From Candidatus Poribacteria bacterium (lineage in GTDB: Bacteria; Poribacteria; WGA-4E; WGA-3G), in the NCBI GenBank assembly GCA_965242965.1, contig OZ251518.1:4224001-4288000 (forward strand): DNA of 64,000 nucleotides. Direction: 5' to 3'. The position numbers were made by a program, and so were the translations under genes. The stretch's first letter is position 1; every line of letters begins with the position of its first letter. This document shows positions 1-64,000 of the stretch, piece after piece. The notes under the pieces were generated by a model. That model was given only the letters and a program-made list of their open reading frames with translations, did no database searches and was not told the origin of the DNA.

Positions 1-1322
1 AACGCTGCGCGAGTTGTGAGCGAAGACCGGCGGTGATGCGTCACCCTCGGAGGCTCTGCGAGGCGTGCACCCGAAAGTCCGTTACCGGACGCATCGCCAA
101 ACGCAACGTCACCCCTGAGGACTTGCATCACTATTTGCAGGTGCTGCACCCCTGGGCTCCCTCCAGCCAAAACGCTCAAGGGGAATGGTGTCTCCAAGAC
201 TGGAGTTCGCTCTTTGAAACCTATCTAGAGGTTATGGGAAAAGCCGACTGCTATGCGCAGTCTACCGAGCACCTTGAAAAGATTGAGGGGCCCCGAGATC
301 TGGAGGATATCGCCACGGCAAGCAAACCCGGCGGTTTCGTGACATTCATCTACGCAGATGGCAACAACATGGGCAGCTATTTAGAGAATGTTGCAACACC
401 GGCACAGTACCGGCAGTTTTCGGAACGCGTGTTTCTCGCACTCCAGCAAGCGACATTTGACGCATTGGCGGTGCAGCTGACTCCCACTCAAAGGAATCGC
501 CACCCGTTTGAAATTGTCTCCATCGGCGGCGATGATCTGGTGCTAATTGTACCTGGCAGTAAGGCGTTTGAAGTCGTTCATGCTATCGGCGAAAACTTTG
601 ACAGGACGTTTGAGAGCCGCGCCCAGTTTGCTGAAACACTCCGTCCATCGCAACGATATACCCCGAAGGAATGGTTTGATAACCGAGAGATGCAACCCGC
701 GATAAGCCTCTCCCTTGGTTTTGTCATTGCAGCCGAACACACGCCCATTGCGTTCTTGGAGCATCTCGCCGGCAGCCTGCTGAAATCGGCGAAAAAACAA
801 GCGAAGACACTGAAAACACCGGACATCGGATACCTTGGCGGCACCGCGGATTTTCTGGTGCTGAAGTCGCTCTCCATGATTACCAGCGAACTGGGTGATT
901 TCCGGAAGCGGTTCTATCACTTCGGTGAAGAAGAAACGGACGCGCTCACGATGCGTCCCTTCACCTTGCATGAATTGGACGGCTTCATCAAAACAGTGCG
1001 CGCCTTCAAAGACAGCGAATTCCCGCGTTCCCAACTGTATCAACTGCGGCAATCGCTCCACCTCGGCAGGATGACATCAACACTAGAGTATCTCTACTTT
1101 CGCTGTCGGCTAAGCGATGGAAAAGGCGAAACACTGCAACGCGAGTTGGAAGAAAACTGGCAGGGAACTGAAAGAGGCGTGAACTTGGGACCGTGGTATC
1201 CAAAGGGCACGGAGCCGGAACGCTACGAAACGTTGCTGTTGGATCTGATTGAGGCGTATGATTTTATCGCCAGCACCAACGACGAAACGGAGAGGAACGC
1301 TAATGGCAGAAGCATCAATTGA
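1..1322 (+). CDS. cas10: Cas10 (type III large subunit), 5'-truncated by window edge
   Basis: Frame open from position 3 (RCASCE...CEAC Zn finger); Palm2 motifs FIYADGNNMG and SIGGDDL; first gene of a RAMP operon. Confidence 0.93.
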   Translation, partial: RCASCERRPAVMRHPRRLCEACTRKSVTGRIAKRNVTPEDLHHYLQVLHPWAPSSQNAQGEWCLQDWSSLFETYLEVMGKADCYAQSTEHLEKIEGPRDLEDIATASKPGGFVTFIYADGNNMGSYLENVATPAQYRQFSERVFLALQQATFDALAVQLTPTQRNRHPFEIVSIGGDDLVLIVPGSKAFEVVHAIGENFDRTFESRAQFAETLRPSQRYTPKEWFDNREMQPAISLSLGFVIAAEHTPIAFLEHLAGSLLKSAKKQAKTLKTPDIGYLGGTADFLVLKSLSMITSELGDFRKRFYHFGEEETDALTMRPFTLHELDGFIKTVRAFKDSEFPRSQLYQLRQSLHLGRMTSTLEYLYFRCRLSDGKGETLQRELEENWQGTERGVNLGPWYPKGTEPERYETLLLDLIEAYDFIASTNDETERNANGRSIN

Positions 1323-3171
1323 GAAACGGTGGAAAATTACTGCAACCGTTGATACCGCACTCTGTATCGGCGATAGCGGGGTTAGCGACACCTCCGCAGA
1401 CACGACAACCGTGAAGACGAGCGATGGGAGACTTTACATTCCTGCCTCAACCTTCAAGGGCACTTGGCGACACGCCTGTGAGGCAATTGCGCGCGGACAG
1501 GAACACTTCGTCTGCAACAGCCCACGTGCAGAAACGATGTGCGCGGAAGCCCACTGCGTTGTCTGTCAACTCTTCGGAGCACCGACGTTGGCGGCCAAAA
1601 TTTTCCTGAGCGATTTAGCCGCGGCGACAGAATTGGCGGCGCAATCTACCGAAATCCGAAACGGGGTGACTCTCAATCGCCAGCGAAGAACTGCTGAAGA
1701 ACAACGGCTCTATTTCACGGAAACGAGCTTATCCCACGCGGGCATTGCGTTTTCAGGGGATGTCACACTAGCGAATGAAGTTACGGAGGCACAGATTGAA
1801 CTGCTGAAGGCAGGACTTCAGGCCATTCACGCAATAGGAACGGGAAAATCACGCGGGCTCGGTTGGTTGAATATTGAAATTGAACGAGAGGAAAAGGAAA
1901 CTTTCGATGCAGGTTCATCAATAGAACCAGCTCTTTCAGAGGGGTTCACCGAGTTAGCTATTGAAGTCACCCTGCAGTCGCCGATGACTGCGGGTGGGCG
2001 CAAACCAACAGGACAAGCCGTTGAAGCGGTTCAATACGTTCGCGGTGGATTAATCCGCGGTGCTATAGCGAAGGCGTGGCTGGCAGCCCCTGAAAACGGT
2101 GAACCGGACGCTGACTTCCAGCAACTGTTCCTCAGTAACGAAGGCGGTATCTTCCGAAATTGTTATCCCGCCGCAAATGTCTTGCCCGCGACAGCAGTGG
2201 GATGCAAGGATTTCCCGGGGTTCCTCAGCGCAGGCGTTAGCGAAGCACACGGCATTTTTGATACGCTTTTGGAGCAACTCGCCTCGGAACACGCAAATTG
2301 GCTGATATCGCCCAATTGCCCGCATTGCGGCGGGCGCGTGGAAGCACAAACCGGGTTTTATGCACAACGAAACGATGCAACTTATGAACGGAAAACCGTC
2401 AACACTCGGCTGCTCACCCGCGTGGCTATCAACCGACATCGCAAGGTGGCAGAAGAGGGACTGCTCTATCACTTGACAGCCATTGATACGGTAGTAACTG
2501 AAAGCGGAACTGGCCGTTTGCACGGTTCCGCGCGAGTCCCATCACGCCTTGCAAGTCGCGTCGCGGAGACGCTGCAAAAACAGGTGCATCGCCTCGGCGG
2601 TGGCACATCGCGCGGGCTCGGCTGTGTCCACGTGAAGGTGCAACAATGCGAGCATCCCGACGCTTTGGCACAACGCATTCGCGATTTCAACGCCTTGTTG
2701 CAAGAGATATGGGAGGTGTATCGTCACCTCCCATCAGTAGCGATGGAAACGCTGGAAAGCACCTACTTCAGCATCGATTTGCAAGCCGACACACTGCTCA
2801 CTGCCGAAGATGGATGGCAACGCAGTATGGTGCTGAACGCGCCGATGCTGCAACAGATAACGGGATGTAATCTCCCAGTCAAACTCGTGCGCAGTTTCGC
2901 CAGTTACGATTATGTCAGCGGATGGAACGCGGCGTGGGGACTGCCAAAAGAGACAGCACTTGTCACGCGGATGGGGAGTGTCTTTGTGTTTCACACCCCG
3001 GATATTGATGCATGGATGCCGGTATTAAAGACGCTTGAAGAGCAGGGTATCGGCGCGCGGCGAGAAGAAGGGTTCGGGCAGATGTTGGTGTGTGCCCCGT
3101 TCCATCTCCGAACGCGAACAAAGGTTAAATGCGCAGCCCAGTGGCTGGGCAACGCGGAGGAATCGAAATGA
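1303..3171 (+). CDS. csx10: Cas7(Csm3-like)-Csx10/Cas5 RAMP fusion, type III-D
   Basis: N-terminal RAMP (YIPASTFKG, CxxC-LFG, GTGKSRGLG) fused to further RAMP domains (GGLIRGA, GGGTSRGLG, GIGARREEGFG); ATG 1303 overlaps cas10 end. Confidence 0.85.
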   Translation: MAEASIEKRWKITATVDTALCIGDSGVSDTSADTTTVKTSDGRLYIPASTFKGTWRHACEAIARGQEHFVCNSPRAETMCAEAHCVVCQLFGAPTLAAKIFLSDLAAATELAAQSTEIRNGVTLNRQRRTAEEQRLYFTETSLSHAGIAFSGDVTLANEVTEAQIELLKAGLQAIHAIGTGKSRGLGWLNIEIEREEKETFDAGSSIEPALSEGFTELAIEVTLQSPMTAGGRKPTGQAVEAVQYVRGGLIRGAIAKAWLAAPENGEPDADFQQLFLSNEGGIFRNCYPAANVLPATAVGCKDFPGFLSAGVSEAHGIFDTLLEQLASEHANWLISPNCPHCGGRVEAQTGFYAQRNDATYERKTVNTRLLTRVAINRHRKVAEEGLLYHLTAIDTVVTESGTGRLHGSARVPSRLASRVAETLQKQVHRLGGGTSRGLGCVHVKVQQCEHPDALAQRIRDFNALLQEIWEVYRHLPSVAMETLESTYFSIDLQADTLLTAEDGWQRSMVLNAPMLQQITGCNLPVKLVRSFASYDYVSGWNAAWGLPKETALVTRMGSVFVFHTPDIDAWMPVLKTLEEQGIGARREEGFGQMLVCAPFHLRTRTKVKCAAQWLGNAEESK

Positions 3172-3635
3172 GCCGAATAGAACACATTCCAGCGCAGCTG
3201 ACGACGGTGTTAATGGAAAAGGAAATTGGCTTGCGGATGGAAGTGCTTATCCCCAAGATGCAAAAGATGGCGAAAGACTACAACCTGCGCGAGGAACATT
3301 CGCCGTTCCGGAACGTGTTGAATGTCGCCACCGACGCAGCTGGCGGGATTGAGGTAACACAGAATTTTATCCGCTATCAACTCGGACGGAGCGGTGCCAA
3401 CCGGATATGGAGCAGCACCGTCGGCGGCAAAAAATTCGCTGTAGCATTGGTAGAGGCAATTGAAGGTTTACGCGACGAAGCGAAAATCGTCGTTGAGAGA
3501 ATGGGCGCGCATTTGGATACCAAGTTGGATGACGCATGGCTGCAGCGCGTGCATGTCCGCCTCATGCAGCTCTACCTCGGCAACCTCGTCCGTTACCAAG
3601 TGTTTCTGGCGAAGGAAAAAGGAGGAAGGAAGTAA
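3168..3635 (+). CDS. Cas11/Csm2-like small subunit
   Basis: ~155 aa alpha-helical protein (NFIRYQLGR, MQLYLGNLVR) between csx10 and cas7; 4-bp overlap with csx10. Confidence 0.75.
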   Translation: MSRIEHIPAQLTTVLMEKEIGLRMEVLIPKMQKMAKDYNLREEHSPFRNVLNVATDAAGGIEVTQNFIRYQLGRSGANRIWSSTVGGKKFAVALVEAIEGLRDEAKIVVERMGAHLDTKLDDAWLQRVHVRLMQLYLGNLVRYQVFLAKEKGGRK

Positions 3636-4447
3636 TGTTTGACACCTTTCATTCGCGACTCAATCTACAAGGCGAACTTGAAACGCTCACGGCGTTTCGC
3701 ATCGGTGCAGGCCGCTCAACCTCTCCTGTCAGCGCAGATCTGCCTGTCGTGCGCGATGCCGCGAATCTCCCCTACATCCCCGGCTCTAGTTTCAAGGGAG
3801 TGCTCCGTTCTTACGTTGAGAGCGTCATGCGGAGTTTGTCGGCTGAGACGCGCATCGTCTGCAATCCGACGGATAACCAGGTGCAGTGCATCACGTCAAA
3901 CCAGATGCAGAATCTTCGACAGGAGCGTGACAACCACCGATGGGACAGCGCGCGGTTCAGCGAAGAAATCTTGGCGCGAACCTGTTGGGTTTGTCAAGTC
4001 TTCGGTTCGCCTTGGTATGCATCCAAACTTCACATTCGCGACCTGCCCGTCCAGTCATCCCTCTGGTTTGGGCAATATCAGCAACGTGATGGTGTCGCGA
4101 TCGACCGCGATACCGAGACAGCCGCCAACCAGAAACTCTACGGTTACGAAGTCGTTCCAGCCGGCATCCGATTCGACTTTCGCGCCGTTGTTGATAACGC
4201 CGAGGATTGGCAACTCGGCCTGTTGTATACCGGGCTCGCTGCTTTTGAAAACAACCGTTTGACTCTTGGCGGTGGCAGCAGCCGCGGACTCGGGTTAGTC
4301 CACCTATCGCTTGCATCCGAATGCTACATCGACAAACAGCATCTGATGAAGCACCTGACAGCGGGATATGAAGGCGAAGCGGCAGAACGTCAGGCGTGGC
4401 TGCAAGCGTTTCACGCCAAAATCGAACAGCAATTGGAGACGCGGTAA
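3635..4447 (+). CDS. csm3: Cas7/Csm3-family RAMP
   Basis: RIGAG..SADLPVVRD, PYIPGSSFKG, CWVCQVFGS, GVAIDR, LGGGSSRGLG. Confidence 0.9.
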   Translation: MFDTFHSRLNLQGELETLTAFRIGAGRSTSPVSADLPVVRDAANLPYIPGSSFKGVLRSYVESVMRSLSAETRIVCNPTDNQVQCITSNQMQNLRQERDNHRWDSARFSEEILARTCWVCQVFGSPWYASKLHIRDLPVQSSLWFGQYQQRDGVAIDRDTETAANQKLYGYEVVPAGIRFDFRAVVDNAEDWQLGLLYTGLAAFENNRLTLGGGSSRGLGLVHLSLASECYIDKQHLMKHLTAGYEGEAAERQAWLQAFHAKIEQQLETR

Positions 4448-5394
4448 TGCACAAGCGGATTGTCAACCAAGCCACGATTGAACTCGCGATTTCGCCCGTG
4501 GGTCCACTGCTCATCAAAGCGGGCGACCAGGGGGCAGACCCGACGAAACCTGACATGGAGTTCGTTGAAACCTACCACGCGGGGGGCAGGAGCGTCTATC
4601 TCCCCGGGTCATCGCTCAAGGGCGCGATGAGGGCGCACTGCGAACGCATTGTCCGAACCATCGGCGGTGCAAACCCGAATGCAGGAAACGTTTGGACGTG
4701 TAACCCCTTGAAAGAGACAGAACCGTGCCGCAATTTGCAAACGGAGCATCAGGAAGATACCGCTGCTATCTACCGAAATTCATGCACTGTTTGCCAACTC
4801 TTCGGTAGCACCGATATCGCCGCACACGCACGTATCGCCGATGCCTATCCTGTTGAACTAGCCGACATTCAACTGGAAGAACGGAATGGTGTCGCGATCG
4901 ACCGCGTCTACGGTTCAGTAGCCTACGGCCCGTTCAACTTCCAAGTGCTGACAGCCGGCGAATTCATCACTAAAATTATGGTGAAAAACTTCACCACCGC
5001 GCAACTCGCGCTCATCGCCCTGGCTATCCGCGATTTTGCAGAACAGCGGGTTGGACTCGGTTTCGCCAAATCACGTGGGTTAGGACAGGTGAATATGAAA
5101 GTTACGCGCGTGGAAATCCGGTACCCAACTGTCATCGTTGAAGAGGGACAATTGCAAATACTTGGACTCCACCGCGGGCGATTTGGCGACAATTGCCTCA
5201 TCGGTGCCGGCGACTTCGTCAACACGGATGAGCGGCAGGCTTACGGGTTCCCCGAATCCGACACGGTTGAGGCAACCGTGCATGCCCAACCCGATGCAAT
5301 TCTCGGTGCCACTCTCGTTTTTGAGGAACCAGATGCCATCACAGCACTATGGCGAGGCTGTGTGCAGTCTTGGCGGGAAACTGTCAGCCTGTAA
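4447..5394 (+). CDS. Cas7/Csm3-family RAMP
   Basis: YLPGSSLKG, CTVCQLFGS, GVAIDR, LGFAKSRGLG; translationally coupled to the previous gene. Confidence 0.88.
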   Translation: MHKRIVNQATIELAISPVGPLLIKAGDQGADPTKPDMEFVETYHAGGRSVYLPGSSLKGAMRAHCERIVRTIGGANPNAGNVWTCNPLKETEPCRNLQTEHQEDTAAIYRNSCTVCQLFGSTDIAAHARIADAYPVELADIQLEERNGVAIDRVYGSVAYGPFNFQVLTAGEFITKIMVKNFTTAQLALIALAIRDFAEQRVGLGFAKSRGLGQVNMKVTRVEIRYPTVIVEEGQLQILGLHRGRFGDNCLIGAGDFVNTDERQAYGFPESDTVEATVHAQPDAILGATLVFEEPDAITALWRGCVQSWRETVSL

Positions 5395-5395
5395 C

Positions 5396-5417
5396 GGCGG
5401 ATGTCTTCACATCCGCC
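5396..5417 (+). other. Intergenic hairpin within the cas operon
   Basis: GGCGGATGT-CTTC-ACATCCGCC between cas7 and csx19; no U-tract. Confidence 0.45.
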
Positions 5418-5431
5418 CGTGAGGAGAACCG

Positions 5432-5920
5432 ATGGAGAAAGCAATTGTTGCAACCGCGCACGTGCCAGACGTGTCAACGCTCGTAGCGCAAATTGACACG
5501 CTCACGTTCGGCGAACGAACCTATTATCTGCTCCAACGGCCTGATTCCATCTCCGATTGGACAGCCGGCTGTCCTGACACCGCCGAAATTCAAAAATATG
5601 CCCTCGGCCGACTGTTTGGAGAAAACGGCGAACTGCGTTGGCAGAAAATCGATACCGGCTATACGCTACTTTGGCTTTCCGAAGGGGAATTGCCGGCAGG
5701 ATTTGCACCGATGGGGACATGGGAGATGACAAAATCCCCAGACCAGCTGCTACTCGGCGGCGGCGAGACGGAGCCGTGGCGGGATACGCGCATCCCCCGA
5801 AAACTAGCATATCCCATGGCATGGAGTCAGTCGCCAAAGGTGCGGGTAATTCAGTATCGTGACAGAGACTTGCAAACTATCCGGTTCACGCGCTATACCG
5901 GTTTCATTCAGGGAGGTTAA
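5432..5920 (+). CDS. csx19: Csx19-like type III-D subunit
   Basis: 162 aa with GRLFGENGELRW, RIPRKLAYP and a terminal VIQY..TRY pattern; typical position in III-D operons. Confidence 0.75.
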   Translation: MEKAIVATAHVPDVSTLVAQIDTLTFGERTYYLLQRPDSISDWTAGCPDTAEIQKYALGRLFGENGELRWQKIDTGYTLLWLSEGELPAGFAPMGTWEMTKSPDQLLLGGGETEPWRDTRIPRKLAYPMAWSQSPKVRVIQYRDRDLQTIRFTRYTGFIQGG

Positions 5921-5924
5921 AAAC

Positions 5925-6911
5925 ATGGGATACCCCCGACATGGCGGAAGAAGTGGCGGCAGACAGTCTCAGCAGCCAGACCCCAAACCTTTCGACTTCG
6001 TATCCCTGCCCCATCGTGTAGCTCGGAAAAAGCCCATTGGGCATGAACAGTATCACGCGGCACACCTAACAGGCCAGCTGCAAGGCACCCTTGAGGCACT
6101 CTCGCCTCTCCATATCGGCAGCGGTATCATTGAACTGGGGCAGGATGTTGAACTCATCAAAACGGTGGTGCGGACAGGCGGGAGAGTCGTCATACCCGGC
6201 AGCTCCCTCAAAGGGGCGATTCGGAGCATCGCCGAGGCGATTTCGGAGAGCTGCGTTTGCAAAGTCTCACGAGATGCACAACGCGCACTACCTAGAGACT
6301 TTCAGGAATGCAGACAGAAAGAACGCTTGTGCATCGCTTGTCGGATATTCGGTGCGATGGGATTTCAGGGAAACGTTGCAATCCAAGACGCACCCCACAT
6401 TCACGGACAAATCGTCACGGCACAGGTTCCCGAACTCTATCGCCCGCGAATCCGCCGAGGCGCGCGAGACGTGCCAGGGCGCAAATTTTACATGCACGGA
6501 CAAGTCGCCTCGGGCCGAACCCCTGTAGAGGCATGCGATGTCGGTTCCAGGTTCCGATTCATTATGCAGGTAGATAACCTGACGCAAGCGGAGTGGGGAC
6601 TCTTGCTTACAGCCTTAGGCCAACACCCCGACTATCCGTTCAAACTGAAGATGGGCGGAGCTAAGCCAGTCTGCTTCGGTTCAATGGACGTTCAAATAGA
6701 ACAGATCCAACTTGAAGACCAGGCTCGCGACCGGTATTTGGCGTGGGATGTGCGTCCGGAAGCCGCAAAAACCGGCGCGCCGTTGGAAATGTGGATACGC
6801 GACTGCATTGCGCAAGCAGCAGATTCACTCATCGTGCAGGATTTACTGGAAGACCTGGCTCAAATCCTGCGGCACCCAAACCAACGCAACTGCCCATCTG
6901 GGCTCTATTGA
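5925..6911 (+). CDS. Cas7-family RAMP (terminal III-D Cas7)
   Basis: PFDFVSL, SPLHIGSG, IPGSSLKG, CIACRIFG, GRKFY, KMGGAKPVCFG. Confidence 0.88.
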   Translation: MGYPRHGGRSGGRQSQQPDPKPFDFVSLPHRVARKKPIGHEQYHAAHLTGQLQGTLEALSPLHIGSGIIELGQDVELIKTVVRTGGRVVIPGSSLKGAIRSIAEAISESCVCKVSRDAQRALPRDFQECRQKERLCIACRIFGAMGFQGNVAIQDAPHIHGQIVTAQVPELYRPRIRRGARDVPGRKFYMHGQVASGRTPVEACDVGSRFRFIMQVDNLTQAEWGLLLTALGQHPDYPFKLKMGGAKPVCFGSMDVQIEQIQLEDQARDRYLAWDVRPEAAKTGAPLEMWIRDCIAQAADSLIVQDLLEDLAQILRHPNQRNCPSGLY

Positions 6912-6922
6912 GGAAGGCACTG

Positions 6923-7552
6923 ATGCAAACGCAGCAGATGAACGAAAAACTGTGGAAAATCGCCCACAAACTCGCGTTTGATTTAGTTGACTGGGGCACC
7001 GATCCCAATGAACTCGGCAAAGTCATCGCGTTTGTGCGTCGGCACCAAGACGATACCGACGCGAAATCGCGGCTCATGCTGCTGGTGCAGCGGTTGGCGA
7101 GTAGCCGCAACGCGCTTATCCGGAGCCGGCAAACACAGGGATTTTATCAAAATATTCAAGAAGCATTCAGCGAACATCTCCGCGATATCAGCAATCCCGC
7201 TGAAATCCTGCTTATTCTCGGCTGGAGCCTACGGTTGATGCGTTACTATCGTGCGGAACCGACGTTTGCTGTTGAATATGAATTTGAGCCGTCCCCGGTG
7301 AATTCACCTGCGCCGCCTACACCGAAACCGGATCCACCGAAACCGGATCCACCGAAGGTCAAGGCCGGGGACAGGGTAAATGCGACGGTTCTGAAGAAGG
7401 ATGGCTTCAAGGTGACAGTGCGATTAGAGACTGACGCACGCGAAGAAGTCTCCTTTGAAGGTCCTTATTATCCCGGCCTGGTCGGCGCACAAGTTAAGGT
7501 GAGGGTCCAGAGGGTTGATAAGGGCGGTCGGATAACCAAAGTCATTCCGTAG
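6923..7552 (+). CDS. Type III-associated protein: alpha-helical domain, Pro-rich linker, S1/OB-like C-terminus
   Basis: RBS AGGAAGG before ATG 6923; helical region ending ILGWSLRLMRYY; PSPVNSPAPPTPKPDPPKPDPP linker; basic beta-rich tail KVKAGDRVNATV...VKVRVQRV. Confidence 0.7.
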   Translation: MQTQQMNEKLWKIAHKLAFDLVDWGTDPNELGKVIAFVRRHQDDTDAKSRLMLLVQRLASSRNALIRSRQTQGFYQNIQEAFSEHLRDISNPAEILLILGWSLRLMRYYRAEPTFAVEYEFEPSPVNSPAPPTPKPDPPKPDPPKVKAGDRVNATVLKKDGFKVTVRLETDAREEVSFEGPYYPGLVGAQVKVRVQRVDKGGRITKVIP

Positions 7553-7581
7553 AAAATACGCTTGAGTCTGGAGGTAAAGGC

Positions 7582-8832
7582 ATGATTTTTAGAAATGCAG
7601 TTGCTGAAAGGGATGGCATCAATCCGCGCGAGGAACTGGAGAAATTCGTGATCGGTAATCGCGCGCACATTAAACAGAGTCGTGTTAATGAGAAAATCGG
7701 CCATGAGTTAAAATCCTGCGACGAAGATGTTTGGCTCACGGAACTGGTTCGGACTCAGAATCCTTATACTGTTCTTGAGGCATGCTTTGCCTCGGGGCGA
7801 TTGCATAATTTGGCTGCCAACCGCCGCTGGGTTAGTCTTGACTCGGAATATGAAGGACGCGAACTTGTGGGGGAAATTCTAGAGGCGTTGGGCTTTAGAA
7901 AGGAAGTAAAGCCTTCGGGTCTTACGCAAATTCGAGAAGAAATCGATCCGCGCTTGGAACCTGCCGAAGTTGACCCACAACGGTTTGCAGCAGAAGAAGC
8001 CCTTGACTTTGCCGCCGGAATGGGAACAGTCATGGAAGCATTGTTGGATAAATTATTCCGTTTCCATAGCGAAACGTTCCTCCGGCATGCTGAACTAACA
8101 GCGGCGGACATTGACAAACTACGTGATCAGTATCGGCGAACGCGCCCACGAACGCTAGGTCGTTATGTGGGACTCCAGAATGACGAAAAGGGCGATAAAC
8201 GTGGATTTTTGGCAAGACTAATGAAATTTGCAGAAGAAGACGCAGCACTTATCGCCTACTGTGACAGGTACTTTCAGCGGATAGTGCCCTTGGACGAGAG
8301 TGAGATTGCTGCTGTTGGTATGTTCACGATATACCGCAACTGGATTGTCCATAATATATGGGACTGGACCCAATACCCGCGCATCCTAAATAATGCTCAA
8401 ACTAACTTGTTAAGCATGGATGAGGCAACTCGCGGCGAATGGGAGAGAAGTTGGCAGCAGGTAACTGAAGCGGTTGATTGGGCAAAGAAAAACGGGGATC
8501 CCGAACCCGCTCTTCCAAAACGTGAGATGCTCCAAAGGATGGCTGTTTTCTTCAGGGCCTTCCTTAAATCGCTATCCCAAGGAATCTACCCCAAAGTCAT
8601 TGTGATGCAGTCCTACGTCGTCGACAATTATGGAACTCATCAAATTACCGCGGAGGACGATGCAGGAGAGACAGTCTTCCTTACCGACTGTGAATTCGAG
8701 CCATTTACGGAGTTCTACTATCTGGCACATACCAATCTTGTTGGCATTGAACCAATTCTCGTGAGGAAAGATGAACTAGGGAAGTGGGGAATTCAACAGG
8801 ATAGCATGGACGCATCACAGAAGGAGGCTTAA
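7582..8832 (+). CDS. Uncharacterised CRISPR-embedded protein with HEPN-like RxxxxH motif
   Basis: GGAGG RBS; 416 aa; MEALL...TLG...YRNWIVH pattern; beta-rich C-terminus; no recognisable CARF or SAVED domain. Confidence 0.65.
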   Translation: MIFRNAVAERDGINPREELEKFVIGNRAHIKQSRVNEKIGHELKSCDEDVWLTELVRTQNPYTVLEACFASGRLHNLAANRRWVSLDSEYEGRELVGEILEALGFRKEVKPSGLTQIREEIDPRLEPAEVDPQRFAAEEALDFAAGMGTVMEALLDKLFRFHSETFLRHAELTAADIDKLRDQYRRTRPRTLGRYVGLQNDEKGDKRGFLARLMKFAEEDAALIAYCDRYFQRIVPLDESEIAAVGMFTIYRNWIVHNIWDWTQYPRILNNAQTNLLSMDEATRGEWERSWQQVTEAVDWAKKNGDPEPALPKREMLQRMAVFFRAFLKSLSQGIYPKVIVMQSYVVDNYGTHQITAEDDAGETVFLTDCEFEPFTEFYYLAHTNLVGIEPILVRKDELGKWGIQQDSMDASQKEA

Positions 8833-8835
8833 AGC

Positions 8836-9843
8836 ATGCCGAAAAACGTGCTCTTATCATCACTCGGATTATCACCCGCTGTTGTCACCGAAACGATTGA
8901 TGCCCTTCAAAACACCGGCATCCGAATTGACACGGTGGTGCTGCTCACCACTGCAAACGAACGGATTGTCAACACATACATTCCGCTACTGCAGGACGAC
9001 TTTGCCGATACTTACGGGGGAAGAATTGAACTCACCTATGCTCCCATTACGAACAATGACATTTGGACAGCACAGGATAATCTGGAATTCATCGGGTTAG
9101 CCACCGCGTATCTGAATACCCATCGGAAGCGGGGAGATAACGTCTATGTCAGCATCGCAGGCGGCAGGAAAACGATGTCCGCCGCTTTAGCAATTGTGAC
9201 GCAACTTTTCGGCGCGAAAGGGTTGTATCATGTCCTCACCCTGGAAGAGGTCGAGAAACAACACCACCCTTACGAATCGCTGAGAAACGCACCTGAAAAA
9301 CGTCGCGAGGCTCTTCACCCAGATGTCCAGTTGATGGAGCTCGTCTCCATTCCCGTCGTCGGGCTGTTTCCGTATCTGAGCCAAATCACCGGTGTTTTGC
9401 AGGGAGATACCGCTCAGGCTGAAGCGAATGTGACAGATTTGCTTCGTGACAATGAACTCATTGATGACGAGGGAAAGATAACGCCGGCAGGCAGCAACCT
9501 CTTGAAAATCTTGAGCGAAGTGGAAACCGCGCCGGAACCCTCCACTATCCCGCCGAACCAAAAAGAGATTCGCGTCCCCCGCCATAATATCCCGAAACAG
9601 GAAGAGGAGAAGCTGCGGACTATCGCCAACCGGATATGCTATGATCCGTTTGTGAATCGCATTGCAACCACGGATTGGAACTCGCAAACGCAGCAGCCTT
9701 ACCGAATCAACCCGGATAATTCGATTACCCTCTTTATCCCGAAGACCACGAAGGGGTTAACGCTTAGAATCTTTACCACGGCGAACACACGAGCGCAAGC
9801 CGAATACGTCGCGCAAAGATTGTTGCTCGCCGTGAGCCGATAA
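8836..9843 (+). CDS. CARF (NE0113/Csx14-like) + wHTH + C-terminal putative nuclease domain
   Basis: LLSSLGLSPAVVTET and SIAGGRKTMS CARF motifs; LRDNELIDDEGKITPAG wHTH-like segment; ~95 aa alpha/beta tail ending FTTANTRAQAEYVAQRL. Confidence 0.85.
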   Translation: MPKNVLLSSLGLSPAVVTETIDALQNTGIRIDTVVLLTTANERIVNTYIPLLQDDFADTYGGRIELTYAPITNNDIWTAQDNLEFIGLATAYLNTHRKRGDNVYVSIAGGRKTMSAALAIVTQLFGAKGLYHVLTLEEVEKQHHPYESLRNAPEKRREALHPDVQLMELVSIPVVGLFPYLSQITGVLQGDTAQAEANVTDLLRDNELIDDEGKITPAGSNLLKILSEVETAPEPSTIPPNQKEIRVPRHNIPKQEEEKLRTIANRICYDPFVNRIATTDWNSQTQQPYRINPDNSITLFIPKTTKGLTLRIFTTANTRAQAEYVAQRLLLAVSR

Positions 9844-9874
9844 CACCATTGAAATCGGAGAGACGGAGAGAATC

Positions 9875-10864
9875 GTGTCTGCACAGAAACCGTTATCAAA
9901 CGCCTTGCGAATGACAAACTTCCAATTCGCCCGATACCGCTTCACCTATACCGTCCAAGAACCGCTACGGATGCCACCCGACAAAGGCAACATCTTCCGC
10001 AGCCGACTCGGATACACACTGCGCGACATCACCTGCCTGGGACACGAAAACGCATGCGCAAAGCAGTGCCAACACCCAGAACGGTGCGTCTACTCGCAAT
10101 GTTTTGAAACACCCGTGCCGGAAAACGCGCCGTTTCTCCGCGGACAACCCTTCGCGCCGCATCCGTTCATACTCGAACCACCGCTCACAGGGAAACAGCA
10201 TTACGCTCCCGGCGATACCTTCGCCTGCACACTCATCCTCATCGGCAGCGCCATCAACCTGCTCCCGTGGCTAGCGTTCACCTTCAATGAAATCGGCAAA
10301 CGCCGCATCGGACTTCGCGGCCGGCGCGGGAAGTGTGAACTCAACACCATTGAGAGTCTTCCTGCGCGCGGCACCGAGCCCCCCGAAACGATTTATACCT
10401 CCCAAACCGAGAGGCTAATGGGAGCAGGTAGGCTTCTCCGCCTTGACGATGTGCTACGCGGCGCGCCGCACGTCACCGACACGCTTACACTTGATTTCCG
10501 AACGCCGACGAGCCTCAAAGTGGAGGGACGCTGGATGCGCGACGTGACGTTTGAATTGCTCATCCGCAATCTCCTCCGACGCATCCGGTTCTTGAGTTAC
10601 TTCCATTGTGGCGAAGACCTGGGTGTGGATGCACATGCTTTGCTGAAGGCGGCGAGGGCTGTCACGCATACCTCGCACTTGCAATGGGTGCGGAAGGAAC
10701 GCCGGTCTTTCCGAACAAAGCGTGTTGTCCCGATGGGTGGGTTCGTTGGTAAAGTTCGGTTCGCGGGAGAGTTGTCCCCGTTTCTGCCGCTGATTTTCTT
10801 GGGAGAATATCTCCACATTGGGCATCACACTGCATTTGGGTTCGGGCAGTATCGCATCTGTTAA
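9875..10864 (+). CDS. cas6: Cas6 pre-crRNA endoribonuclease
   Basis: PHPFILEPP, MGGFVG and C-terminal G-loop HIGHHTAFGFGQY; adjacent to the array; start GTG 9875 or ATG 9911. Confidence 0.93.
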   Translation: MSAQKPLSNALRMTNFQFARYRFTYTVQEPLRMPPDKGNIFRSRLGYTLRDITCLGHENACAKQCQHPERCVYSQCFETPVPENAPFLRGQPFAPHPFILEPPLTGKQHYAPGDTFACTLILIGSAINLLPWLAFTFNEIGKRRIGLRGRRGKCELNTIESLPARGTEPPETIYTSQTERLMGAGRLLRLDDVLRGAPHVTDTLTLDFRTPTSLKVEGRWMRDVTFELLIRNLLRRIRFLSYFHCGEDLGVDAHALLKAARAVTHTSHLQWVRKERRSFRTKRVVPMGGFVGKVRFAGELSPFLPLIFLGEYLHIGHHTAFGFGQYRIC

Positions 10865-10937
10865 CAACAGCAAAGGAGAGGTTCATTTCGGGGAGAGGAA
10901 TTTTCCTTCACGCTGCTGAAAAAATTCAAAAGAAAAA

Positions 10938-10966
10938 TTGACATTTCCGTTCATTTATGGTATCAT
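10938..10966 (+). promoter_or_regulatory. sigma70-type promoter in the CRISPR leader
   Basis: TTGACA-17 bp-TATCAT with TGG before the -10, in the AT-rich leader 10865-11085. Confidence 0.8.
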
Positions 10967-11085
10967 TAATAATGAAAGAGCGGACAAGGGTTCTTGCGTT
11001 TTTTGGCAGAACCTGCGCCCGATTTGAATCGCATTTGGATCTAGGCTTTTGAGAACTACGCACAGAGGGTTTCAAAAGCATAGGG

Positions 11086-12694
11086 GTTTGGATACACCGT
11101 CCCGGTTGAAGGGAATAGAAACTATTAATAATATAGCCGAATGGGATCGGAATTCTTAAGTTAGGAAACGCCTTCCCGTTTGAAGGGAATAGAAACTGAC
11201 CACCAGTGCATTCCGCTGCCACCATGCCAGCAGACCCGTTTGGAAACGCCGTCCCGGTTGAAGGGAATAGAAACACAAACGAAGCCTTGGCTGCCAGCGC
11301 AGAGACATCCGTTCGGAAACGCCGTCCCGGTTGAAGGGAATAGAAACGCCGCAATCATACCAGCAGACGCTCGGAATCTTGCAGTTTGGAAACGCCGTCC
11401 CGTTTGAAGGGAATAGAAACGTCAAGGTCCGATGGTTAAGTTGGTGCGAGGACCAGGTTTGGAAACGCCGTCCCGGTTGAAGGGAATAGAAACAGTATCC
11501 GTCCTTTCTTGATGGCGACTGAATGCCCCGTGCATCGTTCGGAAACGCCGTCCCGTTTGAAGGGAATAGAAACTTTACTTTTTTGCCGATTGCAACGCCT
11601 CGACAATCCTGTCGTTTGGAAACGCCGTCCCGTTTGAAGGGAATAGAAACTTTAGCCATCCACTATTCCAAGTGTCATAATACTTTTGGAAACGCCTTCC
11701 CGGTTGAAGGGAATAGAAACTTCCCGATGTAGCCTTCTTCGCGGGCTTGGTCTAGCGTAAGTTTGGAAACGCCTTCCCGGTTGAAGGGAATAGAAACGTG
11801 CCAGCCTGATCGACGGCTGCATACGCATTCTTGACTTGTTTGGAAACGCCTTCCCGGTTGAAGGGAATAGAAACAACTGGCTAAATCAAGTTCGGATGAG
11901 AGCGTTAAGATATGTTTGGAAACGCCTTCCCGGTTGAAGGGAATAGAAACTCGTAAGACACTTGTGATACCTTGTCCCCGTTGAGTTTGGAAACGCCTTC
12001 CCGGTTGAAGGGAATAGAAACTTTCCTTCGGTCAGCCTTAAGTTGACATTCCCCGTTGAGTTTGGAAACGCCTTCCCGTTTGAAGGGAATAGAAACTGAT
12101 AATGGCTCGGCATCGCTATCCGTCTTGACGTTTGGAAACGCCTTCCCGGTTGAAGGGAATAGAAACCCATGATGAACCGCAGCTAGCTCTTTATTGCCAT
12201 CGTTTGGAAACGCCTTCCCGTTTGAAGGGAATAGAAACTTGCCTCGACCTCGTTGAAATTCATATCAAATCCCAAGTGTTTGGAAATGCCTTCCTGTTTG
12301 AAGGGAATAGAAACGCGAGGGAAGCCCGCTGCGCTACCTCTTTCGCAAGGTTGAGTTTGGAAACGCCTTCCCGGTTGAAGGGAATAGAAACTTTAGAATC
12401 CGGAGATTTTCTTCGGCATCAAAAAGCCGAGTTTGGAAACGCCTTCCCGGTTGAAGGGAATAGAAACCCAGTCGTCTTACAGGTTAGCGCATGATTAATT
12501 ATCGTTCGGAAACGCCTTCCCGGTTGAAGGGAATAGAAACATAGCCGCACACCGATGCTGTCCACCGGCAAGCCACAAGTTTGGAAACGCCTTCCCGGTT
12601 GAAGGGAATAGAAACTCATAGTACTCGATCGTAGGTCCATATTTGTCGCAATAGCATGTTCAGAAACGCCTTCCCGCTTGAAGGGAATAGAAAC
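11086..12694 (+). CRISPR. CRISPR array, 22 repeats / 21 spacers (33-43 nt)
   Basis: 37-bp consensus GTTTGGAAACGCCTTCCCGGTTGAAGGGAATAGAAAC; ATAGAAAC 3' end and upstream leader give + orientation. Confidence 0.98.
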
Positions 12695-12759
12695 CTCTCA
12701 TTCACAACACGGCAGCAAAACGCAAATCGCAAAACCTGAAAAAAAAGCAGAAATTAACA

Positions 12760-13164
12760 ATGAAATATGTAGTGAATCTGGAAGGCCACGATGGATTATT
12801 CAGTTGCAAAACTGAATTCAAATGCGGCGACGAATTCTTCGCCCGCGGCATCAGCAACTACGGCGATGACGACATCGACTACCTGAGCAACGAACTCGCA
12901 AAAGACATCTCCGGCGGAATTTACGCGCATTTCGAGGAGGTCATCCAAGAAGCCGAAACCAACGGCGAAGATAGCGAGAAGGCTTGGGAAGAACAGCACG
13001 ACGAAAACAACGTCTATCGTTACCGCGACGGCGATGACGCATGGGAAATCGCCATTCAACACGGCTGGGGCGTTGTGACAGATACCGTCGCCCTCACCAC
13101 CGGCGAGGCAATCATGCCGCACTTGCGCGAAGAGTTGGAGGCATACATCGCCAGCACCGCCTAA
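12760..13164 (+). CDS. Small, highly acidic hypothetical protein
   Basis: 134 aa ORF rich in D/E, directly downstream of the array and followed by a hairpin at ~13179-13204. Confidence 0.7.
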   Translation: MKYVVNLEGHDGLFSCKTEFKCGDEFFARGISNYGDDDIDYLSNELAKDISGGIYAHFEEVIQEAETNGEDSEKAWEEQHDENNVYRYRDGDDAWEIAIQHGWGVVTDTVALTTGEAIMPHLREELEAYIASTA

Positions 13165-13214
13165 CCTACTCCCCACCGAGAGCCCGCTCTCACCCAGCGG
13201 GCTCAAGGGATTTG

Positions 13215-13470
13215 TCGGTAGGCACCCCGGGTCTCCATACCTCCCGGTAGGAGAGGCCTCGGGTCTTGATTTTCCCGTAGCGCGGGGGCCCTCGGATGCC
13301 ATACGCGCATCCGAGCGGGTTTCCCCCGCGATCGTTCCCGGTAGGAGAGACCTCCTGGTCTCGATTTTTTGTCACTATCGGGACAAGGATGTCCCTCCTA
13401 CGGGAAGTCGGGACAAGGATGTCCCGCCTACCGAGTGCATATCGGGACAAGGATGTCCCGCCTACCCATC
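13215..13470. repeat. GTAG-REP cluster
   Basis: GTAGGAGAGACCTCCTGGTCTCGA, GTAGCGCGGGGG... and three TCGGGACAAGGATGTCCC..CTAC hairpins. Confidence 0.8.
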
Positions 13471-13562
13471 GCAATGCACATCCTATTTCGCGAATTGCAT
13501 CAATTTCACGGATATGATACGATATACACAGAATTGAGATGATTTGCTGGAGGTTAGAAACT

Positions 13563-14663
13563 ATGAGTCGTGTCCGTATTGGGATTATCGGATGTGGGGC
13601 GATCGCGCAGGTCCAGCACCTCCCCAACCTTGCCGAACTGCATCGTGAATTTGAGGTGCCGATTGTTTGTGACTTGTCGCCCGGTGCGGCGAAGGCGGTC
13701 GCGCAGCGATTCCACATCCCCGACTTCGTCACAGATTATACCGAACTGCTCAAAACAGACGTAGATGCGGTGCTGCTCTGCCACGGAGATCCGAAGACAG
13801 AAGTGGCACTCGCCGCCTTTGAGGCAGGGAAACATGTCTTCATTGAGAAACCTGTCTGCTTTTCGCTCCAAGAGATGGATGCGATGCTTGCGGCGCAACG
13901 GAAGGCTGGCACCGTCGGACAGGCAGGCTATATGAAAGTGCATGATCCGGCATTTCAACTCGCCAAGCGCGAAGTGGATACGATGACAGGTTATCGCTTC
14001 GTTCAGATTAATCACCTGCATCCGAACAATAGTTTGCACTTAAGTCAGTTTGACGTGGAGCGGTTCAACGACGTGCCGCCAGATGCGTTTAAACCGGCGG
14101 GTGCGGCGCGCGAAAAGGCACTCGCCGAAGCGATTGGGGATATAGTGAATAGAACAGGCTCGCCTGAGCCTTTTGCCGAAAGGGCGTTTTTCTTGCTGGC
14201 GGGTAGCATGATTCACGACATCTACAGCCTGCGCGTCATGCTCGGTTCGCCGAGTGAGGTGGTGAGCGTAGAAATTTGGGCTGATGGACGCGGTGTCAGC
14301 ATCGTGTTTGCGTATCCGAACGGGGCGCGCTGCATCGCTACTTGGGTAGATCTACCAGACCTCTGGGATTTCAAGGAGACGTTGGAGATTTACGGCAATG
14401 ACAAACGGGTGCTGGTTTCCTATCCTACCGGTTTCTCTCGTGGTATTCTGTCGGAGGTGACGATACACGGCATCGATGCGGAGGGGGTAACCTACAGCAA
14501 GAAGCCGGCGGTTGAGTGGGAGAGTGCTTTTGTGCGAGAGTTGCGGCATTTCCACGAGTGTATCACCGAAGGGACGGCGTGTTATACGTCCTTGGCATCG
14601 GCTCGGCATGACATCGCATTGATTATTGATATTGTGCGGTGTTATATGGAAGGGAAACAGTGA
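13563..14663 (+). CDS. Gfo/Idh/MocA family oxidoreductase
   Basis: IGIIGCGAIA, GKHVFIEKP, GYMK and IHD motifs; GGAGG RBS. Confidence 0.92.
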   Translation: MSRVRIGIIGCGAIAQVQHLPNLAELHREFEVPIVCDLSPGAAKAVAQRFHIPDFVTDYTELLKTDVDAVLLCHGDPKTEVALAAFEAGKHVFIEKPVCFSLQEMDAMLAAQRKAGTVGQAGYMKVHDPAFQLAKREVDTMTGYRFVQINHLHPNNSLHLSQFDVERFNDVPPDAFKPAGAAREKALAEAIGDIVNRTGSPEPFAERAFFLLAGSMIHDIYSLRVMLGSPSEVVSVEIWADGRGVSIVFAYPNGARCIATWVDLPDLWDFKETLEIYGNDKRVLVSYPTGFSRGILSEVTIHGIDAEGVTYSKKPAVEWESAFVRELRHFHECITEGTACYTSLASARHDIALIIDIVRCYMEGKQ

Positions 14664-15400
14664 ACGTAGCGCGGGGGCCTGTCCCCCGCGCGAACATCCG
14701 CCGATTCACCGTAGCGCGGGGGCCTGTCCCCCGCGATCTCTCAGGTGTCTGAAGCAGGATTTTCAAGATTCACAAGATTTTCAGGATTATCTTCCTCGCG
14801 GCGGGGAAACCTCTGCTGAAAAGGGCGGCACTTTAACTCCGTTTTCCCGCGGCGCAGCATCGGTTGGAGACTAGAGTTCCTAATCTTGCTAATCGTGATA
14901 ATCGTGTAAATCCTGCTTCAGACGATTTGCTTGGCGAGGGACAGGCCCTCGCCCTACGGTGAAAGGGGCATGCACAGCAGACACGCGTTGCATCAACCCG
15001 ATGCAACGCGAGGGACAGGTTTTCCCACCGCCCTACGGTTCGGCGGCGCGGTTTGGATAACTACGAACTAAAACGCACATTAAGGTCCTACAGACCTTAG
15101 GCATCTTCGCGTCGCTGCGCGCTATAGACATTAAGGTCTTACGCCCTAAAGAGATGTTTTATTGGAATAAAACTTCCTAATCCTGCGCTAGACAGCACGG
15201 CGAGGGACAGGCCCTCGCCCTACGGTTCGTGGGCATGCACAGCAGACACGCGTTGCATCAATCCGAGGCACGGCGAGGGACAGGCCCTCGCCCTATGGTG
15301 AACAGGCGCAAACTGCCGAACGAATCATAGCGCGGGGCCCTGTTCCCCGCGCGAACATCCGCCCATTCACCGTAGCGCGGGGGCCTGTCCCCCGCGATCT
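14664..15400. repeat. REP/REPIN cluster with 9-bp GGATTTTCA-type repeats
   Basis: Multiple GTAGCGCGGGGGCCTGTCCCCCGCG and GGCGAGGGACAGGCCCTCGCCCTAC copies; inverted GTCTGAAGCAGGATT / AATCCTGCTTCAGAC; ACATTAAGGTCCTA units. Confidence 0.85.
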
Positions 15401-15503
15401 ACCAACTCAGCGAAAAACGTCTGAATGAGGGGTAACGCTGTCATGATTGCAACCCTCGGCGTTGGTTGCGTGGAGGATTTGGCAGCACATTGCGTAAGTG
15501 CAG

Positions 15504-16661
15504 CTAATCTTCCTCTTGAGACCCTTCTGAGAGTAGCATCTCGGCGATGTCTTTCGGCAGCACAACATCGTACTGCTTCTCAAAGTTGTGAATCTCCTGG
15601 TTAAACAAATCCTTGAGTTTCAGGACTTGATTCTCAGCAGCCTTGAGATTCGCTCCTCGATTCCTAGCAGCCTCCAGATCTGCTCTGGCCTCGTCCCATT
15701 CCTGTCTGCGTAACCGAATTATGGCTCGCTCAAAATAGAACAGGGGCTCATTGGGATTCAGTTCTATCGCCTTGTTATAGTCCTCAATGACACTCTTGAA
15801 GACATCGTCAAGGTTAAAATCCTCGCTATTAGCCAGGGCCAGGGCGCGATTGCGATAGGCCATGGGATCTTCTGGACTGAGTTTAATAACCTCGGTATAG
15901 CTAGCGGCGGCGCTACTATAATGGCCTTCTTGGAATTGCGATTGGGCGTGAAGATTATAGTTTTGGCTGCTGTGTTCCAGCTTCCGGGCTATCTCATAAT
16001 TCCCTTTAAAACGCTCAAGGGCGTGGGGAAGAATCTCCCGCCATTTGATAAACCCGTGGATATCATTGTAGATACGCTCTTCAGATATGTCATGGCACCT
16101 TTCCAAGTAGTCTAACATAGGCCGTTTGAGTTCTCTACGGATAAACACGATACACGCTGGTTGGACAAAACCTGTCTTTGATTCAACAAGGATGCTCTTC
16201 TGGGATTCAATACGGCTAATTGTCCGGAGCGGGGGCACGACTCTGTAGTTATCAGTGCACTGCGGTTTTCTGGGCAGTAAAATAACCCTACCTGTTCCGC
16301 CTTCTAGCTCGCCACATGCGAAGAAGAGAGCAATGAGGTAATCAGTCGTGAAGTCTATCAAGTTGGTTTTACAGCCATAATGCTGGAGCTGGGTTAGAAT
16401 TTCATCATCACCGAGATCGGATATTTCGGGGAGATAGGTTTTAACCTTATCCAAAATTACGTTTTGGCTGCCCATAATGTCGGGAGCCTCTATTTTACTC
16501 GTAAGATAGGGCCGATAGAGGTCCGAGCATACTTTTGGGTGACATTCGGCTTCACCCCTGTAGATGTAATCTCCGAGCACAGATTTGTCCGCTATCTCGC
16601 GGATTTTCAGCCAAACTTCGTCTGGCACATGTTGAGAATCCGATGGGTTGATCTTGTTCAT
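15504..16661 (-). CDS. FRG domain + TPR protein
   Basis: YIYRGE, LQHYGCKTNLIDFTTDYLIALFFAC and RIESQKS (FRG motifs); C-terminal TPRs (AYRNRALA, DYNKAIELNP). Confidence 0.88.
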   Translation of the reverse strand: MNKINPSDSQHVPDEVWLKIREIADKSVLGDYIYRGEAECHPKVCSDLYRPYLTSKIEAPDIMGSQNVILDKVKTYLPEISDLGDDEILTQLQHYGCKTNLIDFTTDYLIALFFACGELEGGTGRVILLPRKPQCTDNYRVVPPLRTISRIESQKSILVESKTGFVQPACIVFIRRELKRPMLDYLERCHDISEERIYNDIHGFIKWREILPHALERFKGNYEIARKLEHSSQNYNLHAQSQFQEGHYSSAAASYTEVIKLSPEDPMAYRNRALALANSEDFNLDDVFKSVIEDYNKAIELNPNEPLFYFERAIIRLRRQEWDEARADLEAARNRGANLKAAENQVLKLKDLFNQEIHNFEKQYDVVLPKDIAEMLLSEGSQEED

Positions 16662-16793
16662 GTCGCTTCGCTCCGTTAAGGTTAACCGGATAACTCGATC
16701 GATTCTAAAAACATCGCTGCAACCGACGGAAACGCACCACACGATTGCAGCGATGGAAGGACGGATCCGAACATCCGCCCTTACCCAAACACC

Positions 16794-18377
16794 TCACTTC
16801 ATAATGAGCATTTTGCCCGTGGCAGCGAAGTCTCCAGCGGTGAGGGTATAGAAATACACCCCACTTGCAACGCGTTCGCCTACCTCGTTTCTGCCATCCC
16901 AATATGCAGCACGACTCCGACTCTGATAGAAACCAGCCGCCTGATGCCCCAACGCCAACGTCCGAACCACCGTCCCATCGACGGTATAGATTGTCAGTGT
17001 CACCTCTGCTGGTTCGGCGAGGTGATACGGTATCCACGTCTCCGGATTAAACGGATTCGGATAATTGGCAAGCAGGACTGTCTCTTTCGGCTGTGCTTCG
17101 ACGCGCGTTAATGCCGCTAAGAGCCGCTCCAATGCAGCAATCCCGGCCGGATCTGCGTTCGCTGCCTTTGCATCGCGGAGCCACCGTTGCACATCTGCTG
17201 CTTGTAGGCTTCCGGTCTTGATGGCTGCCTGTGTTAATGCAGGCGCAGCTGCAGCATCCACCGCCTTTATCACGGCGAGGATGTCATCAACATCAACCTT
17301 CCCATCGTTATTGACATCCGCCCTCCGGTTTGCACCGCCACCGACAGTTTTCCCATAGTTTTTGGCCACCTCCACCAGATCGTTCACGTTGACTTTACCA
17401 TTCCCTGTCACATCCACCGTGAGTAACCGATACAAACGGATGGTTTTCTGACTATCAACTGCGAGAATCTGCCCATTCGGCGAAAACAAGGGAGCGGGCA
17501 CGTGGCTGTATCCCGTGAGCGTGGCTTTGCGGGCACCCGTGTTCGGATCCCAGAGGCGGATGGTGTGGTCATTACTCCCACTCGCCAGCGTCTGGCCGTT
17601 CGGATGGAACGCTAACGAAGAAACATAATGCGTATGCCCCCGCAGCACGCGCAGGGTGCCGTGCGTATCGGGATTCCATAGGCGGACGGTGTAGTCAGTA
17701 CTCCCGCTCGCGAGGATGCGGCCATCCGGACTCCACGCCACGCTGGTTACCCCAGCCGTATGCCCGCGCAGCACGGCGAAGTTGATACCGTTGTTCGGAT
17801 TCCACAACCGCACCGTGCCATCAACACTCGCACTCGCCAGCGTCCTACCATCCGGACTCCACGCCACGCTGATTACCCAATTCGTATGCCCCCGCAGCGT
17901 GCGCACATGATGTCGGTTGTTATTACCCACATTCCAGATGCGGATGGTGTTGTCATAACTCCCACTCGCCAGCAGATAACTGTTTGGCTTGAAGGCAAGG
18001 CTGGTGACTCTCCCTGTATGCCCCTCCACTTTGCCGCGCCAATCGCCATCCTCGCTATAGCGCATCCGAATGTCGTGATTCAGAGTCCCACCATAGGCGA
18101 TGAAGTGAGAGTCATGCGAGGGCAGCGCAATGGCGGCGACATTATTGCCGACATCCTGGCTCCAGCGTTGTCTGCCGGTGGTGACATCCCAGGCGCGGAG
18201 GGTGTCGTCTCTACTCCCACTGATAAGCGTCCCGTTATCCTTGAAGGCTATTTTCCAGACACCTTCCGTGTGTCCTGTCAAGGTATTGGTGTGGACGTAT
18301 TGTTGCGCGTTAGCGGTCGTCAGTGCCATCGCTGCTGTCAACACCAGCGTTAAGGTTAAAACCATTAATCTTTTCAT
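16794..18377 (-). CDS. Secreted WD40 beta-propeller + dockerin-like + FlgD/Ig C-terminal domain
   Basis: Signal peptide; ~7 GH..V.S.AFSPDG..LASGS.D.T.RLW repeats; DVNNDGKVDVDD; LLANYPNPFNPETWIPY...WDGRN..GE.VASGVYFY. Confidence 0.92.
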   Translation of the reverse strand: MKRLMVLTLTLVLTAAMALTTANAQQYVHTNTLTGHTEGVWKIAFKDNGTLISGSRDDTLRAWDVTTGRQRWSQDVGNNVAAIALPSHDSHFIAYGGTLNHDIRMRYSEDGDWRGKVEGHTGRVTSLAFKPNSYLLASGSYDNTIRIWNVGNNNRHHVRTLRGHTNWVISVAWSPDGRTLASASVDGTVRLWNPNNGINFAVLRGHTAGVTSVAWSPDGRILASGSTDYTVRLWNPDTHGTLRVLRGHTHYVSSLAFHPNGQTLASGSNDHTIRLWDPNTGARKATLTGYSHVPAPLFSPNGQILAVDSQKTIRLYRLLTVDVTGNGKVNVNDLVEVAKNYGKTVGGGANRRADVNNDGKVDVDDILAVIKAVDAAAAPALTQAAIKTGSLQAADVQRWLRDAKAANADPAGIAALERLLAALTRVEAQPKETVLLANYPNPFNPETWIPYHLAEPAEVTLTIYTVDGTVVRTLALGHQAAGFYQSRSRAAYWDGRNEVGERVASGVYFYTLTAGDFAATGKMLIMK

Positions 18378-18761
18378 GATAGATTTCTCCTTGTTGTTAT
18401 CGGGACCGGGAGGTCCCTCCTACTGAAGAGAGTGGATATGAACATCCACCCTCATTCGGATTTCGATGCAAGGCGAGGGACCAGTTTCCCTCGCCTTACG
18501 GTAACTAATCGGTAGGCGCGGTTTGCAGCCGCGCTTTCCGAGGTGTGTGGACAGGCACGGTGCCCGTTCATCTTCGTCTGTCTGAATCGCGGATTTACGG
18601 GATTTCAGGATGAGGGTTTCTTGTTGAGGGATCCCCTCTTTCCCGGTAGGCGCAACCTCCCGGTCGCGATGCCCATCCAACCTGTTCGTGCATCCGAGTG
18701 TAATGGCGGATGGCGTTCCTACCCGCCCATCTGTCTCGTTCAGACAAGAAACACCGGCTAC

Positions 18762-19133
18762 CTATGCGTCAGCATCCTCATCGTCATAGGCTTTCCCGGC
18801 AGCACTGATCTCATCCTCATAATACGCTGCGAGCTGCTTGCGCACACGGTCGCACCGCTTGAGCCATCCCCTAAGATAGTGCTGATATTTCTCAGGATTT
18901 TTCCGCGCGAGCCGCCGATAGTGTTGCCGCTTTTCTGCATCGTAGCGGTCGATCAGTTCGTTATCAAAACCCACAACCTGCGTCTCAACCGTGTTTTCGG
19001 AGAAAAACCGTGCAACAGCAGCCCGCGTCTGGGGACTCCACACCCCGTCAACAGTCGCCCCGACGATCCGCTGGATTATCCGCGTGGCAGCGGTACCGGC
19101 GTTCGTTGCAAAGTCGCCGTGGATGTTTCGCTG
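18762..19133 (-). pseudogene. N-terminally truncated glycoside hydrolase 108 / peptidoglycan-binding protein
   Basis: Frame reads HGDFATNAG..ATRIIQRIVGATVDGVWSPQT...RQHYRRLARKNPEKYQHYLRGWLKR; in-frame TAA at 19134-19136 immediately upstream; catalytic EGG segment not found. Confidence 0.65.
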
Positions 19134-19409
19134 TTATTCTTCATTCGCGCCTCATCGTTTCAGAGGTGTGTCCGGTGCGTTTGCACCGTCGTGCGAGGCG
19201 TACGTCGCCTCGGTCCTTCAGGAGCGTTGTGTGTTCGCGTCTCCGGAAGGTGTCGGTACCGGTCGCCGCGTTGTTTTAGCGGCGCGTGTGCCGCATTCCG
19301 GTTGGCAGGCAGTTTTGCCTGCCAACGGTTCGATTAAAAGTAGGTTTGCGATGCGTAATACCAAATTTACCTGAGTAGTTCGGGATCAGGCGATCGCAAT
19401 CTACAAAAA

Positions 19410-21527
19410 TTATCCGCTGCTGGCATCCTCCTCTTCCGGCAGATCCTGAGAGGTCCGGTAATTGTGAGCTTCAATGCCCAGTTGCTGGAAGTTATTTGCC
19501 GTTTTGACAATCGCCATCGCTTTTCGGCGTTCGTCCTCTGAGACAAAGTCAACTAGTTCCTCCGCGCGTTGAATCATCTCAGCTACAAAAGGAGGCGGAG
19601 TCAACTGGGTTACAGTTCCTGTTTCCGGATCTAGTTCCTCCAGCAATGTCTCCTGGGCTGCGCTTTGTGCCTCTGGCGTTAGCGCAATGATAAGCATCGC
19701 ATCAGTCTCCGTGGAATCGGCCAAGAATTCGGATCCCTCTAAAGTCCTCACATCAGCACCGGCTGAATCAATCGATTCTTGAGTCTCACTTAACGCGGCG
19801 GTTATCTCATCGGCATCAAGTGCAACTTCACCTGCTGCACTAGCGGCACTAGCGATTTCGCCGAGGTCGCTTAGGAGATCAATAAGACCTGCCCCGGGTA
19901 TTAAAGCCAATGCCACCCCAATCCCTTTCCTGACCAGGCGCCGCCGTGCCTTGCGCTGGACTTCGTCGCGGAAGTTGCTATATTCCTGGACGGTTTCCTC
20001 GTAGTTCTCGCGTAGACCCTGGTAGTTCTGCTCAAGGCCTTGGTAATGTCCGACCAGCCGCTTGGAACGATTGGACTCACTCCGAAGTGCGGCACCGCAA
20101 ACTTGTAGTGATACCTCACAGAGATAGAGCCCCCAGAGAGCCGCTTGGTTACTCTGAGTTACCTCGTCTAAATTGGTTTCAAGGTTCGCACAGCGTTGGT
20201 ATTCCTGAGCCAGTTGGGTTTCTAGCGTTTCGCGATGCTGTCGGACTTGCCCAAGTTCGTTTTCCAAGGTCTCGCTGCGCTGGCGTTCCTGCGAAAGTTC
20301 GTTTTCCAAGGTTGCGCATTGCTCGCGCGCCTCCGCAAGATCGCTTTCCAAACTTTCACACCGCTGGCGTTCCTGCGAAAGTTGGCTTTCTAGCGTTAAG
20401 CACCATTCGCGTACTTGCGCAAGTTCGGTTTCCAAATTCCCGTACTGTTCAAGTGCTTGTGTGAGTTCGCTTTCCAATTCTGCGCATCGCTCACGTGCCT
20501 GTGCCAATTCGCTGGAGATACGCGCGTTGAGTTGATTGGCCTCCTCCAGGGCCTGGACATGACGTGCAATCTCCCCGTTAGCGTGATTCAAGTCACTTTC
20601 CAAGGTTGCGTTCGCTCGTTCAAGTTCCACGTGCCGCGCGTGTGCCTGTGACAAGTTGCTTTCCAGGGTCGCGTTCGTCTGCTCCAATGTTGCGATTTGG
20701 GTATTCGCGTGTTCCAAACCGCTTTCCAAAGTTGCGTTATTCCGTTGGAGTTCGACATTCCGCGCGTTTGACTGCGACAAATCGGTGTCTAAGGTTGCGT
20801 TTCTCTGTTCCAGGTCTGCACAACGCGTGTTCGCGCGATTCAAGTCGCTTGTAAGATTCACGTTGGTTTGCTCAAGTTCAACGTTGCGCGTGCTTGTCTG
20901 CGCCAAATCACTTTCCAGGTTCGCGTTCGCCTGTTCCAGCCCCGCAATTTGGGTATTCGCGTGTGCCAAACCGCTGTCTAAGGTGGCGTTAGTTTGTTCG
21001 AGTTCAACATGCCGCGCGTGTGCCTGCGTCAAGCTGCTTTCCAAGTTCGCGTTCGTCTGTTCAAACTCTGCACAACGCGTGTTCGCGTGATTCAAGTCGC
21101 TTGTAAGATTCGCGTTGGTTTGTTCAAGTTCAACATGCCGCGCGTGTGCTTGCGTCAAGTTGCTTTCCAGGGTCGCGTTCGTCTGTCCCAGTTCGGCGAT
21201 TTGGGTATTCGCGTCTGCCAAACCGCTGTCTAAGGTTGCGTTATTCCGTTCAAGTGCCACGTTCCGCGTGTTTGCCGCCGACAAATCGCCGTCTAAAGTG
21301 GTGTTCCTCTGTTCCAGATCCGCGTTCTGTGTATTCACCAGCGACAAGTTGCTCGTTAAACTCGCGTTCGTCTGCCTGAGTTCCTCCAATTCTCCAGAGA
21401 GACGTTCATTGCGGGTAGCGGCATGAGAGAGGTTATTGGTGAGGTCATTCTTCTTTGAGAATAACCATGCTCCCACTCCCACACAAATAATGAGTCCTAT
21501 GAGAAGCACGATAGTTACGGGATCCAT
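19410..21527 (-). CDS. Membrane-anchored long coiled-coil repeat protein
   Basis: GGAGG RBS; N-terminal TM helix; 21-aa repeats (LEQTNATLESNLTQAHARHVE) then 14-aa repeats (LESQLSQERQRCES); hydrophobic GIGVALALIPGAGL segment near the C-terminus. Confidence 0.88.
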   Translation of the reverse strand: MDPVTIVLLIGLIICVGVGAWLFSKKNDLTNNLSHAATRNERLSGELEELRQTNASLTSNLSLVNTQNADLEQRNTTLDGDLSAANTRNVALERNNATLDSGLADANTQIAELGQTNATLESNLTQAHARHVELEQTNANLTSDLNHANTRCAEFEQTNANLESSLTQAHARHVELEQTNATLDSGLAHANTQIAGLEQANANLESDLAQTSTRNVELEQTNVNLTSDLNRANTRCADLEQRNATLDTDLSQSNARNVELQRNNATLESGLEHANTQIATLEQTNATLESNLSQAHARHVELERANATLESDLNHANGEIARHVQALEEANQLNARISSELAQARERCAELESELTQALEQYGNLETELAQVREWCLTLESQLSQERQRCESLESDLAEAREQCATLENELSQERQRSETLENELGQVRQHRETLETQLAQEYQRCANLETNLDEVTQSNQAALWGLYLCEVSLQVCGAALRSESNRSKRLVGHYQGLEQNYQGLRENYEETVQEYSNFRDEVQRKARRRLVRKGIGVALALIPGAGLIDLLSDLGEIASAASAAGEVALDADEITAALSETQESIDSAGADVRTLEGSEFLADSTETDAMLIIALTPEAQSAAQETLLEELDPETGTVTQLTPPPFVAEMIQRAEELVDFVSEDERRKAMAIVKTANNFQQLGIEAHNYRTSQDLPEEEDASSG

Positions 21528-22199
21528 TTTCAGCCTCCTCACTTCTGCGTGGCCGGGATTGTTTTGCGTGCCCAACTGTCAGAAGTGTGAAACGGTACCG
21601 GATTAAAAACACCTGCCAACGTCCAGTCACTTTCGCGTTCGTCATCGATGCTTCTCCGTTTACCAACCCTATCAGCGTTTTTTGCTGCAGACGCGCGGCG
21701 GACGCGCGCGACCGCGCCTCGCCGAGGCAAAAAACGCGCAGAAGTATCCAACGAAAACAAGGGATAACAAACAGAGGAGGTGAAAACGGAAGCGAGTGCA
21801 ACCAGAAATCTGGCAGGGAAAACATGCACCGGGGAAGGAATCCCGATGCAACGAAAATAACCCGCCACGCAAAGAATGCGTGCGGGATTGAAGACAGCAT
21901 GACGACGAAAGTCGCCGCTGTTAAGTGAATAAACTTTGCTTAACGCCTGTGGGTGTCGGGGGGGGTCGAGCCTCCCCTCTGGGCATTAAGCCGAACGGGA
22001 ACTCGTGACGGCGCGACAAACGGGCCAGACGCGCACCGGATGTGCGGCATCTCGCGGGGCCCGGGCAGGTCTACGGCGACCTTTTTCGCAATGGAAGAAT
22101 CAATTCGCTGGTTCACGGTATCGTTCCTTGTTCAGCAAGTTTGCGGATTTCAGTCTCATGGTGGCGCGTTTTTTCGCGTGCATCACCACGTTGGCATTA

Positions 22200-22300
22200 A
22201 TGATACACAAAAACGTGGGAAATGTCAAACATTTTTCGCGAAAAATCGTGGAAATGTTCACAATTCACCACATTCTAGATGAATTTCGGTTTTTTGTCAA
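22200..22300 (-). promoter_or_regulatory. Tandem sigma70-type promoters
   Basis: Minus strand TTGACA(22300-22295)-17-TAGAAT and TTGACA(22228-22223)-17-TATCAT. Confidence 0.7.
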
Positions 22301-22433
22301 CGTTTTTCTACGAAAAATCGTGAAATCGGTCGAATTCGCGCGAAAAATCGCCAAAAATGTTTAAAACTGATTTTATTTTTGCAAATGTCGCGTTTTTTGT
22401 CAAGGTTATTTCGCGAAAAAACGCTGCTGCTAC

Positions 22434-22605
22434 CGTAGCGCGGGGGCCTGTCCCCCGCGATCTCTCCGCCGAAACGAGAAACGTCCGCAGCCCAGAGGCC
22501 ACGGACGTTTGCTGTTAAGACCGGCGCGTGGCGAGGGACAGGCCCTCGCCCTACGGTGGCAGGAGAATTTTGGCATGGCGAGGGACAGGCCCTCGCCCTA
22601 CGGTG
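22434..22605. repeat. REP cluster
   Basis: One GTAGCGCGGGGG.. copy and two GGCGAGGGACAGGCCCTCGCCCTAC copies. Confidence 0.8.
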
Positions 22606-22656
22606 GAACAGGCGCAAACTCCTTCCGCGCCTTCCGGATAGCGGTGAAAACGCAAA

Positions 22657-24672
22657 TTATTCTTCCGCTTCCTTCTCCACGTCTTCACCTTCGGGTGGCA
22701 TCATGCCGTTTTCCTCATCGGCCGCTTTAATCGTAATCTCTGTCTCTTTAAAGCCGAACACGACAAAGCCGTCAATGACGAGTTCGGAGTCTACACTCGG
22801 TGGCGGCTCAAACTCGCCTGGAAAGGGGAATGCACCCGGCGGCGGGAAATCTTCCAGTCCCGGCAGTTCTTCCGGCGGTGGTGGCAACTCTTCCGGCGGT
22901 TCACCATTTTCCGGTAGTTCACCCATTTCAGGGAAATCTTCTGGCCCCGGAAAATCGCCGCCGAAGCCTGTTGATGTCAGGGTTACCGTAATCAATCCCG
23001 GGTCTACCTGATCTTCCCGTTTTTGTTGGATCAGTTCGTCCAGAGTCTTGGGAACCGGTCTCTCCTCGTCTTCGTCGTCAAATCCAAAGTCCACAATTAA
23101 TCCGGGCGGCGGCGGACCAAATTCACCAAAGAAATCTGAGCCGCCTGAGACGACGAGACTTGCTTCGCCTCCCGGAAAATCTTCAGGGATTTCAAGGAGA
23201 ATTTCTCTCTCAATCGTGCGTCCGTTTTTGGCGGTGCTCCAATGCGGGACGAGCGTAATTGTGACAGGGAGCGTTTCTCCCGGCATCACTTCTGTCGGCG
23301 TGTTCACTTCGTCAATCTCTGCAGAAGCAATTTGCGGTTTATCCGTGATAGCGATTGATACCGCTTTCAACGTGGCTTTGCCCGCGCTGTTTTGGAGCCG
23401 CTGGGTGAAGGATTGAACGATGAAATCCGTAGTAATTAGCACATCAAAAAACGGATTCGGCGATGTGCTGCGGAACGGTTCTGAATAAACTTCTTCCGTC
23501 TCTTTAAAGTGAAGTGTCACGGAGCCTTCCACTGTTCCCGGACTAGTCTCCATCCGAAGTGCGTCCATGGTAACCGCGGCAACGACTGGGATAAACGACT
23601 CATAGCCGTAAGCAACGACGTGGTGTTTCTCCATCACCGTGTTGTTAGCAGGATGATAGGAGACGGTTACCGGAATCATTGCCGGGGCTGAACCGAGTTC
23701 CCCCACAATACACGGCAAGAGATCTTTGGTTACCGTGCCGATAGGGTTGCCAATCGCGTATGACGATTTATACGGCAGGTGTAAATTGGGGACGATTCCA
23801 TCAACGGCTGCCTTGTAGACAGGCAATGCGGCTTGCCCTCTGTTGGACATGGGGTGGCCAAATGCGACAAATTTGTCGTCGTAAACTTGCGCCACGGTCC
23901 CGAACGCGATCGAATTAACGACATCGCCGGTAGATACAGCGACACCAATCATATCCCCTGCGGCGAGTTTGGGAGAATTCCCTGCCGCGGGTGCCGCTGG
24001 CGCGCCGCCAATATGCGCATACAATTCAACAAAATTGAATTGCGAGGCAGAGAGATGGGACGCGAGCTCTTGGATTCGGTGCGGTTGAATGCCTGTAATC
24101 ATCATCGGCGTTTTCACCGGCGCATAGGTAGCATGAATACCCGGCGCGGCAGGGTTGTCCGGTTGTTCCAAGAACTCACCGAACGTCGGATGTGCAATGG
24201 CTGCTTTCATCGCGTCAATAGGCGTTACCCAGAACCGATACGGTGGTTTATCAAAAATACCGCCATAACCCAGCGCGCCCATGACGCGGCCTGGCGGGCC
24301 AACAGGACTCCCAGACATTCCTTGTGCAATGCCGCCTAAAGCCTCCGCCGAAGCATCGATGTATTCACATTCGTAGACAGGGAAGCCGAAACTAGAAACT
24401 CGAACCCCGCGGAACCGGACTTGAAGTTTCACTTTACTCGTGCCTTCCAGCACGGTAATCATTTCTAGCGGCGTTTTCACGGAGAGGGCTCTCACTTCAG
24501 CCTCGGACATATCCTCTAGTTGCACATCGCCGACAAACGGCGCGGCGTTAAACGCATCCGTGACATCGGCGGCCGTCGGATTTTCTGGCTGCGCTAACTC
24601 CTCATCTTGCGAACAGCTCAATTGAAATAGCATTGCGAGAGCAATGCCTGCCAACACAAAAAGACGTTTCAC
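22657..24672 (-). CDS. Lipoprotein with SpoIVB/peptidase S55 domain
   Basis: Lipobox-like LFQLSC; GIAQGMSGSPV and FVAFGHPM motifs; acidic/Pro-rich tail. Confidence 0.85.
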   Translation of the reverse strand: MKRLFVLAGIALAMLFQLSCSQDEELAQPENPTAADVTDAFNAAPFVGDVQLEDMSEAEVRALSVKTPLEMITVLEGTSKVKLQVRFRGVRVSSFGFPVYECEYIDASAEALGGIAQGMSGSPVGPPGRVMGALGYGGIFDKPPYRFWVTPIDAMKAAIAHPTFGEFLEQPDNPAAPGIHATYAPVKTPMMITGIQPHRIQELASHLSASQFNFVELYAHIGGAPAAPAAGNSPKLAAGDMIGVAVSTGDVVNSIAFGTVAQVYDDKFVAFGHPMSNRGQAALPVYKAAVDGIVPNLHLPYKSSYAIGNPIGTVTKDLLPCIVGELGSAPAMIPVTVSYHPANNTVMEKHHVVAYGYESFIPVVAAVTMDALRMETSPGTVEGSVTLHFKETEEVYSEPFRSTSPNPFFDVLITTDFIVQSFTQRLQNSAGKATLKAVSIAITDKPQIASAEIDEVNTPTEVMPGETLPVTITLVPHWSTAKNGRTIEREILLEIPEDFPGGEASLVVSGGSDFFGEFGPPPPGLIVDFGFDDEDEERPVPKTLDELIQQKREDQVDPGLITVTLTSTGFGGDFPGPEDFPEMGELPENGEPPEELPPPPEELPGLEDFPPPGAFPFPGEFEPPPSVDSELVIDGFVVFGFKETEITIKAADEENGMMPPEGEDVEKEAEE

Positions 24673-25113
24673 TTTTATTCCTCCGAAAACAGAGTTTCGC
24701 GCTCTGTTTTGAGTTGTTGTCGGGCAAACTCACCGGGTTAGGGGCTTTCGCTCAACAAAGATTGAATTCGTATCATATCATAGTGGTTAGTAAACTTTAT
24801 TTGAGTTCTTCTTCAGAATCATTTTCGTTCATTCCGTGTTTTTGTGAGTGTTTTTCGCAAAGAAACAAGAAACGCCTATTAAATCCTACAGACCTTAGTC
24901 ATCTTCGCGCCACGGCGCGCTGACATTAAGGGCTTACAGCCCTAAAGAGGTGTTTTATCAACATGCATCGAGACCAGGAGGTCTCTCCTACCTAAAAGAG
25001 ACGTTTCGGCGCGATACCCTCCTAATCCTGAAAATCGTGATAATCTTGTAAATCCTGCTCATCTTTTGGCACGGCGAAGGACAGGTTTTCCCAACGCACT
25101 ACGGGGAAAATGG

Positions 25114-25144
25114 AAAAGGGCGGATGGTTAATGACATCCGCCCT
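25114..25144 (-). terminator. Intrinsic terminator after the 25152-27026 SpoIVB paralogue
   Basis: AGGGCGGATG/CATCCGCCCT stem followed by TTTT on the minus strand. Confidence 0.6.
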
Positions 25145-25151
25145 GACACAT

Positions 25152-27026
25152 TTATTCGCCATCCGCTGCCGGTAATATCATGATAGACGCGCTTTGCGTG
25201 CCAGCCACGATAAAGCCATCAATCACGAGTTCAGCCCCGACATCCGGCCGTTCCTCAATATCGGCGGCCGGCGGCGGTGATAGCACTTCTGGTGGCGGAG
25301 CACCTTCAAGCTGCCCCAACGGCGGGCCCTCGCCAAAACCTGTCGGCACCAGCGTCACCGTGATTAACCCCGGGTCGACTTGCTCCGCCAGTTTCTGCTC
25401 AATGAGCTCGTCCAAATTCTTTGGATTTGGAATCCCCGGGACAAAGCCGGGAATCGCGCCCTGAGGCGGCGGGCCTTGTGCTGCATCTTGAGGCGGAATA
25501 CTACCGAACGCGGCAGCAGCAACTGTGACGGTTGCTTCGCCAGGAGGAAACGCCTCGGGAACTTCAAACTGCACCTCCCGCTGTATCATCCGGCCATCCT
25601 CAGGCGCAACACTCCAATGCGGCAGCAGGACTACCGTGGCGTTGACACTCTCACCGGCAGTGATTTCGTCGGGAACAATAATCTCGTCGATCAAGGCGCG
25701 GACAATCCGTGGGCTGTCCGTAACAGTAATCGACACGGATTTCAGTGTCGCCTTGCCAACGTTATTGGTGAGCAGATCCGTGAAGGACGCGACGATGGCG
25801 TTCACCGTGTTTACCACATCCATAAATGGAGTGGCAGACGCAATCCGAAACGACTCGGTATAGACGCTGTCAGTCTCTTTAAAGGCAAGCGTTACAGTGC
25901 CTTCCGTTGAGCCGGAGCTGCGTTCCATCCGGAGCGAGTCAACGGTAGTCGCCACAGTAATTGCAATGAGTTGTTCGTAGCCGTAGGAGACAGCGTGATG
26001 TCTCTCTACCGCATTGTTGTTGACAGGCTGATAGACAATCGTTACGGGAATGGTTTCCGGCACGGGACCCAGTTCGCCGACAATCGCCGGCGTGAGGTCC
26101 TTCGTAATTGTGCCGATGGGGTTGCCGATGGCGTATGACGATTTCGACGATGACTGCAGGCTCGTCTCGATGCCCCGAACACCTGCCTTGTAAACAGGGA
26201 GTGCCGCGGACCCCGTGGAAGACATCGGGTGCCCGAACGCGACGAATTTATCGTCGTAAACCTGCGTGACGGTGCCGAAGCCCATGGTGTTTGCGACATC
26301 GCCCGTGACGAGTGCAACGCCGATCATATCGCCTGCGGAAAGGTTCGGTGAGAAACCAGCAGGGGGTGCGGCGGGCGCGCCATCAAAGGTTGCATGGAAT
26401 TCAACAAAATCGAATTCGCTGCCTTCCAGATACGCCGAGATTTCTCGGAGGCGGTGCGGTTGAATGCCGCTGATCATCACCGGTGTTTTAACCGGTGCGT
26501 AGAGGCTGTGCATCGGTGCGGCGGGGGCTTCTTCCAAGAATTCCCCGAGTGTCCGATGTTCAATCGATGCCTTCATCGCGTCAATAGGCGTTACTAAGAA
26601 CGGATAGGGTGCTTTAGAGAAGCCCTGGCCATAAGCAACCGCGCCCATGACTCGCCCTGGCGGCCCGACAGGACTGCCAGACATTCCAGCGGAGATACCG
26701 GCTAAGGCATCCGCCGAAGCATCAATGAATTCACACTCGTAGACGGGGAAGCCGAACCCGATATCTCGCAATCCGCGGAACCGCACCTGAAGTTTGACTT
26801 TGGCGGTGCCTTCCACCACGGTAATCATCTCCAAGGGGGCTTTAAACGAGAGGGCTCTCACTTCATCCTCGAACATATCTTCTAAGTGAACGTCGCCGGC
26901 GAATGGTGGCGCGCCTATCGTCGATGAGTCGGCGGCAGTCGGCGGTGTAGGTTGTTCATCCGTGGCGCAGCCGAATTGAAACAGCACCGCGAGGACAACA
27001 CTTGCAACAACAAAAAAGCGTTTCAT
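25152..27026 (-). CDS. Lipoprotein with SpoIVB/peptidase S55 domain (paralogue)
   Basis: LFQFGC lipobox-like; GISAGMSGSPV, FVAFGHPM; colinear with 22657-24672. Confidence 0.85.
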   Translation of the reverse strand: MKRFFVVASVVLAVLFQFGCATDEQPTPPTAADSSTIGAPPFAGDVHLEDMFEDEVRALSFKAPLEMITVVEGTAKVKLQVRFRGLRDIGFGFPVYECEFIDASADALAGISAGMSGSPVGPPGRVMGAVAYGQGFSKAPYPFLVTPIDAMKASIEHRTLGEFLEEAPAAPMHSLYAPVKTPVMISGIQPHRLREISAYLEGSEFDFVEFHATFDGAPAAPPAGFSPNLSAGDMIGVALVTGDVANTMGFGTVTQVYDDKFVAFGHPMSSTGSAALPVYKAGVRGIETSLQSSSKSSYAIGNPIGTITKDLTPAIVGELGPVPETIPVTIVYQPVNNNAVERHHAVSYGYEQLIAITVATTVDSLRMERSSGSTEGTVTLAFKETDSVYTESFRIASATPFMDVVNTVNAIVASFTDLLTNNVGKATLKSVSITVTDSPRIVRALIDEIIVPDEITAGESVNATVVLLPHWSVAPEDGRMIQREVQFEVPEAFPPGEATVTVAAAAFGSIPPQDAAQGPPPQGAIPGFVPGIPNPKNLDELIEQKLAEQVDPGLITVTLVPTGFGEGPPLGQLEGAPPPEVLSPPPAADIEERPDVGAELVIDGFIVAGTQSASIMILPAADGE

Positions 27027-27101
27027 TTTTTCTCCTAAATTTATAGATGTTTCTGTTTTTCTTTTGATGTGTCAAATTGACTTGACCAAAAGTGTGTATA
27101 T

Positions 27102-27130
27102 AGTATACCCACTTTTTTCACGATTGTCAA
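27102..27130 (-). promoter_or_regulatory. sigma70-type promoter
   Basis: TTGACA-17-TATACT on the minus strand, 76 bp upstream of ATG 27026. Confidence 0.7.
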
Positions 27131-27169
27131 GAAAAAGACTTTTGGTTAGAGCAATAACGCCGCCCCCTC

Positions 27170-27735
27170 ACCGTAGGGCGAGGGCCTGTCCCTTGCCATC
27201 GTTCGCGCGCCAGGCACTGTATGTCAGGATCGCCTGATCCTGACCCGTTTGTGATCAGGCGATCACAAACTACAGCGGGGGAAACACACATCGGGACGAT
27301 GGCGATCGCGGGGGCCTGTCCCCCGCGCTACGATAAAAAAAACGGTTCTTGAGCGATCGCGGGGGACAGGCCCCGCGCTACGGTGAAAAAACGCCGCCCC
27401 TTCACGTAGGGCGAGGGCCCTCGCATGCCACCCGCGCAGGCGAGCGGGTTTCCCTCGCTATGCGTTTGGGGGTCGGCCCGCATCCCCCCTGTAGGTCAAG
27501 ATCGCCTGATCTTGACCCGTTCGGGATCAGGCGCACCCGAACTACAGGGCGAGAGTGCGCCCCGCCTGTAGTTCAGGAGGGCCTGCTCCTGACTTGGTTG
27601 TGCTCAGGCGATTGCAAACGACAGCGGGCGGCAGAAATCGAGACCGGGAGGTCTCTCCTACGGGGGAGTCGAGACCGGGAGGTCTCTCCTACCGGCAGAA
27701 ATCGAGACAGGTAGGAGGGACATCCTTGTCCCGAT
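27170..27735. repeat. Mixed-family REP cluster
   Basis: GTAGGGCGAGGG, GTAGGTCAAGATCGCCTGATCTTGACC, GAGACCGGGAGGTCTCTCCTAC and GTAGGAGGGACATCCTTGTCCCGA hairpins. Confidence 0.85.
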
Positions 27736-27783
27736 AGGCACATCAAGTTCATCGAGCCCTACAGACAGAACGGAAAACTGGGG

Positions 27784-28548
27784 TTACCACGCCACCCAAC
27801 CGCCATCAACCGCAATGGTTTGTCCTGTCACCCAGTTCGCCGCCTCGGATGCGAGAAATAAGACGGCACCGACGACTTCGTCGACTTCGCCGACGCGCCC
27901 CATCGGGATACGTCTAACGACATCTTCGTAAAATTCCTTCCGCTGCAAGAGGACATCCGCAAGCGGCGTGCGCGTAAATGCCGGGGCAACAGCGTTGACG
28001 GTGACGTTATGCGGTGCCCACTCCACGGCGAGCCCTTTCGTTAACAGCACAACGCCACCCTTACTGCCTGAATACGCCGTGCGCAACGGGCCGCCCACCA
28101 ATCCCATCGTTGATGAGATGTTGATGATCTTCCCGTTTTTCCGCGCTATCATCGGTTTGACGAGCGTCTGCGTCAAAAAGAATAGCCCTTTCAGATTGAG
28201 ATCATAGATAGCATCCCAATCTTCCTCGCTCAGTTCAAGGGCTGGTTTCGGACGGTTAGTCCCCGCGTTGTTGACGAGGACATCAATGCGGCCCCACACC
28301 TCAATGGCGGCTTGCGCGCCGCGGGCTATTTCGTCCATGTTACTCACATCAAATACCACCGGTTCGGCTTCACCGCCGTTGGCGCGAATCTCGCTCGCGA
28401 CTTCTTCCAAGTCGGAAAGCGTTCGGCTATTCAAGAGAATCTTCGCGCCCATCTGCGCAGCGGCGATGGCGATGCCTCTGCCAATGCCTTTGCCGGAACC
28501 AGTGACGAGCATCACTTTGTCCTTCAATTCAAATCCTGGAAATGCCAT
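27784..28548 (-). CDS. Short-chain dehydrogenase/reductase (SDR)
   Basis: TGSGKGIG, NNAG and YSGSK motifs. Confidence 0.93.
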   Translation of the reverse strand: MAFPGFELKDKVMLVTGSGKGIGRGIAIAAAQMGAKILLNSRTLSDLEEVASEIRANGGEAEPVVFDVSNMDEIARGAQAAIEVWGRIDVLVNNAGTNRPKPALELSEEDWDAIYDLNLKGLFFLTQTLVKPMIARKNGKIINISSTMGLVGGPLRTAYSGSKGGVVLLTKGLAVEWAPHNVTVNAVAPAFTRTPLADVLLQRKEFYEDVVRRIPMGRVGEVDEVVGAVLFLASEAANWVTGQTIAVDGGWVAW

Positions 28549-28607
28549 AGTTTACCTCAATTTTCGGTAGTGATGCGCGGTTTCAAACCGCGCCTACCAG
28601 TAAATTC

Positions 28608-29525
28608 TTAAACACTTTCGTTAGGCGCGCTTGGGAAGCGCGCTCTTGCTAGTTTCAATGTGTTTGCTAATAACATCGCGCGCGTCATCGGGCCCACACC
28701 GCCCGGCACCGGTGTGATAAACCCGGCAACCTTCGCTACCTCGGCGAATTTGACATCGCCGACGAGGCGATTGTCAACAGTGTCAACGGCGTTAATGCCG
28801 ACATCAATGACGATTGCGCCCGGCTTCACCATGTCAGCCGTAATCATTTCGGGTTTGCCGACAGCGACGACGAGAATGTCTGCCGATTGTGTCACCGCCG
28901 CCAGATTGTTTGTCCGTGAATGGCAATAGGTGACGGTAGCGTGGCGGTTGAGGAGCATCAAACCAACCGGCTTTCCGACGAGTTGACTCCTGCCGATACA
29001 AACGGCGTGCTTGCCCGCAATCGGCTGTCCTGTGGCTTCGATGAGGCGGATAATCCCCGCCGGCGTGCACGGCGTAATCCGTTCCCTGTCAATGAGTAAA
29101 TTCCCTAAATTGACAGGTGTGAGTCCATCGGCATCCTTATCTGGCGCGATGGCATCAATAACCGCTTGTGTCTCTATGCTTTCGGGCAAAGGCATCTGCA
29201 CCAAGATGCCGTGGATATCCTGCCGTTCGTTGAGACTTTCAACGTGCTGAATGAGCCGCCGTTGCGGAATCTCCGCTGGCAATCGGTGGACTTCTGAATG
29301 GAAATGCACCTTCTCACAATCACGCTGTTTGTGTCGGATATAAATCGTTGAGGCCGGGTCTTCGCCGACTTGCACGACAGCGAGCCCTGGCGTAAACGTG
29401 AGTGTTTTCAGTGCCTTGCGAATCTGGCTACGGACGCGCTTTGCGAGAAGAGTGCCGTTGAGGAGCGTCGCTGACAAGTTTTTTGTCTTTCGCAATGCGT
29501 TTGGTAACGGTTCTGGTGCAATCAC
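28608..29525 (-). CDS. folD: Methylenetetrahydrofolate dehydrogenase/cyclohydrolase
   Basis: PGLAVVQVGEDPAS, HGILVQMPLP, KDADG, PCTP, TPVPGGVGPMT; GGAGGGAG RBS before GTG 29525. Confidence 0.95.
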   Translation of the reverse strand: MIAPEPLPNALRKTKNLSATLLNGTLLAKRVRSQIRKALKTLTFTPGLAVVQVGEDPASTIYIRHKQRDCEKVHFHSEVHRLPAEIPQRRLIQHVESLNERQDIHGILVQMPLPESIETQAVIDAIAPDKDADGLTPVNLGNLLIDRERITPCTPAGIIRLIEATGQPIAGKHAVCIGRSQLVGKPVGLMLLNRHATVTYCHSRTNNLAAVTQSADILVVAVGKPEMITADMVKPGAIVIDVGINAVDTVDNRLVGDVKFAEVAKVAGFITPVPGGVGPMTRAMLLANTLKLARARFPSAPNESV

Positions 29526-29560
29526 GTCTCCCTCCGTATATCTGTTTTTGATGCTAAATT

Positions 29561-29861
29561 GAGGGTGTTTCATAAATCGCTCAACGTCGCGGGGGAACCC
29601 GCTCGGATGCGCGTGTGGCATCCGAGGCCCCCGCGCTCCGGTGAAAAAAACGCTTCCCCTTCACGTAGGGCGGTGGGAAAACCTGTCCCTCGCCATGCGT
29701 TTGGCTGGCAGACTGCATCCCCCCTGTAGGGCAAGATCGCCTGATCTTGACCCGTTCGGGAGCGGGTGCTCCCGAACTACAGAGGTGTGCCCAATACCTT
29801 CAGGGATTCGCCCGCCTTCCAAGGCAGGATAAATACCGAAACGGAGTTATGAAACATCCTC
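29561..29861. mobile_element. ~300 bp MITE carrying REP hairpins
   Basis: TIRs GAGGGTGTTTCATAA / TTATGAAACATCCTC; 8-bp direct repeat GCTAAATT on both sides. Confidence 0.85.
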
Positions 29862-29903
29862 GCTAAATTAGAAACCTTGACGAACGCTTTGCGCCAATAC
29901 AAA

Positions 29904-31913
29904 CTACTTATCATTCAGGCGTTTCAACTGTTCCTCAAGGAAGCGCGTCACGGCATCGGCATCGGTGGCTTGGAAGCCGAGAGTGCCGGCCTCCTCAATC
30001 AGAATTGCCATCTGCACCGGGTTGTTTGTGAGCAGTCGCCTTGCCTCTTTGTAATAGCCCGCGGCGAGTTCGTTTTCACCTTGTTCTTGATGAATAACGG
30101 CGAGGTAAATATAAGCGGCGGCGAGCCGTGGGGACTGAGGCCGAATCTGGATAAACTCCTCAAAAGCGAAGCGCGCCTCCGGGTAACGCCTGTCGTCATA
30201 GTGGACGCGCCCGATGCGGAATTGCGCCCGGTCGGCGAAACTATCTTTATACCCGCCGGCGAGGTACCGGTCGCGTTCCGGATACCCGATGGTTGTTTGG
30301 TATGCCTGTAGTGCCTCGTTATAGCGGCGCAGTTTTCGGTAGAGTTCGCCGAGTTGAAAATTCGCCATCATCGCCTGTAGCGCGTTTGGGTGTTCCTTGA
30401 TAACCTTTTCATAAGCGGCGAGTGCCTCGTTTGGCGCGGCGAGTTGTTCGGCGTAAACCAGCCCGGTGCGATAGAGTGCCTCGGCGGTATGAGGCAATTC
30501 CGGATATTTCTCGGCGACTTCCCGATATGCTTCAATCGCCTTTGGGTAATCCGCTAAGTGCCGTTCATAGATGGTGCCGATTTGTAGCAGTGCCCTCGCG
30601 TTTTCGGCATTGCGTAACGCGCCGTTCTCAATTTTCGCGCGCAGGTTTTGAATAGCGGCGCGATGTTCAAGGGCACGGAGTTGCGCGGCTGCAGCCGCCG
30701 CGTCAGGTGTCTCGGGTGCCGTAGCGATGAGATTCCGGGCGATACTCAGCGCGTCGTCAAAATTGGCCGCCGCAACTGCTTTTTCCAACCGTTCATTCTC
30801 CATTTTGGACATCTCCTCCTCAAGTTTTTCGATTTTGGCGTGCAGGAGTGCTTTCACCTCAGTGACACTTTTATCATACATGGAGATTTGCCCTAAATAG
30901 CCGGGCTCAAGGTGTGGCAAATAGGCGTAAAGGAAGGTTTTGAACGCCGCAACCGCCTTCGGATAGTTTTGCGCTGTTTCATGACACACGCCTGTCCAAT
31001 AGAGCACGGCGTGCATATTCCAAAAGTTCGGATATTTCCGTTGGAGTGCATCAAAAACGGCGAGTGCCTGCGGAATCTCCTCGGCGGCGCGATAGATATT
31101 CGCAATCTGGTAAAGTGCCTCGGCGGCGAAATTGCTGGTAGGATAGGTATCGGCGACTTTTTGGTATGCGTCAATAGCCGCTGGCAATTGATGGAGCGCG
31201 GTGTGCTTTAAATGCGCAATCCGCCACTGCGCTTCCGGCGCGACGATGGCATCGGGGTGTGTCCCTAGCAGTGTTTCATACACCTCAATCGCCTTTTCCG
31301 GCCGGTTGAGTTGGGACGGGTTGCGGTAGAGTTCGGCTATCTGAAATTGCGCGAGGGCAGCGAGCGGTGTGCCGTGGTGCGTGCGCGCGAGTTCCTGTTG
31401 CACATGCAGCGATGCCAATGCCGTGCGGATGTCCCGAATCTTCTGTAAACCGGTCTTGTGGACGAAATGGGTGGCCGGAGCCAACTCCACAAGTGCATGG
31501 TAAGTCTGGATTGCCGCCTTGTATTTGCCCATTCGGCTGTAGACATCGCCTTTCTTGATGGAGGCGAGGAAGAGTTCCTCACTTGCGAGCCCTTTTTGCT
31601 CAAGCCGCAAGATCTTGTCGTAAGCCGCCACCGCTTGAGGATACTGCTGCGTGTAGCGGTAGTAAATTTCGCCGATCTGGTAGTAGCACCAACTTTGCAC
31701 GTCGACGTTTGCGTCGGACCGGGCGAGCGCGTCCAGTTTTGTAATTGCCTCTGGGTAGCGTTTGTCCCGAATTAAAGCATTTACCTCATCAACTTGCGCG
31801 CGCGCGCCAGCGAGCAGCGTCAGGCTAAAAAGGAACATCAGCAGCGTGAGGAGTGTCGGCATTTTGCCGCGCTGAGTTTTCGGGTGAACTGATTTTCGCG
31901 TTCGCATCGTCAA
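29904..31913 (-). CDS. Exported multi-TPR protein (YbgF/BamD-like repeats)
   Basis: Signal peptide (alternative start ATG 31862); many AAEALYQIA..Y / YP.S repeats. Confidence 0.88.
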   Translation of the reverse strand: MTMRTRKSVHPKTQRGKMPTLLTLLMFLFSLTLLAGARAQVDEVNALIRDKRYPEAITKLDALARSDANVDVQSWCYYQIGEIYYRYTQQYPQAVAAYDKILRLEQKGLASEELFLASIKKGDVYSRMGKYKAAIQTYHALVELAPATHFVHKTGLQKIRDIRTALASLHVQQELARTHHGTPLAALAQFQIAELYRNPSQLNRPEKAIEVYETLLGTHPDAIVAPEAQWRIAHLKHTALHQLPAAIDAYQKVADTYPTSNFAAEALYQIANIYRAAEEIPQALAVFDALQRKYPNFWNMHAVLYWTGVCHETAQNYPKAVAAFKTFLYAYLPHLEPGYLGQISMYDKSVTEVKALLHAKIEKLEEEMSKMENERLEKAVAAANFDDALSIARNLIATAPETPDAAAAAAQLRALEHRAAIQNLRAKIENGALRNAENARALLQIGTIYERHLADYPKAIEAYREVAEKYPELPHTAEALYRTGLVYAEQLAAPNEALAAYEKVIKEHPNALQAMMANFQLGELYRKLRRYNEALQAYQTTIGYPERDRYLAGGYKDSFADRAQFRIGRVHYDDRRYPEARFAFEEFIQIRPQSPRLAAAYIYLAVIHQEQGENELAAGYYKEARRLLTNNPVQMAILIEEAGTLGFQATDADAVTRFLEEQLKRLNDK

Positions 31914-32524
31914 TATCCTTCTACAGTGCTAGGGAGGTTCTGCAGATGTGTATTCGCCACCTGCACCCAGTTCGTGCCTTGCGCTTGCTCCTTCATGCGC
32001 TGAAATTGGCTCGCCGTTGCCCACGCATCGTTGCGGAGGTGATGCGTAATCAGTGCCTCCTCTAAGCTGCGTTGAATGTCCTGCTGCCGATATTGTTCTA
32101 TCCGAACATCGGCTGACTGGACTTCGGTTAATTGCACTCGTGTTTTGGAGGGGAACGGGTTGCCAACGAAAACGGCGATGGCAATGAACGCGGTGACGAG
32201 AGAACCCACCGCGGCGGTTCGATGCCCGTGCCAGATTTGCGTGAGTATCGCGCCCCAGGAACGGAAGAACGAACGCGACGGCGGCGCGGCGGCAAGCCGT
32301 TTGTAGACGTTCATCTCAACATCCTGTAATGCGCGTTCGGGTAGTGGCATCTCTAACAGTGCTTCGTCTGTCAGACTCAGCACCGTTTTGAGCGTCTTAA
32401 CCTCTTCGGTGCAATCGGCGCACTCCTTGAGATGTCGCTCAAAGGTAACGGCTTCCGCTTCGGGCAGCAGCTCGTAAGCGTAGTCAATGGCCTGTGCTTC
32501 AAATTCTTTACATTTTGGCATCAA
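31910..32524 (-). CDS. Zinc-finger (ZAS, zf-HC2) anti-sigma factor
   Basis: FERHLKECADC (HxxxCxxC), single TM helix, downstream of an ECF sigma gene. Confidence 0.88.
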   Translation of the reverse strand: MMPKCKEFEAQAIDYAYELLPEAEAVTFERHLKECADCTEEVKTLKTVLSLTDEALLEMPLPERALQDVEMNVYKRLAAAPPSRSFFRSWGAILTQIWHGHRTAAVGSLVTAFIAIAVFVGNPFPSKTRVQLTEVQSADVRIEQYRQQDIQRSLEEALITHHLRNDAWATASQFQRMKEQAQGTNWVQVANTHLQNLPSTVEGY

Positions 32525-32595
32525 ACATCCTCCTTAAAAAACCGACATTTTTCCGGTAGGCGCGGTTGAAACCGCTACTACGGCGTGTGCTATTA

Positions 32596-33177
32596 TTATA
32601 TGTCCCTATTTTCCCACAACGGACGCAATATCTCCTGCAACCGTTTCACGGCGCGGTGGAGGTGAATCTTAACGGTGCCTTCGGCAATGCCGAGGGTTTC
32701 CGCTGCCTCTTTAATCGAGCGGCCCTCGTAACGGCAGAGCATGAACACTGCCTTCTGCTGCGGCGAGAGTTCCTCTAGTGCCTCGCGAATGATGCGCCCG
32801 CGCTCTTTATCCTCCACCGTCTTAACAGGGTTGCTCGCCAAATCCTTGGCAACGAGTCTTGATTCCGGAATCTCGTCATCGTCCCATGGTTGGATAGGAT
32901 TGCGCGCTTTCGCGCGGTGATGGTCGATCGCGAGATTCGCCGCGATTTTGTAAAGCCACGTTGAAAACTTCGCCTTCGGCTGCCATGTGTCAAGAGCCCG
33001 ATACACCTTGACAAAGACATCGATGGTGAGGTCTTCCGCGTCTTCATAATTCCCAACGGAACGCTGCAGATACGCGAAAATTTTGGATTTGTAGCGTCTC
33101 ATCAGCTCATCAAAGGCATCTTGCTGTCCGGCTTGAAATTGAGCGACGAGCGTTTCATCATCAATCAATGAGTCCAT
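32596..33177 (-). CDS. ECF RNA polymerase sigma factor
   Basis: AFDELMRRY, DAEDLT.DVF, FSTWLYKIA and GTVKIHLHRA motifs. Confidence 0.92.
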   Translation of the reverse strand: MDSLIDDETLVAQFQAGQQDAFDELMRRYKSKIFAYLQRSVGNYEDAEDLTIDVFVKVYRALDTWQPKAKFSTWLYKIAANLAIDHHRAKARNPIQPWDDDEIPESRLVAKDLASNPVKTVEDKERGRIIREALEELSPQQKAVFMLCRYEGRSIKEAAETLGIAEGTVKIHLHRAVKRLQEILRPLWENRDI

Positions 33178-33242
33178 AACGTCTTGTAGGCGAATGAAAT
33201 AAGATGCAAGCAACATCTTTTTAAACGGATGCGTTTTCAATA

Positions 33243-33271
33243 AGTTTACAGAGTTTGCGATAAATTGTCAA
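33243..33271 (-). promoter_or_regulatory. sigma70-type promoter of the ECF operon
   Basis: TTGACA-17-TAAACT on the minus strand. Confidence 0.6.
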
Positions 33272-33299
33272 GAAATTTGTATGGCGTGATTTTATTTAA

Positions 33300-33905
33300 T
33301 CTGGAGGAGGATTTCCAAGATATGAGCAGGATTTGCAGGATTATCACGATTAGCAAGAGATGAGCAGGAGACTGTAGTTCGGGAGCGCCTGCTCCCGAAC
33401 GGTGCATGGCGAGACGAACCCCTTCCTGGCCCGTAGCGCGGGGGCCTGTCCCCCGCGATCGTTCGACCTACGCGAAAACCGCACGCCGACAAAGGCCATT
33501 TCTCGTGCCGATCGAGGCACGGCGAGGGACAGGCCCTCGCCCTAAGGTGAAACGGAGACGGCCTTGCAAACCGTATCGCGGGGGCCTGTCCCCCGCGATC
33601 GTTCACGTGAAAAAACGCCTCTTCAGGTCCTTTAGGACCTGCATGTCTATAGCACCGCTGGACGTGAAAGATGCTAAGGTCCTTTAGGTCCTTAATAGAC
33701 AGCACACGCAATGCCGCCGGAAAACATTAAGGTCCTAAAGGACCTTGAGGATTTGGAGATCTGCGTATACTATAGACATTAAGGTCCTAAAGGACCTAGG
33801 GAGAGAGACAAGAGCGCCTGCTCTTGATCCGTTCGGGAGCGGGCGCTCCCGAACTACAGATGTCGGCAGGTCGAGCGATCGCGGGGGACAGGCCCCCGCG
33901 CTACG
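33300..33905. repeat. Mixed REP cluster including AGGTCCTAAAGGACCT family
   Basis: GTAGTTCGGGAGCGCCTGCTCCCGAAC and GTAGCGCGGGGG copies; four AGGTCCTWWAGGWCCT palindromes. Confidence 0.85.
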
Positions 33906-33912
33906 GTGCATC

Positions 33913-33952
33913 AAAAAAAAGCGCGGGCGGCACCCAAAGGCACCACCCGCGC
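33913..33952 (-). terminator. Rho-independent terminator
   Basis: GCGCGGGTGGTGCC-TTTG-GGTGCCGCCCGCGC followed by T8 on the minus strand, after the 1562-aa gene. Confidence 0.75.
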
Positions 33953-33976
33953 GAGATATGAAACAATACGCGAGAA

Positions 33977-36900
33977 TTACTCCCGCTGCTTGACTTCACC
34001 GAACGTTGTCAACGAACGATTCGCCGGCGATACGGGACCCGGTAAGTAACGTGTCCGCAACACCTCCGGCCGCCCACCTAACGAAACCTCTTCGATTTGG
34101 TAGTAGTATTCAATCCCAGGTTTCGCAGAGGTATCGGTGAACGTGTAGGTTTGACGTTCGCCTGTCGTGCCGGCACCGGCGATGAGCACTGGATTCAGCA
34201 ACGTAAATCCACTCTCGCGTTTCAGGCTGCGACGCAGATTAAACCCAGCGTTGTCGACTTCCGATTCAGTTGTCCAAGTCACGACAACGGGACCGGCATC
34301 GGTGCGCGTGAGGGTGAAACTCGACAACTCCACGGGCAAGGCACCGCCTTGACGATACCCCGGTGTCCCGATATCATCGGCGTGGCCGTAGTGCAGCGAT
34401 TCCACTTTGAATTTGTTGAAATGCGCCGCTAATGCCCAATTGGACTTCAGCATCCCATCGCGCGCCACCGCGCCTTTATCATAACGGCGGACGACTGAAC
34501 TGCGCGCGCCGTCCCGACGATTCGTGGGCCACACCCACACCGGCGCATCATCGGTGCGACGATTGTCATCGATGTTGCCGACCTCGTCTATCTTCGTCCC
34601 GTTTCTGTCGGATAACTTCAGATAGAAGCCCTCGCCACTCAAGAAGGTATCCCGCGCTGTTTTGATGCGGAGATTCTTCTCGTGCAGTTTCAGGAGGTTG
34701 TAAACCCGGTCTTCAGGGAAGACATCTGCTGACGAAGCGCGGGCATTGCCTGCGACAATCAAGAGGGTCTGATTCGGCTGAATCACTTTCTCCTGCAGCG
34801 TCAAGGTGACAATAGGTCTGCCAACCAGGTCTCCCGAATTCCGATTCTGGATCTCCAACTGCCAGCGATTCAGGTTCAGTGCCTCGGTTTTGGACTTGTT
34901 GTAGAGTTCTATCCATTGCGGCAATGTCCCACCCTCAGAATCAAACATGATTTCGCTGATAGTCACCGCACCTTTCGGTGTGGCGGCTTCGGTTTTCACC
35001 GCGCCATTCGGATAGCCCGGGGTGCCCGCTGTCGCCGCTGATTTAGAGACCTTCCTATCGTAACCGATACCGGTGAACGCCGCTTCTGCCCAGGCATCTC
35101 GATGATACCCGATGATATCCGCTTTCGCGCGCTGCCAGACTTTGCCGGAGCTCAACGCATCTTCAGTGGCATCACCAGGAGCCTCAAGCACCTGCAAGGG
35201 CCAGACATGCGTATCGTAGTCACCGGTTTCATCGCGAATGAACGCATCGGTATCGCTGCCGCCGCCACCGGCGACATCAATGAACGCCTCATCCAAGCCG
35301 AGTTTCTCCTTTGCATTGCGGAGAATCAATAGGAATTTGCCATCATCGGGCAGTGAGAGGCCGTCATCCACTAACGATGCATGCGATAACCCTTTATTCT
35401 GTCCGCCTGCGAGAGGTGTTTTATCCGACGCGCTGTTTGTTATCAGCAACAAACCATTTGCCGGCACACTCACATCCGGGAAGACGATGAGGGAGGTATC
35501 TTCCTTTTTGCCATCAGCAACAACAGAGAGTTCCCAGTCTTTCAGGGAGACATCCGAACCGGTGATATTGCGGAATTCTAGCCAATCGTTGGTATCCCCG
35601 CTACCGTTACCGAGTTCGTTGAAAACGACAGGAGAAAGCGGCACAGCCGATGCAACTGCCTTTGAGACAGTGTCATCCGGTGGCAGGTAAATCACCTCCG
35701 GCGGCTTCGGCGGCAGCGGCACATCGAGCGTAACGGGGCCTAGTTCACTCCCCGATGCATCCTGCAGCGACAAGCCGCCATCACCCGTATCCGACAGCGG
35801 CGGCGCAACGACACCCGCACCTACCGCCACCCTATCGCTACCCTGAAGCGCGAGACCCGCTTCACGATCCACTAGCCGCGTCCCTGCAGGAATACCTAAA
35901 CGACTCTCCGGATGCACCGTTTGAGCCGCCGGATCCAACGCTTGCAAAATAGCCACATCCGACGCTTGCAAGACATAAACGAACGGCACAATCGTGGAAC
36001 CCGAACGCTCCTCGCCTTGCTGCCAAATGGCATCCCGCGCATTCTCGGCAACCTGTTCGCCGAGATATATTCGCACATACGGCGGATTCTCGCCTTCATA
36101 CGTCAGACCGGTTGTTGCAAACGGTAACTCAACGGTGAGCTTATCGCCGGCGTTATACACGTCCGTTTCGGGAGCAACAATCTCCGGTGCCCCCACTTCC
36201 AACTCCTGCAGCGTCGTGTCTACCTGCACCGTGACAGCCGCCGATGCCACATTGCCGAGCGGGTCAAGGTGGGCAAACACCGTATCTTCCGGCACCTGGA
36301 ACGTCAGCGCGCCTTTAAAGCCGAGCGGGGGCACCACCCTCACCGGATACTGCAACCACCGATCCGCCGCCTCGGGACGGCTCACCGTCACCGTGCTATC
36401 CCCAACACCTGCCGACAGCGCAGTTTGCAACGTCGAGAGAAGCTCTTCGTCTGTCAAATCATGAAACGCAGGGCTTTTCCCATGCTCGACTGCACTGTAG
36501 TCCTCCTGGAACCGCAATGTCAACGTAAACGGGCCGGTTTGTGTCCCCGATGGCACGACTATCTCTGTCATCGCGGCGACAGGCATCACTACCGCCGGAT
36601 AGTCAACAGTGCCATCATACGTAGGCGGAAAGTAGTGAGGTAACTTCGTCTCCTCATGTAGCTCATAAAAACCATCCGAGACAGCATAGTGCCGGACGCG
36701 ACCATTTGCATTGGTGCTGTCCGCCTCGATATCAACTATTGGGAAGTAGTCAATAAGCCCATCGCTGTTTCTGTCAAGGTCTATATTTCTGATACCGTGG
36801 AAAGGCCCCGGGCCGCGTTTGTATCGACCTGCGTAGTTGATGGTGGTGCGACTTTGGGAGATGAGACGATTCGCCTCATCAGCCGTAAAAGTCCTCCTGT

Positions 36901-38665
36901 GGCTCCGATATTGCGTCCTCTTGAGAGTTACCCCATCACCCTGGGCGTACGTGTACTTAATCTGATCAGTACCAGATACGTTGACATCAGCCTGGGTTAC
37001 TACCGGATCGTCGTCGACAGCTGTGCTGCTGCCTTCTGGGAAGATGGCGTAGGGTCCGCCCGTTATAAACGCAGACACGTCGTGAAAGATACGCAATCGC
37101 TGACCGGCGGTATAGTTATTAGAATTAAATGACACGGCGAATCCAAATTCCGGATCGTGATCGGCGAGTGTGCTCGCACGCAGGGTTGTGATTTCTTGGT
37201 AGGTGAGACCGTGGGGGTAATTCACGGTATCGAAATCAGCACCGTGGTAATGCGGCTGCCCTTTGTTACGGTGTGGGACATTGAACGGGCTCACGGTAGT
37301 GCCATCCCCGGCCAACCACCCGTGCAACAAGTCATTCAATTCAAGATGGTCCTCTGTCACCGTAAATTGGTAGACGATGGTATGGTAACCATCCTTTCCC
37401 GTATGCCCCCAGTCCCTATGGCTGGCCGCGAAGTCTGTCACGGTCCAGTTTACCAGCCCACTCCCTATGTGGCGTTCCAGTGGGTAATTGGGATTCAGGA
37501 TCCCGACATGCTCAATGCCCACGGCTGCAACTATCGACCCGCCGGCGATTTCATCGATTCGACCTAGAGGCTTATCGGCAGTGGGACCGACACCGGTAAG
37601 GCCGTAATTGCGCGCCCAGACATCGCCTCGATCGGGCCCCTTTTGACCTTCCTTGAACCATAATGGCAAATCATTTTGCCTCCAATCGACGCTACGGGCT
37701 TCGTGATGAAATTCTTCCGGATCCTTCGTATTCGGAACCACGAATTCCGTTACCGCTGTATAGTAACGAAGTTTGACGTTGATGGCAATGGCGACGATAT
37801 CCCCGGGGACCACCGTATCATTTTGCCCGGGCATGACACGCCCACTGTTGCCGGGTTTGCTCTTATCTTCTATCAGTTCGCCGCTCGTCGGATCGATATC
37901 AACCCAGAAGTGGGTGTCATCCACGTCATCCAGGGCAACGTTTTTATCAAGGATCTGCTTATAGTCCTTCCATAAGGACGGGAAAACCCGCGCGCGCCGG
38001 TTTGGAAAACCGGGCGGCACAATAACACGACTCGTGAGGGTCAAGGGAAGGGCAAAGCCTGATTCAAAGTTGTCACCTTCGACCCAAAGGTCCTCGCCAT
38101 CCTCGTCATCGGTATTTATCAGCGGCGTGGTTTTCGGATTTTTATAGACCCGTATCCACTCAATCTCAAAATGCTTCGGATGGATAGCGGTCGTATTGCC
38201 ACCAAAGAAGGCATCAATATTAAACCCATGGCTGTGGCCGTGGGCCGCAGCCGCCACCGAAGTAAACGATGTCGCTGGCAACGAATGGGCTATCAACCGC
38301 TTGCCGACATCCGTATTAGTGATGTGATCCAATCCATCAGAATCGGCATCCTGTTGCGTGAAGTTGTCGTGGCTCTCTCCCGGCGGTGCAAGCACCGTCA
38401 GCAGCCCGAATGTGAGCAGCAGGCAGCCTATCAAAACGGGATGGATGCGCGCGGCGGACCGCGGGTGTCCCCCGTCCTTCTGCGCCTTCCTGCTAAGAAC
38501 TGCAGGATTTAACGGTTTGTGAAGGGGGGGGTCAATTGGATGGAACGCGTCACCGGATAGCGCAAGCGCGCGGAATCTTTGCAGCGGGTGCTGCAATAAC
38601 GCGGTGACGGCAGGTTTCAGGCGGGCGGCAATGCCCGCGAAAATGAAAGAGAATAGGATTCTCAT
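33977..38665 (-). CDS. Large secreted/surface protein with two lamin-tail-like domains
   Basis: VVFNELGN..DWLEFRN and TISEIMF..QWIELYN (LTD-like); GTPGY; LPVELSSF Ig-like end; terminal VSPANRSLTTFGEVK. Confidence 0.85.
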   Translation of the reverse strand: MRILFSFIFAGIAARLKPAVTALLQHPLQRFRALALSGDAFHPIDPPLHKPLNPAVLSRKAQKDGGHPRSAARIHPVLIGCLLLTFGLLTVLAPPGESHDNFTQQDADSDGLDHITNTDVGKRLIAHSLPATSFTSVAAAAHGHSHGFNIDAFFGGNTTAIHPKHFEIEWIRVYKNPKTTPLINTDDEDGEDLWVEGDNFESGFALPLTLTSRVIVPPGFPNRRARVFPSLWKDYKQILDKNVALDDVDDTHFWVDIDPTSGELIEDKSKPGNSGRVMPGQNDTVVPGDIVAIAINVKLRYYTAVTEFVVPNTKDPEEFHHEARSVDWRQNDLPLWFKEGQKGPDRGDVWARNYGLTGVGPTADKPLGRIDEIAGGSIVAAVGIEHVGILNPNYPLERHIGSGLVNWTVTDFAASHRDWGHTGKDGYHTIVYQFTVTEDHLELNDLLHGWLAGDGTTVSPFNVPHRNKGQPHYHGADFDTVNYPHGLTYQEITTLRASTLADHDPEFGFAVSFNSNNYTAGQRLRIFHDVSAFITGGPYAIFPEGSSTAVDDDPVVTQADVNVSGTDQIKYTYAQGDGVTLKRTQYRSHRRTFTADEANRLISQSRTTINYAGRYKRGPGPFHGIRNIDLDRNSDGLIDYFPIVDIEADSTNANGRVRHYAVSDGFYELHEETKLPHYFPPTYDGTVDYPAVVMPVAAMTEIVVPSGTQTGPFTLTLRFQEDYSAVEHGKSPAFHDLTDEELLSTLQTALSAGVGDSTVTVSRPEAADRWLQYPVRVVPPLGFKGALTFQVPEDTVFAHLDPLGNVASAAVTVQVDTTLQELEVGAPEIVAPETDVYNAGDKLTVELPFATTGLTYEGENPPYVRIYLGEQVAENARDAIWQQGEERSGSTIVPFVYVLQASDVAILQALDPAAQTVHPESRLGIPAGTRLVDREAGLALQGSDRVAVGAGVVAPPLSDTGDGGLSLQDASGSELGPVTLDVPLPPKPPEVIYLPPDDTVSKAVASAVPLSPVVFNELGNGSGDTNDWLEFRNITGSDVSLKDWELSVVADGKKEDTSLIVFPDVSVPANGLLLITNSASDKTPLAGGQNKGLSHASLVDDGLSLPDDGKFLLILRNAKEKLGLDEAFIDVAGGGGSDTDAFIRDETGDYDTHVWPLQVLEAPGDATEDALSSGKVWQRAKADIIGYHRDAWAEAAFTGIGYDRKVSKSAATAGTPGYPNGAVKTEAATPKGAVTISEIMFDSEGGTLPQWIELYNKSKTEALNLNRWQLEIQNRNSGDLVGRPIVTLTLQEKVIQPNQTLLIVAGNARASSADVFPEDRVYNLLKLHEKNLRIKTARDTFLSGEGFYLKLSDRNGTKIDEVGNIDDNRRTDDAPVWVWPTNRRDGARSSVVRRYDKGAVARDGMLKSNWALAAHFNKFKVESLHYGHADDIGTPGYRQGGALPVELSSFTLTRTDAGPVVVTWTTESEVDNAGFNLRRSLKRESGFTLLNPVLIAGAGTTGERQTYTFTDTSAKPGIEYYYQIEEVSLGGRPEVLRTRYLPGPVSPANRSLTTFGEVKQRE

Positions 38666-38722
38666 TAGTTTTTTCTCCTTTAAATTGATGCGAAAAATGA
38701 TTGAAAATTAAACACTGTATTA

Positions 38723-38751
38723 ATTATACCATTTTTTTACGTTTTTGTCAA
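38723..38751 (-). promoter_or_regulatory. Consensus sigma70 promoter
   Basis: TTGACA-17-TATAAT with TGG before the -10, minus strand. Confidence 0.8.
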
Positions 38752-38767
38752 ATTAAAAAATATGAGC

Positions 38768-39105
38768 GGGATTTTGAGCAGGATTTTCAAGATTTTTCAA
38801 GATTTCACAGGATTAGGGCTCTGGCTACGTTGAAACGGAAACGGCCTTGACAACCGTAGCGCGGGGGCCTGTCCCCCGCGATCGTCCGACCTACGCGAAA
38901 AACGCACGCAGACAAACGCCGTTTCCCAGATCGAGGCATGGCGAGGGACAGGCCCTCGCCCTACGGTAAGCGGGGCGTTTTTTTTCACCGTAGCGCGGGG
39001 GCCTGTCCCCCGCGATCGTTCGATCCGCGCGAAAACCGCACGCAGACCAACGCCGTTTCCCTTCCGACCGAGGCATGGCGAGGGACAGGCCCTCGCCCTA
39101 CGGTA
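38768..39105. repeat. Tandem REPIN units
   Basis: Two GTAGCGCGGGGG...GGCGAGGGACAGGCCCTCGCCCTAC pairs preceded by 9-bp GATTTTCAA repeats. Confidence 0.85.
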
Positions 39106-39236
39106 AACGGCACGCTTTTTTACCGCAATCGTTCGACCCGCGCGAAAAACGCACGCAAACCAAAGCACAAAAATTTCTTGATTTGCAAACCGCTTTCGTT
39201 TACAATAGAAAACACTATCAAAGGAGATATTTCATC

Positions 39237-40268
39237 ATGGCACAGACACATACGCATACAACGCCAGCATCGCTAATGATCCCAGCATCGGAGACAGCGG
39301 CGCAGATGGCACAAGCAGCAACGCAGTTTTTGGATACGCTGACTCCGCCTCTCCGCCAACAGGCAGCTCTTCCGTTTGATGGAAACGAACGGTTCCGGTG
39401 GCACTATATTCCGGTCGAGATGTGGGATAGGAAAGGAGTCTCGCTCAAGGAATTGAACCCGCAACAGCAAGGAGCCGCCTTCGCGCTCATGGAGAGCGGG
39501 CTCAGCGCGGGGGGGTATCAGAAAGCACGCGCGATTATCAATCTGGAGACGACGCTTGGGGAAATTGAACGGGCAGCCGGACAGGCGAGACTCGCCCGCG
39601 ACCCGGCATCCTACTTTTTCACCGTATTCGGTGACCCGGGCGGCAACGGTGCATGGGGATGGCGCGCCGAAGGACACCACGTTTCCCTCAACTTCACCGT
39701 CGTCAATCGCGAACTGATTTCGCCGAACCCGTTCTTCTTCGGCTCTAATCCGGCCGAGGTCCCGTCTGGCGACAAGAAGGGATTGCGGGTGCTCGCGGCG
39801 GAAGAAGACATCGCACGAGAACTGCTCTGCACGCTCACTACTGAACAGAAGGGACAGGGCATCATCAACGCGGATGCACCATCCGATATTTTGACGCGCG
39901 ATGTGCCGAAAGTGGAGTTTGACGCAGTGGAGGGATTGCCCGCCGAATCCATGGAAACGCATCAGCGCGAGATTTTGATGAAGTTGGTGCATGAATACGT
40001 AGACAGGCTTCCTGACGAGGTTGCTGCGATTGAGCATCGCAAACTGCGCGAGGGAAGCGTCAACGATATTCATTTCGCGTGGGCAGGCGGCGAGGCGCGC
40101 GGGATGCCGCACTATTACCGCCTCCACGGGCCGTTCTTCTTTGTGGAATACGATAACACGCAGAACAATGCGAACCACATCCACTCGGTCTGGCGGCACA
40201 TCGCCGATGATTTCGGGGTAGATTTGCTGCGGTTGCATTATGACAAGGCGGCGCATCATACGCATTAG
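39237..40268 (+). CDS. DUF3500-like protein
   Basis: WHYIP, YFFTVFGDP, WGWRAEGHHVSLN, HYYRLHGP and ANHIHSVWR motifs. Confidence 0.85.
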   Translation: MAQTHTHTTPASLMIPASETAAQMAQAATQFLDTLTPPLRQQAALPFDGNERFRWHYIPVEMWDRKGVSLKELNPQQQGAAFALMESGLSAGGYQKARAIINLETTLGEIERAAGQARLARDPASYFFTVFGDPGGNGAWGWRAEGHHVSLNFTVVNRELISPNPFFFGSNPAEVPSGDKKGLRVLAAEEDIARELLCTLTTEQKGQGIINADAPSDILTRDVPKVEFDAVEGLPAESMETHQREILMKLVHEYVDRLPDEVAAIEHRKLREGSVNDIHFAWAGGEARGMPHYYRLHGPFFFVEYDNTQNNANHIHSVWRHIADDFGVDLLRLHYDKAAHHTH

Positions 40269-40377
40269 GTTCTCAATTGGCGGGTTATTTTCGCGCGGCC
40301 AAAGGCGAACCCCGCCTTGACCCGTAACGATCGCCCGCGTACCCGATGGTTTACGGTAATCGTCACGCTTTTTTTCA

Positions 40378-40633
40378 CCGTAGCGCGGGGGCCTGTCCCC
40401 CGCGAGCGTTCGGTGGACCGCAGCGTGGCGAGGGACAGGCCCTCGCCCTACGGTAATCGGCACGTTTTTTCACCGTAGCGCGGGGGCCTGTCCCCCGCGA
40501 GCGCCCGCGGGCCCAGTGACCGTAGTTCGGGAGCGCCTGCTCCCGAACGGCGCATGGCGGAGAACCCTTGGCCCGTAACGCGGGGGCCTGTCCCCCGCGA
40601 TCGTTGCATGGCGAGGGACAGCTCGCCCTACGG
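40378..40633. repeat. REP cluster
   Basis: Several GTAG-REP hairpins between convergent genes. Confidence 0.85.
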
Positions 40634-40650
40634 CGAAGGAATCAATACTT

Positions 40651-41481
40651 CTATCGCGCGGATTTCAGGAATCCCCACGTCGTCGTCAACTTATCCGCAG
40701 GTTCAACGGGAAGCACCTCATCGGTAAGTGTGACGAGCCCCGTATGCTCCGAATTTTTTCCAAAGACGATCGAGTGCATGTACCACCCGCTCCATCCCTT
40801 CTGGCCTTCTTGCCCGGCACCTTTATCTCCATCGTTGACGCAGATGCCGAGGCCGAATTCATCCCCCGCGCTGAATTTTTTGCCCTTTACCTGCAACTCT
40901 TCAGCACTAAAGCGGAGTTCGTAGTAGGTTTTCTTCACCGCTTCGTCTCGGATGACGACGATGTCATCGTCAGGGACAAGACCTGCGCCGCCAGGGTTTT
41001 CGTTCAATGCGCCCGGGAGGATATTCTCAGCCTTATCGTCTAGACCGATATTGTATAGCCACATCGGGATGCCGGGATTCCGTTTGCCGCTCATTTCAAA
41101 GGCGAGTTGCGCGCCATCGCCGTTCCATGCGGCATCAGCGGCATGCTCATGTTCATCATCGGTAACGATGAGGGCAATGTAAACAGCGTCTTTATCCCAA
41201 ACTATCATAAAGCACGTCTCGTGGTCTTCGGCACCTTCCCACTTTCCGCCCTGGTGTGTCTCAAAGACATTGCCTTGGTATTCCACACCACAGAACGGGT
41301 TTCCATCGGTACCGGTGACAGCTTCTAATATGCCTTCCCATTCGCCCAGATCACCGTCAATTTCTACCTCTACGCCGGTGAGTGCGTTATAGGCATCGTG
41401 CGTTTTGCTCCGCCACTGTGCATTGGCGGCAGTGGCGATAATCATGAGCAGTGTCATGATAAACATCATTAACTTTTTCAT
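40651..41481 (-). CDS. Secreted CBM9-like sugar-binding protein
   Basis: Signal peptide; IDGDLGEW, WDKDAVYIAL.VTDD, GICVNDGD; terminal VEPADKLTTTWGFLK. Confidence 0.8.
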   Translation of the reverse strand: MKKLMMFIMTLLMIIATAANAQWRSKTHDAYNALTGVEVEIDGDLGEWEGILEAVTGTDGNPFCGVEYQGNVFETHQGGKWEGAEDHETCFMIVWDKDAVYIALIVTDDEHEHAADAAWNGDGAQLAFEMSGKRNPGIPMWLYNIGLDDKAENILPGALNENPGGAGLVPDDDIVVIRDEAVKKTYYELRFSAEELQVKGKKFSAGDEFGLGICVNDGDKGAGQEGQKGWSGWYMHSIVFGKNSEHTGLVTLTDEVLPVEPADKLTTTWGFLKSAR

Positions 41482-41577
41482 CTTTTTTCTCCTTTGATTT
41501 TGGTTTGTTCGGTTTCAGATTCTGCCTTTGGCGCGTCGTGCGGGGATGAGGCGAACCCTGCTTGGCCCGTTTTTTCA

Positions 41578-41950
41578 CCGTAGCGCGGGGGCCTGTCCCC
41601 CGCGATCGCCCGCGGGCCCAGTGACCGTAGTTCGGGATCGCCTGATCCCGAACGGCGCATAGCGAAGAACCCCTTCTTGGCCCGTAGCGCGGGGGCCTGT
41701 CCCCCGCGAGCGTTGATCTACGCGAAAAACGCACGCCAGCCAAGGCCATTCCCTGGTCCGATCGAGGCATGGCGAGGGAAACCCTCTCGTATGCGCGTGT
41801 GGCATCCGAGGGCCCTCGCTCTACGGTAATCGGCACGTTTTTCCCCCGAGATCGTTCGCGTGCCCGATAGCATGGCGAGGGACAGGCCCTCGCCCTACGG
41901 GGCCGGGGAGCGTTCTTAGTACCGTAGCGCGGGGGCCTGTCCCCCGCGAT
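41578..41950. repeat. REP cluster
   Basis: Multiple GTAG-REP hairpins, partly duplicating 40473-40633. Confidence 0.85.
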
Positions 41951-41969
41951 CTCCAGCGGGCCAGAATTG

Positions 41970-43511
41970 CTACCGATTATCAGGAATTTGCGTAGGAACA
42001 GCATCTCCCAAACAGAAAATATACCGGCCGCTTGAACCAATGTAAAGTTTCCCATTGGCAATAGCAGGCGATGAATAAAATTGGATCCCGCGCCCAACAC
42101 CACGAACATACCGGACATCAAACTCCCACAGCACCTCGCCGGTTTCAAAGGCGAGCGCATAGACATGCCCAGTGTTGCTTCCGACATAGACTGCGTCCGG
42201 TGTGACAGCCGGTGAGGAAACAATCGGGCCTCCAAGGAAAGTTTTCCAGATGAGTTCCCCATCGGCTGCAGCGAGAGTATAAACGTGTCCATCGCGGGAA
42301 CCGAAAGTCACCTTTCCATCGCGGTTCGCTATAGCCGTGTGGACAGCATCTTTTGCCTCGTATTCCCACACTATCTCGCCAGTCTCGGCGTGAAGCGCGA
42401 CGGCTTTACCTCTGGCGAGCGGCGCGCTTTCAGAGAAATTCCCCGTTCCTGTCCCAAAGAATACGAGGTTTTCATGGACACTCGGACTCCCCCAGACAGG
42501 ATACGCCATCTGTTTCGTCCAGATTTCTTTGCCTGTCTGTGCCGCAACGGCATACACGCGGTAGTCGCCATAGCCGGTGCCGAAGTAAACTTTCCCGGCG
42601 TGGACAACAGGCGCGATGTCGGCGTGGACATCAGGATAGTGCCAAATCTCCTGGCCCTCCAGCGCATCGATACAATACACGCCATCTCCACCGGCGGTAA
42701 AGTAGAGTTTGCCTTCGCTGATGAAAGGGGTTGACTCAACGTGACTCGTTGTCTTAAAACGCCAGATTAGCTCGCCACTTTTAGCATCAAGGCAGGTGAG
42801 GTGGCATCCGCTATCCTGATGAAATCCCTCGCCGATGTAGACACGGCCGCCGGCAACGGCAGGCGAAGAGAAAATCGGGATTTCGGAGGCGTGCCGCCAA
42901 AGCACTTCACCGGTATCCGCATCAAGGCAGTATGTCGCACCGCCGATGGAGAAAATCGAACCTTGCGATGCACCGATATAGAGCCGATTGCCCACAACCG
43001 CCGGCGACGACGAAAAGTCAACTGCCACCGAACCAGGGGCATTGCAAACCCACGCGACGTTTCCGCTGGTCGGACCGGGGAGTTCATCGGCGTGGCCGGT
43101 GCGGGTTGCGCCATTGCGGAAAGTTATCCAAGGCCGCATTGCCGCCGTGCTAAGCTGCGGCGTGTGTGAACGCGCAGTCGGTGCAGGCTGCAGGGACATC
43201 GTCACGAGTTGATACGTTCCCCACGCGAGGCTGAGGAGGATAACCAGACTCAACACCGATGTGAGGACTTTGTGCGCCGCTGCGAAATCGCGCAACCGGT
43301 AGAGGAGCATTTTCAGTGTATCCCGCGCGAACACGAGTGCCGTTATCAACGCGATGCCGACAAACGCCAGTATCTGTGGTATCAGACCGAGGAGTGCCGA
43401 CAGCGGTCCGAGCAGTTGCGGAATTACTGCCTCCGCCGGCTTCGCGAAGCGCGTCAAGGCGAGGAGGCACATTAGTGACAAGACGAAGATGATTTTTCTC
43501 ATTTTTCTCAT
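41970..43511 (-). CDS. Membrane-anchored PQQ-like beta-propeller (BamB-like) protein
   Basis: N-terminal hydrophobic segments; repeated SSPAV..G.VY.G / LDA.TGE..W. Confidence 0.88.
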   Translation of the reverse strand: MRKMRKIIFVLSLMCLLALTRFAKPAEAVIPQLLGPLSALLGLIPQILAFVGIALITALVFARDTLKMLLYRLRDFAAAHKVLTSVLSLVILLSLAWGTYQLVTMSLQPAPTARSHTPQLSTAAMRPWITFRNGATRTGHADELPGPTSGNVAWVCNAPGSVAVDFSSSPAVVGNRLYIGASQGSIFSIGGATYCLDADTGEVLWRHASEIPIFSSPAVAGGRVYIGEGFHQDSGCHLTCLDAKSGELIWRFKTTSHVESTPFISEGKLYFTAGGDGVYCIDALEGQEIWHYPDVHADIAPVVHAGKVYFGTGYGDYRVYAVAAQTGKEIWTKQMAYPVWGSPSVHENLVFFGTGTGNFSESAPLARGKAVALHAETGEIVWEYEAKDAVHTAIANRDGKVTFGSRDGHVYTLAAADGELIWKTFLGGPIVSSPAVTPDAVYVGSNTGHVYALAFETGEVLWEFDVRYVRGVGRGIQFYSSPAIANGKLYIGSSGRYIFCLGDAVPTQIPDNR

Positions 43512-43543
43512 TTTTTTTCGTGTTGCGTTACCCCACGCTTATT

Positions 43544-43839
43544 GAGGGTGTTCCATAAATCGCTCAATGTCGCGGTGACAGGCCCCGCGCTGCGGTGAAA
43601 AAAACGCCGCCCCTTCACGTAGGGCTTGGGCCCTCGCCTGCCACACGCGCAGGCGAGCGGGTTCCCCTCGCCATGCGTTTGGCTGTCAGCCCGCCTCACA
43701 CCTGTAGTTCAGGATCGCCTGATCCTGAACCGTTCGGGAGCAGGCGCTCCCGAACTACAGAAGTGGGCCCGATGCCTGCCGGTATTCGCCCGCCCTCCAA
43801 GGCGGGATAGATACCGAAACGGAGTTATGAAACACCCTC
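43544..43839. mobile_element. Second copy of the REP-carrying MITE
   Basis: TIRs GAGGGTGTTCCATAA / TTATGAAACACCCTC; colinear with 29561-29861; flanks GCTTATT / GCCTATT. Confidence 0.8.
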
Positions 43840-43841
43840 GC

Positions 43842-44993
43842 CTATTGGGCATCCGCCAGAAAATCAAGGGCGAAATGCAACAGGTTCTCTAGCATCGCCC
43901 GATTCCGAGAAACGTTTGACTCCCTGCCGTTGTGAAGGCTCGTGATGAGATACATGCCTTTTCCATGCCTCAGCGTCGCCACCACGATTTCCTTTCCGTT
44001 CTCGGTTGTTGCAAGCACCTTGTATTTTTTGTTCCACCCGTTCCAGCCATCGTCTATTGCGACTTTACCAGACCGGATGCGGTTCGGTTTCTTGAAGAGT
44101 TGTCCGGCTGCCGCTGTCGGTGTGAAATCGCGCCGCGAGGGACTTTCTACACCGCGGAGCGGCTCTGGTAACCATCCTGTCTCACAGGGCCGATTTTTAT
44201 CGCTATCCTGTCCGGAAACGATGACAACGCCGCCGTTTTTGACGAAGTCTCTGATGCGCTTTTCTTGGCGGGCATGGAGATGGTATTTATCTGCTGAGAG
44301 GGCGCGGAAGCCAAGCCACAGGATATTCGCGCCGCTGAGCCCGGGCAAACTCCTGTCCCCGGTGGCATCGTAGGCGACATGCAGTTCGCTCGCGATGCGA
44401 GAAATCGCTTGGTGTTCAATACGAGACGTGTCCGCCCTGAGTAAGAGGAGACGCGTCGCGCCCGGGTCGGAAATGCTTTCTTCCGGAGACTCGCGCAACA
44501 TCGTCCGCAATTCTTCCTGAAACTTCGGCGTTGAGGTTCGTTTGGAAGACTTGCTGTCGTTCAGATATTTTTCGATGTGCGTTAAGCCCCACCATACCTT
44601 GCTTTTATCCCTCCGGTCTTGTCCTTTGACTTGGAACCAGGTGCCGTTTGCATGCACCAAACTATCAAGGCGCGCGCCCTCTTTCGCGTAAAAGACAAGC
44701 ACAGGTGTATCGCGCTTCAATAACGCCAGCACCTTTCGCGGATAGTTCGCTTGCCCAACGTCAAGCCGAATCTGAATTGTCTCAAATTCGCTCTGGCCCT
44801 TCAGGTTTTCTTTCACCTTGACTTTCACGGTTAGCCGTTTGGTGTTCACTTCTGTCACGGTGCCGGTGACGATGTTGGAACATTCTTCAACGATTTGTTC
44901 GACGGTATAACGTCGTTTGATGTAGCCTTCCGCTTGCCATACGGCGGCAATAGCGAAAAGGCAAATGAGACAAAAGATTTTTCGTTTTTTCAT
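43842..44993 (-). CDS. Exported hypothetical protein (C-terminal class I glutamine amidotransferase-like fold)
   Basis: Signal peptide; IRDFVKNGGVVIVSGQ and HGKGMYLITSL...LENLL pattern. Confidence 0.7.
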   Translation of the reverse strand: MKKRKIFCLICLFAIAAVWQAEGYIKRRYTVEQIVEECSNIVTGTVTEVNTKRLTVKVKVKENLKGQSEFETIQIRLDVGQANYPRKVLALLKRDTPVLVFYAKEGARLDSLVHANGTWFQVKGQDRRDKSKVWWGLTHIEKYLNDSKSSKRTSTPKFQEELRTMLRESPEESISDPGATRLLLLRADTSRIEHQAISRIASELHVAYDATGDRSLPGLSGANILWLGFRALSADKYHLHARQEKRIRDFVKNGGVVIVSGQDSDKNRPCETGWLPEPLRGVESPSRRDFTPTAAAGQLFKKPNRIRSGKVAIDDGWNGWNKKYKVLATTENGKEIVVATLRHGKGMYLITSLHNGRESNVSRNRAMLENLLHFALDFLADAQ

Positions 44994-45007
44994 GATGGGT
45001 AACCTCA

Positions 45008-45225
45008 CGGTGTTTCATAAATCGTTCAACGTCGCGGTGAAAAAACGCCTCCCTTTACGTAGGGCGAGGGCCCTCGCATGCCACATCTCTGTAGGGCAGG
45101 AGCACCTGCTCCTGACCCGTTCGGGTGCAGGCGCACCCGAACTACAGAGGTGGGCCGGATGCCTTCCCGTAGGCGAGACCTCCGGGTCTCGATTCCGTAT
45201 CGGGACAAGGATGTCCCTCCTACCG
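45008..45225. repeat. Partial MITE end + REP cluster
   Basis: GGTGTTTCATAAATCGTTCAACGTCGCGG left end followed by REPs; no right TIR seen. Confidence 0.7.
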
Positions 45226-45237
45226 TGGACGCTGCAA

Positions 45238-45552
45238 TTACTGCACCTTAACGGCGGTGCCGCTCGCACTCACCATCAACATGCTGTCCCCGATGACTTC
45301 GTAATCGATGTCAACGCCGACAACAGCGTTTGCGCCGCGCTGCTGCGCAAGTTGTTGCATTTCATTGAGCGCAGTTTCACGTCCATCAGCCAATTTGCTC
45401 TCGTAAGTGCCAGAACGGCCGCCGACTAAATCGGTAATCCCGGCGATGAAATCGCGAAAGACATTCGCGCCCATAATGGCCTCCCCGGTAACAATGCCGA
45501 GGTATTCCGTAATCTGTCGTCCTTCAACGTTATGTGTAGTCGTCGTAATCAT
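45238..45552 (-). CDS. YbjQ/UPF0145 family protein
   Basis: [21 protein letters not shown]...[12 protein letters not shown]...ASGTAV. Confidence 0.92.
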
Positions 45553-45568
45553 GCAAATCTCCTTACTG

Positions 45569-46663
45569 TTATTGCGCTTTGCCGCGCGCCGCGATATCCC
45601 ACACGGATTCGACAATGCCATCGCGGATACCGTAATACCTATCGTGAAGGTTCACCGTGGTGCAGCAATGCGTCGGTAAAATTTCAAGTTTATCCCCGGG
45701 TGTGAGGGATACGCTTGCATCAGCGTTCAGCTTCCCGTGTTCTTCGGACAATCCAGCCATCTCCAACCCCTCAATGCCGAGGGGTTGCGGAATGCCGAAC
45801 TCTTTTGCCAGCACCTTCATGCCAGTGTCAACGATAACCCGTTCTGGCATAGGACGACTGACGACGGTTGCCAAGACAGTCAACGCGCACGCAAAATGCT
45901 CACCGACCCCTTCAACGTTACCGTAAGTGGCATCCATGAAGATGTAAGAACCGGCTTGCACTTCTGTCATTTCTGGAACACTCCCGGTGATGCTAAAAGT
46001 GCCGGTGCCGCCGCCGCTCATAATTGAGACAGGGACACCGTGCTTTTCGAGGTGGTGCTTCGTATCTACCAATAACTGGACAGACTGACGCGCCGCAGCC
46101 TTGCGTTCGGCGTAGTTCGGCTTGGCGACGGTGTGTCCTTCGTAACCCATCAACCCCTCAAATTGCAGGTTGGAGGAACGCAGCACGTGACGCGCCAATT
46201 CCAACGCAGGCTGCCCCGGTTCAACGCCGCAGCGGTTCATCCCGGTGTTCACCTCTATTAAGATTCGGACGGTTACGCCTTTCGCTGCCGCCGCATCTGA
46301 AATGTCCGTGACGTTTTGCGCGTTATCAACGGCCACCATAATCTCAGACTGCTTGGCGAGATTGACGAGGCGCGCTATCTTCTGCCTACCGAGGATCTGA
46401 TTGGCCACCAGCACGTCTCGGATACCCGCGTGGATTACGGCTTCTGCTTCGCCGAGTTTCGCGCAGGTAATCCCGATGGCACCGGCGGCAATCTGTTTAT
46501 GCGCGAGCATCGGCGTTTTATGCGTTTTGAGGTGCGGCCGGAGCCCCGCGTTCACCGTAGTGAAATAATCCGCCATCGTCTGGATATTGGACTCCATCTT
46601 ATCCAAATCAATCAGCAGCGCGGGCGTATCCAATTCGGTTTTGTGCATCCCTATCAGCGACAT
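45569..46663 (-). CDS. DSD1 / D-threonine aldolase-like PLP enzyme
   Basis: [33 protein letters not shown] and [10 protein letters not shown] motifs. Confidence 0.92.
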
Positions 46664-46674
46664 CAGGGCACCTC

Positions 46675-47628
46675 CTAAAGTTGCTTGACAGGATTTGACA
46701 GCGTGCCGAACCCATCAATCTCGATTTCAACCACATCGCCCGCGGCGAGCGGCAAATCGTTCGGAACGATGATGCCGGTGCCTGTGGAGACGACAGTGCC
46801 GAAGGGGATGGGGTTATCCCGCATCAGAAACTCGGTGAGTTGCTCAAACTTCCAATTAATCTGGGAGGTATTCACTTCTCCGGCGTAGACAACGTCTTCG
46901 CCGCGAAGAACGGTGCAACGCATGTCCAAATCGTAAGGATTGTCAACTTCCGAAGTTGTGACGAACATCGGCCCCAAGGCGCAACAGCCGTAAAAGATTT
47001 TCGACTGCGGCAGATAGAGCGGGTTATCGCGTTCAATATCCCACGCGGACACGTCATTGCAGAGCGTGTAGCCGAGTATCTCGCCATCGCTGTCTAAAAC
47101 ATAGGCGAGTTCGGGTTCCGTCGCTGTGAGCGTTGAATCGCTCCGGATGCCGATGAAACCGTTCGGGCCGACGCACCGTGCCGGTGTCGCCTTGAAAAAT
47201 ATCTCGGGCCGAGCAGCGTGATAGACGCGGCTGTAGATATCTTGTTCGCTGTCGTCATCGCGCATGTCCGCGCTCCGTTTGTAGGTAACGCCGCAGCCCC
47301 ACACTTCCGGCGCGTCAATCGGTGCCAAGAGATGCGGGACGTTTTCATCGGGCGCGACATCTAAATCGTGAAAGGTGAGTCCTTCGTTATTCGCTGTGCC
47401 GCGTTCGTCCTCCCCAGGTGGCGGCATCAGTATCGGCGCGGGAGATGATACCTGCTCTTGGATATCCGCGAGCAACACGCCGAGGCTTATCCCCTCCTGA
47501 TAGGCGAGCTCCAACGCTTCTAGCACGCCGGGCGATTCCTCACTGGTGACATCAATCACGTCGGCATCGCGCGTGACAATCCCTACCCGTTTGCCCACCT
47601 GCGGTAGGTGAAATTGAATCAGTTTCAT
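46675..47628 (-). CDS. Fumarylacetoacetate hydrolase-family protein (2-keto-3-deoxy sugar-acid dehydratase-like)
   Basis: EVWGCGVTYKRS, RPEIFFK, EPEL, NDVSAWDIE.DNPLYLPQSK, STGTG. Confidence 0.9.
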   Translation of the reverse strand: MKLIQFHLPQVGKRVGIVTRDADVIDVTSEESPGVLEALELAYQEGISLGVLLADIQEQVSSPAPILMPPPGEDERGTANNEGLTFHDLDVAPDENVPHLLAPIDAPEVWGCGVTYKRSADMRDDDSEQDIYSRVYHAARPEIFFKATPARCVGPNGFIGIRSDSTLTATEPELAYVLDSDGEILGYTLCNDVSAWDIERDNPLYLPQSKIFYGCCALGPMFVTTSEVDNPYDLDMRCTVLRGEDVVYAGEVNTSQINWKFEQLTEFLMRDNPIPFGTVVSTGTGIIVPNDLPLAAGDVVEIEIDGFGTLSNPVKQL

Positions 47629-48254
47629 CGTTCTCCCTCACGGCCTGCCGGGACTAAGTCAGCTTCCTCAAGAAACGCGAGCACGGCACGTGCGCATTCT
47701 TCAAGCGACAAGTCCGCGGTGTTGAGCGTCACTTCCGGTTCAAGCGGTGGTTCGTAGGGCGCGCTGATGCCGGTAAATTCTTTGATTTCGCCGGCGCGGG
47801 CCTTCTTGTATAATCCCTTCGGGTCGCGTTCTTCGCAGACATCCAGCGGACACGCCACAAAAACCTCGGCGAATCTGTCGTCCGGTAGAAGGGCGCGCGC
47901 CTGAGCCCGGTCAGCGCGGTAAGGCGAAATGAACGCTGTCATGACGATGGTGCCGGCATCGACAAACAATTTCGCCACTTCGCCGATGCGGCGGATGTTC
48001 TCCTCCCGGTCCGCCGGGGAAAAACCCAAGTTCTTGTTCAGTCCGTGGCGGACATTGTCGCCATCGAGGACATAAGTGTGGTGCTGCCGTTGGTGCAAGA
48101 GTTGCGCTACGGCGTTCGCCAGCGTCGATTTTCCAGAACCGGAAAGCCCGGTAAACCAAATTACACAGCCTTTCTGGTTCAGCAATTGTTCTCTATCTTG
48201 TGCAGTGACAGTCGTTTGATGCCACGTAATGTCGGTTGCTTTCTGTTGTGCCAA
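47625..48254 (-). CDS. cysC: Adenylyl-sulfate kinase
   Basis: WFTGLSGSGKST, LDGDNVRHGL, RDPKGLYKKA, FTGISAPYE; TTG start after GAGGA. Confidence 0.95.
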   Translation of the reverse strand: MAQQKATDITWHQTTVTAQDREQLLNQKGCVIWFTGLSGSGKSTLANAVAQLLHQRQHHTYVLDGDNVRHGLNKNLGFSPADREENIRRIGEVAKLFVDAGTIVMTAFISPYRADRAQARALLPDDRFAEVFVACPLDVCEERDPKGLYKKARAGEIKEFTGISAPYEPPLEPEVTLNTADLSLEECARAVLAFLEEADLVPAGREGER

Positions 48255-48319
48255 TCGATTTTCCTCACATTCAAAATTTTGAGGCGTTGAGAGGTGCCTC
48301 AATAAAGTCTACGTTATCT

Positions 48320-48348
48320 ATTATATACGATGCATTTTATGATGTCAA
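48320..48348 (-). promoter_or_regulatory. Consensus sigma70 promoter of the cysC operon
   Basis: TTGACA-17-TATAAT on the minus strand. Confidence 0.78.
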
Positions 48349-48381
48349 GTCTTTTTTTAGGAAAAACAGCGGCATTTAGTT

Positions 48382-48968
48382 GAGGATATTTCATATTTCG
48401 ATTTCTTCCCGGTAGGAGAGCCCTCCTGGTCTCGATGTTCCCGTAGCGCGGGGGCCTGTCCCCCGCGAGCGTTGGATTACGCGTGCACGCACGCAGGCGA
48501 GGGACAGGCCCTCGCCCTACGGTGAGGGGGCGTTTTTTATCGTAGCGCGGGGGCCTGTCCCCCGCGAGCTCCATCGTCACGATGTGTGTTTCCCCCTCTG
48601 TAGTTTGTGATCGCCTGATCACAAACGGGTCAGGATCAGGCGATCCTGAACTACAGAGCCTGGCGCGCGAACGATGGCGAGGGACAGGCCCTCGCCCTAC
48701 GGTGAGGGGGCGTTTTTTTCGTAGCGCGGGGGCCTGTCCCCCGCGAGCTCCATCGTCACGATGTGTGTTTCCCGATCTGTAGTTTGTGATCGCCTGATCA
48801 CAAACGGGTCAGGATCAGGCGATCCTGAACTACAGAGCCTGGCGCGCGAACGATGGCGAGGGACAGGCCTTCGCCCTACGATGAAGGGGGGTTTCTGCCG
48901 CCCTATTACATCGAGACCAGGAGGTCTCTCCTACCGGAAGATGTCGAGACGCGGGAGGGCGCGCCTAC
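48382..48968. repeat. REP cluster with 179-bp tandem duplication
   Basis: Near-identical unit at 48541 and 48720; MITE-like end GAGGATATTTCATA at 48382. Confidence 0.88.
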
Positions 48969-49082
48969 ATGAAAAAAATTATTGCTTGCAAATTTTTGGT
49001 GCATGGTTTAAGATATAAATCCGTGGAAGAAGAGGTGCGCGACGCGCATCTTACCTACAATTGTTCTAAAGGAGCAAACATC

Positions 49083-50105
49083 ATGAGGGACGGAAAACTG
49101 AAAGTTGCAGCAGTCGGATGCGGTGGCATCGGCTATCGGCATCAGCTGGGTTACCTCCAACATCCGGGCGCGGAATTGGTGGCAGTATGCGATATCGATG
49201 CCGCGAAGGCGAGAGCCCGCGCCGAAGAACTCGGAGTACCGAAGTGGTACCCGTCGATTCAAGAGATGCTGGCGCACGAAGAATGCGACTTAGTGGACGT
49301 TGTCACGGCAGATCATCTCCATTTTGAACCAGTGATGGAGTGCCTTGAAGCGGGGAAACACGTCATCTCCGAGAAACCACTCGCGCTTCGGATTGAAGAA
49401 GCGGAGAAAATGGTTAAGAAGGCGGAAGAAGTCGGCGTGCATCTTGCGATTGACTACAATCGCCGATTCGCACCCGGCTATGTCCAAGCGAGAAAGTGGT
49501 TCGATGCCGGTGAGATTGGGCAAACCTATTATTTGGATATGAAGTTGGCGCAGGGCGGTCCCGCCTCTACGTGGAAGGGGGAATACTACCTGCTTTACGA
49601 ACTAGAGACGCACGCCATCGATCTACTGCGATGGTTCGGCGGCGAAGTTGTCGCGGTTTGTGCGGAAATGGCGAAACCGAGGCAGCACGAAGCACGCGAC
49701 GGTGAAGACGCTTGCTATACGAGCATGGCCATCTCCTTCCGCTATGAAAATGAGATAGTCGCGACGTTGCTGGCGAGTTGGGATAGCGATTTCATTCATC
49801 CCATTGAACGGCTGGAAATCTGCGGTTCCACAGGCGAGATAGTCGTTGACAACGTCCTCACCCGTGCTACCTTAATGCGGCGCGAGAATCAGGTAGTCGA
49901 AGAATACCGGCCCTCCATTTTTCGGGACGAACAACTCGCGTTTAATGGGACGTTCGCGCTGCGAGTAGCCGCCTTAGTGGACGATTTGCTTACCAACCGG
50001 CCGCCTGAGCCGAGCGGCAGAGACGGGTTACAGGCACTGCGGATTACGGAAGCCATCGTCGAATCGTGGCAGGAGAAACGGGAAATCAAGGTTCGCATCG
50101 ATTAA
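49083..50105 (+). CDS. Gfo/Idh/MocA family oxidoreductase
   Basis: VAAVGCGGIG, GKHVISEKP, YNRRF and HAID motifs. Confidence 0.92.
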   Translation: MRDGKLKVAAVGCGGIGYRHQLGYLQHPGAELVAVCDIDAAKARARAEELGVPKWYPSIQEMLAHEECDLVDVVTADHLHFEPVMECLEAGKHVISEKPLALRIEEAEKMVKKAEEVGVHLAIDYNRRFAPGYVQARKWFDAGEIGQTYYLDMKLAQGGPASTWKGEYYLLYELETHAIDLLRWFGGEVVAVCAEMAKPRQHEARDGEDACYTSMAISFRYENEIVATLLASWDSDFIHPIERLEICGSTGEIVVDNVLTRATLMRRENQVVEEYRPSIFRDEQLAFNGTFALRVAALVDDLLTNRPPEPSGRDGLQALRITEAIVESWQEKREIKVRID

Positions 50106-50122
50106 ACGGAGGCGTGAAACAC

Positions 50123-50737
50123 ATGAAGAAACTTTTTTTGATTTTTGCATTAACGTTCTGGGTGCTCAGCTGCGGGCCGCCGCCGCAAACCGGAAAGTTC
50201 TATGTCCCAGAAGTCGCGACGACAAGTAAGACGCGCGCCGGACAGGAACCGGCGAGTCTCCCCGCATCTGGACTAGTAGACTTGCGGAAGATGCCTTATG
50301 TCCGCAATGTTTTCAAAACGCCGCTGCGCCCCGGCAATGGTGGCCTTGACGATATTTTCGCGACACTGCGCAGCCAAGTGGATAACATCGCGATTATCTC
50401 CAACGGTTCGTTGGATGTCCTGAAGGCATTTATCGCCGAGGGGTGGGCACCCATTGTGCTACTCCGAAGTCAACGGAGTCAGGAGGTGTTGTCCGTTGTC
50501 CGCTACAACGACAGCGCAAGCGAATTATACCTCCAAAATCCGAACAACCTTTCTGAGCGTCGGATGAGTTACGAAGATTTTGGGAAGGCTTGGGCGGCCT
50601 CGCGTTCAAAGTGTCTCTTGATTACCGCGCAGAACCTTTCGGAGGCGAAAATCCAAGAGGTTTTGGGGGGCTATCTTCCGGCGGCATCATTCGGTTCGCT
50701 CAACGTGAGAAGCAAGCGGCATGCGTATCGGAAATAA
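50123..50737 (+). CDS. Lipoprotein with degenerate C39 peptidase-like fold
   Basis: Lipobox VLSC; G.APIVL...VVRYND....YLQNP...MSYEDF.KAW pattern. Confidence 0.65.
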   Translation: MKKLFLIFALTFWVLSCGPPPQTGKFYVPEVATTSKTRAGQEPASLPASGLVDLRKMPYVRNVFKTPLRPGNGGLDDIFATLRSQVDNIAIISNGSLDVLKAFIAEGWAPIVLLRSQRSQEVLSVVRYNDSASELYLQNPNNLSERRMSYEDFGKAWAASRSKCLLITAQNLSEAKIQEVLGGYLPAASFGSLNVRSKRHAYRK

Positions 50738-50741
50738 GCGT

Positions 50742-51296
50742 GAGGGGTTTCATAAATCCGTTTCGGTATTTATCCCCCGAATACCGAGCCCTCTTGGTAG
50801 GAGGGACATCCTTGTCCCGATACGGAAATCGAGACCAGGAGGTCTCTCCTACGGGTGTTTGTCGAGACCGGGAGGTCTCTCCTACGGGGAAGGCATTAAT
50901 ATGAGGGTGTTTCATAAATCGCTCAACGTCGCGGTGAAAGTCCCCGCGCTACGGTGAAAAAAACGCCGCCCTTCACGTAGGGCGAGGGCCTGTCCCTCGC
51001 CATGCTGCGGTCTACTAGAAACTCGCGGGGGACAGGCCCCCGCGCTACGGTAAAAAACGGTCCCCTTCACCGTAGAGCTAGGGCCCTCGGATGCCACACG
51101 CGCATGCGAACGGGTTTCCCTCGCCATGCGTTTGGCTGTCGACCGCATCACCTTTGTAGGTCAGGATCGCCTGATCCTGACCCGTTCGGGATCAAGCGAT
51201 CCCGAACTACAGAGGTGGGCCCGATGCATTCCAGTAGGAGAGACATCGAGACCAGGAGGTCTCTCCTACCAAGAAGGCATTGATATATGAAACTTG
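50742..51296. mobile_element. Nested or tandem MITE-REP composite
   Basis: TIR-like ends at 50742 (reverse of right end), 50903 (left end) and a degenerate end at ~51286; REP cargo between them. Confidence 0.7.
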
Positions 51297-51315
51297 CGAA
51301 TAAGGAGGTTTAACT

Positions 51316-52116
51316 ATGGCAAAGGAAACGACGCAATGTGATGGCATCCCAACTCATCCGTTTCCGCCCATGCGCCCCGCTGTCACAATTGTCGAGAGTT
51401 CCAAAAAAATCGTCGCGGTTGATTGTCCGGAACTCCAATGGTGGTTCGCTGTCCCTCGGCTCGGCGAACGTTATGTTTGGGCGACTTATGATGCCGAAAC
51501 GTTGCGACTCGCCGCCGTAACGGAATTGATTTCTACCACGCCTGCAACGATTCAGGACATTGCCTGTGTAGAAATCCGCGTGAAGGAATGGACGCATAAC
51601 GACTGGCCGGCATGCCCGGAATGGTTTTATGCTGTGCTAGACGAAGAATACACACGTTGGCTGTCCATCGCCTGGATGGAAGAGGGAAAAAAGGTTTCCT
51701 ATTCCCTCGGCGACGATGGGTTTGAAGGGCAGTGGGGTGAACTGACGCAACGGCGTATCGTTGACGATGGACGGTACCAACTTCAACCTGACGGTGCCTA
51801 TAGGCTTACTGACAAGCAGGGACTCGGCGCGGGGACTTATGACGTGACGATAGGTGAGAGAACCTTCACGTGTCTCCGCGTCTTGGATGTTGATATTTCT
51901 GAACCGCACGGGGGAGAACTTGCAGAAGTTTTCATTGAAAGCGGCGGCCGCACCGTTTTTTTTAGACGCTACGATGGACAACATCTCCGTGGACACGATT
52001 TGGTGAAGAAGTTTCCTAACAATCGCCGCATTGTGATTAACGATGTCACGTATGTCCACGCCGACTGCACTGGCTGGGCCCATGATACCGTTCCGGAGAT
52101 GGCACTTCGTCCATAA
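51316..52116 (+). CDS. Hypothetical protein
   Basis: TAAGGAGG RBS; 266 aa open frame; no family recognised. Confidence 0.75.
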   Translation: MAKETTQCDGIPTHPFPPMRPAVTIVESSKKIVAVDCPELQWWFAVPRLGERYVWATYDAETLRLAAVTELISTTPATIQDIACVEIRVKEWTHNDWPACPEWFYAVLDEEYTRWLSIAWMEEGKKVSYSLGDDGFEGQWGELTQRRIVDDGRYQLQPDGAYRLTDKQGLGAGTYDVTIGERTFTCLRVLDVDISEPHGGELAEVFIESGGRTVFFRRYDGQHLRGHDLVKKFPNNRRIVINDVTYVHADCTGWAHDTVPEMALRP

Positions 52117-52148
52117 AATGTTTGAACGATAAGGAGAACTATCTGTCC

Positions 52149-54362
52149 ATGATGACTTACCCGTATTACTTATCCGGATGGCGGGTGCTCAGAAAATGCT
52201 TTTTGCTGTCGTGTCTGTGGTTCGTATGTTCTCCCACTAATGGGGTAGATGCCCAGACTGCACCGCCAGAGCACCGCATTTCACCCCACCGAATCTCCGA
52301 GAGTATCAAGATTGATGGGAATCTTGACGAACCCGCTTGGCAAAATGCGGAACCGATAACGCAACTGTTGCAAATCCAGCCGAACCAAGGGGAGCCGATG
52401 ACAGAAGCGTCAGAAATACGGCTGCTTTACGATGAGAAGCATCTCTACTTCGGCTTCATCTTTTTTGATTCAGAGATGGATAAAATCGTTGCAAACGAGA
52501 TGCGCCGAGATGCCAGCGGTTTGCGTTCCAATGACTACGGTTTTTTGATTTTGGATACCTACAATGACAGGCGCAACGCTGTCTTCTTCCGTCTCACACC
52601 TCTCGGCGGCATGGAGGACACAGCGGTGTCAAATAGTGGCGATAGCCTCAACGGGAATTGGGATATCGTGTGGACGTATCGTGCCAAAATCAATGCGGAT
52701 AATTGGACAGGGGAGCTCGCTATACCGTTCAGTCAACTCCGTTTTGCGCGTAGCGATGTGATGACGTGGGGGATAAACTTCGGGCGTGATATCGCGCGGA
52801 AGCGGGAGATTGGCGCGTGGAATCCCGCGCCGAAGACTTACGGCCCCCTCGGAAAATACCGCACCGCCTATTTTGGTAGCCTTGAGGGATTAGAGGGCAT
52901 CTCGCCATCAGCGCACACGGAAGTGCTGTCTTATGTGTTGCCGGGGGCGAGTCACGTCAGGACAGAAACGCGAACCGATAGCGTGTTTGAGGCAGGGTTG
53001 GACCTCAAATACGCTATCACCTCAAATCTCACCGCGGATCTGACACTCAACACCGACTTCGCTCAAGTGGAGGCAGACGAGGAGCAGGTGAATCTCACCC
53101 GTTTCAGCCTCTTTTTCCCGGAGCAACGTCCCTTCTTTCTTGAAGGGGCTAGCCTCTTTGATGTCGGTGTGCCGCGTCCCAGTTTCCGTCGGCCGCCGCC
53201 TTTGCTACTTTTTTACAGCCGCCGGATTGGGCTTGCACAGGGCCGCGCTATTCCGATTATCGCCGGTGGCAAAATAGCCGGGAAAGCAGGGCCTTACGGC
53301 ATCGGGATACTGAACGTCTTCACCAACGAATTCCGGGAGGATGAGATTGATGAACCGCGCACGAATTACTCTGTCGTGCGCGTCACCCGCGACCTCTTCA
53401 GCGGTTCCACGGTGGGTGGTATCCTCATCAACAAGCAGGACGCGGATGCCTACAATCGCGCGGCGGTTCTCGATTTTGCCTATCGTCCGACGAGAAGTTT
53501 GGATATCCGTGGGCTGTGGGCTCGCACGTTTGAAGAAGAGGTCACAGCGCGGAACAACGCCTTCTATTTCGGTGGCGATTGGCAAAATAACCTCTTTCAG
53601 TTGGCTGGTTCCTATACGGACATCGGTGAGGATTTTAATCCGGCAGTTGGGTATGTTCGCCGCGGTGGCATTCGCCATATCCGCGGTGACATGCGTTACA
53701 CGCCGTGGCCCCGCAAGTTCGGGATTCGCAATATTGAGACGGGACCCGAGGTGGACTTTATTCTCAATCAAGAGAATGAGTTGGAAACCTTGGATGTTGT
53801 GTTGGATACCTCGTTTGAATTGGAAACTGGAGATAGCATTGGGTTTGACGTTCGGCATACGCGGGAGCATCTGGCGCAAGATTTTCACATCCAAGATGTC
53901 ATCATCCCCAGCGGCGACTACGATTTTACGACGGTTCAAGCATCGCTGCGCGCGAGCAGCAGTCGGAACATTTTCGGGGAACTGCGCGTCGAAGTCGGGC
54001 AATTTTTTGATGGCACTCGGCGCGGTTTTGCTATTGATGCAACGATGAAACCAACCGCGCGGCTGAGCATTCAACCGCTGTTGGAGTTTAACCGCATCAC
54101 GCTGCCTGCATCGGCGTTCAACGCCAGCATTTTCGGCGGACGGATCAGTTATTCCTTTTCGACAACCCTTTTCACCAAGTTGTTCGCGCAATGGAGTAGT
54201 GACAGGGAAGTGATGTCTACCAACATTTTATTCAACTACATCTACCGTCCTGGCAGCGATTTCTACCTCGTTTTCAACCAGAATTACGATACAGGCGAGG
54301 GAAGTTTAGCGTTATTGGACTGGACCATCGTTGGGAAGGTGACGTATTGGTGGAATCCTTAA
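52149..54362 (+). CDS. CBM9-like + DUF5916-type outer-membrane protein
   Basis: IDGNLDEPAW, TLNTDFAQVEAD, RFSLFFPEQRPFFLEG, FYSRRIG; aromatic beta-barrel-like C-terminus. Confidence 0.88.
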   Translation: MMTYPYYLSGWRVLRKCFLLSCLWFVCSPTNGVDAQTAPPEHRISPHRISESIKIDGNLDEPAWQNAEPITQLLQIQPNQGEPMTEASEIRLLYDEKHLYFGFIFFDSEMDKIVANEMRRDASGLRSNDYGFLILDTYNDRRNAVFFRLTPLGGMEDTAVSNSGDSLNGNWDIVWTYRAKINADNWTGELAIPFSQLRFARSDVMTWGINFGRDIARKREIGAWNPAPKTYGPLGKYRTAYFGSLEGLEGISPSAHTEVLSYVLPGASHVRTETRTDSVFEAGLDLKYAITSNLTADLTLNTDFAQVEADEEQVNLTRFSLFFPEQRPFFLEGASLFDVGVPRPSFRRPPPLLLFYSRRIGLAQGRAIPIIAGGKIAGKAGPYGIGILNVFTNEFREDEIDEPRTNYSVVRVTRDLFSGSTVGGILINKQDADAYNRAAVLDFAYRPTRSLDIRGLWARTFEEEVTARNNAFYFGGDWQNNLFQLAGSYTDIGEDFNPAVGYVRRGGIRHIRGDMRYTPWPRKFGIRNIETGPEVDFILNQENELETLDVVLDTSFELETGDSIGFDVRHTREHLAQDFHIQDVIIPSGDYDFTTVQASLRASSSRNIFGELRVEVGQFFDGTRRGFAIDATMKPTARLSIQPLLEFNRITLPASAFNASIFGGRISYSFSTTLFTKLFAQWSSDREVMSTNILFNYIYRPGSDFYLVFNQNYDTGEGSLALLDWTIVGKVTYWWNP

Positions 54363-54509
54363 TGGCGGGGGCCAGCCCCTCGCGGGTGTCTCAGGTACCG
54401 TAGCGCGGGGGCCTGTCCCCCGCGATCTTCCGATAGACCGCGGCATGGCGAGGGACAGGCCCTCGTCCTACGTGAAGGGGCGGCGTTTTTTTATTCCATC
54501 ATTTTCTCC

Positions 54510-54538
54510 TTGACAAATTTATTTGGATAATGTATCCT
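54510..54538 (+). promoter_or_regulatory. Putative promoter of the Rpn gene
   Basis: TTGACA-17-TATCCT with TG before the -10. Confidence 0.5.
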
Positions 54539-54603
54539 ATTAATAGCAGCCGTCCCAAACGCGAGCGGCATGTATTTAATCCATTTTTTCAACAGGAGGG
54601 TTT

Positions 54604-55512
54604 ATGGTATCTTTTGACAGTGCCTCGAAACGCGTCATGCAACTGCATCCACGCGATTTCGTGGCCTTCGCCTTCAACCTACGAGGCATTCGCCCCGATG
54701 AGTTCTCCGACGTAGAACTCATCACGCCGGAACTTCCCGCCGTGGATATGCGCCAAGCGGATGTGCTCATCAAAGTGAACCTGCGCGGGACAGATGTGTT
54801 GGTGCATTTCGAGATTCAGACGACAGATAGTTTCGATCCGCCGATGGCCCTGCGAATGGCGGGGTATATCATCCGGTTGATAGAGAAATATCGGATGGAT
54901 GTGTATTCGCATGTGATTTATCTGCGGCCGGATGCCGGTGTGCAGGATGTGGGTTTCTTTGCTCAGGAGATTGTCGGGCATCAGGTGTTGATAGAATACG
55001 AAGTTATCCGCTTGGCCGATTTGGAAGGGCAGGCGATTCTGGATGCGCAGCTGCCCGGTTTGTTGCCGTTCACGCCGTTGATGCGGCCGGCGGCAGATGT
55101 CTCTGCTGATGCTTGGCTTCAGCGATGCATTGAAGCCGTTGATAGTCTGTCTGTGCCGCACAAGTTGGACCTGTTAGGTAGTTTGGCGGCGTTGGCCAGC
55201 GCGATTTATGACATTGCGACGATTTCCGAGATGATAAGGAGGACAACGATGGAAGCGATACCGATTGTCGAATACTGGGGCGCGCAAGCCGCAAACGAAC
55301 GCTCGCGGGAACATATCCTGGAGTTGCTGGAAGCGCGGTTGGATCCGGATGTTGCGGTTGCGTTCAAGCCGGCGTTGGAATCGATTGAAAACGCGCAACT
55401 GCTGGCTGAGTTAGTGCGTGCGGCGGCCCTGGCCGATTCCGTGGCCGACTTCCAAAAGGTTTTGGATGCCACCAGCGATGGCGCAGGGAACGGTGCGGCC
55501 GGGCAAAGTTAA
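54604..55512 (+). CDS. Rpn/YhgA-like PD-(D/E)XK nuclease (putative transposase family)
   Basis: FDSASK, RQADVL, HFEIQT, MALRMAGY, VIYL, YEVIRL, LLPFTPL; AGGAGG RBS. Confidence 0.85.
   Translation: MVSFDSASKRVMQLHPRDFVAFAFNLRGIRPDEFSDVELITPELPAVDMRQADVLIKVNLRGTDVLVHFEIQTTDSFDPPMALRMAGYIIRLIEKYRMDVYSHVIYLRPDAGVQDVGFFAQEIVGHQVLIEYEVIRLADLEGQAILDAQLPGLLPFTPLMRPAADVSADAWLQRCIEAVDSLSVPHKLDLLGSLAALASAIYDIATISEMIRRTTMEAIPIVEYWGAQAANERSREHILELLEARLDPDVAVAFKPALESIENAQLLAELVRAAALADSVADFQKVLDATSDGAGNGAAGQS
55249..55512 (+). CDS. Putative in-frame intragenic small protein (RpnS-like antitoxin), 87 aa
   Basis: TAAGGAGG-ACAACG-ATG inside the Rpn ORF, in frame. Confidence 0.6.
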   Translation: MEAIPIVEYWGAQAANERSREHILELLEARLDPDVAVAFKPALESIENAQLLAELVRAAALADSVADFQKVLDATSDGAGNGAAGQS

Positions 55513-55539
55513 GCCGCCGCACCCGCACGCGCCTCGATG

Positions 55540-55745
55540 ACCGTAGCGCGGGGGTTTGTCCCCCGCGATCTTCCGATAGACCGCAGCATGGCGAGGGACA
55601 GGCCCTCGCCCTACGATGATAAAAAAGGTCTATTACACCGTAGCGCGGTGGCCTGTCCCCCGCGATCTCTCACGCGCGCGATACCCCCGGCGAGGGAAAC
55701 CCGCTCGCATGCGCGTGTGGCATGCGAGGGCCCAAGCCCTACGTG
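55540..55745. repeat. REP cluster
   Basis: Two REPIN-like pairs; 55540-55615 nearly repeats 54397-54472, so similar pairs flank the Rpn gene. Confidence 0.8.
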
Positions 55746-55778
55746 AAGGGCCGGCGTTTTTTCACCGATAAAAAATCC

Positions 55779-55866
55779 TTGACAAAAACGCCAAAATAAA
55801 TTAACATTAAAAATATCCTGCGACATGTGATTTTAATTTGACATTCCGCAGAAAATGTGGTATACT
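55779..55866 (+). promoter_or_regulatory. Tandem sigma70-type promoters
   Basis: TTGACA-17-TAACAT (55779) and TTGACA-17-TATACT (55838). Confidence 0.7.
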
Positions 55867-56134
55867 ATTAACGTCTAAAGTATCTGGTGCAAGAATCTGT
55901 CAACTCGACCCGGTTGAGGCTAGAAATATGAACATTCTAACGTGTGCTCCCGACAATTCCATAACCGCGGCCCCGCCGCCGCGCCAATTGCACGCGCCGC
56001 ATCCGTGCAGGGGGAGTCTTGCATCGAGACCGCGATGGCGCGCCGATGATGCTGATGCACCAGAGATAAGGATTACCCCCCCCCTACACAAACGTTAACG
56101 ATTACGTATCTCTGCACGCGCAGACAAACCGAAC

Positions 56135-56252
56135 ACCCTCTTGGACAACGCTCCCGCAAAAGAGCCCCCAAGGGGCTATTTGTGTTGCACCGCATACCCT
56201 CTTGGACAACGCTCCTGCAAAGGAGCCTCCAAGGGGCTTTTCGCGTTGCACC
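56135..56252 (+). repeat. Tandem structured ~61-bp repeat in the 5' leader
   Basis: ACCCTCTTGGACAACGCTCC..GCAA..GAGC..CCAAGGGGCT..GTTGCACC occurs twice. Confidence 0.8.
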
Positions 56253-56332
56253 AAAATGATGATGACAGCGCGGTTGCAAACCGCGCCGCCAGGGGCTGCG
56301 TCAGCTCCCGAAGTCAAAAGGAGAAATGTTTC

Positions 56333-59300
56333 ATGAAATTATTGTTACACCTCGGCAGACCGCCCTGCCTTGCGATTCACGTGTTAGTGCTACTCGCGTG
56401 CTTTGCCTGCTGGGTGCCAAGCGCGGAAGCCCAGCAGCCCAACGTCGCGCCGACTATCAATCCTCCAACACCACAACCGACAGTGGATGAAAATACTTGG
56501 GGTATCATTGAGAGTTTGGTATCCTTGGTAACCGATCCTGATGACTCAATTGTACGTTTTGATGTCAGTGGGACGGATAGTGAGTTCTTTGATACTGACC
56601 CCGTTGATGATTGGACGTTGCACACAGCCGATGGCATCATCCTAGATTTCGAGAGGCCCGCAGACAAGCAGGTACCGGGAGCTACAGGGGAAGATGCCGG
56701 TGTTGCAGGAAATAACAAATACGTCTTGACCCTCACGGTGACAACCGGCACAGGGAATCGGGCACGCACTGCAAGCATAACGTTGACGGTTACAGTTGTG
56801 GATGATGACGATGATGAGCCGCCGTGGCGGCCCCAAAATCTGAAGGTGTCGGGTCCATGGAAGACCCCCCATCTACTGGTTGTAAAATGGGTGCCCGGGC
56901 CTCGCCCCTATCGCGATGGGACTACCCCTCCTCCGATACTGAGCCACGATGTTTGGTACAAGGAAGCGGGGAGTCCCACTTGGATACCCATGAATGTTGA
57001 AACCGGCACCGACACGACAGCCATGATTACCGAGTTGAGCGCGGGGGGCAGCTATGATGTCCAGGTGCGTGCTATAAACGAAGAGGGCAAAAGTGGGTGG
57101 ATACAAACAGATCGAAATGAGCCTGCGATGACTGCCAACAACGCCGCTCCGACGTTCACAACCAGTCGGACGACGTTCACCGTTAACGAAAACACCACGC
57201 TAGTAACGACTCTTGAGGCTACCGATGAGGATGTGGCTCCCACCGATCCGGATGAGGCGGATGCTGTCACTGAACCCCTCGCCGATACTGTCACTTACAC
57301 CCTCGGTGACACGGCAGATAAGGGGGCATTTGAGATTGATGAAGATACCAACGAACTGCGTTTCAAAGCCGTGCCGGACTTTGAGAATCCGGCAGATCTG
57401 GCGTTTGAAGATGCGACAGGTTCGGGCCGGGACAGTCCCGCGGGGGACAACGTGTATATCGTGGCTGTCACGGCGACGAGTGGTGAGGGTGCGCGGCTGT
57501 TGGCAGAAACGCAGTGGCTGACCATCACCGTCGCCGATGTGAAGGAACCGCTAGTTGAACGGTTTGCGTTGGTGCCGCCGCCTGCTGGGATATGGATCCC
57601 GGGGAGTGAGATCCGCTTCGAGGTCGCGTTTGACGATGATGGTGTTGACATTCCGGCGAACTTGGCGCGAGAAAATCGTCCGTTTCTCACGTTCTATTTA
57701 GGCGAGAGGACTGCGGCGAATAGTCGGCGCGCCTATTGGCAAGAACGGCGCGATGGGAATTCCACTATCGTGACGTTCGCTTACGAAGTGCAGGCGGACG
57801 ATTTCGCGACGGCTATCACGGTGGACGAAGAACGGGGCATCACGGTGCCGCCGGGGGTGACGATTCGGAATGGTGCGGGTGCTGCTGCGGCGACAACACC
57901 AGTTCGTGACGCGGAGGAACCGGGGGCATCGGCGGGGCAGTCTCGTCTCAATTTCCCAGAGTCGCAGCCCGCACGTCAGACAGGCGGGGGTGCGCAGCCG
58001 GCACCGTCGCCGACGCTGACGCAAGATATCTTCGTCGGCGTGCCCCTACTTATTCCGGAGACAGTTGACGAGAAGTTCACGGCATCAACGGTGCCACGCA
58101 CGCCGCTCATCTTCAACGAATTCGGCAATGGCGCAGATGCCACCAACGACTGGTTAGAACTCCGCAACGTCACCGGTGCTGCGGTATCGTTAAAAGACTG
58201 GGAGCTCAGCGTCGTGCAGAACGGCGAGAAGCAAGATGTTTCGCTCATCGTGTTTTCGGATGTGAGTGTGCCGGCAAATGGGCTGCTGTTGCTTACCCAC
58301 AGCAAACCGGCCGATACCCGGCTCGCCGCCGGTGATGACATTGCTAGCGATGGGAAGAACGGCGGATTAGCGCATCTGACTCTCGTGCATTCAGGGCTCG
58401 CGTTGCCGGATGACGGAAAGTTCCTATTGATTCTCCGCAATGCGAAGGACAAACTCGGTAAGAATGAGGCGTTCGTCGATGTCGCCGGTGGCGGCGGCAG
58501 CGTCACGGATGCATTCATTCGCGAGCAGGAAGGCAAATATGATACATACGTCTGGCCGTTGCAAGTGCTGCAGGCACCCGGTGAGGACACGGCAGCGGCA
58601 CTCGGTTCTGGCACAGTCTGGCAACGCGCCAAGGCGGACATTGTCGGTTACCACAAGGATGCATGGACGGAAGCGGCGTTCACAGGTTTAGGGTATGACA
58701 GGCAGGTGACACCGTCGGCGGCGTTCGGTGGCACGCCGGGGTATCCGAATGGCGCGGCGAAAGCGACAGTCGCAACTCCGAAAGGCAGTGTCACTATCAG
58801 CGAAATCATGGTTGATTCTGCCGGGGGCACGCTGCCGCAATGGATAGAGTTGTATAATAAGTCCAAAACCGAGGTATTGAATCTCAACCGTTGGAAGTTG
58901 GAGATTCAGAACGTGGCTACGGAAGAACTCATCGGCCGCCCGATTGTCACATTGACGCTAGGTGAAAAACTGCTTCAGCCGAATCAGACAGTGCTGATAG
59001 TCGCGGGGGAGGCGCGTGCTTCGTCACGTGCGCATCTGCCGGCGGACCGGATTTACAACCTGTTCGAGTTGCACCAGAAGAATCTCCGCGTGAAAACGCC
59101 GCGCGATACGTTCCTCAGTGCGGAAGGGTTCTATCTGAAACTCACCGATAGGGAAGGTGAGTTGGTAGACGAGGTAGGCAACACCGATGGAGATCGGCGT
59201 TCCGACGATGCGCCGGCGTGGGCATTGCCGCTGAGTGACGTTGAAGGTTCGCGGAGTTCGATAGTGCGGCGTTATGACAACGACGTTGCGCGGAATGGAA

Positions 59301-59773
59301 AGAAGCGCGCCAGTTGGGTCCTCGCCTCGCGCATCCGGGCGATTGATGGCGAACTCTACTACGGACATGCGAAGGACTTAGGCACGCCGGGCTGGCGCGC
59401 CGGTGGTGCATTGCCGGTGGAGTTATCCCGTTTCGCTGTGTCTCGCAACGATGCAGATGCGGTTGTCTTGACATGGGCAACCGAGTCGGAAGTTGATAAC
59501 GCCGGCTTCAATCTGCGTCGCAGTGAACGCCGCGATAGTGGTTTCACGCTCGTCAATTCTGCGTTGATTACGGGTGCCGGCACGACGGGTGAGCGTCAAA
59601 CTTATACGTTCACGGATACGTCGGCGAAGCCGGGAGTTGAGTATTATTATCAGTTGGAGGAGGTTTCGTTTGCGGGGAAGCCGCAGCTGTTATCGATGCG
59701 TTTCTTGCGCGGTCCCGTTTCTGCTGTGAATCGGCAGTTGCGGACGTTTGGGGAGGTGAAACGGCAAGAATAG
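56333..59773 (+). CDS. Large secreted protein: cadherin-like, FN3-like and two lamin-tail-like domains
   Basis: AAGGAG RBS; signal peptide; LDFERP/PDFENP cadherin motifs; YDVQVRAIN FN3; LTDs; LPVELSRF; terminal VSAVNRQLRTFGEVK. Confidence 0.88.
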   Translation: MKLLLHLGRPPCLAIHVLVLLACFACWVPSAEAQQPNVAPTINPPTPQPTVDENTWGIIESLVSLVTDPDDSIVRFDVSGTDSEFFDTDPVDDWTLHTADGIILDFERPADKQVPGATGEDAGVAGNNKYVLTLTVTTGTGNRARTASITLTVTVVDDDDDEPPWRPQNLKVSGPWKTPHLLVVKWVPGPRPYRDGTTPPPILSHDVWYKEAGSPTWIPMNVETGTDTTAMITELSAGGSYDVQVRAINEEGKSGWIQTDRNEPAMTANNAAPTFTTSRTTFTVNENTTLVTTLEATDEDVAPTDPDEADAVTEPLADTVTYTLGDTADKGAFEIDEDTNELRFKAVPDFENPADLAFEDATGSGRDSPAGDNVYIVAVTATSGEGARLLAETQWLTITVADVKEPLVERFALVPPPAGIWIPGSEIRFEVAFDDDGVDIPANLARENRPFLTFYLGERTAANSRRAYWQERRDGNSTIVTFAYEVQADDFATAITVDEERGITVPPGVTIRNGAGAAAATTPVRDAEEPGASAGQSRLNFPESQPARQTGGGAQPAPSPTLTQDIFVGVPLLIPETVDEKFTASTVPRTPLIFNEFGNGADATNDWLELRNVTGAAVSLKDWELSVVQNGEKQDVSLIVFSDVSVPANGLLLLTHSKPADTRLAAGDDIASDGKNGGLAHLTLVHSGLALPDDGKFLLILRNAKDKLGKNEAFVDVAGGGGSVTDAFIREQEGKYDTYVWPLQVLQAPGEDTAAALGSGTVWQRAKADIVGYHKDAWTEAAFTGLGYDRQVTPSAAFGGTPGYPNGAAKATVATPKGSVTISEIMVDSAGGTLPQWIELYNKSKTEVLNLNRWKLEIQNVATEELIGRPIVTLTLGEKLLQPNQTVLIVAGEARASSRAHLPADRIYNLFELHQKNLRVKTPRDTFLSAEGFYLKLTDREGELVDEVGNTDGDRRSDDAPAWALPLSDVEGSRSSIVRRYDNDVARNGKKRASWVLASRIRAIDGELYYGHAKDLGTPGWRAGGALPVELSRFAVSRNDADAVVLTWATESEVDNAGFNLRRSERRDSGFTLVNSALITGAGTTGERQTYTFTDTSAKPGVEYYYQLEEVSFAGKPQLLSMRFLRGPVSAVNRQLRTFGEVKRQE

Positions 59774-59785
59774 CCGTTCTCATTA

Positions 59786-60066
59786 CCGTAGCGCGGGGGC
59801 CTGTCCCCCGCGATCTTCCGGTAGACCGCGGCATGGCGAGGGACAGGCCCTCGCCCTACGGAGCAGAAGATGTCCCATTACCGTAGCGCGGGGGCCTGTC
59901 CCCCGCGATCATTGGGGCGCGCGGACGATGGCGAGGGACAGGCCCTCGCCCTACGGTAATCAAGACCGGCTCGTCTTGGTAGGAGGGACATCCTTGTCCC
60001 GATAGGTGCATCGAGACCGGGAGGTCTCTCCTACCCGAAGAAGTCGAGACCAGAGGTCTCGCCTAC
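59786..60066. repeat. REP cluster
   Basis: Two REPIN pairs plus GGGACATCCTTGTCCC and GAGACC.GGAGGTCTC hairpins. Confidence 0.85.
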
Positions 60067-61739
60067 GTAGGCATCCACGTCCGCGGCGCGATGCCTTCAA
60101 CATGCGTTTTGACATCAACAACCGCCGGTTTTCCTGAAGCGAAAGCCGAATCTAAAGCACCCGCAAGTTCACTCGGTTTGTTGACGGTCACCCCGAAACA
60201 ACCCATAGACTCAGCCATTTTGGCGAAGTCGGCATCCGGGAAAAGCCAGAGCTCATCGGAACCAGCGGTGCGCCCGCCATAAACGGACTCAACGCCGCCT
60301 TGTTCCTGATTCAATGAGTGGTTATTGTTCACGACGATAACGGCGTTAATCCCACATTTCATCGCAGTGTCCAATTCGGTCAGATGATACCAGATGCCGC
60401 CATCGCCGGTGAAGCAAAGCACCGGGCGTTCGGGTGCCGCGCACTTCGCGCCGAATGCCGCCGGAAGCCCCCACCCAAGCGAACCGGAACAACGGATAAA
60501 AATCTGCTCCGGATGTTTCAGATCTATCATTGTCCCAGTCCATATACCGGAATGTCCGGTGTCCGAGACGAGTATCGCGTCTGAAGGGAGATAAGTTGTC
60601 AACTCGCGACAGAGACGTTCCGGGAGCATCGGCAGCCGTTCTGAATTCACTTTTTCACTGACGCTTTCTCTCCAATTCGCCACCAATTCCTGCACGCGAG
60701 AGCCCCAGGCGGTGCGCTGTTGCGCGGTTTCGGCGGCATCAATCATGCGGCGCAGCGTATTTCTGACATCGCCTTGCATCCCCAACCGAATCGGGTAATT
60801 CCGTCCCAGTTCGTCTGGATTGATGTCAAGTTGGATAATAGGGGTGCCTTGTGGCGGAATGTTGTAGCCGTTGGTAACTTGTCCGCCTGTATGGCTGCCG
60901 ATGAAGAAAACCAGGTCTGCCTCACAAACGGCTTGGTTGGCACAGGCGCGCGAGTATGAGCCGGGAACCCCGACTGCAAGCGGATGGTCTGACGGAAACA
61001 TCGCCTTCGCATTCAAAGAGGTTGCGACAGGAATAGAGAGTTTTTCTGCGAGAGTTATCAATTCGGCGCGCGCGTCGGAAGTGGTTACGCCGCCGCCAGC
61101 CACGATAATAGGACGTTCGGCCTCGGCGAGCAGCTTGAGAGCCGCCGCTATTTTTTCTCCCTCTGCTTCAGGACGGAATGGCGGCAACTGCGCAAACCCC
61201 TCTTCAACGACAACCTCCAATTCACCTTCCCTGTCGATGACAGCAGAGCCGGCAATTCCTTCCAGATCGAGATGAACGGGGCCCGGGGTGCCGGATGTGG
61301 CCACCCGAAATGCCTGCCGCAAATAGAAGGGGAGTTGTTCCGGCGTGGCGACAAACGCGCTGTATTTCGTTACTGCAGAGAATGGATTACCGTGGTCTAC
61401 TTCTTGATACGCGTGTCGTTGCTGGTTGCGTTGGTTCTCTCGTCCCGTTAGCGCGATGACTGGGGAGCAGGCGAGATACGCGTCTTGCAGTCCGGCGGCA
61501 AGGTTCAGCGCGCCGACAGACTGAGCCATACAAAGGCTAGGCGCGCGTTTCACGCGGGCGTAAGCGTCCGCCATATAGGCGGCAGCCTTTTCACCGTGCG
61601 TCTGCACGCGTTTTATCCCCAAATTTTCCATTTCCATCAAGGCTCTGGGGCCAATATAGGGCATAAAGAAGACGTGCGTGATTCCGTAGCCGTGGACAGT
61701 CTCGGCGATAAATCGGGCACCTGTCATGTTCGGCATCAT
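60063..61739 (-). CDS. Thiamine pyrophosphate-binding enzyme (acetolactate synthase large subunit-like)
   Basis: HGEKAAAYMADAYAR, PGPVHLD, GSLGWGLP and GDGG...NN motifs. Confidence 0.92.
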   Translation of the reverse strand: MMPNMTGARFIAETVHGYGITHVFFMPYIGPRALMEMENLGIKRVQTHGEKAAAYMADAYARVKRAPSLCMAQSVGALNLAAGLQDAYLACSPVIALTGRENQRNQQRHAYQEVDHGNPFSAVTKYSAFVATPEQLPFYLRQAFRVATSGTPGPVHLDLEGIAGSAVIDREGELEVVVEEGFAQLPPFRPEAEGEKIAAALKLLAEAERPIIVAGGGVTTSDARAELITLAEKLSIPVATSLNAKAMFPSDHPLAVGVPGSYSRACANQAVCEADLVFFIGSHTGGQVTNGYNIPPQGTPIIQLDINPDELGRNYPIRLGMQGDVRNTLRRMIDAAETAQQRTAWGSRVQELVANWRESVSEKVNSERLPMLPERLCRELTTYLPSDAILVSDTGHSGIWTGTMIDLKHPEQIFIRCSGSLGWGLPAAFGAKCAAPERPVLCFTGDGGIWYHLTELDTAMKCGINAVIVVNNNHSLNQEQGGVESVYGGRTAGSDELWLFPDADFAKMAESMGCFGVTVNKPSELAGALDSAFASGKPAVVDVKTHVEGIAPRTWMPT

Positions 61740-61872
61740 GTTCCCTCCAAGTATGAATCGTGTAAACACTTTAGCAGAAGTCCTGAATTTTCGCAAATCG
61801 CGACTTAAAATGTTTGAATAGAAAAAATTGTTGTAATTAAGTATCAAATTGTGGTATCATTTTAATTAAAAT

Positions 61873-62322
61873 GAGGGTGTTTCATATTTCGATGCCTCTG
61901 GGGTAGGCGAGACCTCCCTCCGTCCGTAGCGCGGGGGCCTGTCCCCCGCGATCGTTGGGATGCGCGGACGCTGGCGAGGGACAGGCCCTCGCCCTACGGT
62001 GAAAGTGGGCTTTTCTCCGTCCGTAGCGCGGGGGCCTGTCCCCCGCGATTGTTGGGATGCGCGTGCATGAACGATGGCGAGGGACAGGCCCTCGCTACGG
62101 TGCGGGGGTGGCGTTTTTTATCGTAGCGCGGGGGCCTGTCCCCCGCGATCGTTAGATTGCGCGTGCACGCACGATGGCGAGAAAACCCGAGACGTTTTTT
62201 CCGTAGCGGGAACGATGGCGAGGGACAGGCCCTCGCCCTACGATGAAGGGGGGGCTTTCTGCCGCCGCTGCTCCGGTCGGCGCGCCACCCTATTGCATCG
62301 AGACCAGGAGGTCTCTCCTACT
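61873..62322. repeat. MITE end + REP cluster
   Basis: GAGGGTGTTTCATA end followed by three REPIN-like units. Confidence 0.8.
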
Positions 62323-62408
62323 AGGAAAACGGAAGCGTTCGGGGTGTCACGAAACCATTTTTTACAACAACGAGTTCTGCTAATATGTTTCAAAGAGGAA
62401 ATCAAGTT

Positions 62409-63971
62409 ATGAAGATATGGCGCGTAGGAATGTTAATATGTCTCGCCTGTCTCGTCGCGATGTCGGCGGCGGCGGAGGTGAGTTACCACGGACAGATTGT
62501 CCCGATTCTTAAGCGGAGTTGCCAAGGGTGCCACCACCCAGGCGATGCGAATGGCGATTTTATTGTGACGACATACGCCGAGCTCACGCGCGGCGGCATG
62601 GCAGGCGCGGCAATCATACCGGGGCAGCCAGATGAGAGTCTCCTCATCAAACTCATCTCTGGCGATGAGCCCGCGATGCCGCAGAATCAAGAGCCGCTGT
62701 CCGCTGAAGAAGTGGCATTTTTCCGGCAATGGATTCTGGAAGGCGCGCGCGACGATACGCCCACGGAAGTTGACGATTTAGGCGAGGGAAATTATCCTGT
62801 CTACACAGTGCCGCCTGTCGTTTCCGCGCTGGCGTATTCACCCGATGGCGGAACATTGGCAGTGTCCGGTGTCCGCGAGGTGCTGTTGTATGACACAACA
62901 CATTTTGAACTGAAGGCGCGGTTAGTCGGTAAGGCGCGCCGCATTCAGTCGCTCACGTATGCTGTCGATGGGAAACTCTTGGGCGTTGCAGGCGGCTCCC
63001 CTGCGCAATTCGGCGAAGTGCAATTGTGGGATACGGAGACAAATACCCTCGTCAAGGCGATACGTGCGAGTTATGATACCGTATATGGGCTTTCGTTTTC
63101 ACCAGATGCGAGTCGCATCGCATTCGGGTGTTCGGACCAGACAGTGCGCGTGCTCTCTGTTGCAGATGAGAAAGAACTGGTTAAATTTGATAACCACGGC
63201 GACTGGGTTTTCGGTACCATTTTCTCCACAGACGGCACGCATTTCGTGAGTTGCGGCCGCGACACCGCACTCAAACTCGTTGAAGTAGACACCGGCTCTT
63301 TCGTTGACGACATCAACTCCAGCAATAAGGGATACGGCGAGATAAATACCCTCGCGCGGCACCCCTCGGCGGACGAAGTATTGAGCGGCGGCGAGGACAG
63401 AATTCCGAGACGTTACAAAATCTTCCGCGAAATCCGACGCGACGTTGGGAACACTGACTTTAACCTCATCAAGGCGTATGAGGCGCAATCCGGTTCAATT
63501 GAGGCTGTCGCGTTTTCTGCCGATGGGAGTCTGTTTGCCGCGGGTAATGCCGGCGGTGAAGTGCGCGTCTATAACGTAGAAGATGGCACGCGCGTCGCAT
63601 CAATACGCGGCGATACTGTCGGCGTTTTCGCTGTCGCTTTTCATCCGGAAGGCACGCAACTCGCCGTGGGCGGTTTTGATGGAAAGGTTCGTGTCTTCGC
63701 TCCGAGTTCAGGAAAATTAATCACGGCGTTTATGTCTGTGCCGATAGAGGCTTCTGCCAGCGAAGATGTCGCCTTAACCGTCAGCGGCATGACGTGAGGG
63801 GCGTGTGTAACGAAAGTGCAGGATGCACTGACAAACCTCCAAGACGTTATCAGCGTCAAAGTTTCGCTGCCAGACCGGGCTGTCATTAAGGTTCGGAAAA
63901 ATGCTGTCTCTGCCGCGGATTTGGCGGATGTCATCAAGGCGACAGGATTTAGCGCAACCGCTAGTCAATGA
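62409..63971 (+). CDS. Exported cytochrome c (CxxCH) + WD40 + HMA domain; probable selenoprotein (UGA at 63795)
   Basis: Signal peptide; SCQGCHH; planctomycete-type cyt c motifs (PGQPDESLL, MP, WILEGA); WD40 repeats; VSGMT-TGA-GACVTKVQDAL... frame continues 57 codons to TGA 63969. Confidence 0.82.
63798..63840 (+). promoter_or_regulatory. Putative bacterial SECIS element
   Basis: AGTGCA-GGA-TGCACT hairpin; apical loop starts with G, 23 nt after UGA; possible lower GAGG/CCTC pairing. Confidence 0.65.
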
Positions 63972-64000
63972 GGTATGAGAGAATGAACACTGACATTCAC

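Follow-up and report, generated by a model that had tools for sequence, protein, structure and literature searches.

[quoted passage not shown] In the available excerpts of these papers, the series and our locus have in common a Cas10 with a GGDD motif and no detectable HD domain, Csx10 (Cas5), Csx19, several Cas7 subunits, Cas11, Cas6 and an array. On the same excerpts, our locus resembles III-D2 in its Cas7-Cas5 fusion and III-D1 in encoding Cas11 and three Cas7 proteins as separate genes, with no Cas7x3 or Cas7-2x; it differs from the series by having CARF effectors in place of CorA and by carrying Csx21. The available part of Shah et al. (2018; PMC6546367) lists Csx21 as “Type III-D associated” with function unknown.

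The host genome is that of a Poribacteria sponge symbiont. The window (the whole 64,000-nt stretch analyzed) contains, at positions 1–12694, a compact type III-D operon with every gene on the + strand, in the order cas10, cas7-csx10, cas11, cas7, cas7, csx19, cas7, csx21, acc2, acc3, cas6 and array, where acc2 and acc3 are our labels for the second and third accessory genes:

1–1322, + strand: cas10, 3′ 439 codons (Pfam Cas10-Cmr2_palm2, E 3.8e-15)
525–536, + strand: codons of the cas10 GGDD cyclase motif (script search, visible in the translation)
1303–3171, + strand: cas7-csx10 (Cas7-Cas5) fusion (residues 220–604 match Csx10 TIGR02674)
3168–3635, + strand: cas11, III-D small subunit (PADLOC Csm2, E 8.6e-24)
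3635–4447, + strand: cas7, Csx7 (TIGR02581, 200.1 bits, cut-off 108)
4447–5394, + strand: cas7, Csx7-like (TIGR02581, 109.4 bits, marginally over the cut-off of 108.05)
5432–5920, + strand: csx19 (PADLOC Csx19, E 2.9e-12)
5925–6911, + strand: cas7, TIGR03986-like (TIGR03986, E 3.2e-35, under its cut-off; Pfam RAMPs, E 2.4e-17)
6923–7552, + strand: csx21 (three PADLOC Csx21 models, full length, E 1.9e-37 to 1.7e-32)
7582–8832, + strand: acc2, 416 aa (open reading frame with no match in Pfam, NCBIfam or PADLOC)
8836–9843, + strand: acc3, 335 aa (PADLOC PDLC01907, full length, E 1.1e-61)
9875–10864, + strand: cas6 (PADLOC Cas6, E 2e-88; Pfam CRISPR_Cas6, E 5.3e-20)
11086–12694, + strand: CRISPR array (22 repeats of 37 nt, 21 spacers)

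The original prediction, made from the sequence alone, had described this order and a co-directional, tightly coupled operon ending in an array, and all of its genes are present. The cas7-csx10 gene overlaps cas10 by 20 nt and cas11 by 4 nt, the next two cas7 genes each overlap the preceding gene by 1 nt, and gaps of 11, 29 and 3 nt separate the last cas7 from csx21, csx21 from acc2, and acc2 from acc3, respectively. Assignment to subtype III-D, also predicted, is borne out by family matches to Csx10 (TIGR02674, 327.9 bits; cut-off 177.3), to Csx19 (with the NCBIfam model TIGR03984 at 20.8 bits, under its cut-off of 35) and to a III-D-specific PADLOC Csm2/Cas11 model (E 3.5e-22). The N-terminal part of the Cas7-Csx10 product is RAMP/Csx7-like, the cas7 at 4447–5394 also matches PADLOC Csm3 (E 2e-47), and the one at 5925–6911 has a relative in the final Cas7 domain of gRAMP. 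The window edge truncates cas10. Its start lies approximately 1.3 kb upstream, with Met15 (L001:10719) more probable than L001:10677; the full 881-aa frame matches PADLOC Cas10 (E 3.5e-61), its GGDD motif is intact, as had been predicted, and a search for an HD domain in it gave no match. No adaptation genes were found in the locus, and Cas1 is encoded just once in the genome, as a Cas4g/Cas1g fusion at a distance of 1.2 Mb. The locus looks like a complete and ordinary type III-D system.

The window also cuts the locus itself, since another array and a gene of the csx1 type lie outside it, upstream of cas10. Repeats of the array at 11086–12694 are spaced 70–80 nt apart and recur in two more arrays of the genome; one array of 18 copies of the same repeat is located directly upstream of csx1. 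The intact Csx1-type gene, encoding a CARF-HEPN-CARF protein, is found approximately 190 nt upstream of cas10; PADLOC PDLC01840 covers residues 13–593 of its 595-aa frame (E 9.8e-148), in which an RNALHH motif is visible. A canonical cyclic oligoadenylate (cOA) effector is therefore present in the locus, which speaks against the earlier proposal that the three accessory genes are “the signalling output”.

The combination of these three genes had further been proposed to match no recognized effector set. No family in Pfam, NCBIfam or PADLOC matches acc2, but csx21 and acc3 both have full-length matches to catalogued families; the domain sketches given for all three were right. Csx21 consists of a helical N-terminal domain, a Pro-rich linker and a small beta (S1/OB-like) C-terminal domain; no difference from the Csx21 family was found, and a comparison with Cas11 detected no likeness. 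The acc3 product, a member of the catalogued PADLOC “CARF5” group (Pfam Cas_NE0113, E 1.6e-34), combines a Crn1/Csx14-type CARF domain, a wHTH and a “DUF2103-like” C-terminal domain. Its AF2 model (pLDDT 87.6) shares the CARF fold of Crn1 (Sso2081, Sis0455), of CARF-wHTH Sso1393/Sis0811 and of Csx14 (Z 19.7 and 15.0), with 161 of 178 residues aligned to Sso2081 at Z 19.7, and matches Cad1-CARF at Z 18.4. Common to these proteins and acc3 are the GGRK motif and a helical insert past the CARF core followed by the wHTH, and S13, E19, R111 and K112 of acc3 are the equivalents of Ser11, Glu17, Arg105 and Lys106 in Crn1, with E19, R111 and K112 invariant in alignment A2. Unlike them, acc3 has an additional 90-aa C-terminal domain and does not keep Tyr133, which aligns with Val139; its NCBIfam scores stay under cut-off for both Csx14 (82.3 vs. 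90.35) and Crn1 (46.3 vs. 125). For the C-terminal domain neither a function nor a structural relative is known. Residues 194–328 of acc3 match the C-terminal part of PADLOC CARF7--CARF_DUF2103 (E 4.2e-10), and residues 236–328 match Menshen NsnC with its “DUF2103-like” C-terminal domain (E 4.8e-5), as far as the available part of the source describes the latter (PMC12065111). However, acc3 belongs to a different CARF clade from the CARF7-DUF2103 proteins, and pairwise BLASTP against the one from L002 was not significant (E 0.15).

A neighborhood survey of sister genomes showed that csx21, acc2 and acc3 are distributed independently, contrary to the idea of a three-gene cassette. A near full-length Csx21 match was found in 18 of the 176 genomes of the phylum, with its gene placed after the last cas7; all six sister loci compared show this order (five with the operon, one a contig fragment). 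We surveyed 19 Poribacteria csx21 loci, comprising these 18 and one with a partial match (L035). The gene after csx21 is acc2 in seven, a Crn2-like STIV_B116 protein in five (then followed by Csx1 in four), Csm6 in four including L035, and CARF4-PD-D/ExK in two, and one locus ends at a contig edge. Where acc2 is present, csx21 precedes it and variable CARF effectors follow, and acc3 occurs in just two of the seven acc2 loci. Rather than a fixed cassette, the accessory region is best described as a variable slot.

Within this slot, acc2 is the novel part of the locus, a rare protein without a family name, with 15 close homologues among 5.8 billion proteins. It has a helical N-terminal domain, a HEPN-like helical core and a C-terminal five-stranded beta domain, predicted with confidence by AF2 (pLDDT 84.8). 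The core carries the motif Y251-R252-N253...H257, which includes an Rx4H motif; Y-R-N is invariant across 14 aligned sequences, and RN is followed by His three to five residues on in 22 of 26 close homologues, with Lys in place of His in the other four. With Csx1 and Csm6, acc2 shares RN-x(3-5)-H, a core of helices, its predicted dimerization and its location in a type III effector slot; it differs from them in lacking CARF, in its extra N-terminal helical domain and in a C-terminal beta domain that makes the predicted dimer contact, and it matched none of the Csx1 and Csm6 models in sequence. Small HEPN proteins, namely the HEPN-MNT toxins 7ae2_A (Z 6.7, 128/141 aligned) and 8xdj_A (Z 6.0, 124/130) and AF_0298 (2hsb_A; Z 6.1, 124/126), align over nearly their whole length to residues 109–340 of the model, at VIA Z-scores that the tool itself rates as common for helical bundles and that unrelated four-helix bundles equal or exceed (top row Z 8.6). 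Compared with these toxins, acc2 is three times larger, has no MNT partner gene and sits in a CRISPR rather than a toxin-antitoxin context. Foldseek with the acc2 model gave no match at E ≤ 0.001 and a profile search against PDB sequences gave none, and the assignment to HEPN is not secure.

The predicted homodimer scored ipSAE 0.61 against 0.00 for the best of three controls, a mark that 20 of 30 solved homomers and one of 23 solved monomers also attain; runs share at least 80% of contacts, with a partner pLDDT of at least 81. The predicted interface is formed by the C-terminal strand 342–352 and residues 54–61, 105 and 108. The RN..H motif lies outside it, and the model thus does not show a composite HEPN active site. 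We consider an additional CARF-less, HEPN-like accessory with predicted RNase activity to be the best reading of acc2.

Alternatively, acc2 could work independently of a signal, as an effector or modulator that is attached to the III-D complex, for example via Csx21, and acts on complex-held RNA with no diffusible messenger. Its position directly after csx21 in the window and in six of six sister loci would fit this, as would six further homologues that apparently share a contig with a Csx21 homologue, and acc2 has neither a CARF nor a SAVED domain. The module stays entire in its distant relatives too, where it recurs as the C-terminal portion of larger proteins, and none of its parts therefore resembles an added sensor. 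We nevertheless regard tethering as unlikely, since 11 of 18 genomes have Csx21 without acc2 and adjacency to csx21 may reflect nothing more than where the variable slot begins.

Rather more doubtful is that acc2 itself senses a nucleotide messenger in a pocket along the dimer's two-fold axis, as a new non-CARF, non-SAVED sensor-effector. The best-conserved residues besides YRN (the NPY.VLE.CF motif at 59–69, F105 and the strand around 336–350) do fall in the predicted symmetric interface, and cOA-activated effectors occupy the slot in sister loci; however, any obligate dimer would show conserved interface residues, and fusion of the module to Macro or kinase domains elsewhere suggests that other domains do the sensing.

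Identity of acc2 among sister loci is 34–43%, compared with 50–73% for the core and 59–64% for Csx21, and the two genomes G164 and G147 retain remnants alone, which makes acc2 dispensable. Together with a G+C content of 0.48–0.52 for the region vs. 0.53–0.56 for the core and the loss of His in four of 26 homologues, this fast divergence could indicate a catalytically inert or decaying passenger with no immune role, which we find improbable given full-length open frames in seven genomes of four genera, conserved synteny, 23 invariant columns at 34–47% identity, and confident fold and dimer predictions.

The proposal we consider least probable is a new three-part signalling output in which the CARF protein senses and the CARF-less HEPN and OB proteins execute: the three genes are closely adjacent, acc2 has no sensor of its own and acc3 has a sensor without a recognized catalytic domain, but an acc3 orthologue occurs in one of the six other acc2 loci, there upstream of cas10, other acc2 loci carry CARF7-RelE, CARF4-PD-D/ExK, Csx1 or Csm6 instead, Csx21 frequently occurs without acc2, and a canonical Csx1 is encoded in the same locus.

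Gene content and order, family matches, motif conservation, genome distribution, and the predicted folds and dimer are results of the analysis; the mode of action, including all enzymatic activities and the identity of the signal, is our inference. Running array–csx1–cas10 through cas6–array, the locus would provide a Cas6 that cuts crRNAs out of both flanking arrays and, judging by family membership, an effector complex of Cas10, Cas7-Csx10, Cas11, three Cas7 and Csx19, with Csx21 perhaps joining it, in this lineage specifically, as an additional subunit or close partner. Target RNA binding would turn on the GGDD palm of Cas10 to make cOA, the product expected rather than SAM-AMP from the presence of CARF effectors instead of CorA, on the excerpts cited above. 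It is likely cA4, as Csx1-type and Crn1-type CARF domains are both encoded in the locus. This signal would activate the upstream Csx1 RNase and be bound by acc3, which would either degrade it as a ring nuclease off-switch or pass it to its C-terminal output. On balance, we think it probable that this is a standard cOA-signalling III-D locus with a variable accessory slot, in which this III-D lineage carries, beside canonical CARF effectors, an uncatalogued and apparently dimeric HEPN-like protein, acc2, that most likely serves as an additional RNase effector or modulator.

The co-directional type III-D operon proposed in the original prediction is present at window positions 1-12694, where 11 plus-strand genes are followed by a CRISPR array and adjoining genes either overlap (by 1-20 nt) or stand no more than 37 nt apart. 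After cas10, which enters the window from upstream, the features are:

1303-3171, plus strand: cas7-csx10 fusion (Csx10 TIGR02674, 327.9 bits against a cut-off of 177.3)
3168-3635, plus strand: cas11 of type III-D (family search)
3635-4447, plus strand: cas7, Csx7-type (family search)
4447-5394, plus strand: cas7, Csx7-type (family search)
5432-5920, plus strand: csx19 (PADLOC E 2.9e-12; NCBIfam 20.8 bits, under the cut-off of 35)
5925-6911, plus strand: third cas7 (family search)
6923-7552, plus strand: csx21, accessory gene 1 (three PADLOC Csx21 models match over its whole length, E 1.9e-37 to 1.7e-32)
7582-8832, plus strand: acc2, accessory gene 2 (416 aa)
8836-9843, plus strand: acc3, accessory gene 3 (335 aa; Pfam Cas_NE0113, E 1.6e-34; PADLOC "CARF5--CARF" PDLC01907, E 1.1e-61)
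9875-10864, plus strand: cas6 (family search)
11086-12694: CRISPR array, 22 repeats of 37 nt

The signature genes csx10 and csx19, together with multiple cas7 genes, cas11, cas6 and the adjacent array, identify the subtype as III-D. The cyclase motif is intact, as had been claimed: GGDD is encoded at 525-536, and the full Cas10 frame carries the cyclase palm (palm2 Pfam E 8e-17). This frame is at most 881 aa long, begins about 1.3 kb before the window and is aligned by its relatives from about residue 12-15; no HD family match was found on it, and its first ~230 residues match no model. According to the available part of PMC11229360, an HD nuclease domain occurs in 3% of III-D Cas10 proteins. 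The G+C content is 0.53-0.56 over the core genes versus 0.48-0.52 over window positions 7001-10000.

Examination of 12 kb of the source genome upstream of the window revealed a gene for a 595-aa protein in the same orientation, ~190 nt upstream of cas10 and outside the window. Its product matches PADLOC PDLC01840 (CARF2--CARF_HEPN_CARF) at E 9.8e-148 over residues 13-593, combining CARF and HEPN over its full length, and carries an RNALHH motif of the Rx4-6H form; because of this near full-length match and the motif, we assign it to the Csx1 family of effectors. Directly upstream of csx1 lies a second array with the same 37-nt repeat in 18 copies (C1:4219244-4220546 of the source genome, G000; positions 7244-8546 of the fetched upstream stretch, L001), and a third with 20 copies is found 1.75 Mb away on the minus strand (C1:2468370-2469843). 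The underlying repeat scan of the source genome gave 60 matches, and a reversed control pattern gave 0. Only one Cas1 occurs in the genome, as part of a Cas4g/Cas1g fusion (a type I-G signature) that scores above its cut-off (633.8 bits) and is located at C1:5472306-5473943 (L043:874-2511), adjoining a Cas6-like frame. As this position is 1.2 Mb from the III-D locus, the locus itself lacks adaptation genes, and spacer uptake by its arrays would have to proceed via the Cas4g/Cas1g module or not take place at all.

On the other side of the operon, a 134-aa frame follows the array directly (12760-13164, plus strand); it has no match in Pfam, PADLOC or NCBIfam and is maybe no gene. GC-rich palindromic direct-repeat clusters (families D2-D5) resembling REP/REPIN clusters are found downstream of the array at 13378-13473 and 14667-15400. 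Further on, the minus strand encodes a 412-aa FRG-domain and TPR protein (15507-16742) that matches the PADLOC candidate defence family PDC-S15 at E 2.2e-13 and may be a separate defence gene beside the CRISPR locus.

The three accessory genes had been read as one unusual signalling cassette. Checked against PADLOC, acc2 is indeed without a match, while csx21 and acc3 match Csx21 and CARF5 over their full length. The appearance of an unusual cassette is an artefact of the window edge, which leaves Csx1 outside, and of a hypervariable effector slot. The III-D locus itself is ordinary, comprising known core genes with Csx1, Csx21 and Crn1/Csx14-type accessories.

Residues 4-207 of the csx21 product align with positions 2-198 of the 201-position PADLOC profile (E 1.9e-37), and synteny in the sister loci and phylum genomes places the gene in type III-D neighbourhoods. 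In the part of Shah et al. (2018; PMC6546367) available to us, Csx21 is tabulated as "Type III-D associated" with no known function. In the family alignment, a helical N-domain is conserved and is joined through a Pro-rich linker of varying length to a small beta C-domain; the match to Pfam S1 is weak (E 0.018), and a search against PDB sequences gave no match. A relationship of the N-domain to Cas11 was ruled out (hhalign probability 0.6%). Csx21 matches at E <= 1e-10 occur in 24 of the 176 genomes of the phylum, Poribacteria, and are nearly full-length in 18 of those 24; several Csx21 homologues also bear the name "Candidatus Poribacteria" at source. The gene immediately precedes acc2 in all six fetched sister loci, and directly follows the last cas7 in all five that include the operon, the sixth (L016) being a 4.2-kb contig fragment with only csx21 and acc2. 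The C-terminal beta domain (residues ~140-209) recurs at 49-57% identity in Poribacteria frames of 621-808 aa (loci L036-L039, L041 and L042 from genomes G093, G097, G075 and G174), as a tandem pair in two of them.

Residues 3-328 of acc3 align with positions 2-316 of the 325-position PDLC01907 profile, and the protein scores below the NCBIfam cut-offs for Csx14 (TIGR03642, 82.3 vs 90.35) and Crn1 (NF040581, 46.3 vs 125). It has 115 relatives, ~32 of them close and ~16 of full length (32-41% identity). Source names of the full-length ones include "ring nuclease" and "Csx14", once each. The AlphaFold2 (AF2) model (pLDDT 87.6) contains a CARF domain of Crn1 type by Foldseek (E 1.8e-8). In VIA-align comparisons, which span residues 1-176 or 1-231 and not the C-terminal domain, the modelled CARF domain resembles Crn1 Sso2081 (7ygh_A; Z 19.7, rmsd 2.1, 161/178 aligned) and the CARF of Cad1 (Z 18.4), and together with the following wHTH it resembles SSO1393 (Z 15.0 over residues 1-231). 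Five Crn1 residues are named in the available part of PMC10018336 (Ser11, Glu17, Arg105, Lys106 and Tyr133): Ser11, Glu17 and Arg105/Lys106 are kept as S13, E19 and R111/K112 of acc3, whereas Tyr133 aligns with V139. Residues 244-334 are predicted to form a beta-alpha-beta(4)-alpha domain, and this C-terminal part matches that of PADLOC CARF7--CARF_DUF2103 (E 4.2e-10) as well as NsnC (E 4.8e-5); an Atlas search with it gave no usable match. The "DUF2103-like" domain is described in the accessible part of the Menshen paper (PMC12065111) as a predicted effector domain with no structural relatives. Only T314 and T315 are invariant in the C-terminal domain, with A316 and Q321 nearly so, a pattern that offers no clue to catalysis. 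Kinship of acc3 to the CARF7-DUF2103 protein of sister locus L002 was not significant by BLASTP (E 0.15). An acc3 orthologue (69% identity) is found in one of the six other acc2 loci, there upstream of cas10.

Acc2 has no match in Pfam, NCBIfam or PADLOC at E <= 0.1, and no CARF model in these databases at that threshold points to a sensor of the Csx1/Csm6 kind. Scanned against Pfam at E <= 10, the 14 aligned family members have no family in common, the best being TFR_dimer in 2 of 14. Among 5.8 billion proteins 15 relatives were found, none of them named; when the profile was run against 1.84 billion representatives, 243 matched at E <= 0.001, including 18 at E <= 1e-30. An Atlas search returned unnamed clusters only, with HEPN_RiboL-PSP as a sub-threshold lead (0.85), a scan of JGI metagenomes with the family alignment gave 55 pattern matches with 0 confirmed, and the GTDB genome scan gave a single locus. 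The literature on Csx21, CARF5/CARF7, CARF with DUF2103, Poribacteria type III and III-D HEPN accessories, in the parts of the papers covered, yielded no CARF-less HEPN accessory of type III-D; the supplements of PMC6546367, PMC11229360 and PMC12409355 might list the family under a cluster number. Acc2 is placed as an uncatalogued accessory family, new within a known kind of system.

The family has the motif expected of the HEPN superfamily (Rx4-6H), as RNWIVH at residues 252-257; Y251-R252-N253 is invariant in the alignment of 14. Of 26 close homologues, 22 have a His 3-5 residues after RN, and the other four share RNLT[LM]K. AF2 models acc2 with confidence (pLDDT 84.8, pTM 0.78), as all-helical up to residue 335 and then a five-strand beta domain at 338-395. 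Foldseek found no match in the PDB at E <= 0.001, and the family profile gave nothing credible among PDB sequences (best E 0.071). VIA-align pairs the model with three chains whose titles name HEPN—7ae2_A (Z 6.7, rmsd 3.9, 128/141 aligned), 2hsb_A (Z 6.1, 124/126 aligned) and 8xdj_A (Z 6.0, 124/130 aligned)—although Z values of 6.0-6.7 are within the tool's common range for helical bundles, where unrelated bundles reach up to 8.6. The same list includes 5yep_B, 1wwp_B, 1ylm_B and Roquin 4txa_A, which we take to be HEPN-fold proteins. On the model, the HEPN-type chains cover residues 109-380, in most cases 111-340. Fold evidence from the model is supportive of acc2 as a HEPN protein only jointly with the motif. 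Homodimer prediction gave a median of 0.61 versus 0.00 for the best of three controls, a mark that by rough count (own alignment used) 20 of 30 solved homomers and 1 of 23 solved monomers reached. At least 80% of contacts agree between runs, with partner pLDDT of at least 81. The confident contacts would join strand 342-352 across a two-fold axis and involve residues 1-3, 54-61, 105 and 108; the predicted interface thus takes in the conserved N-terminal motif and not the RN..H residues 252-257.

In most of the distant acc2 relatives, the complete acc2 module stands at the C-terminal end of a longer protein. Ten of these were scanned: four start with a Macro domain, two include a Ser/Thr kinase domain, one gives weak coiled-coil matches and three match nothing. 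Individual relatives (P0043, P0047, P0052, P0064, P0051 and P0062) either start with a Macro domain, in many cases followed by another RNxxxH motif in mid-protein, or have a kinase domain. The layout of the kinase-fused proteins recalls that of kinase and HEPN (KEN) RNases. These Macro- and kinase-fused relatives suggest that defence systems other than CRISPR also make use of the acc2 module.

Full-length acc2 was identified by its profile in 7 of the 176 phylum genomes, in one family and four genera, and stands directly after csx21 in 6/6 loci other than that of the source genome. Remnants of ~40 codons just downstream of csx21 in two further genomes (L024 of G164, E 2.5e-6; L030 of G147, E 8.4e-6) show that acc2 has decayed or been replaced in both lineages. 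Acc2 diverges far more (34-43% identity) than Csx21 (59-64%) or the core genes (50-73%). We examined 19 csx21 loci, comprising the 18 with near full-length Csx21 and L035 with a partial match. The gene after csx21 is acc2 in seven, a 119-aa protein in five (followed by csx1 in four of them), Csm6 in four (including L035) and CARF4-PD-D/ExK in two, and the contig ends in one. One representative per type was scanned and the rest were assigned by evident sequence likeness: L032 has a STIV_B116-like 119-aa protein (E 9.9e-15) and Csx1 (E 2.4e-94), L021 has CARF4-PD-D/ExK (E 9e-42), and L031 and L035 have Csm6 (E 4.5e-128 and 2.8e-125). CARF genes of the same kinds are still found downstream of acc2 in acc2 loci: L002 continues with CARF7-RelE and CARF4-PD-D/ExK by scan, and L012-L015 with Crn2-, Csx1-, CARF4- and Csm6-like frames by sequence likeness, two of them with tblastn E values of ~1e-16. 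Given this persistence of CARF genes and the varied next gene, acc2 is an optional insert heading a hypervariable effector slot; it comes on top of the canonical cOA effectors instead of taking their place.

The locus is most likely a cOA-signalling system, because CARF effectors are present, CorA is absent and, in the available part of PMC11229360, HD domains are rare in III-D. The upstream Csx1 would be the main effector, acc3 is probably a Crn1-like sensor, off-switch or regulator, and acc2 is probably an extra HEPN-like RNase. We regard it as unlikely that acc2 is the first member of a type III ancillary effector class not seen before, namely a dimeric HEPN-like RNase with neither CARF nor SAVED that is switched on by a route undescribed for type III. 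On this reading, two routes fit the evidence: the protein could dock directly on the III-D complex, with Csx21 as the link, or bind a messenger in a new pocket on its dimer axis.

Surveys for type III effectors have up to now relied mainly on CARF or SAVED fusions, and an accessory protein with neither therefore escapes them. The useful product of this locus is one uncatalogued accessory family, acc2, and otherwise the locus adds little. Should acc2 prove active as an RNase, the way it is controlled would have no precedent in type III CRISPR; and if the new class is real, its module, present in more than 200 distant relatives and fused to Macro or kinase domains, would be a widespread uncharacterised defence effector.

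Follow-up and report, generated by a model that had tools for sequence, protein, structure and literature searches.

In the available parts of the published accounts, every ancillary nuclease reported from a type III CRISPR system carries CARF, SAVED or another dedicated sensor domain. The window analysed here, a 64,000-nucleotide stretch of Candidatus Poribacteria DNA, contains a type III-D operon that encodes a conserved, probably HEPN-type protein (P0001) with no recognised sensor, which raises the question of how a potentially toxic RNase would be gated. The original prediction for this locus had proposed a HEPN-motif effector free of CARF and SAVED, switched either directly by a new second-messenger sensor in one of its terminal domains or in trans by the adjacent CARF protein or the Cas10 complex. 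The reading favoured here, with slightly better than even confidence, is that P0001 is a CARF-less dimeric HEPN-type RNase that would serve as an optional nuclease arm of this III-D clade.

The gene and its operon

The interval 7582-8832 is a genuine gene, since full-length homologues with 33-87% identity to its product keep the reading frame open. It starts with ATG, encodes 416 amino acids and is preceded by a GGAGG ribosome-binding site, which lies downstream of the csx21 stop codon (7550-7552) and is followed 7 nt further on by the start codon. Only 3 nt separate its stop codon from the CARF gene that begins at 8836. A ribosome-binding site of its own and a stop 3 bp before the CARF gene, both named in the original prediction, are present. 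All of the motifs listed there are likewise found in the 416-aa translation, namely MEALL at residues 151-155 (which makes E152 the conserved Glu), TLG at 191-193, RNWIVH at 252-257, IYPKVIV at 335-341 and, towards the C-terminus, FYYLAHTNLVGIEPIL at 378-393. The gene had also appeared more AT-rich than the core genes, and the counts agree: its GC content of 0.482 and GC3 of 0.477 are the lowest among the 11 operon genes, the rest of which range over 0.515-0.571 and 0.551-0.648, with the window as a whole at 0.546.

The type III-D interference operon spans positions 33-10864 on the + strand (Table 1) and is arranged as cas10 (GGDD)-csx10-cas11-csx7-csx7-csx19-RAMP-csx21-P0001-CARF-cas6-array, all on one strand and with gaps of 3-29 nt. 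Its cas11 is Csm2-like, and the complete Cas10, which reaches upstream of the window in the same genome, comprises 881 aa and contains the GGDD motif. A 595-aa Csx1-like protein of CARF-HEPN-CARF architecture is encoded just upstream of the window in that genome; given this protein and the GGDD motif of Cas10, the operon looks like an ordinary type III-D system that signals through cyclic oligoadenylate (cOA) and already owns a CARF-HEPN effector. Csx21, the constant upstream neighbour of P0001, is given in the accessible part of PMC6546367 only as 'Type III-D associated'. In public assemblies, contig breaks fall at 8819-8848 and at 9834-9944, and one run recorded a weak joint, 7470->9917 (side 30, likeness 85).

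Table 1. Features of the P0001 gene and its operon (window coordinates)
Feature	Position	Strand	Source or remark
Type III-D core: cas10 (C-terminal part; cut by window start), csx10 (cas7-cas5 fusion), cas11, two csx7, csx19, TIGR03986-like RAMP	33..6911	+	Pfam, NCBIfam, PADLOC
csx21, constant upstream neighbour (alternative ORF start 6743)	6932..7552	+	PADLOC Csx21 4.7e-37; before the homologue in 7/7 loci
GGAGG ribosome-binding site, ATG 7 nt further on	7570..7574	+	Read from sequence
Gene for P0001, 416-aa HEPN-like accessory protein	7582..8832	+	ORF list and translation; ATG start
N-terminal helical domain, residues 1-113, conserved NPYxVLExCF and GFxxEVKPxG	7582..7920	+	AlphaFold2 helices, conserved columns; part of predicted dimer interface
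All-helical core, residues 114-335, putative HEPN domain with helical insert	7921..8586	+	Domain model pLDDT 92; Foldseek without fold match
E152 codon, conserved acidic residue in long helix 137-169	8035..8037	+	Alignments A5, A3
RNWIVH (R252-H257), Rx4H motif, C-terminal end of helix 239-257, then loop 258-264	8335..8352	+	Alignment and AlphaFold2
C-terminal domain, five beta strands and a helix, residues 336-403	8587..8790	+	AlphaFold2
CARF protein (CARF5 / Cas_NE0113 / Csx14-like), downstream neighbour, varies among loci	8836..9843	+	Pfam Cas_NE0113 1.6e-34; PADLOC CARF5 1.1e-61
cas6	9875..10864	+	PADLOC Cas6 2e-88
CRISPR array, 37-nt repeats, period 70-75 nt, given as two blocks	11160..12238	.	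Tandem Repeats Finder

An optional accessory gene in a fixed slot

P0001 belongs to a rare, unnamed family. A word-indexed search of 5.8 billion proteins returned 15 homologues, and among 1.84 billion representatives 39 were found at E<=0.001, 22 at <=1e-10 and 12 at <=1e-30. P0001 matched nothing in Pfam, NCBIfam, PADLOC or PHROGs; neither CARF nor SAVED was detected in it by these four libraries (for SAVED, the Pfam and PADLOC scans were each empty), of which Pfam, NCBIfam and PADLOC do find CARF in six neighbouring proteins. PDB sequences gave no real match either: the one hit of P0001 alone had E 0.91, and the one hit of a profile query, an unrelated fertilization protein, had E 0.038. A 337-aa variant with 74% identity to P0001 diverges past about residue 310. 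The search of genome contigs for loci of this family yielded one locus, which contains the G004 locus, so that the pair was counted once; no such locus was found in metagenome contigs (two scans) or in viral contigs, and tblastn of plasmids with P0001 and its Macro-fused relative P0043 was equally negative.

Members of the family occur in 9 of the 176 genomes of the window's phylum, all within one family-level group, and comprise seven full-length copies and two short fragments (6 of 61 genomes in a smaller first sample), while csx21 occurs in 24 of the 176, with 18 matches near full length. All seven intact copies lie within type III-D operons, on the same strand and between csx21 and the CARF/cas6 genes, and the order cas10-csx10-cas11-csx7-csx7-csx19-RAMP-csx21-homologue recurs at all seven loci as far as the contigs reach, with locus L010 consisting of csx21, the homologue and a csm6-type gene and L015 having no called csx19. 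The tie of the homologues to type III loci, on which the original prediction depended, is thus present in every readable copy, within the single bacterial family, of sponge-associated type, that the genomic context covers.

The homologue is followed by one or more CARF genes and then, where it was found (window, L014 and L015), by cas6. The downstream genes differ from locus to locus: CARF5 in the window, CARF7-RelE and CARF4-PD-(D/E)xK in L001, a truncated CARF1 in L008, Csm6 and Csx1 in L009, Csm6 in L010 and again in L015, and Csx16, Csx1 and CARF4-PD-(D/E)xK in L014. Because the CARF gene varies in this way and csx21 stays constant, the adjacent CARF protein is not plausible as a dedicated switch, and the proposal that it controls P0001 in trans loses its footing.

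Across 13 csx21-bearing type III-D loci, the P0001 homologue is intact in seven, reduced to a remnant in two and absent from four. In L016 and L017, the gene is gone and a remnant of 29-49 aa sits precisely between csx21 and the gene that follows, and in L049-L052, csx21 directly abuts the CARF genes with no remnant between them. With csx21, and not a particular CARF protein, as its constant neighbour, the gene is an optional accessory in a fixed slot; same-strand placement within the cas operons of several genomes, combined with dispensability, is what characterizes a type III accessory gene.

The gene also evolves differently from its surroundings. Identity among the seven loci is 33-62% for the P0001 homologues versus 61-85% for Csx21, with the P0001 value lower in all 21 genome pairs, and both RAMP (63-85%) and Csx7 (64-79%) are better conserved than P0001; in one genome pair, P0001 has 39% identity and the flanks have 85%. 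Low identity relative to the flanks, together with low GC3, points to fast divergence or allele exchange, and the rapid evolution and frequent loss of the gene fit an arms-race accessory and not a core subunit. The contig breaks and the weak joint are hints only that the stretch from csx21 to cas6 is a variable cassette.

Putative catalytic motif, fold and predicted dimerisation

All 20 full-length members have both R252 and N253, and RN is retained in 32 of the 32 family members, 28 of which carry a His at Rx4-6H spacing in the form [YF]RN-x3-5-H. The remaining four keep RN and lack the His, with YRNLTLKNP-like sequences, so that catalysis may be dispensable in at least one subclade. The distant relatives that span the motif region all have RNxxxH (13 of 13, one as RAxxxH), and the motif is thus conserved, as the original prediction required. 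Upstream, residue 152 is E in 15, D in two, Q in two and A in one of the 20 sequences of alignment A5, and in alignment A3 it is E in 13 of 17 and either E or D in 15 of 17.

The AlphaFold2 model of P0001, built on a 24-row alignment, reaches a pLDDT of 88 and a pTM of 0.82. It consists of helices only over residues 1-335, followed by five strands (338-347, 353-359, 364-367, 377-381 and 392-395) and one helix over 336-403, so that the beta-rich C-terminus seen in the original prediction is reproduced; an alpha/beta domain is absent from the model, in line with the predicted lack of a CARF or SAVED sensor. The core modelled separately (residues 112-336) reaches a pLDDT of 92. By secondary structure alone, R252-H257 close helix 239-257, with loop 258-264 and helix 265-277 next, and helices 174-231 lie between this motif helix and helix 137-169, which bears E152. 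The accessible part of PMC3710099 (Anantharaman et al. 2013) describes HEPN domains in which Rx4-6H lies where helix 3 ends and the loop to helix 4 begins, the R being followed by a polar N, D or H. Helix 2 contributes an acidic residue, often as Ex3[KR], and inserts occur between helices 2 and 3. P0001 agrees with this description in the position of its motif, its upstream acidic helix (137-169, with E152) and its inserts, and the family shows the Rx4-6H spacing with a polar residue after the R, at the end of a core helix in what is predicted, from secondary structure, to be an all-alpha domain with helical inserts.

Fold and profile comparisons returned no HEPN protein. Foldseek found nothing at E<0.001 for the full model against the PDB, nor for the core model (112-336), which was also searched against BFVD, and the top 50 matches held no HEPN chain in either case. 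Pfam at E<=10 gave no HEPN family for any of the 24 members of alignment A2, hhalign against four Csm6 proteins gave a probability of 0.2, and an hhalign comparison with 26 RiboL-PSP-HEPN proteins of related genomes produced only local matches below threshold (probability 4-6%, P 0.006-0.009). The RiboL-PSP-HEPN family (PF18735) left the P0001 gene unmatched and did match another gene of the same genome; across Pfam, NCBIfam, PADLOC, PHROGs and hhalign, P0001 has no profile match to a described HEPN family. On the basis of motif and topology, the core is probably a HEPN domain, an assignment short of demonstration given these searches. The HEPN claim of the original prediction thus stands in its motif, its helix-end position and its all-helical core, and its fold went unconfirmed in three Foldseek comparisons, a Pfam scan and two hhalign comparisons.

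Two observations on the core serve as leads only. The sub-threshold RiboL-PSP-HEPN matches are collinear, placing the E152 helix on the N-terminal helices and YRNxxxH on RRNQIAH. By language-model features, the core lies nearest, among named Atlas clusters, to RiboL-PSP-HEPN (0.90 and 0.89), followed by RnlA-DBD and DUF4145.

The domains that flank the core are predicted to serve dimerisation. Homodimer prediction for P0001 scored 0.66, versus 0.00 for the best of three controls, the score mark being reached by 20 of 30 same-chain-pair structures and 1 of 23 single-chain ones (approximate counts, since a custom alignment was used for P0001). The runs agreed in at least 90% of contacts, with a partner pLDDT of at least 84. 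In the predicted homodimer, strand 342-352 pairs with its twin and, together with 366-375 and 383-389, packs on the N-domain of the partner; the interface comprises residues 1-3, 16, 39-61, 105, 108, 342-352, 366-375 and 383-389. Residues conserved at >=90% are more frequent there (10 of 44) than elsewhere (43 of 372; one-sided Fisher P 0.038). The motif residues 252-257 lie outside the interface, so that the prediction lacks a composite HEPN site, the form in which such enzymes are usually active.

The same two domains recur in more distant proteins. Weaker profile matches of 574-963 aa correspond to the N-terminal (~15-115) and C-terminal (~313-400) domains; among 10 long matches scanned, seven have an N-terminal Macro domain, one has a Ser/Thr kinase and two show nothing above the cut-offs, and none of seven shorter matches scanned reached a family cut-off. 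The seven Macro fusions (P0039, P0041, P0043, P0045, P0047, P0050 and P0052) and the kinase fusion (P0053) are true homologues of P0001 (E 7.5e-6 to 1e-3), having the N-domain, RNxxxH and the C-terminal beta domain in common with it; unlike P0001, they carry an N-terminal Macro domain, usually with a second, upstream RNRxxH (5 of 7), or a Ser/Thr kinase. BLASTP pairs residues 38-399 of P0001 with the Macro fusion P0039 (2e-12), YRNWIVH falling on LRNQLAH. A 17-sequence alignment that includes the fusions has R252 in every sequence, and conservation reaches at least 90% for N253 and H257. A profile search started from the Macro-fused set returned six proteins, all Macro-bearing. The cluster members yielded two names only, 'O-acetyl-ADP-ribose deacetylase' for one Macro fusion and a hypothetical protein from a Blastocatellia MAG.

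A role as dimer interface would account for the joint occurrence of the terminal domains in the Macro and kinase fusions. Both their predicted place in the interface and their recurrence in these relatives make a cOA-sensing role unlikely, which weakens the original proposal that one of them is a new second-messenger sensor. A ligand pocket may nevertheless be formed on the axis of the modelled dimer.

Proposed role, alternatives and comparison with known systems

In the proposed mechanism, the terminal domains would lock P0001 into a symmetric homodimer carrying two HEPN-like cores. HEPN RNases are metal-independent and leave 2',3'-cyclic phosphate ends, and RNA cleavage by P0001 would be expected to follow this chemistry. 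Cleavage would require a trigger that brings the two RNxxxH sites together or opens them. This trigger would not be the neighbouring CARF protein and probably not a cOA pocket of the CARF or SAVED type; the best candidates left are physical coupling to the target-bound III-D complex, perhaps via Csx21, and a ligand or protein bound at the platform that the dimeric terminal domains may form. P0001 would in this way provide an RNase arm for a system in which cOA signals already reach interchangeable CARF effectors. A wider version, which we regard as doubtful, would make the family a new class of type III effector nucleases without CARF or SAVED, namely dimeric HEPN RNases switched by the target-bound III-D complex (via Csx21) or by a ligand platform of their own terminal domains, the same platform being reused with Macro or kinase heads in non-CRISPR immune systems.

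Several other readings compete with the RNase arm. P0001 could be a helical adaptor of the III-D complex, non-catalytic or not a HEPN protein at all, whose dimer would bind Csx21 or the effector complex and tune assembly, the handling of targets or the output of the cyclase, with the RN motif binding RNA or a ligand without cutting. The gene always adjoins csx21 within the core gene block, HEPN is absent from all fold and profile search results, 4 of 32 members have lost the His and kept the remainder of the protein, and the motifs are not brought together in the predicted dimer, all of which would suit an adaptor. We still consider this unlikely, as invariant R and N, a His kept by 28 of 32 members and by all 13 distant relatives, and an upstream Glu form a typical catalytic constellation maintained across very divergent sequences, and the gene is dispensable, with 6 of 13 loci lacking an intact copy and csx21 occurring without it. 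A catalytic dimer could alternatively act as an off-switch, degrading cyclic oligoadenylate in the manner of a ring nuclease and resetting whichever CARF effector is present. HEPN chemistry is able to cut cOA, Csm6 reportedly degrading cA6 with both its CARF and HEPN domains, and the fixed slot beside interchangeable cOA-dependent effectors at all seven loci and the GGDD motif of Cas10 would accord with such a function. P0001 has no recognised cOA-binding domain, however, one locus (L014) combines its homologue with Csx16, the window itself combines P0001 with a Csx14/Crn1-like CARF protein, and the Macro- and kinase-fused relatives do not suggest cOA turnover, so that the off-switch appears quite unlikely.

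Two modes of control in the original prediction, a new second-messenger sensor in a terminal domain that switches the RNase directly or trans switching by the adjacent CARF protein, are very unlikely on present evidence; the other mode named there, switching by the Cas10 complex, stays a candidate through docking on that complex. Signalling by cOA in this system, the conservation of two terminal domains of no recognised fold and the pocket that a symmetric dimer could provide on its two-fold axis all leave some room for them. Weighing against them are the change of CARF family among the seven loci, the predicted use of the terminal domains as dimer interface and their presence in the Macro- and kinase-fused relatives, as well as the lack of a CARF or SAVED match and of an alpha/beta domain. 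That P0001 comes from a selfish gene of the toxin type, sitting at a recombination-prone site in the operon and playing no part in CRISPR immunity, seems highly improbable: its GC and GC3 minima, its identity discordant with the flanks (39% versus 85%), its repeated loss and the break of assembly contigs at its 3' border would all be in keeping with such a gene, but its position and orientation are constant in 7/7 loci with tight or overlapping junctions, each genome has one match and none elsewhere, and no antitoxin-like partner travels with it. The preferred reading remains that of a dimeric HEPN-type RNase.

P0001 is thus probably a type III ancillary HEPN-type nuclease that lacks a recognised sensor and dimerises through new domains. 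The accessible parts of PMC6546367, PMC11229360, PMC12669027 and PMC13294483 contain no description of this family, and none came from the literature on CARF-less HEPN proteins in type III or III-D loci and on Macro-HEPN proteins; supplementary tables, such as Table S1 of PMC6546367 and the effector tables of PMC11229360, may list the family unnamed. Through its Macro- and kinase-fused relatives, the family links a CRISPR accessory gene to proteins of other architecture, which hints at a reusable effector module.

Csm6 and Csx1 are the closest functional comparison, being likewise encoded in type III operons as optional, interchangeable accessories and having an R-N-x3-H type motif in a helical domain. 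They are dimeric, as P0001 is by prediction only. Unlike Csm6 and Csx1, P0001 lacks the N-terminal CARF (Rossmann-like) cOA-binding domain and is predicted to dimerise via its own, novel terminal domains at both ends; the HEPN domain of Csm6 (PF09670) does not match it, and the hhalign score is low. Csm6 or Csx1 stand beside it in the same loci and are not replaced by it.

RiboL-PSP-HEPN proteins (PF18735) resemble P0001 in having no sensor, an RNxxxH near a helix end and an upstream acidic residue, and their clusters are the nearest named neighbours of its core by language-model features. In contrast to them, P0001 is twice as long, has two extra domains and a helical insert, and is encoded inside a cas operon; PF18735 does not match it, and hhalign probabilities stay at or below 6%. 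HepT and RnlA are further stand-alone HEPN RNases of conflict systems. For control through the effector complex, the available part of PMC13294483 offers a parallel in Csx29 (TPR-CHAT) of type III-E, an accessory enzyme that has no cOA sensor and is controlled by sitting on the effector complex. Csx29 is a protease and not an RNase, and it is unrelated to P0001 in sequence; it serves only as a working analogy for the putative docking of P0001.

CARF gene and possible strain variation around it

The CARF protein encoded next to P0001, the 416-aa HEPN-like accessory protein, matches Csx14 and the ring nuclease Crn1, both weakly, while its C-terminal part resembles CARF7-DUF2103 tails. Two roles are conceivable for this protein, that of a ring nuclease and that of an effector whose output is unknown. 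Contigs of public assemblies break at window 8819-8848 and 9834-9944, the two borders of its gene, and their summed depth is higher over the gene than over its flanks. In one run, a weak joint leads from 7470, in the last part of csx21, to 9917, in the first part of cas6. Together, the breaks and the joint suggest that the stretch between csx21 and cas6 is a cassette varying at strain level.

Related domains and repeats elsewhere

Four related genomes have matches to the C-terminal 60-80 residues of Csx21 inside open frames that are 621-808 aa long, and two of these genomes carry a tandem double match; a Csx21-like domain therefore also exists fused in larger proteins. Stand-alone RiboL-PSP-HEPN (PF18735) genes are common in the phylum (70 of 176 genomes). 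Among metagenomic homologues of P0001, a subgroup (P0012, P0019, P0022 and P0025; YRNLTLKNPDEG-like) has lost the His and kept YRN or FRN, and is possibly a catalytically inactive branch of the family.

The two reported blocks of the CRISPR array differ slightly in repeat variant (GTTAGGAAAC... and GTTTGGAAAC...). GC-rich palindromic units of GGCGAGGGACAGGCCCTCGCC and GCGCGGGGGCCTGTCCCCCGC types recur in a REP- or MITE-like arrangement, and tandem repeats of 42/63/126/252 bp make up most of a long ORF, whose product is probably a repetitive coiled-coil-like protein.

Positions of the features discussed (L018, locus of the window's own genome, G000, reaching just upstream of the window; G, genome of the phylum; C, contig)
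Feature	Position	Remarks
CARF gene	window 8836-9843	CARF5/Cas_NE0113-type; adjoins P0001 gene
Csx1-like CARF-HEPN-CARF gene	L018:10700-12487	595 aa; PADLOC 9.8e-148
Full cas10	L018:12678-15323	881 aa; GGDD at residue 617
CRISPR array blocks	window 11160-11347, 11914-12238	~570 nt between
Palindromic units	window 48496-48894, 59781-59956, 61918-62181	
Repeat-rich ORF	window 19410-21575 (-)	721 aa; tandem repeats at 20253-21317
Stand-alone PF18735 copy	G000:C1:926075-926581	away from window locus
Csx21 C-terminal match	G035:C1:1377370-1377576	inside larger open frame
Csx21 C-terminal match	G015:C4:2492072-2492308	inside larger open frame
Csx21 C-terminal match	G105:C60:44386-44781	inside larger open frame
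Csx21 C-terminal match	G174:C1:5127115-5127522	inside larger open frame

Csx1-like gene beside cas10

Just upstream of the window, the full cas10 is directly preceded by the Csx1-like gene. With this gene beside a GGDD-bearing cas10, the type III-D locus is thus already equipped with a canonical cOA-activated RNase.
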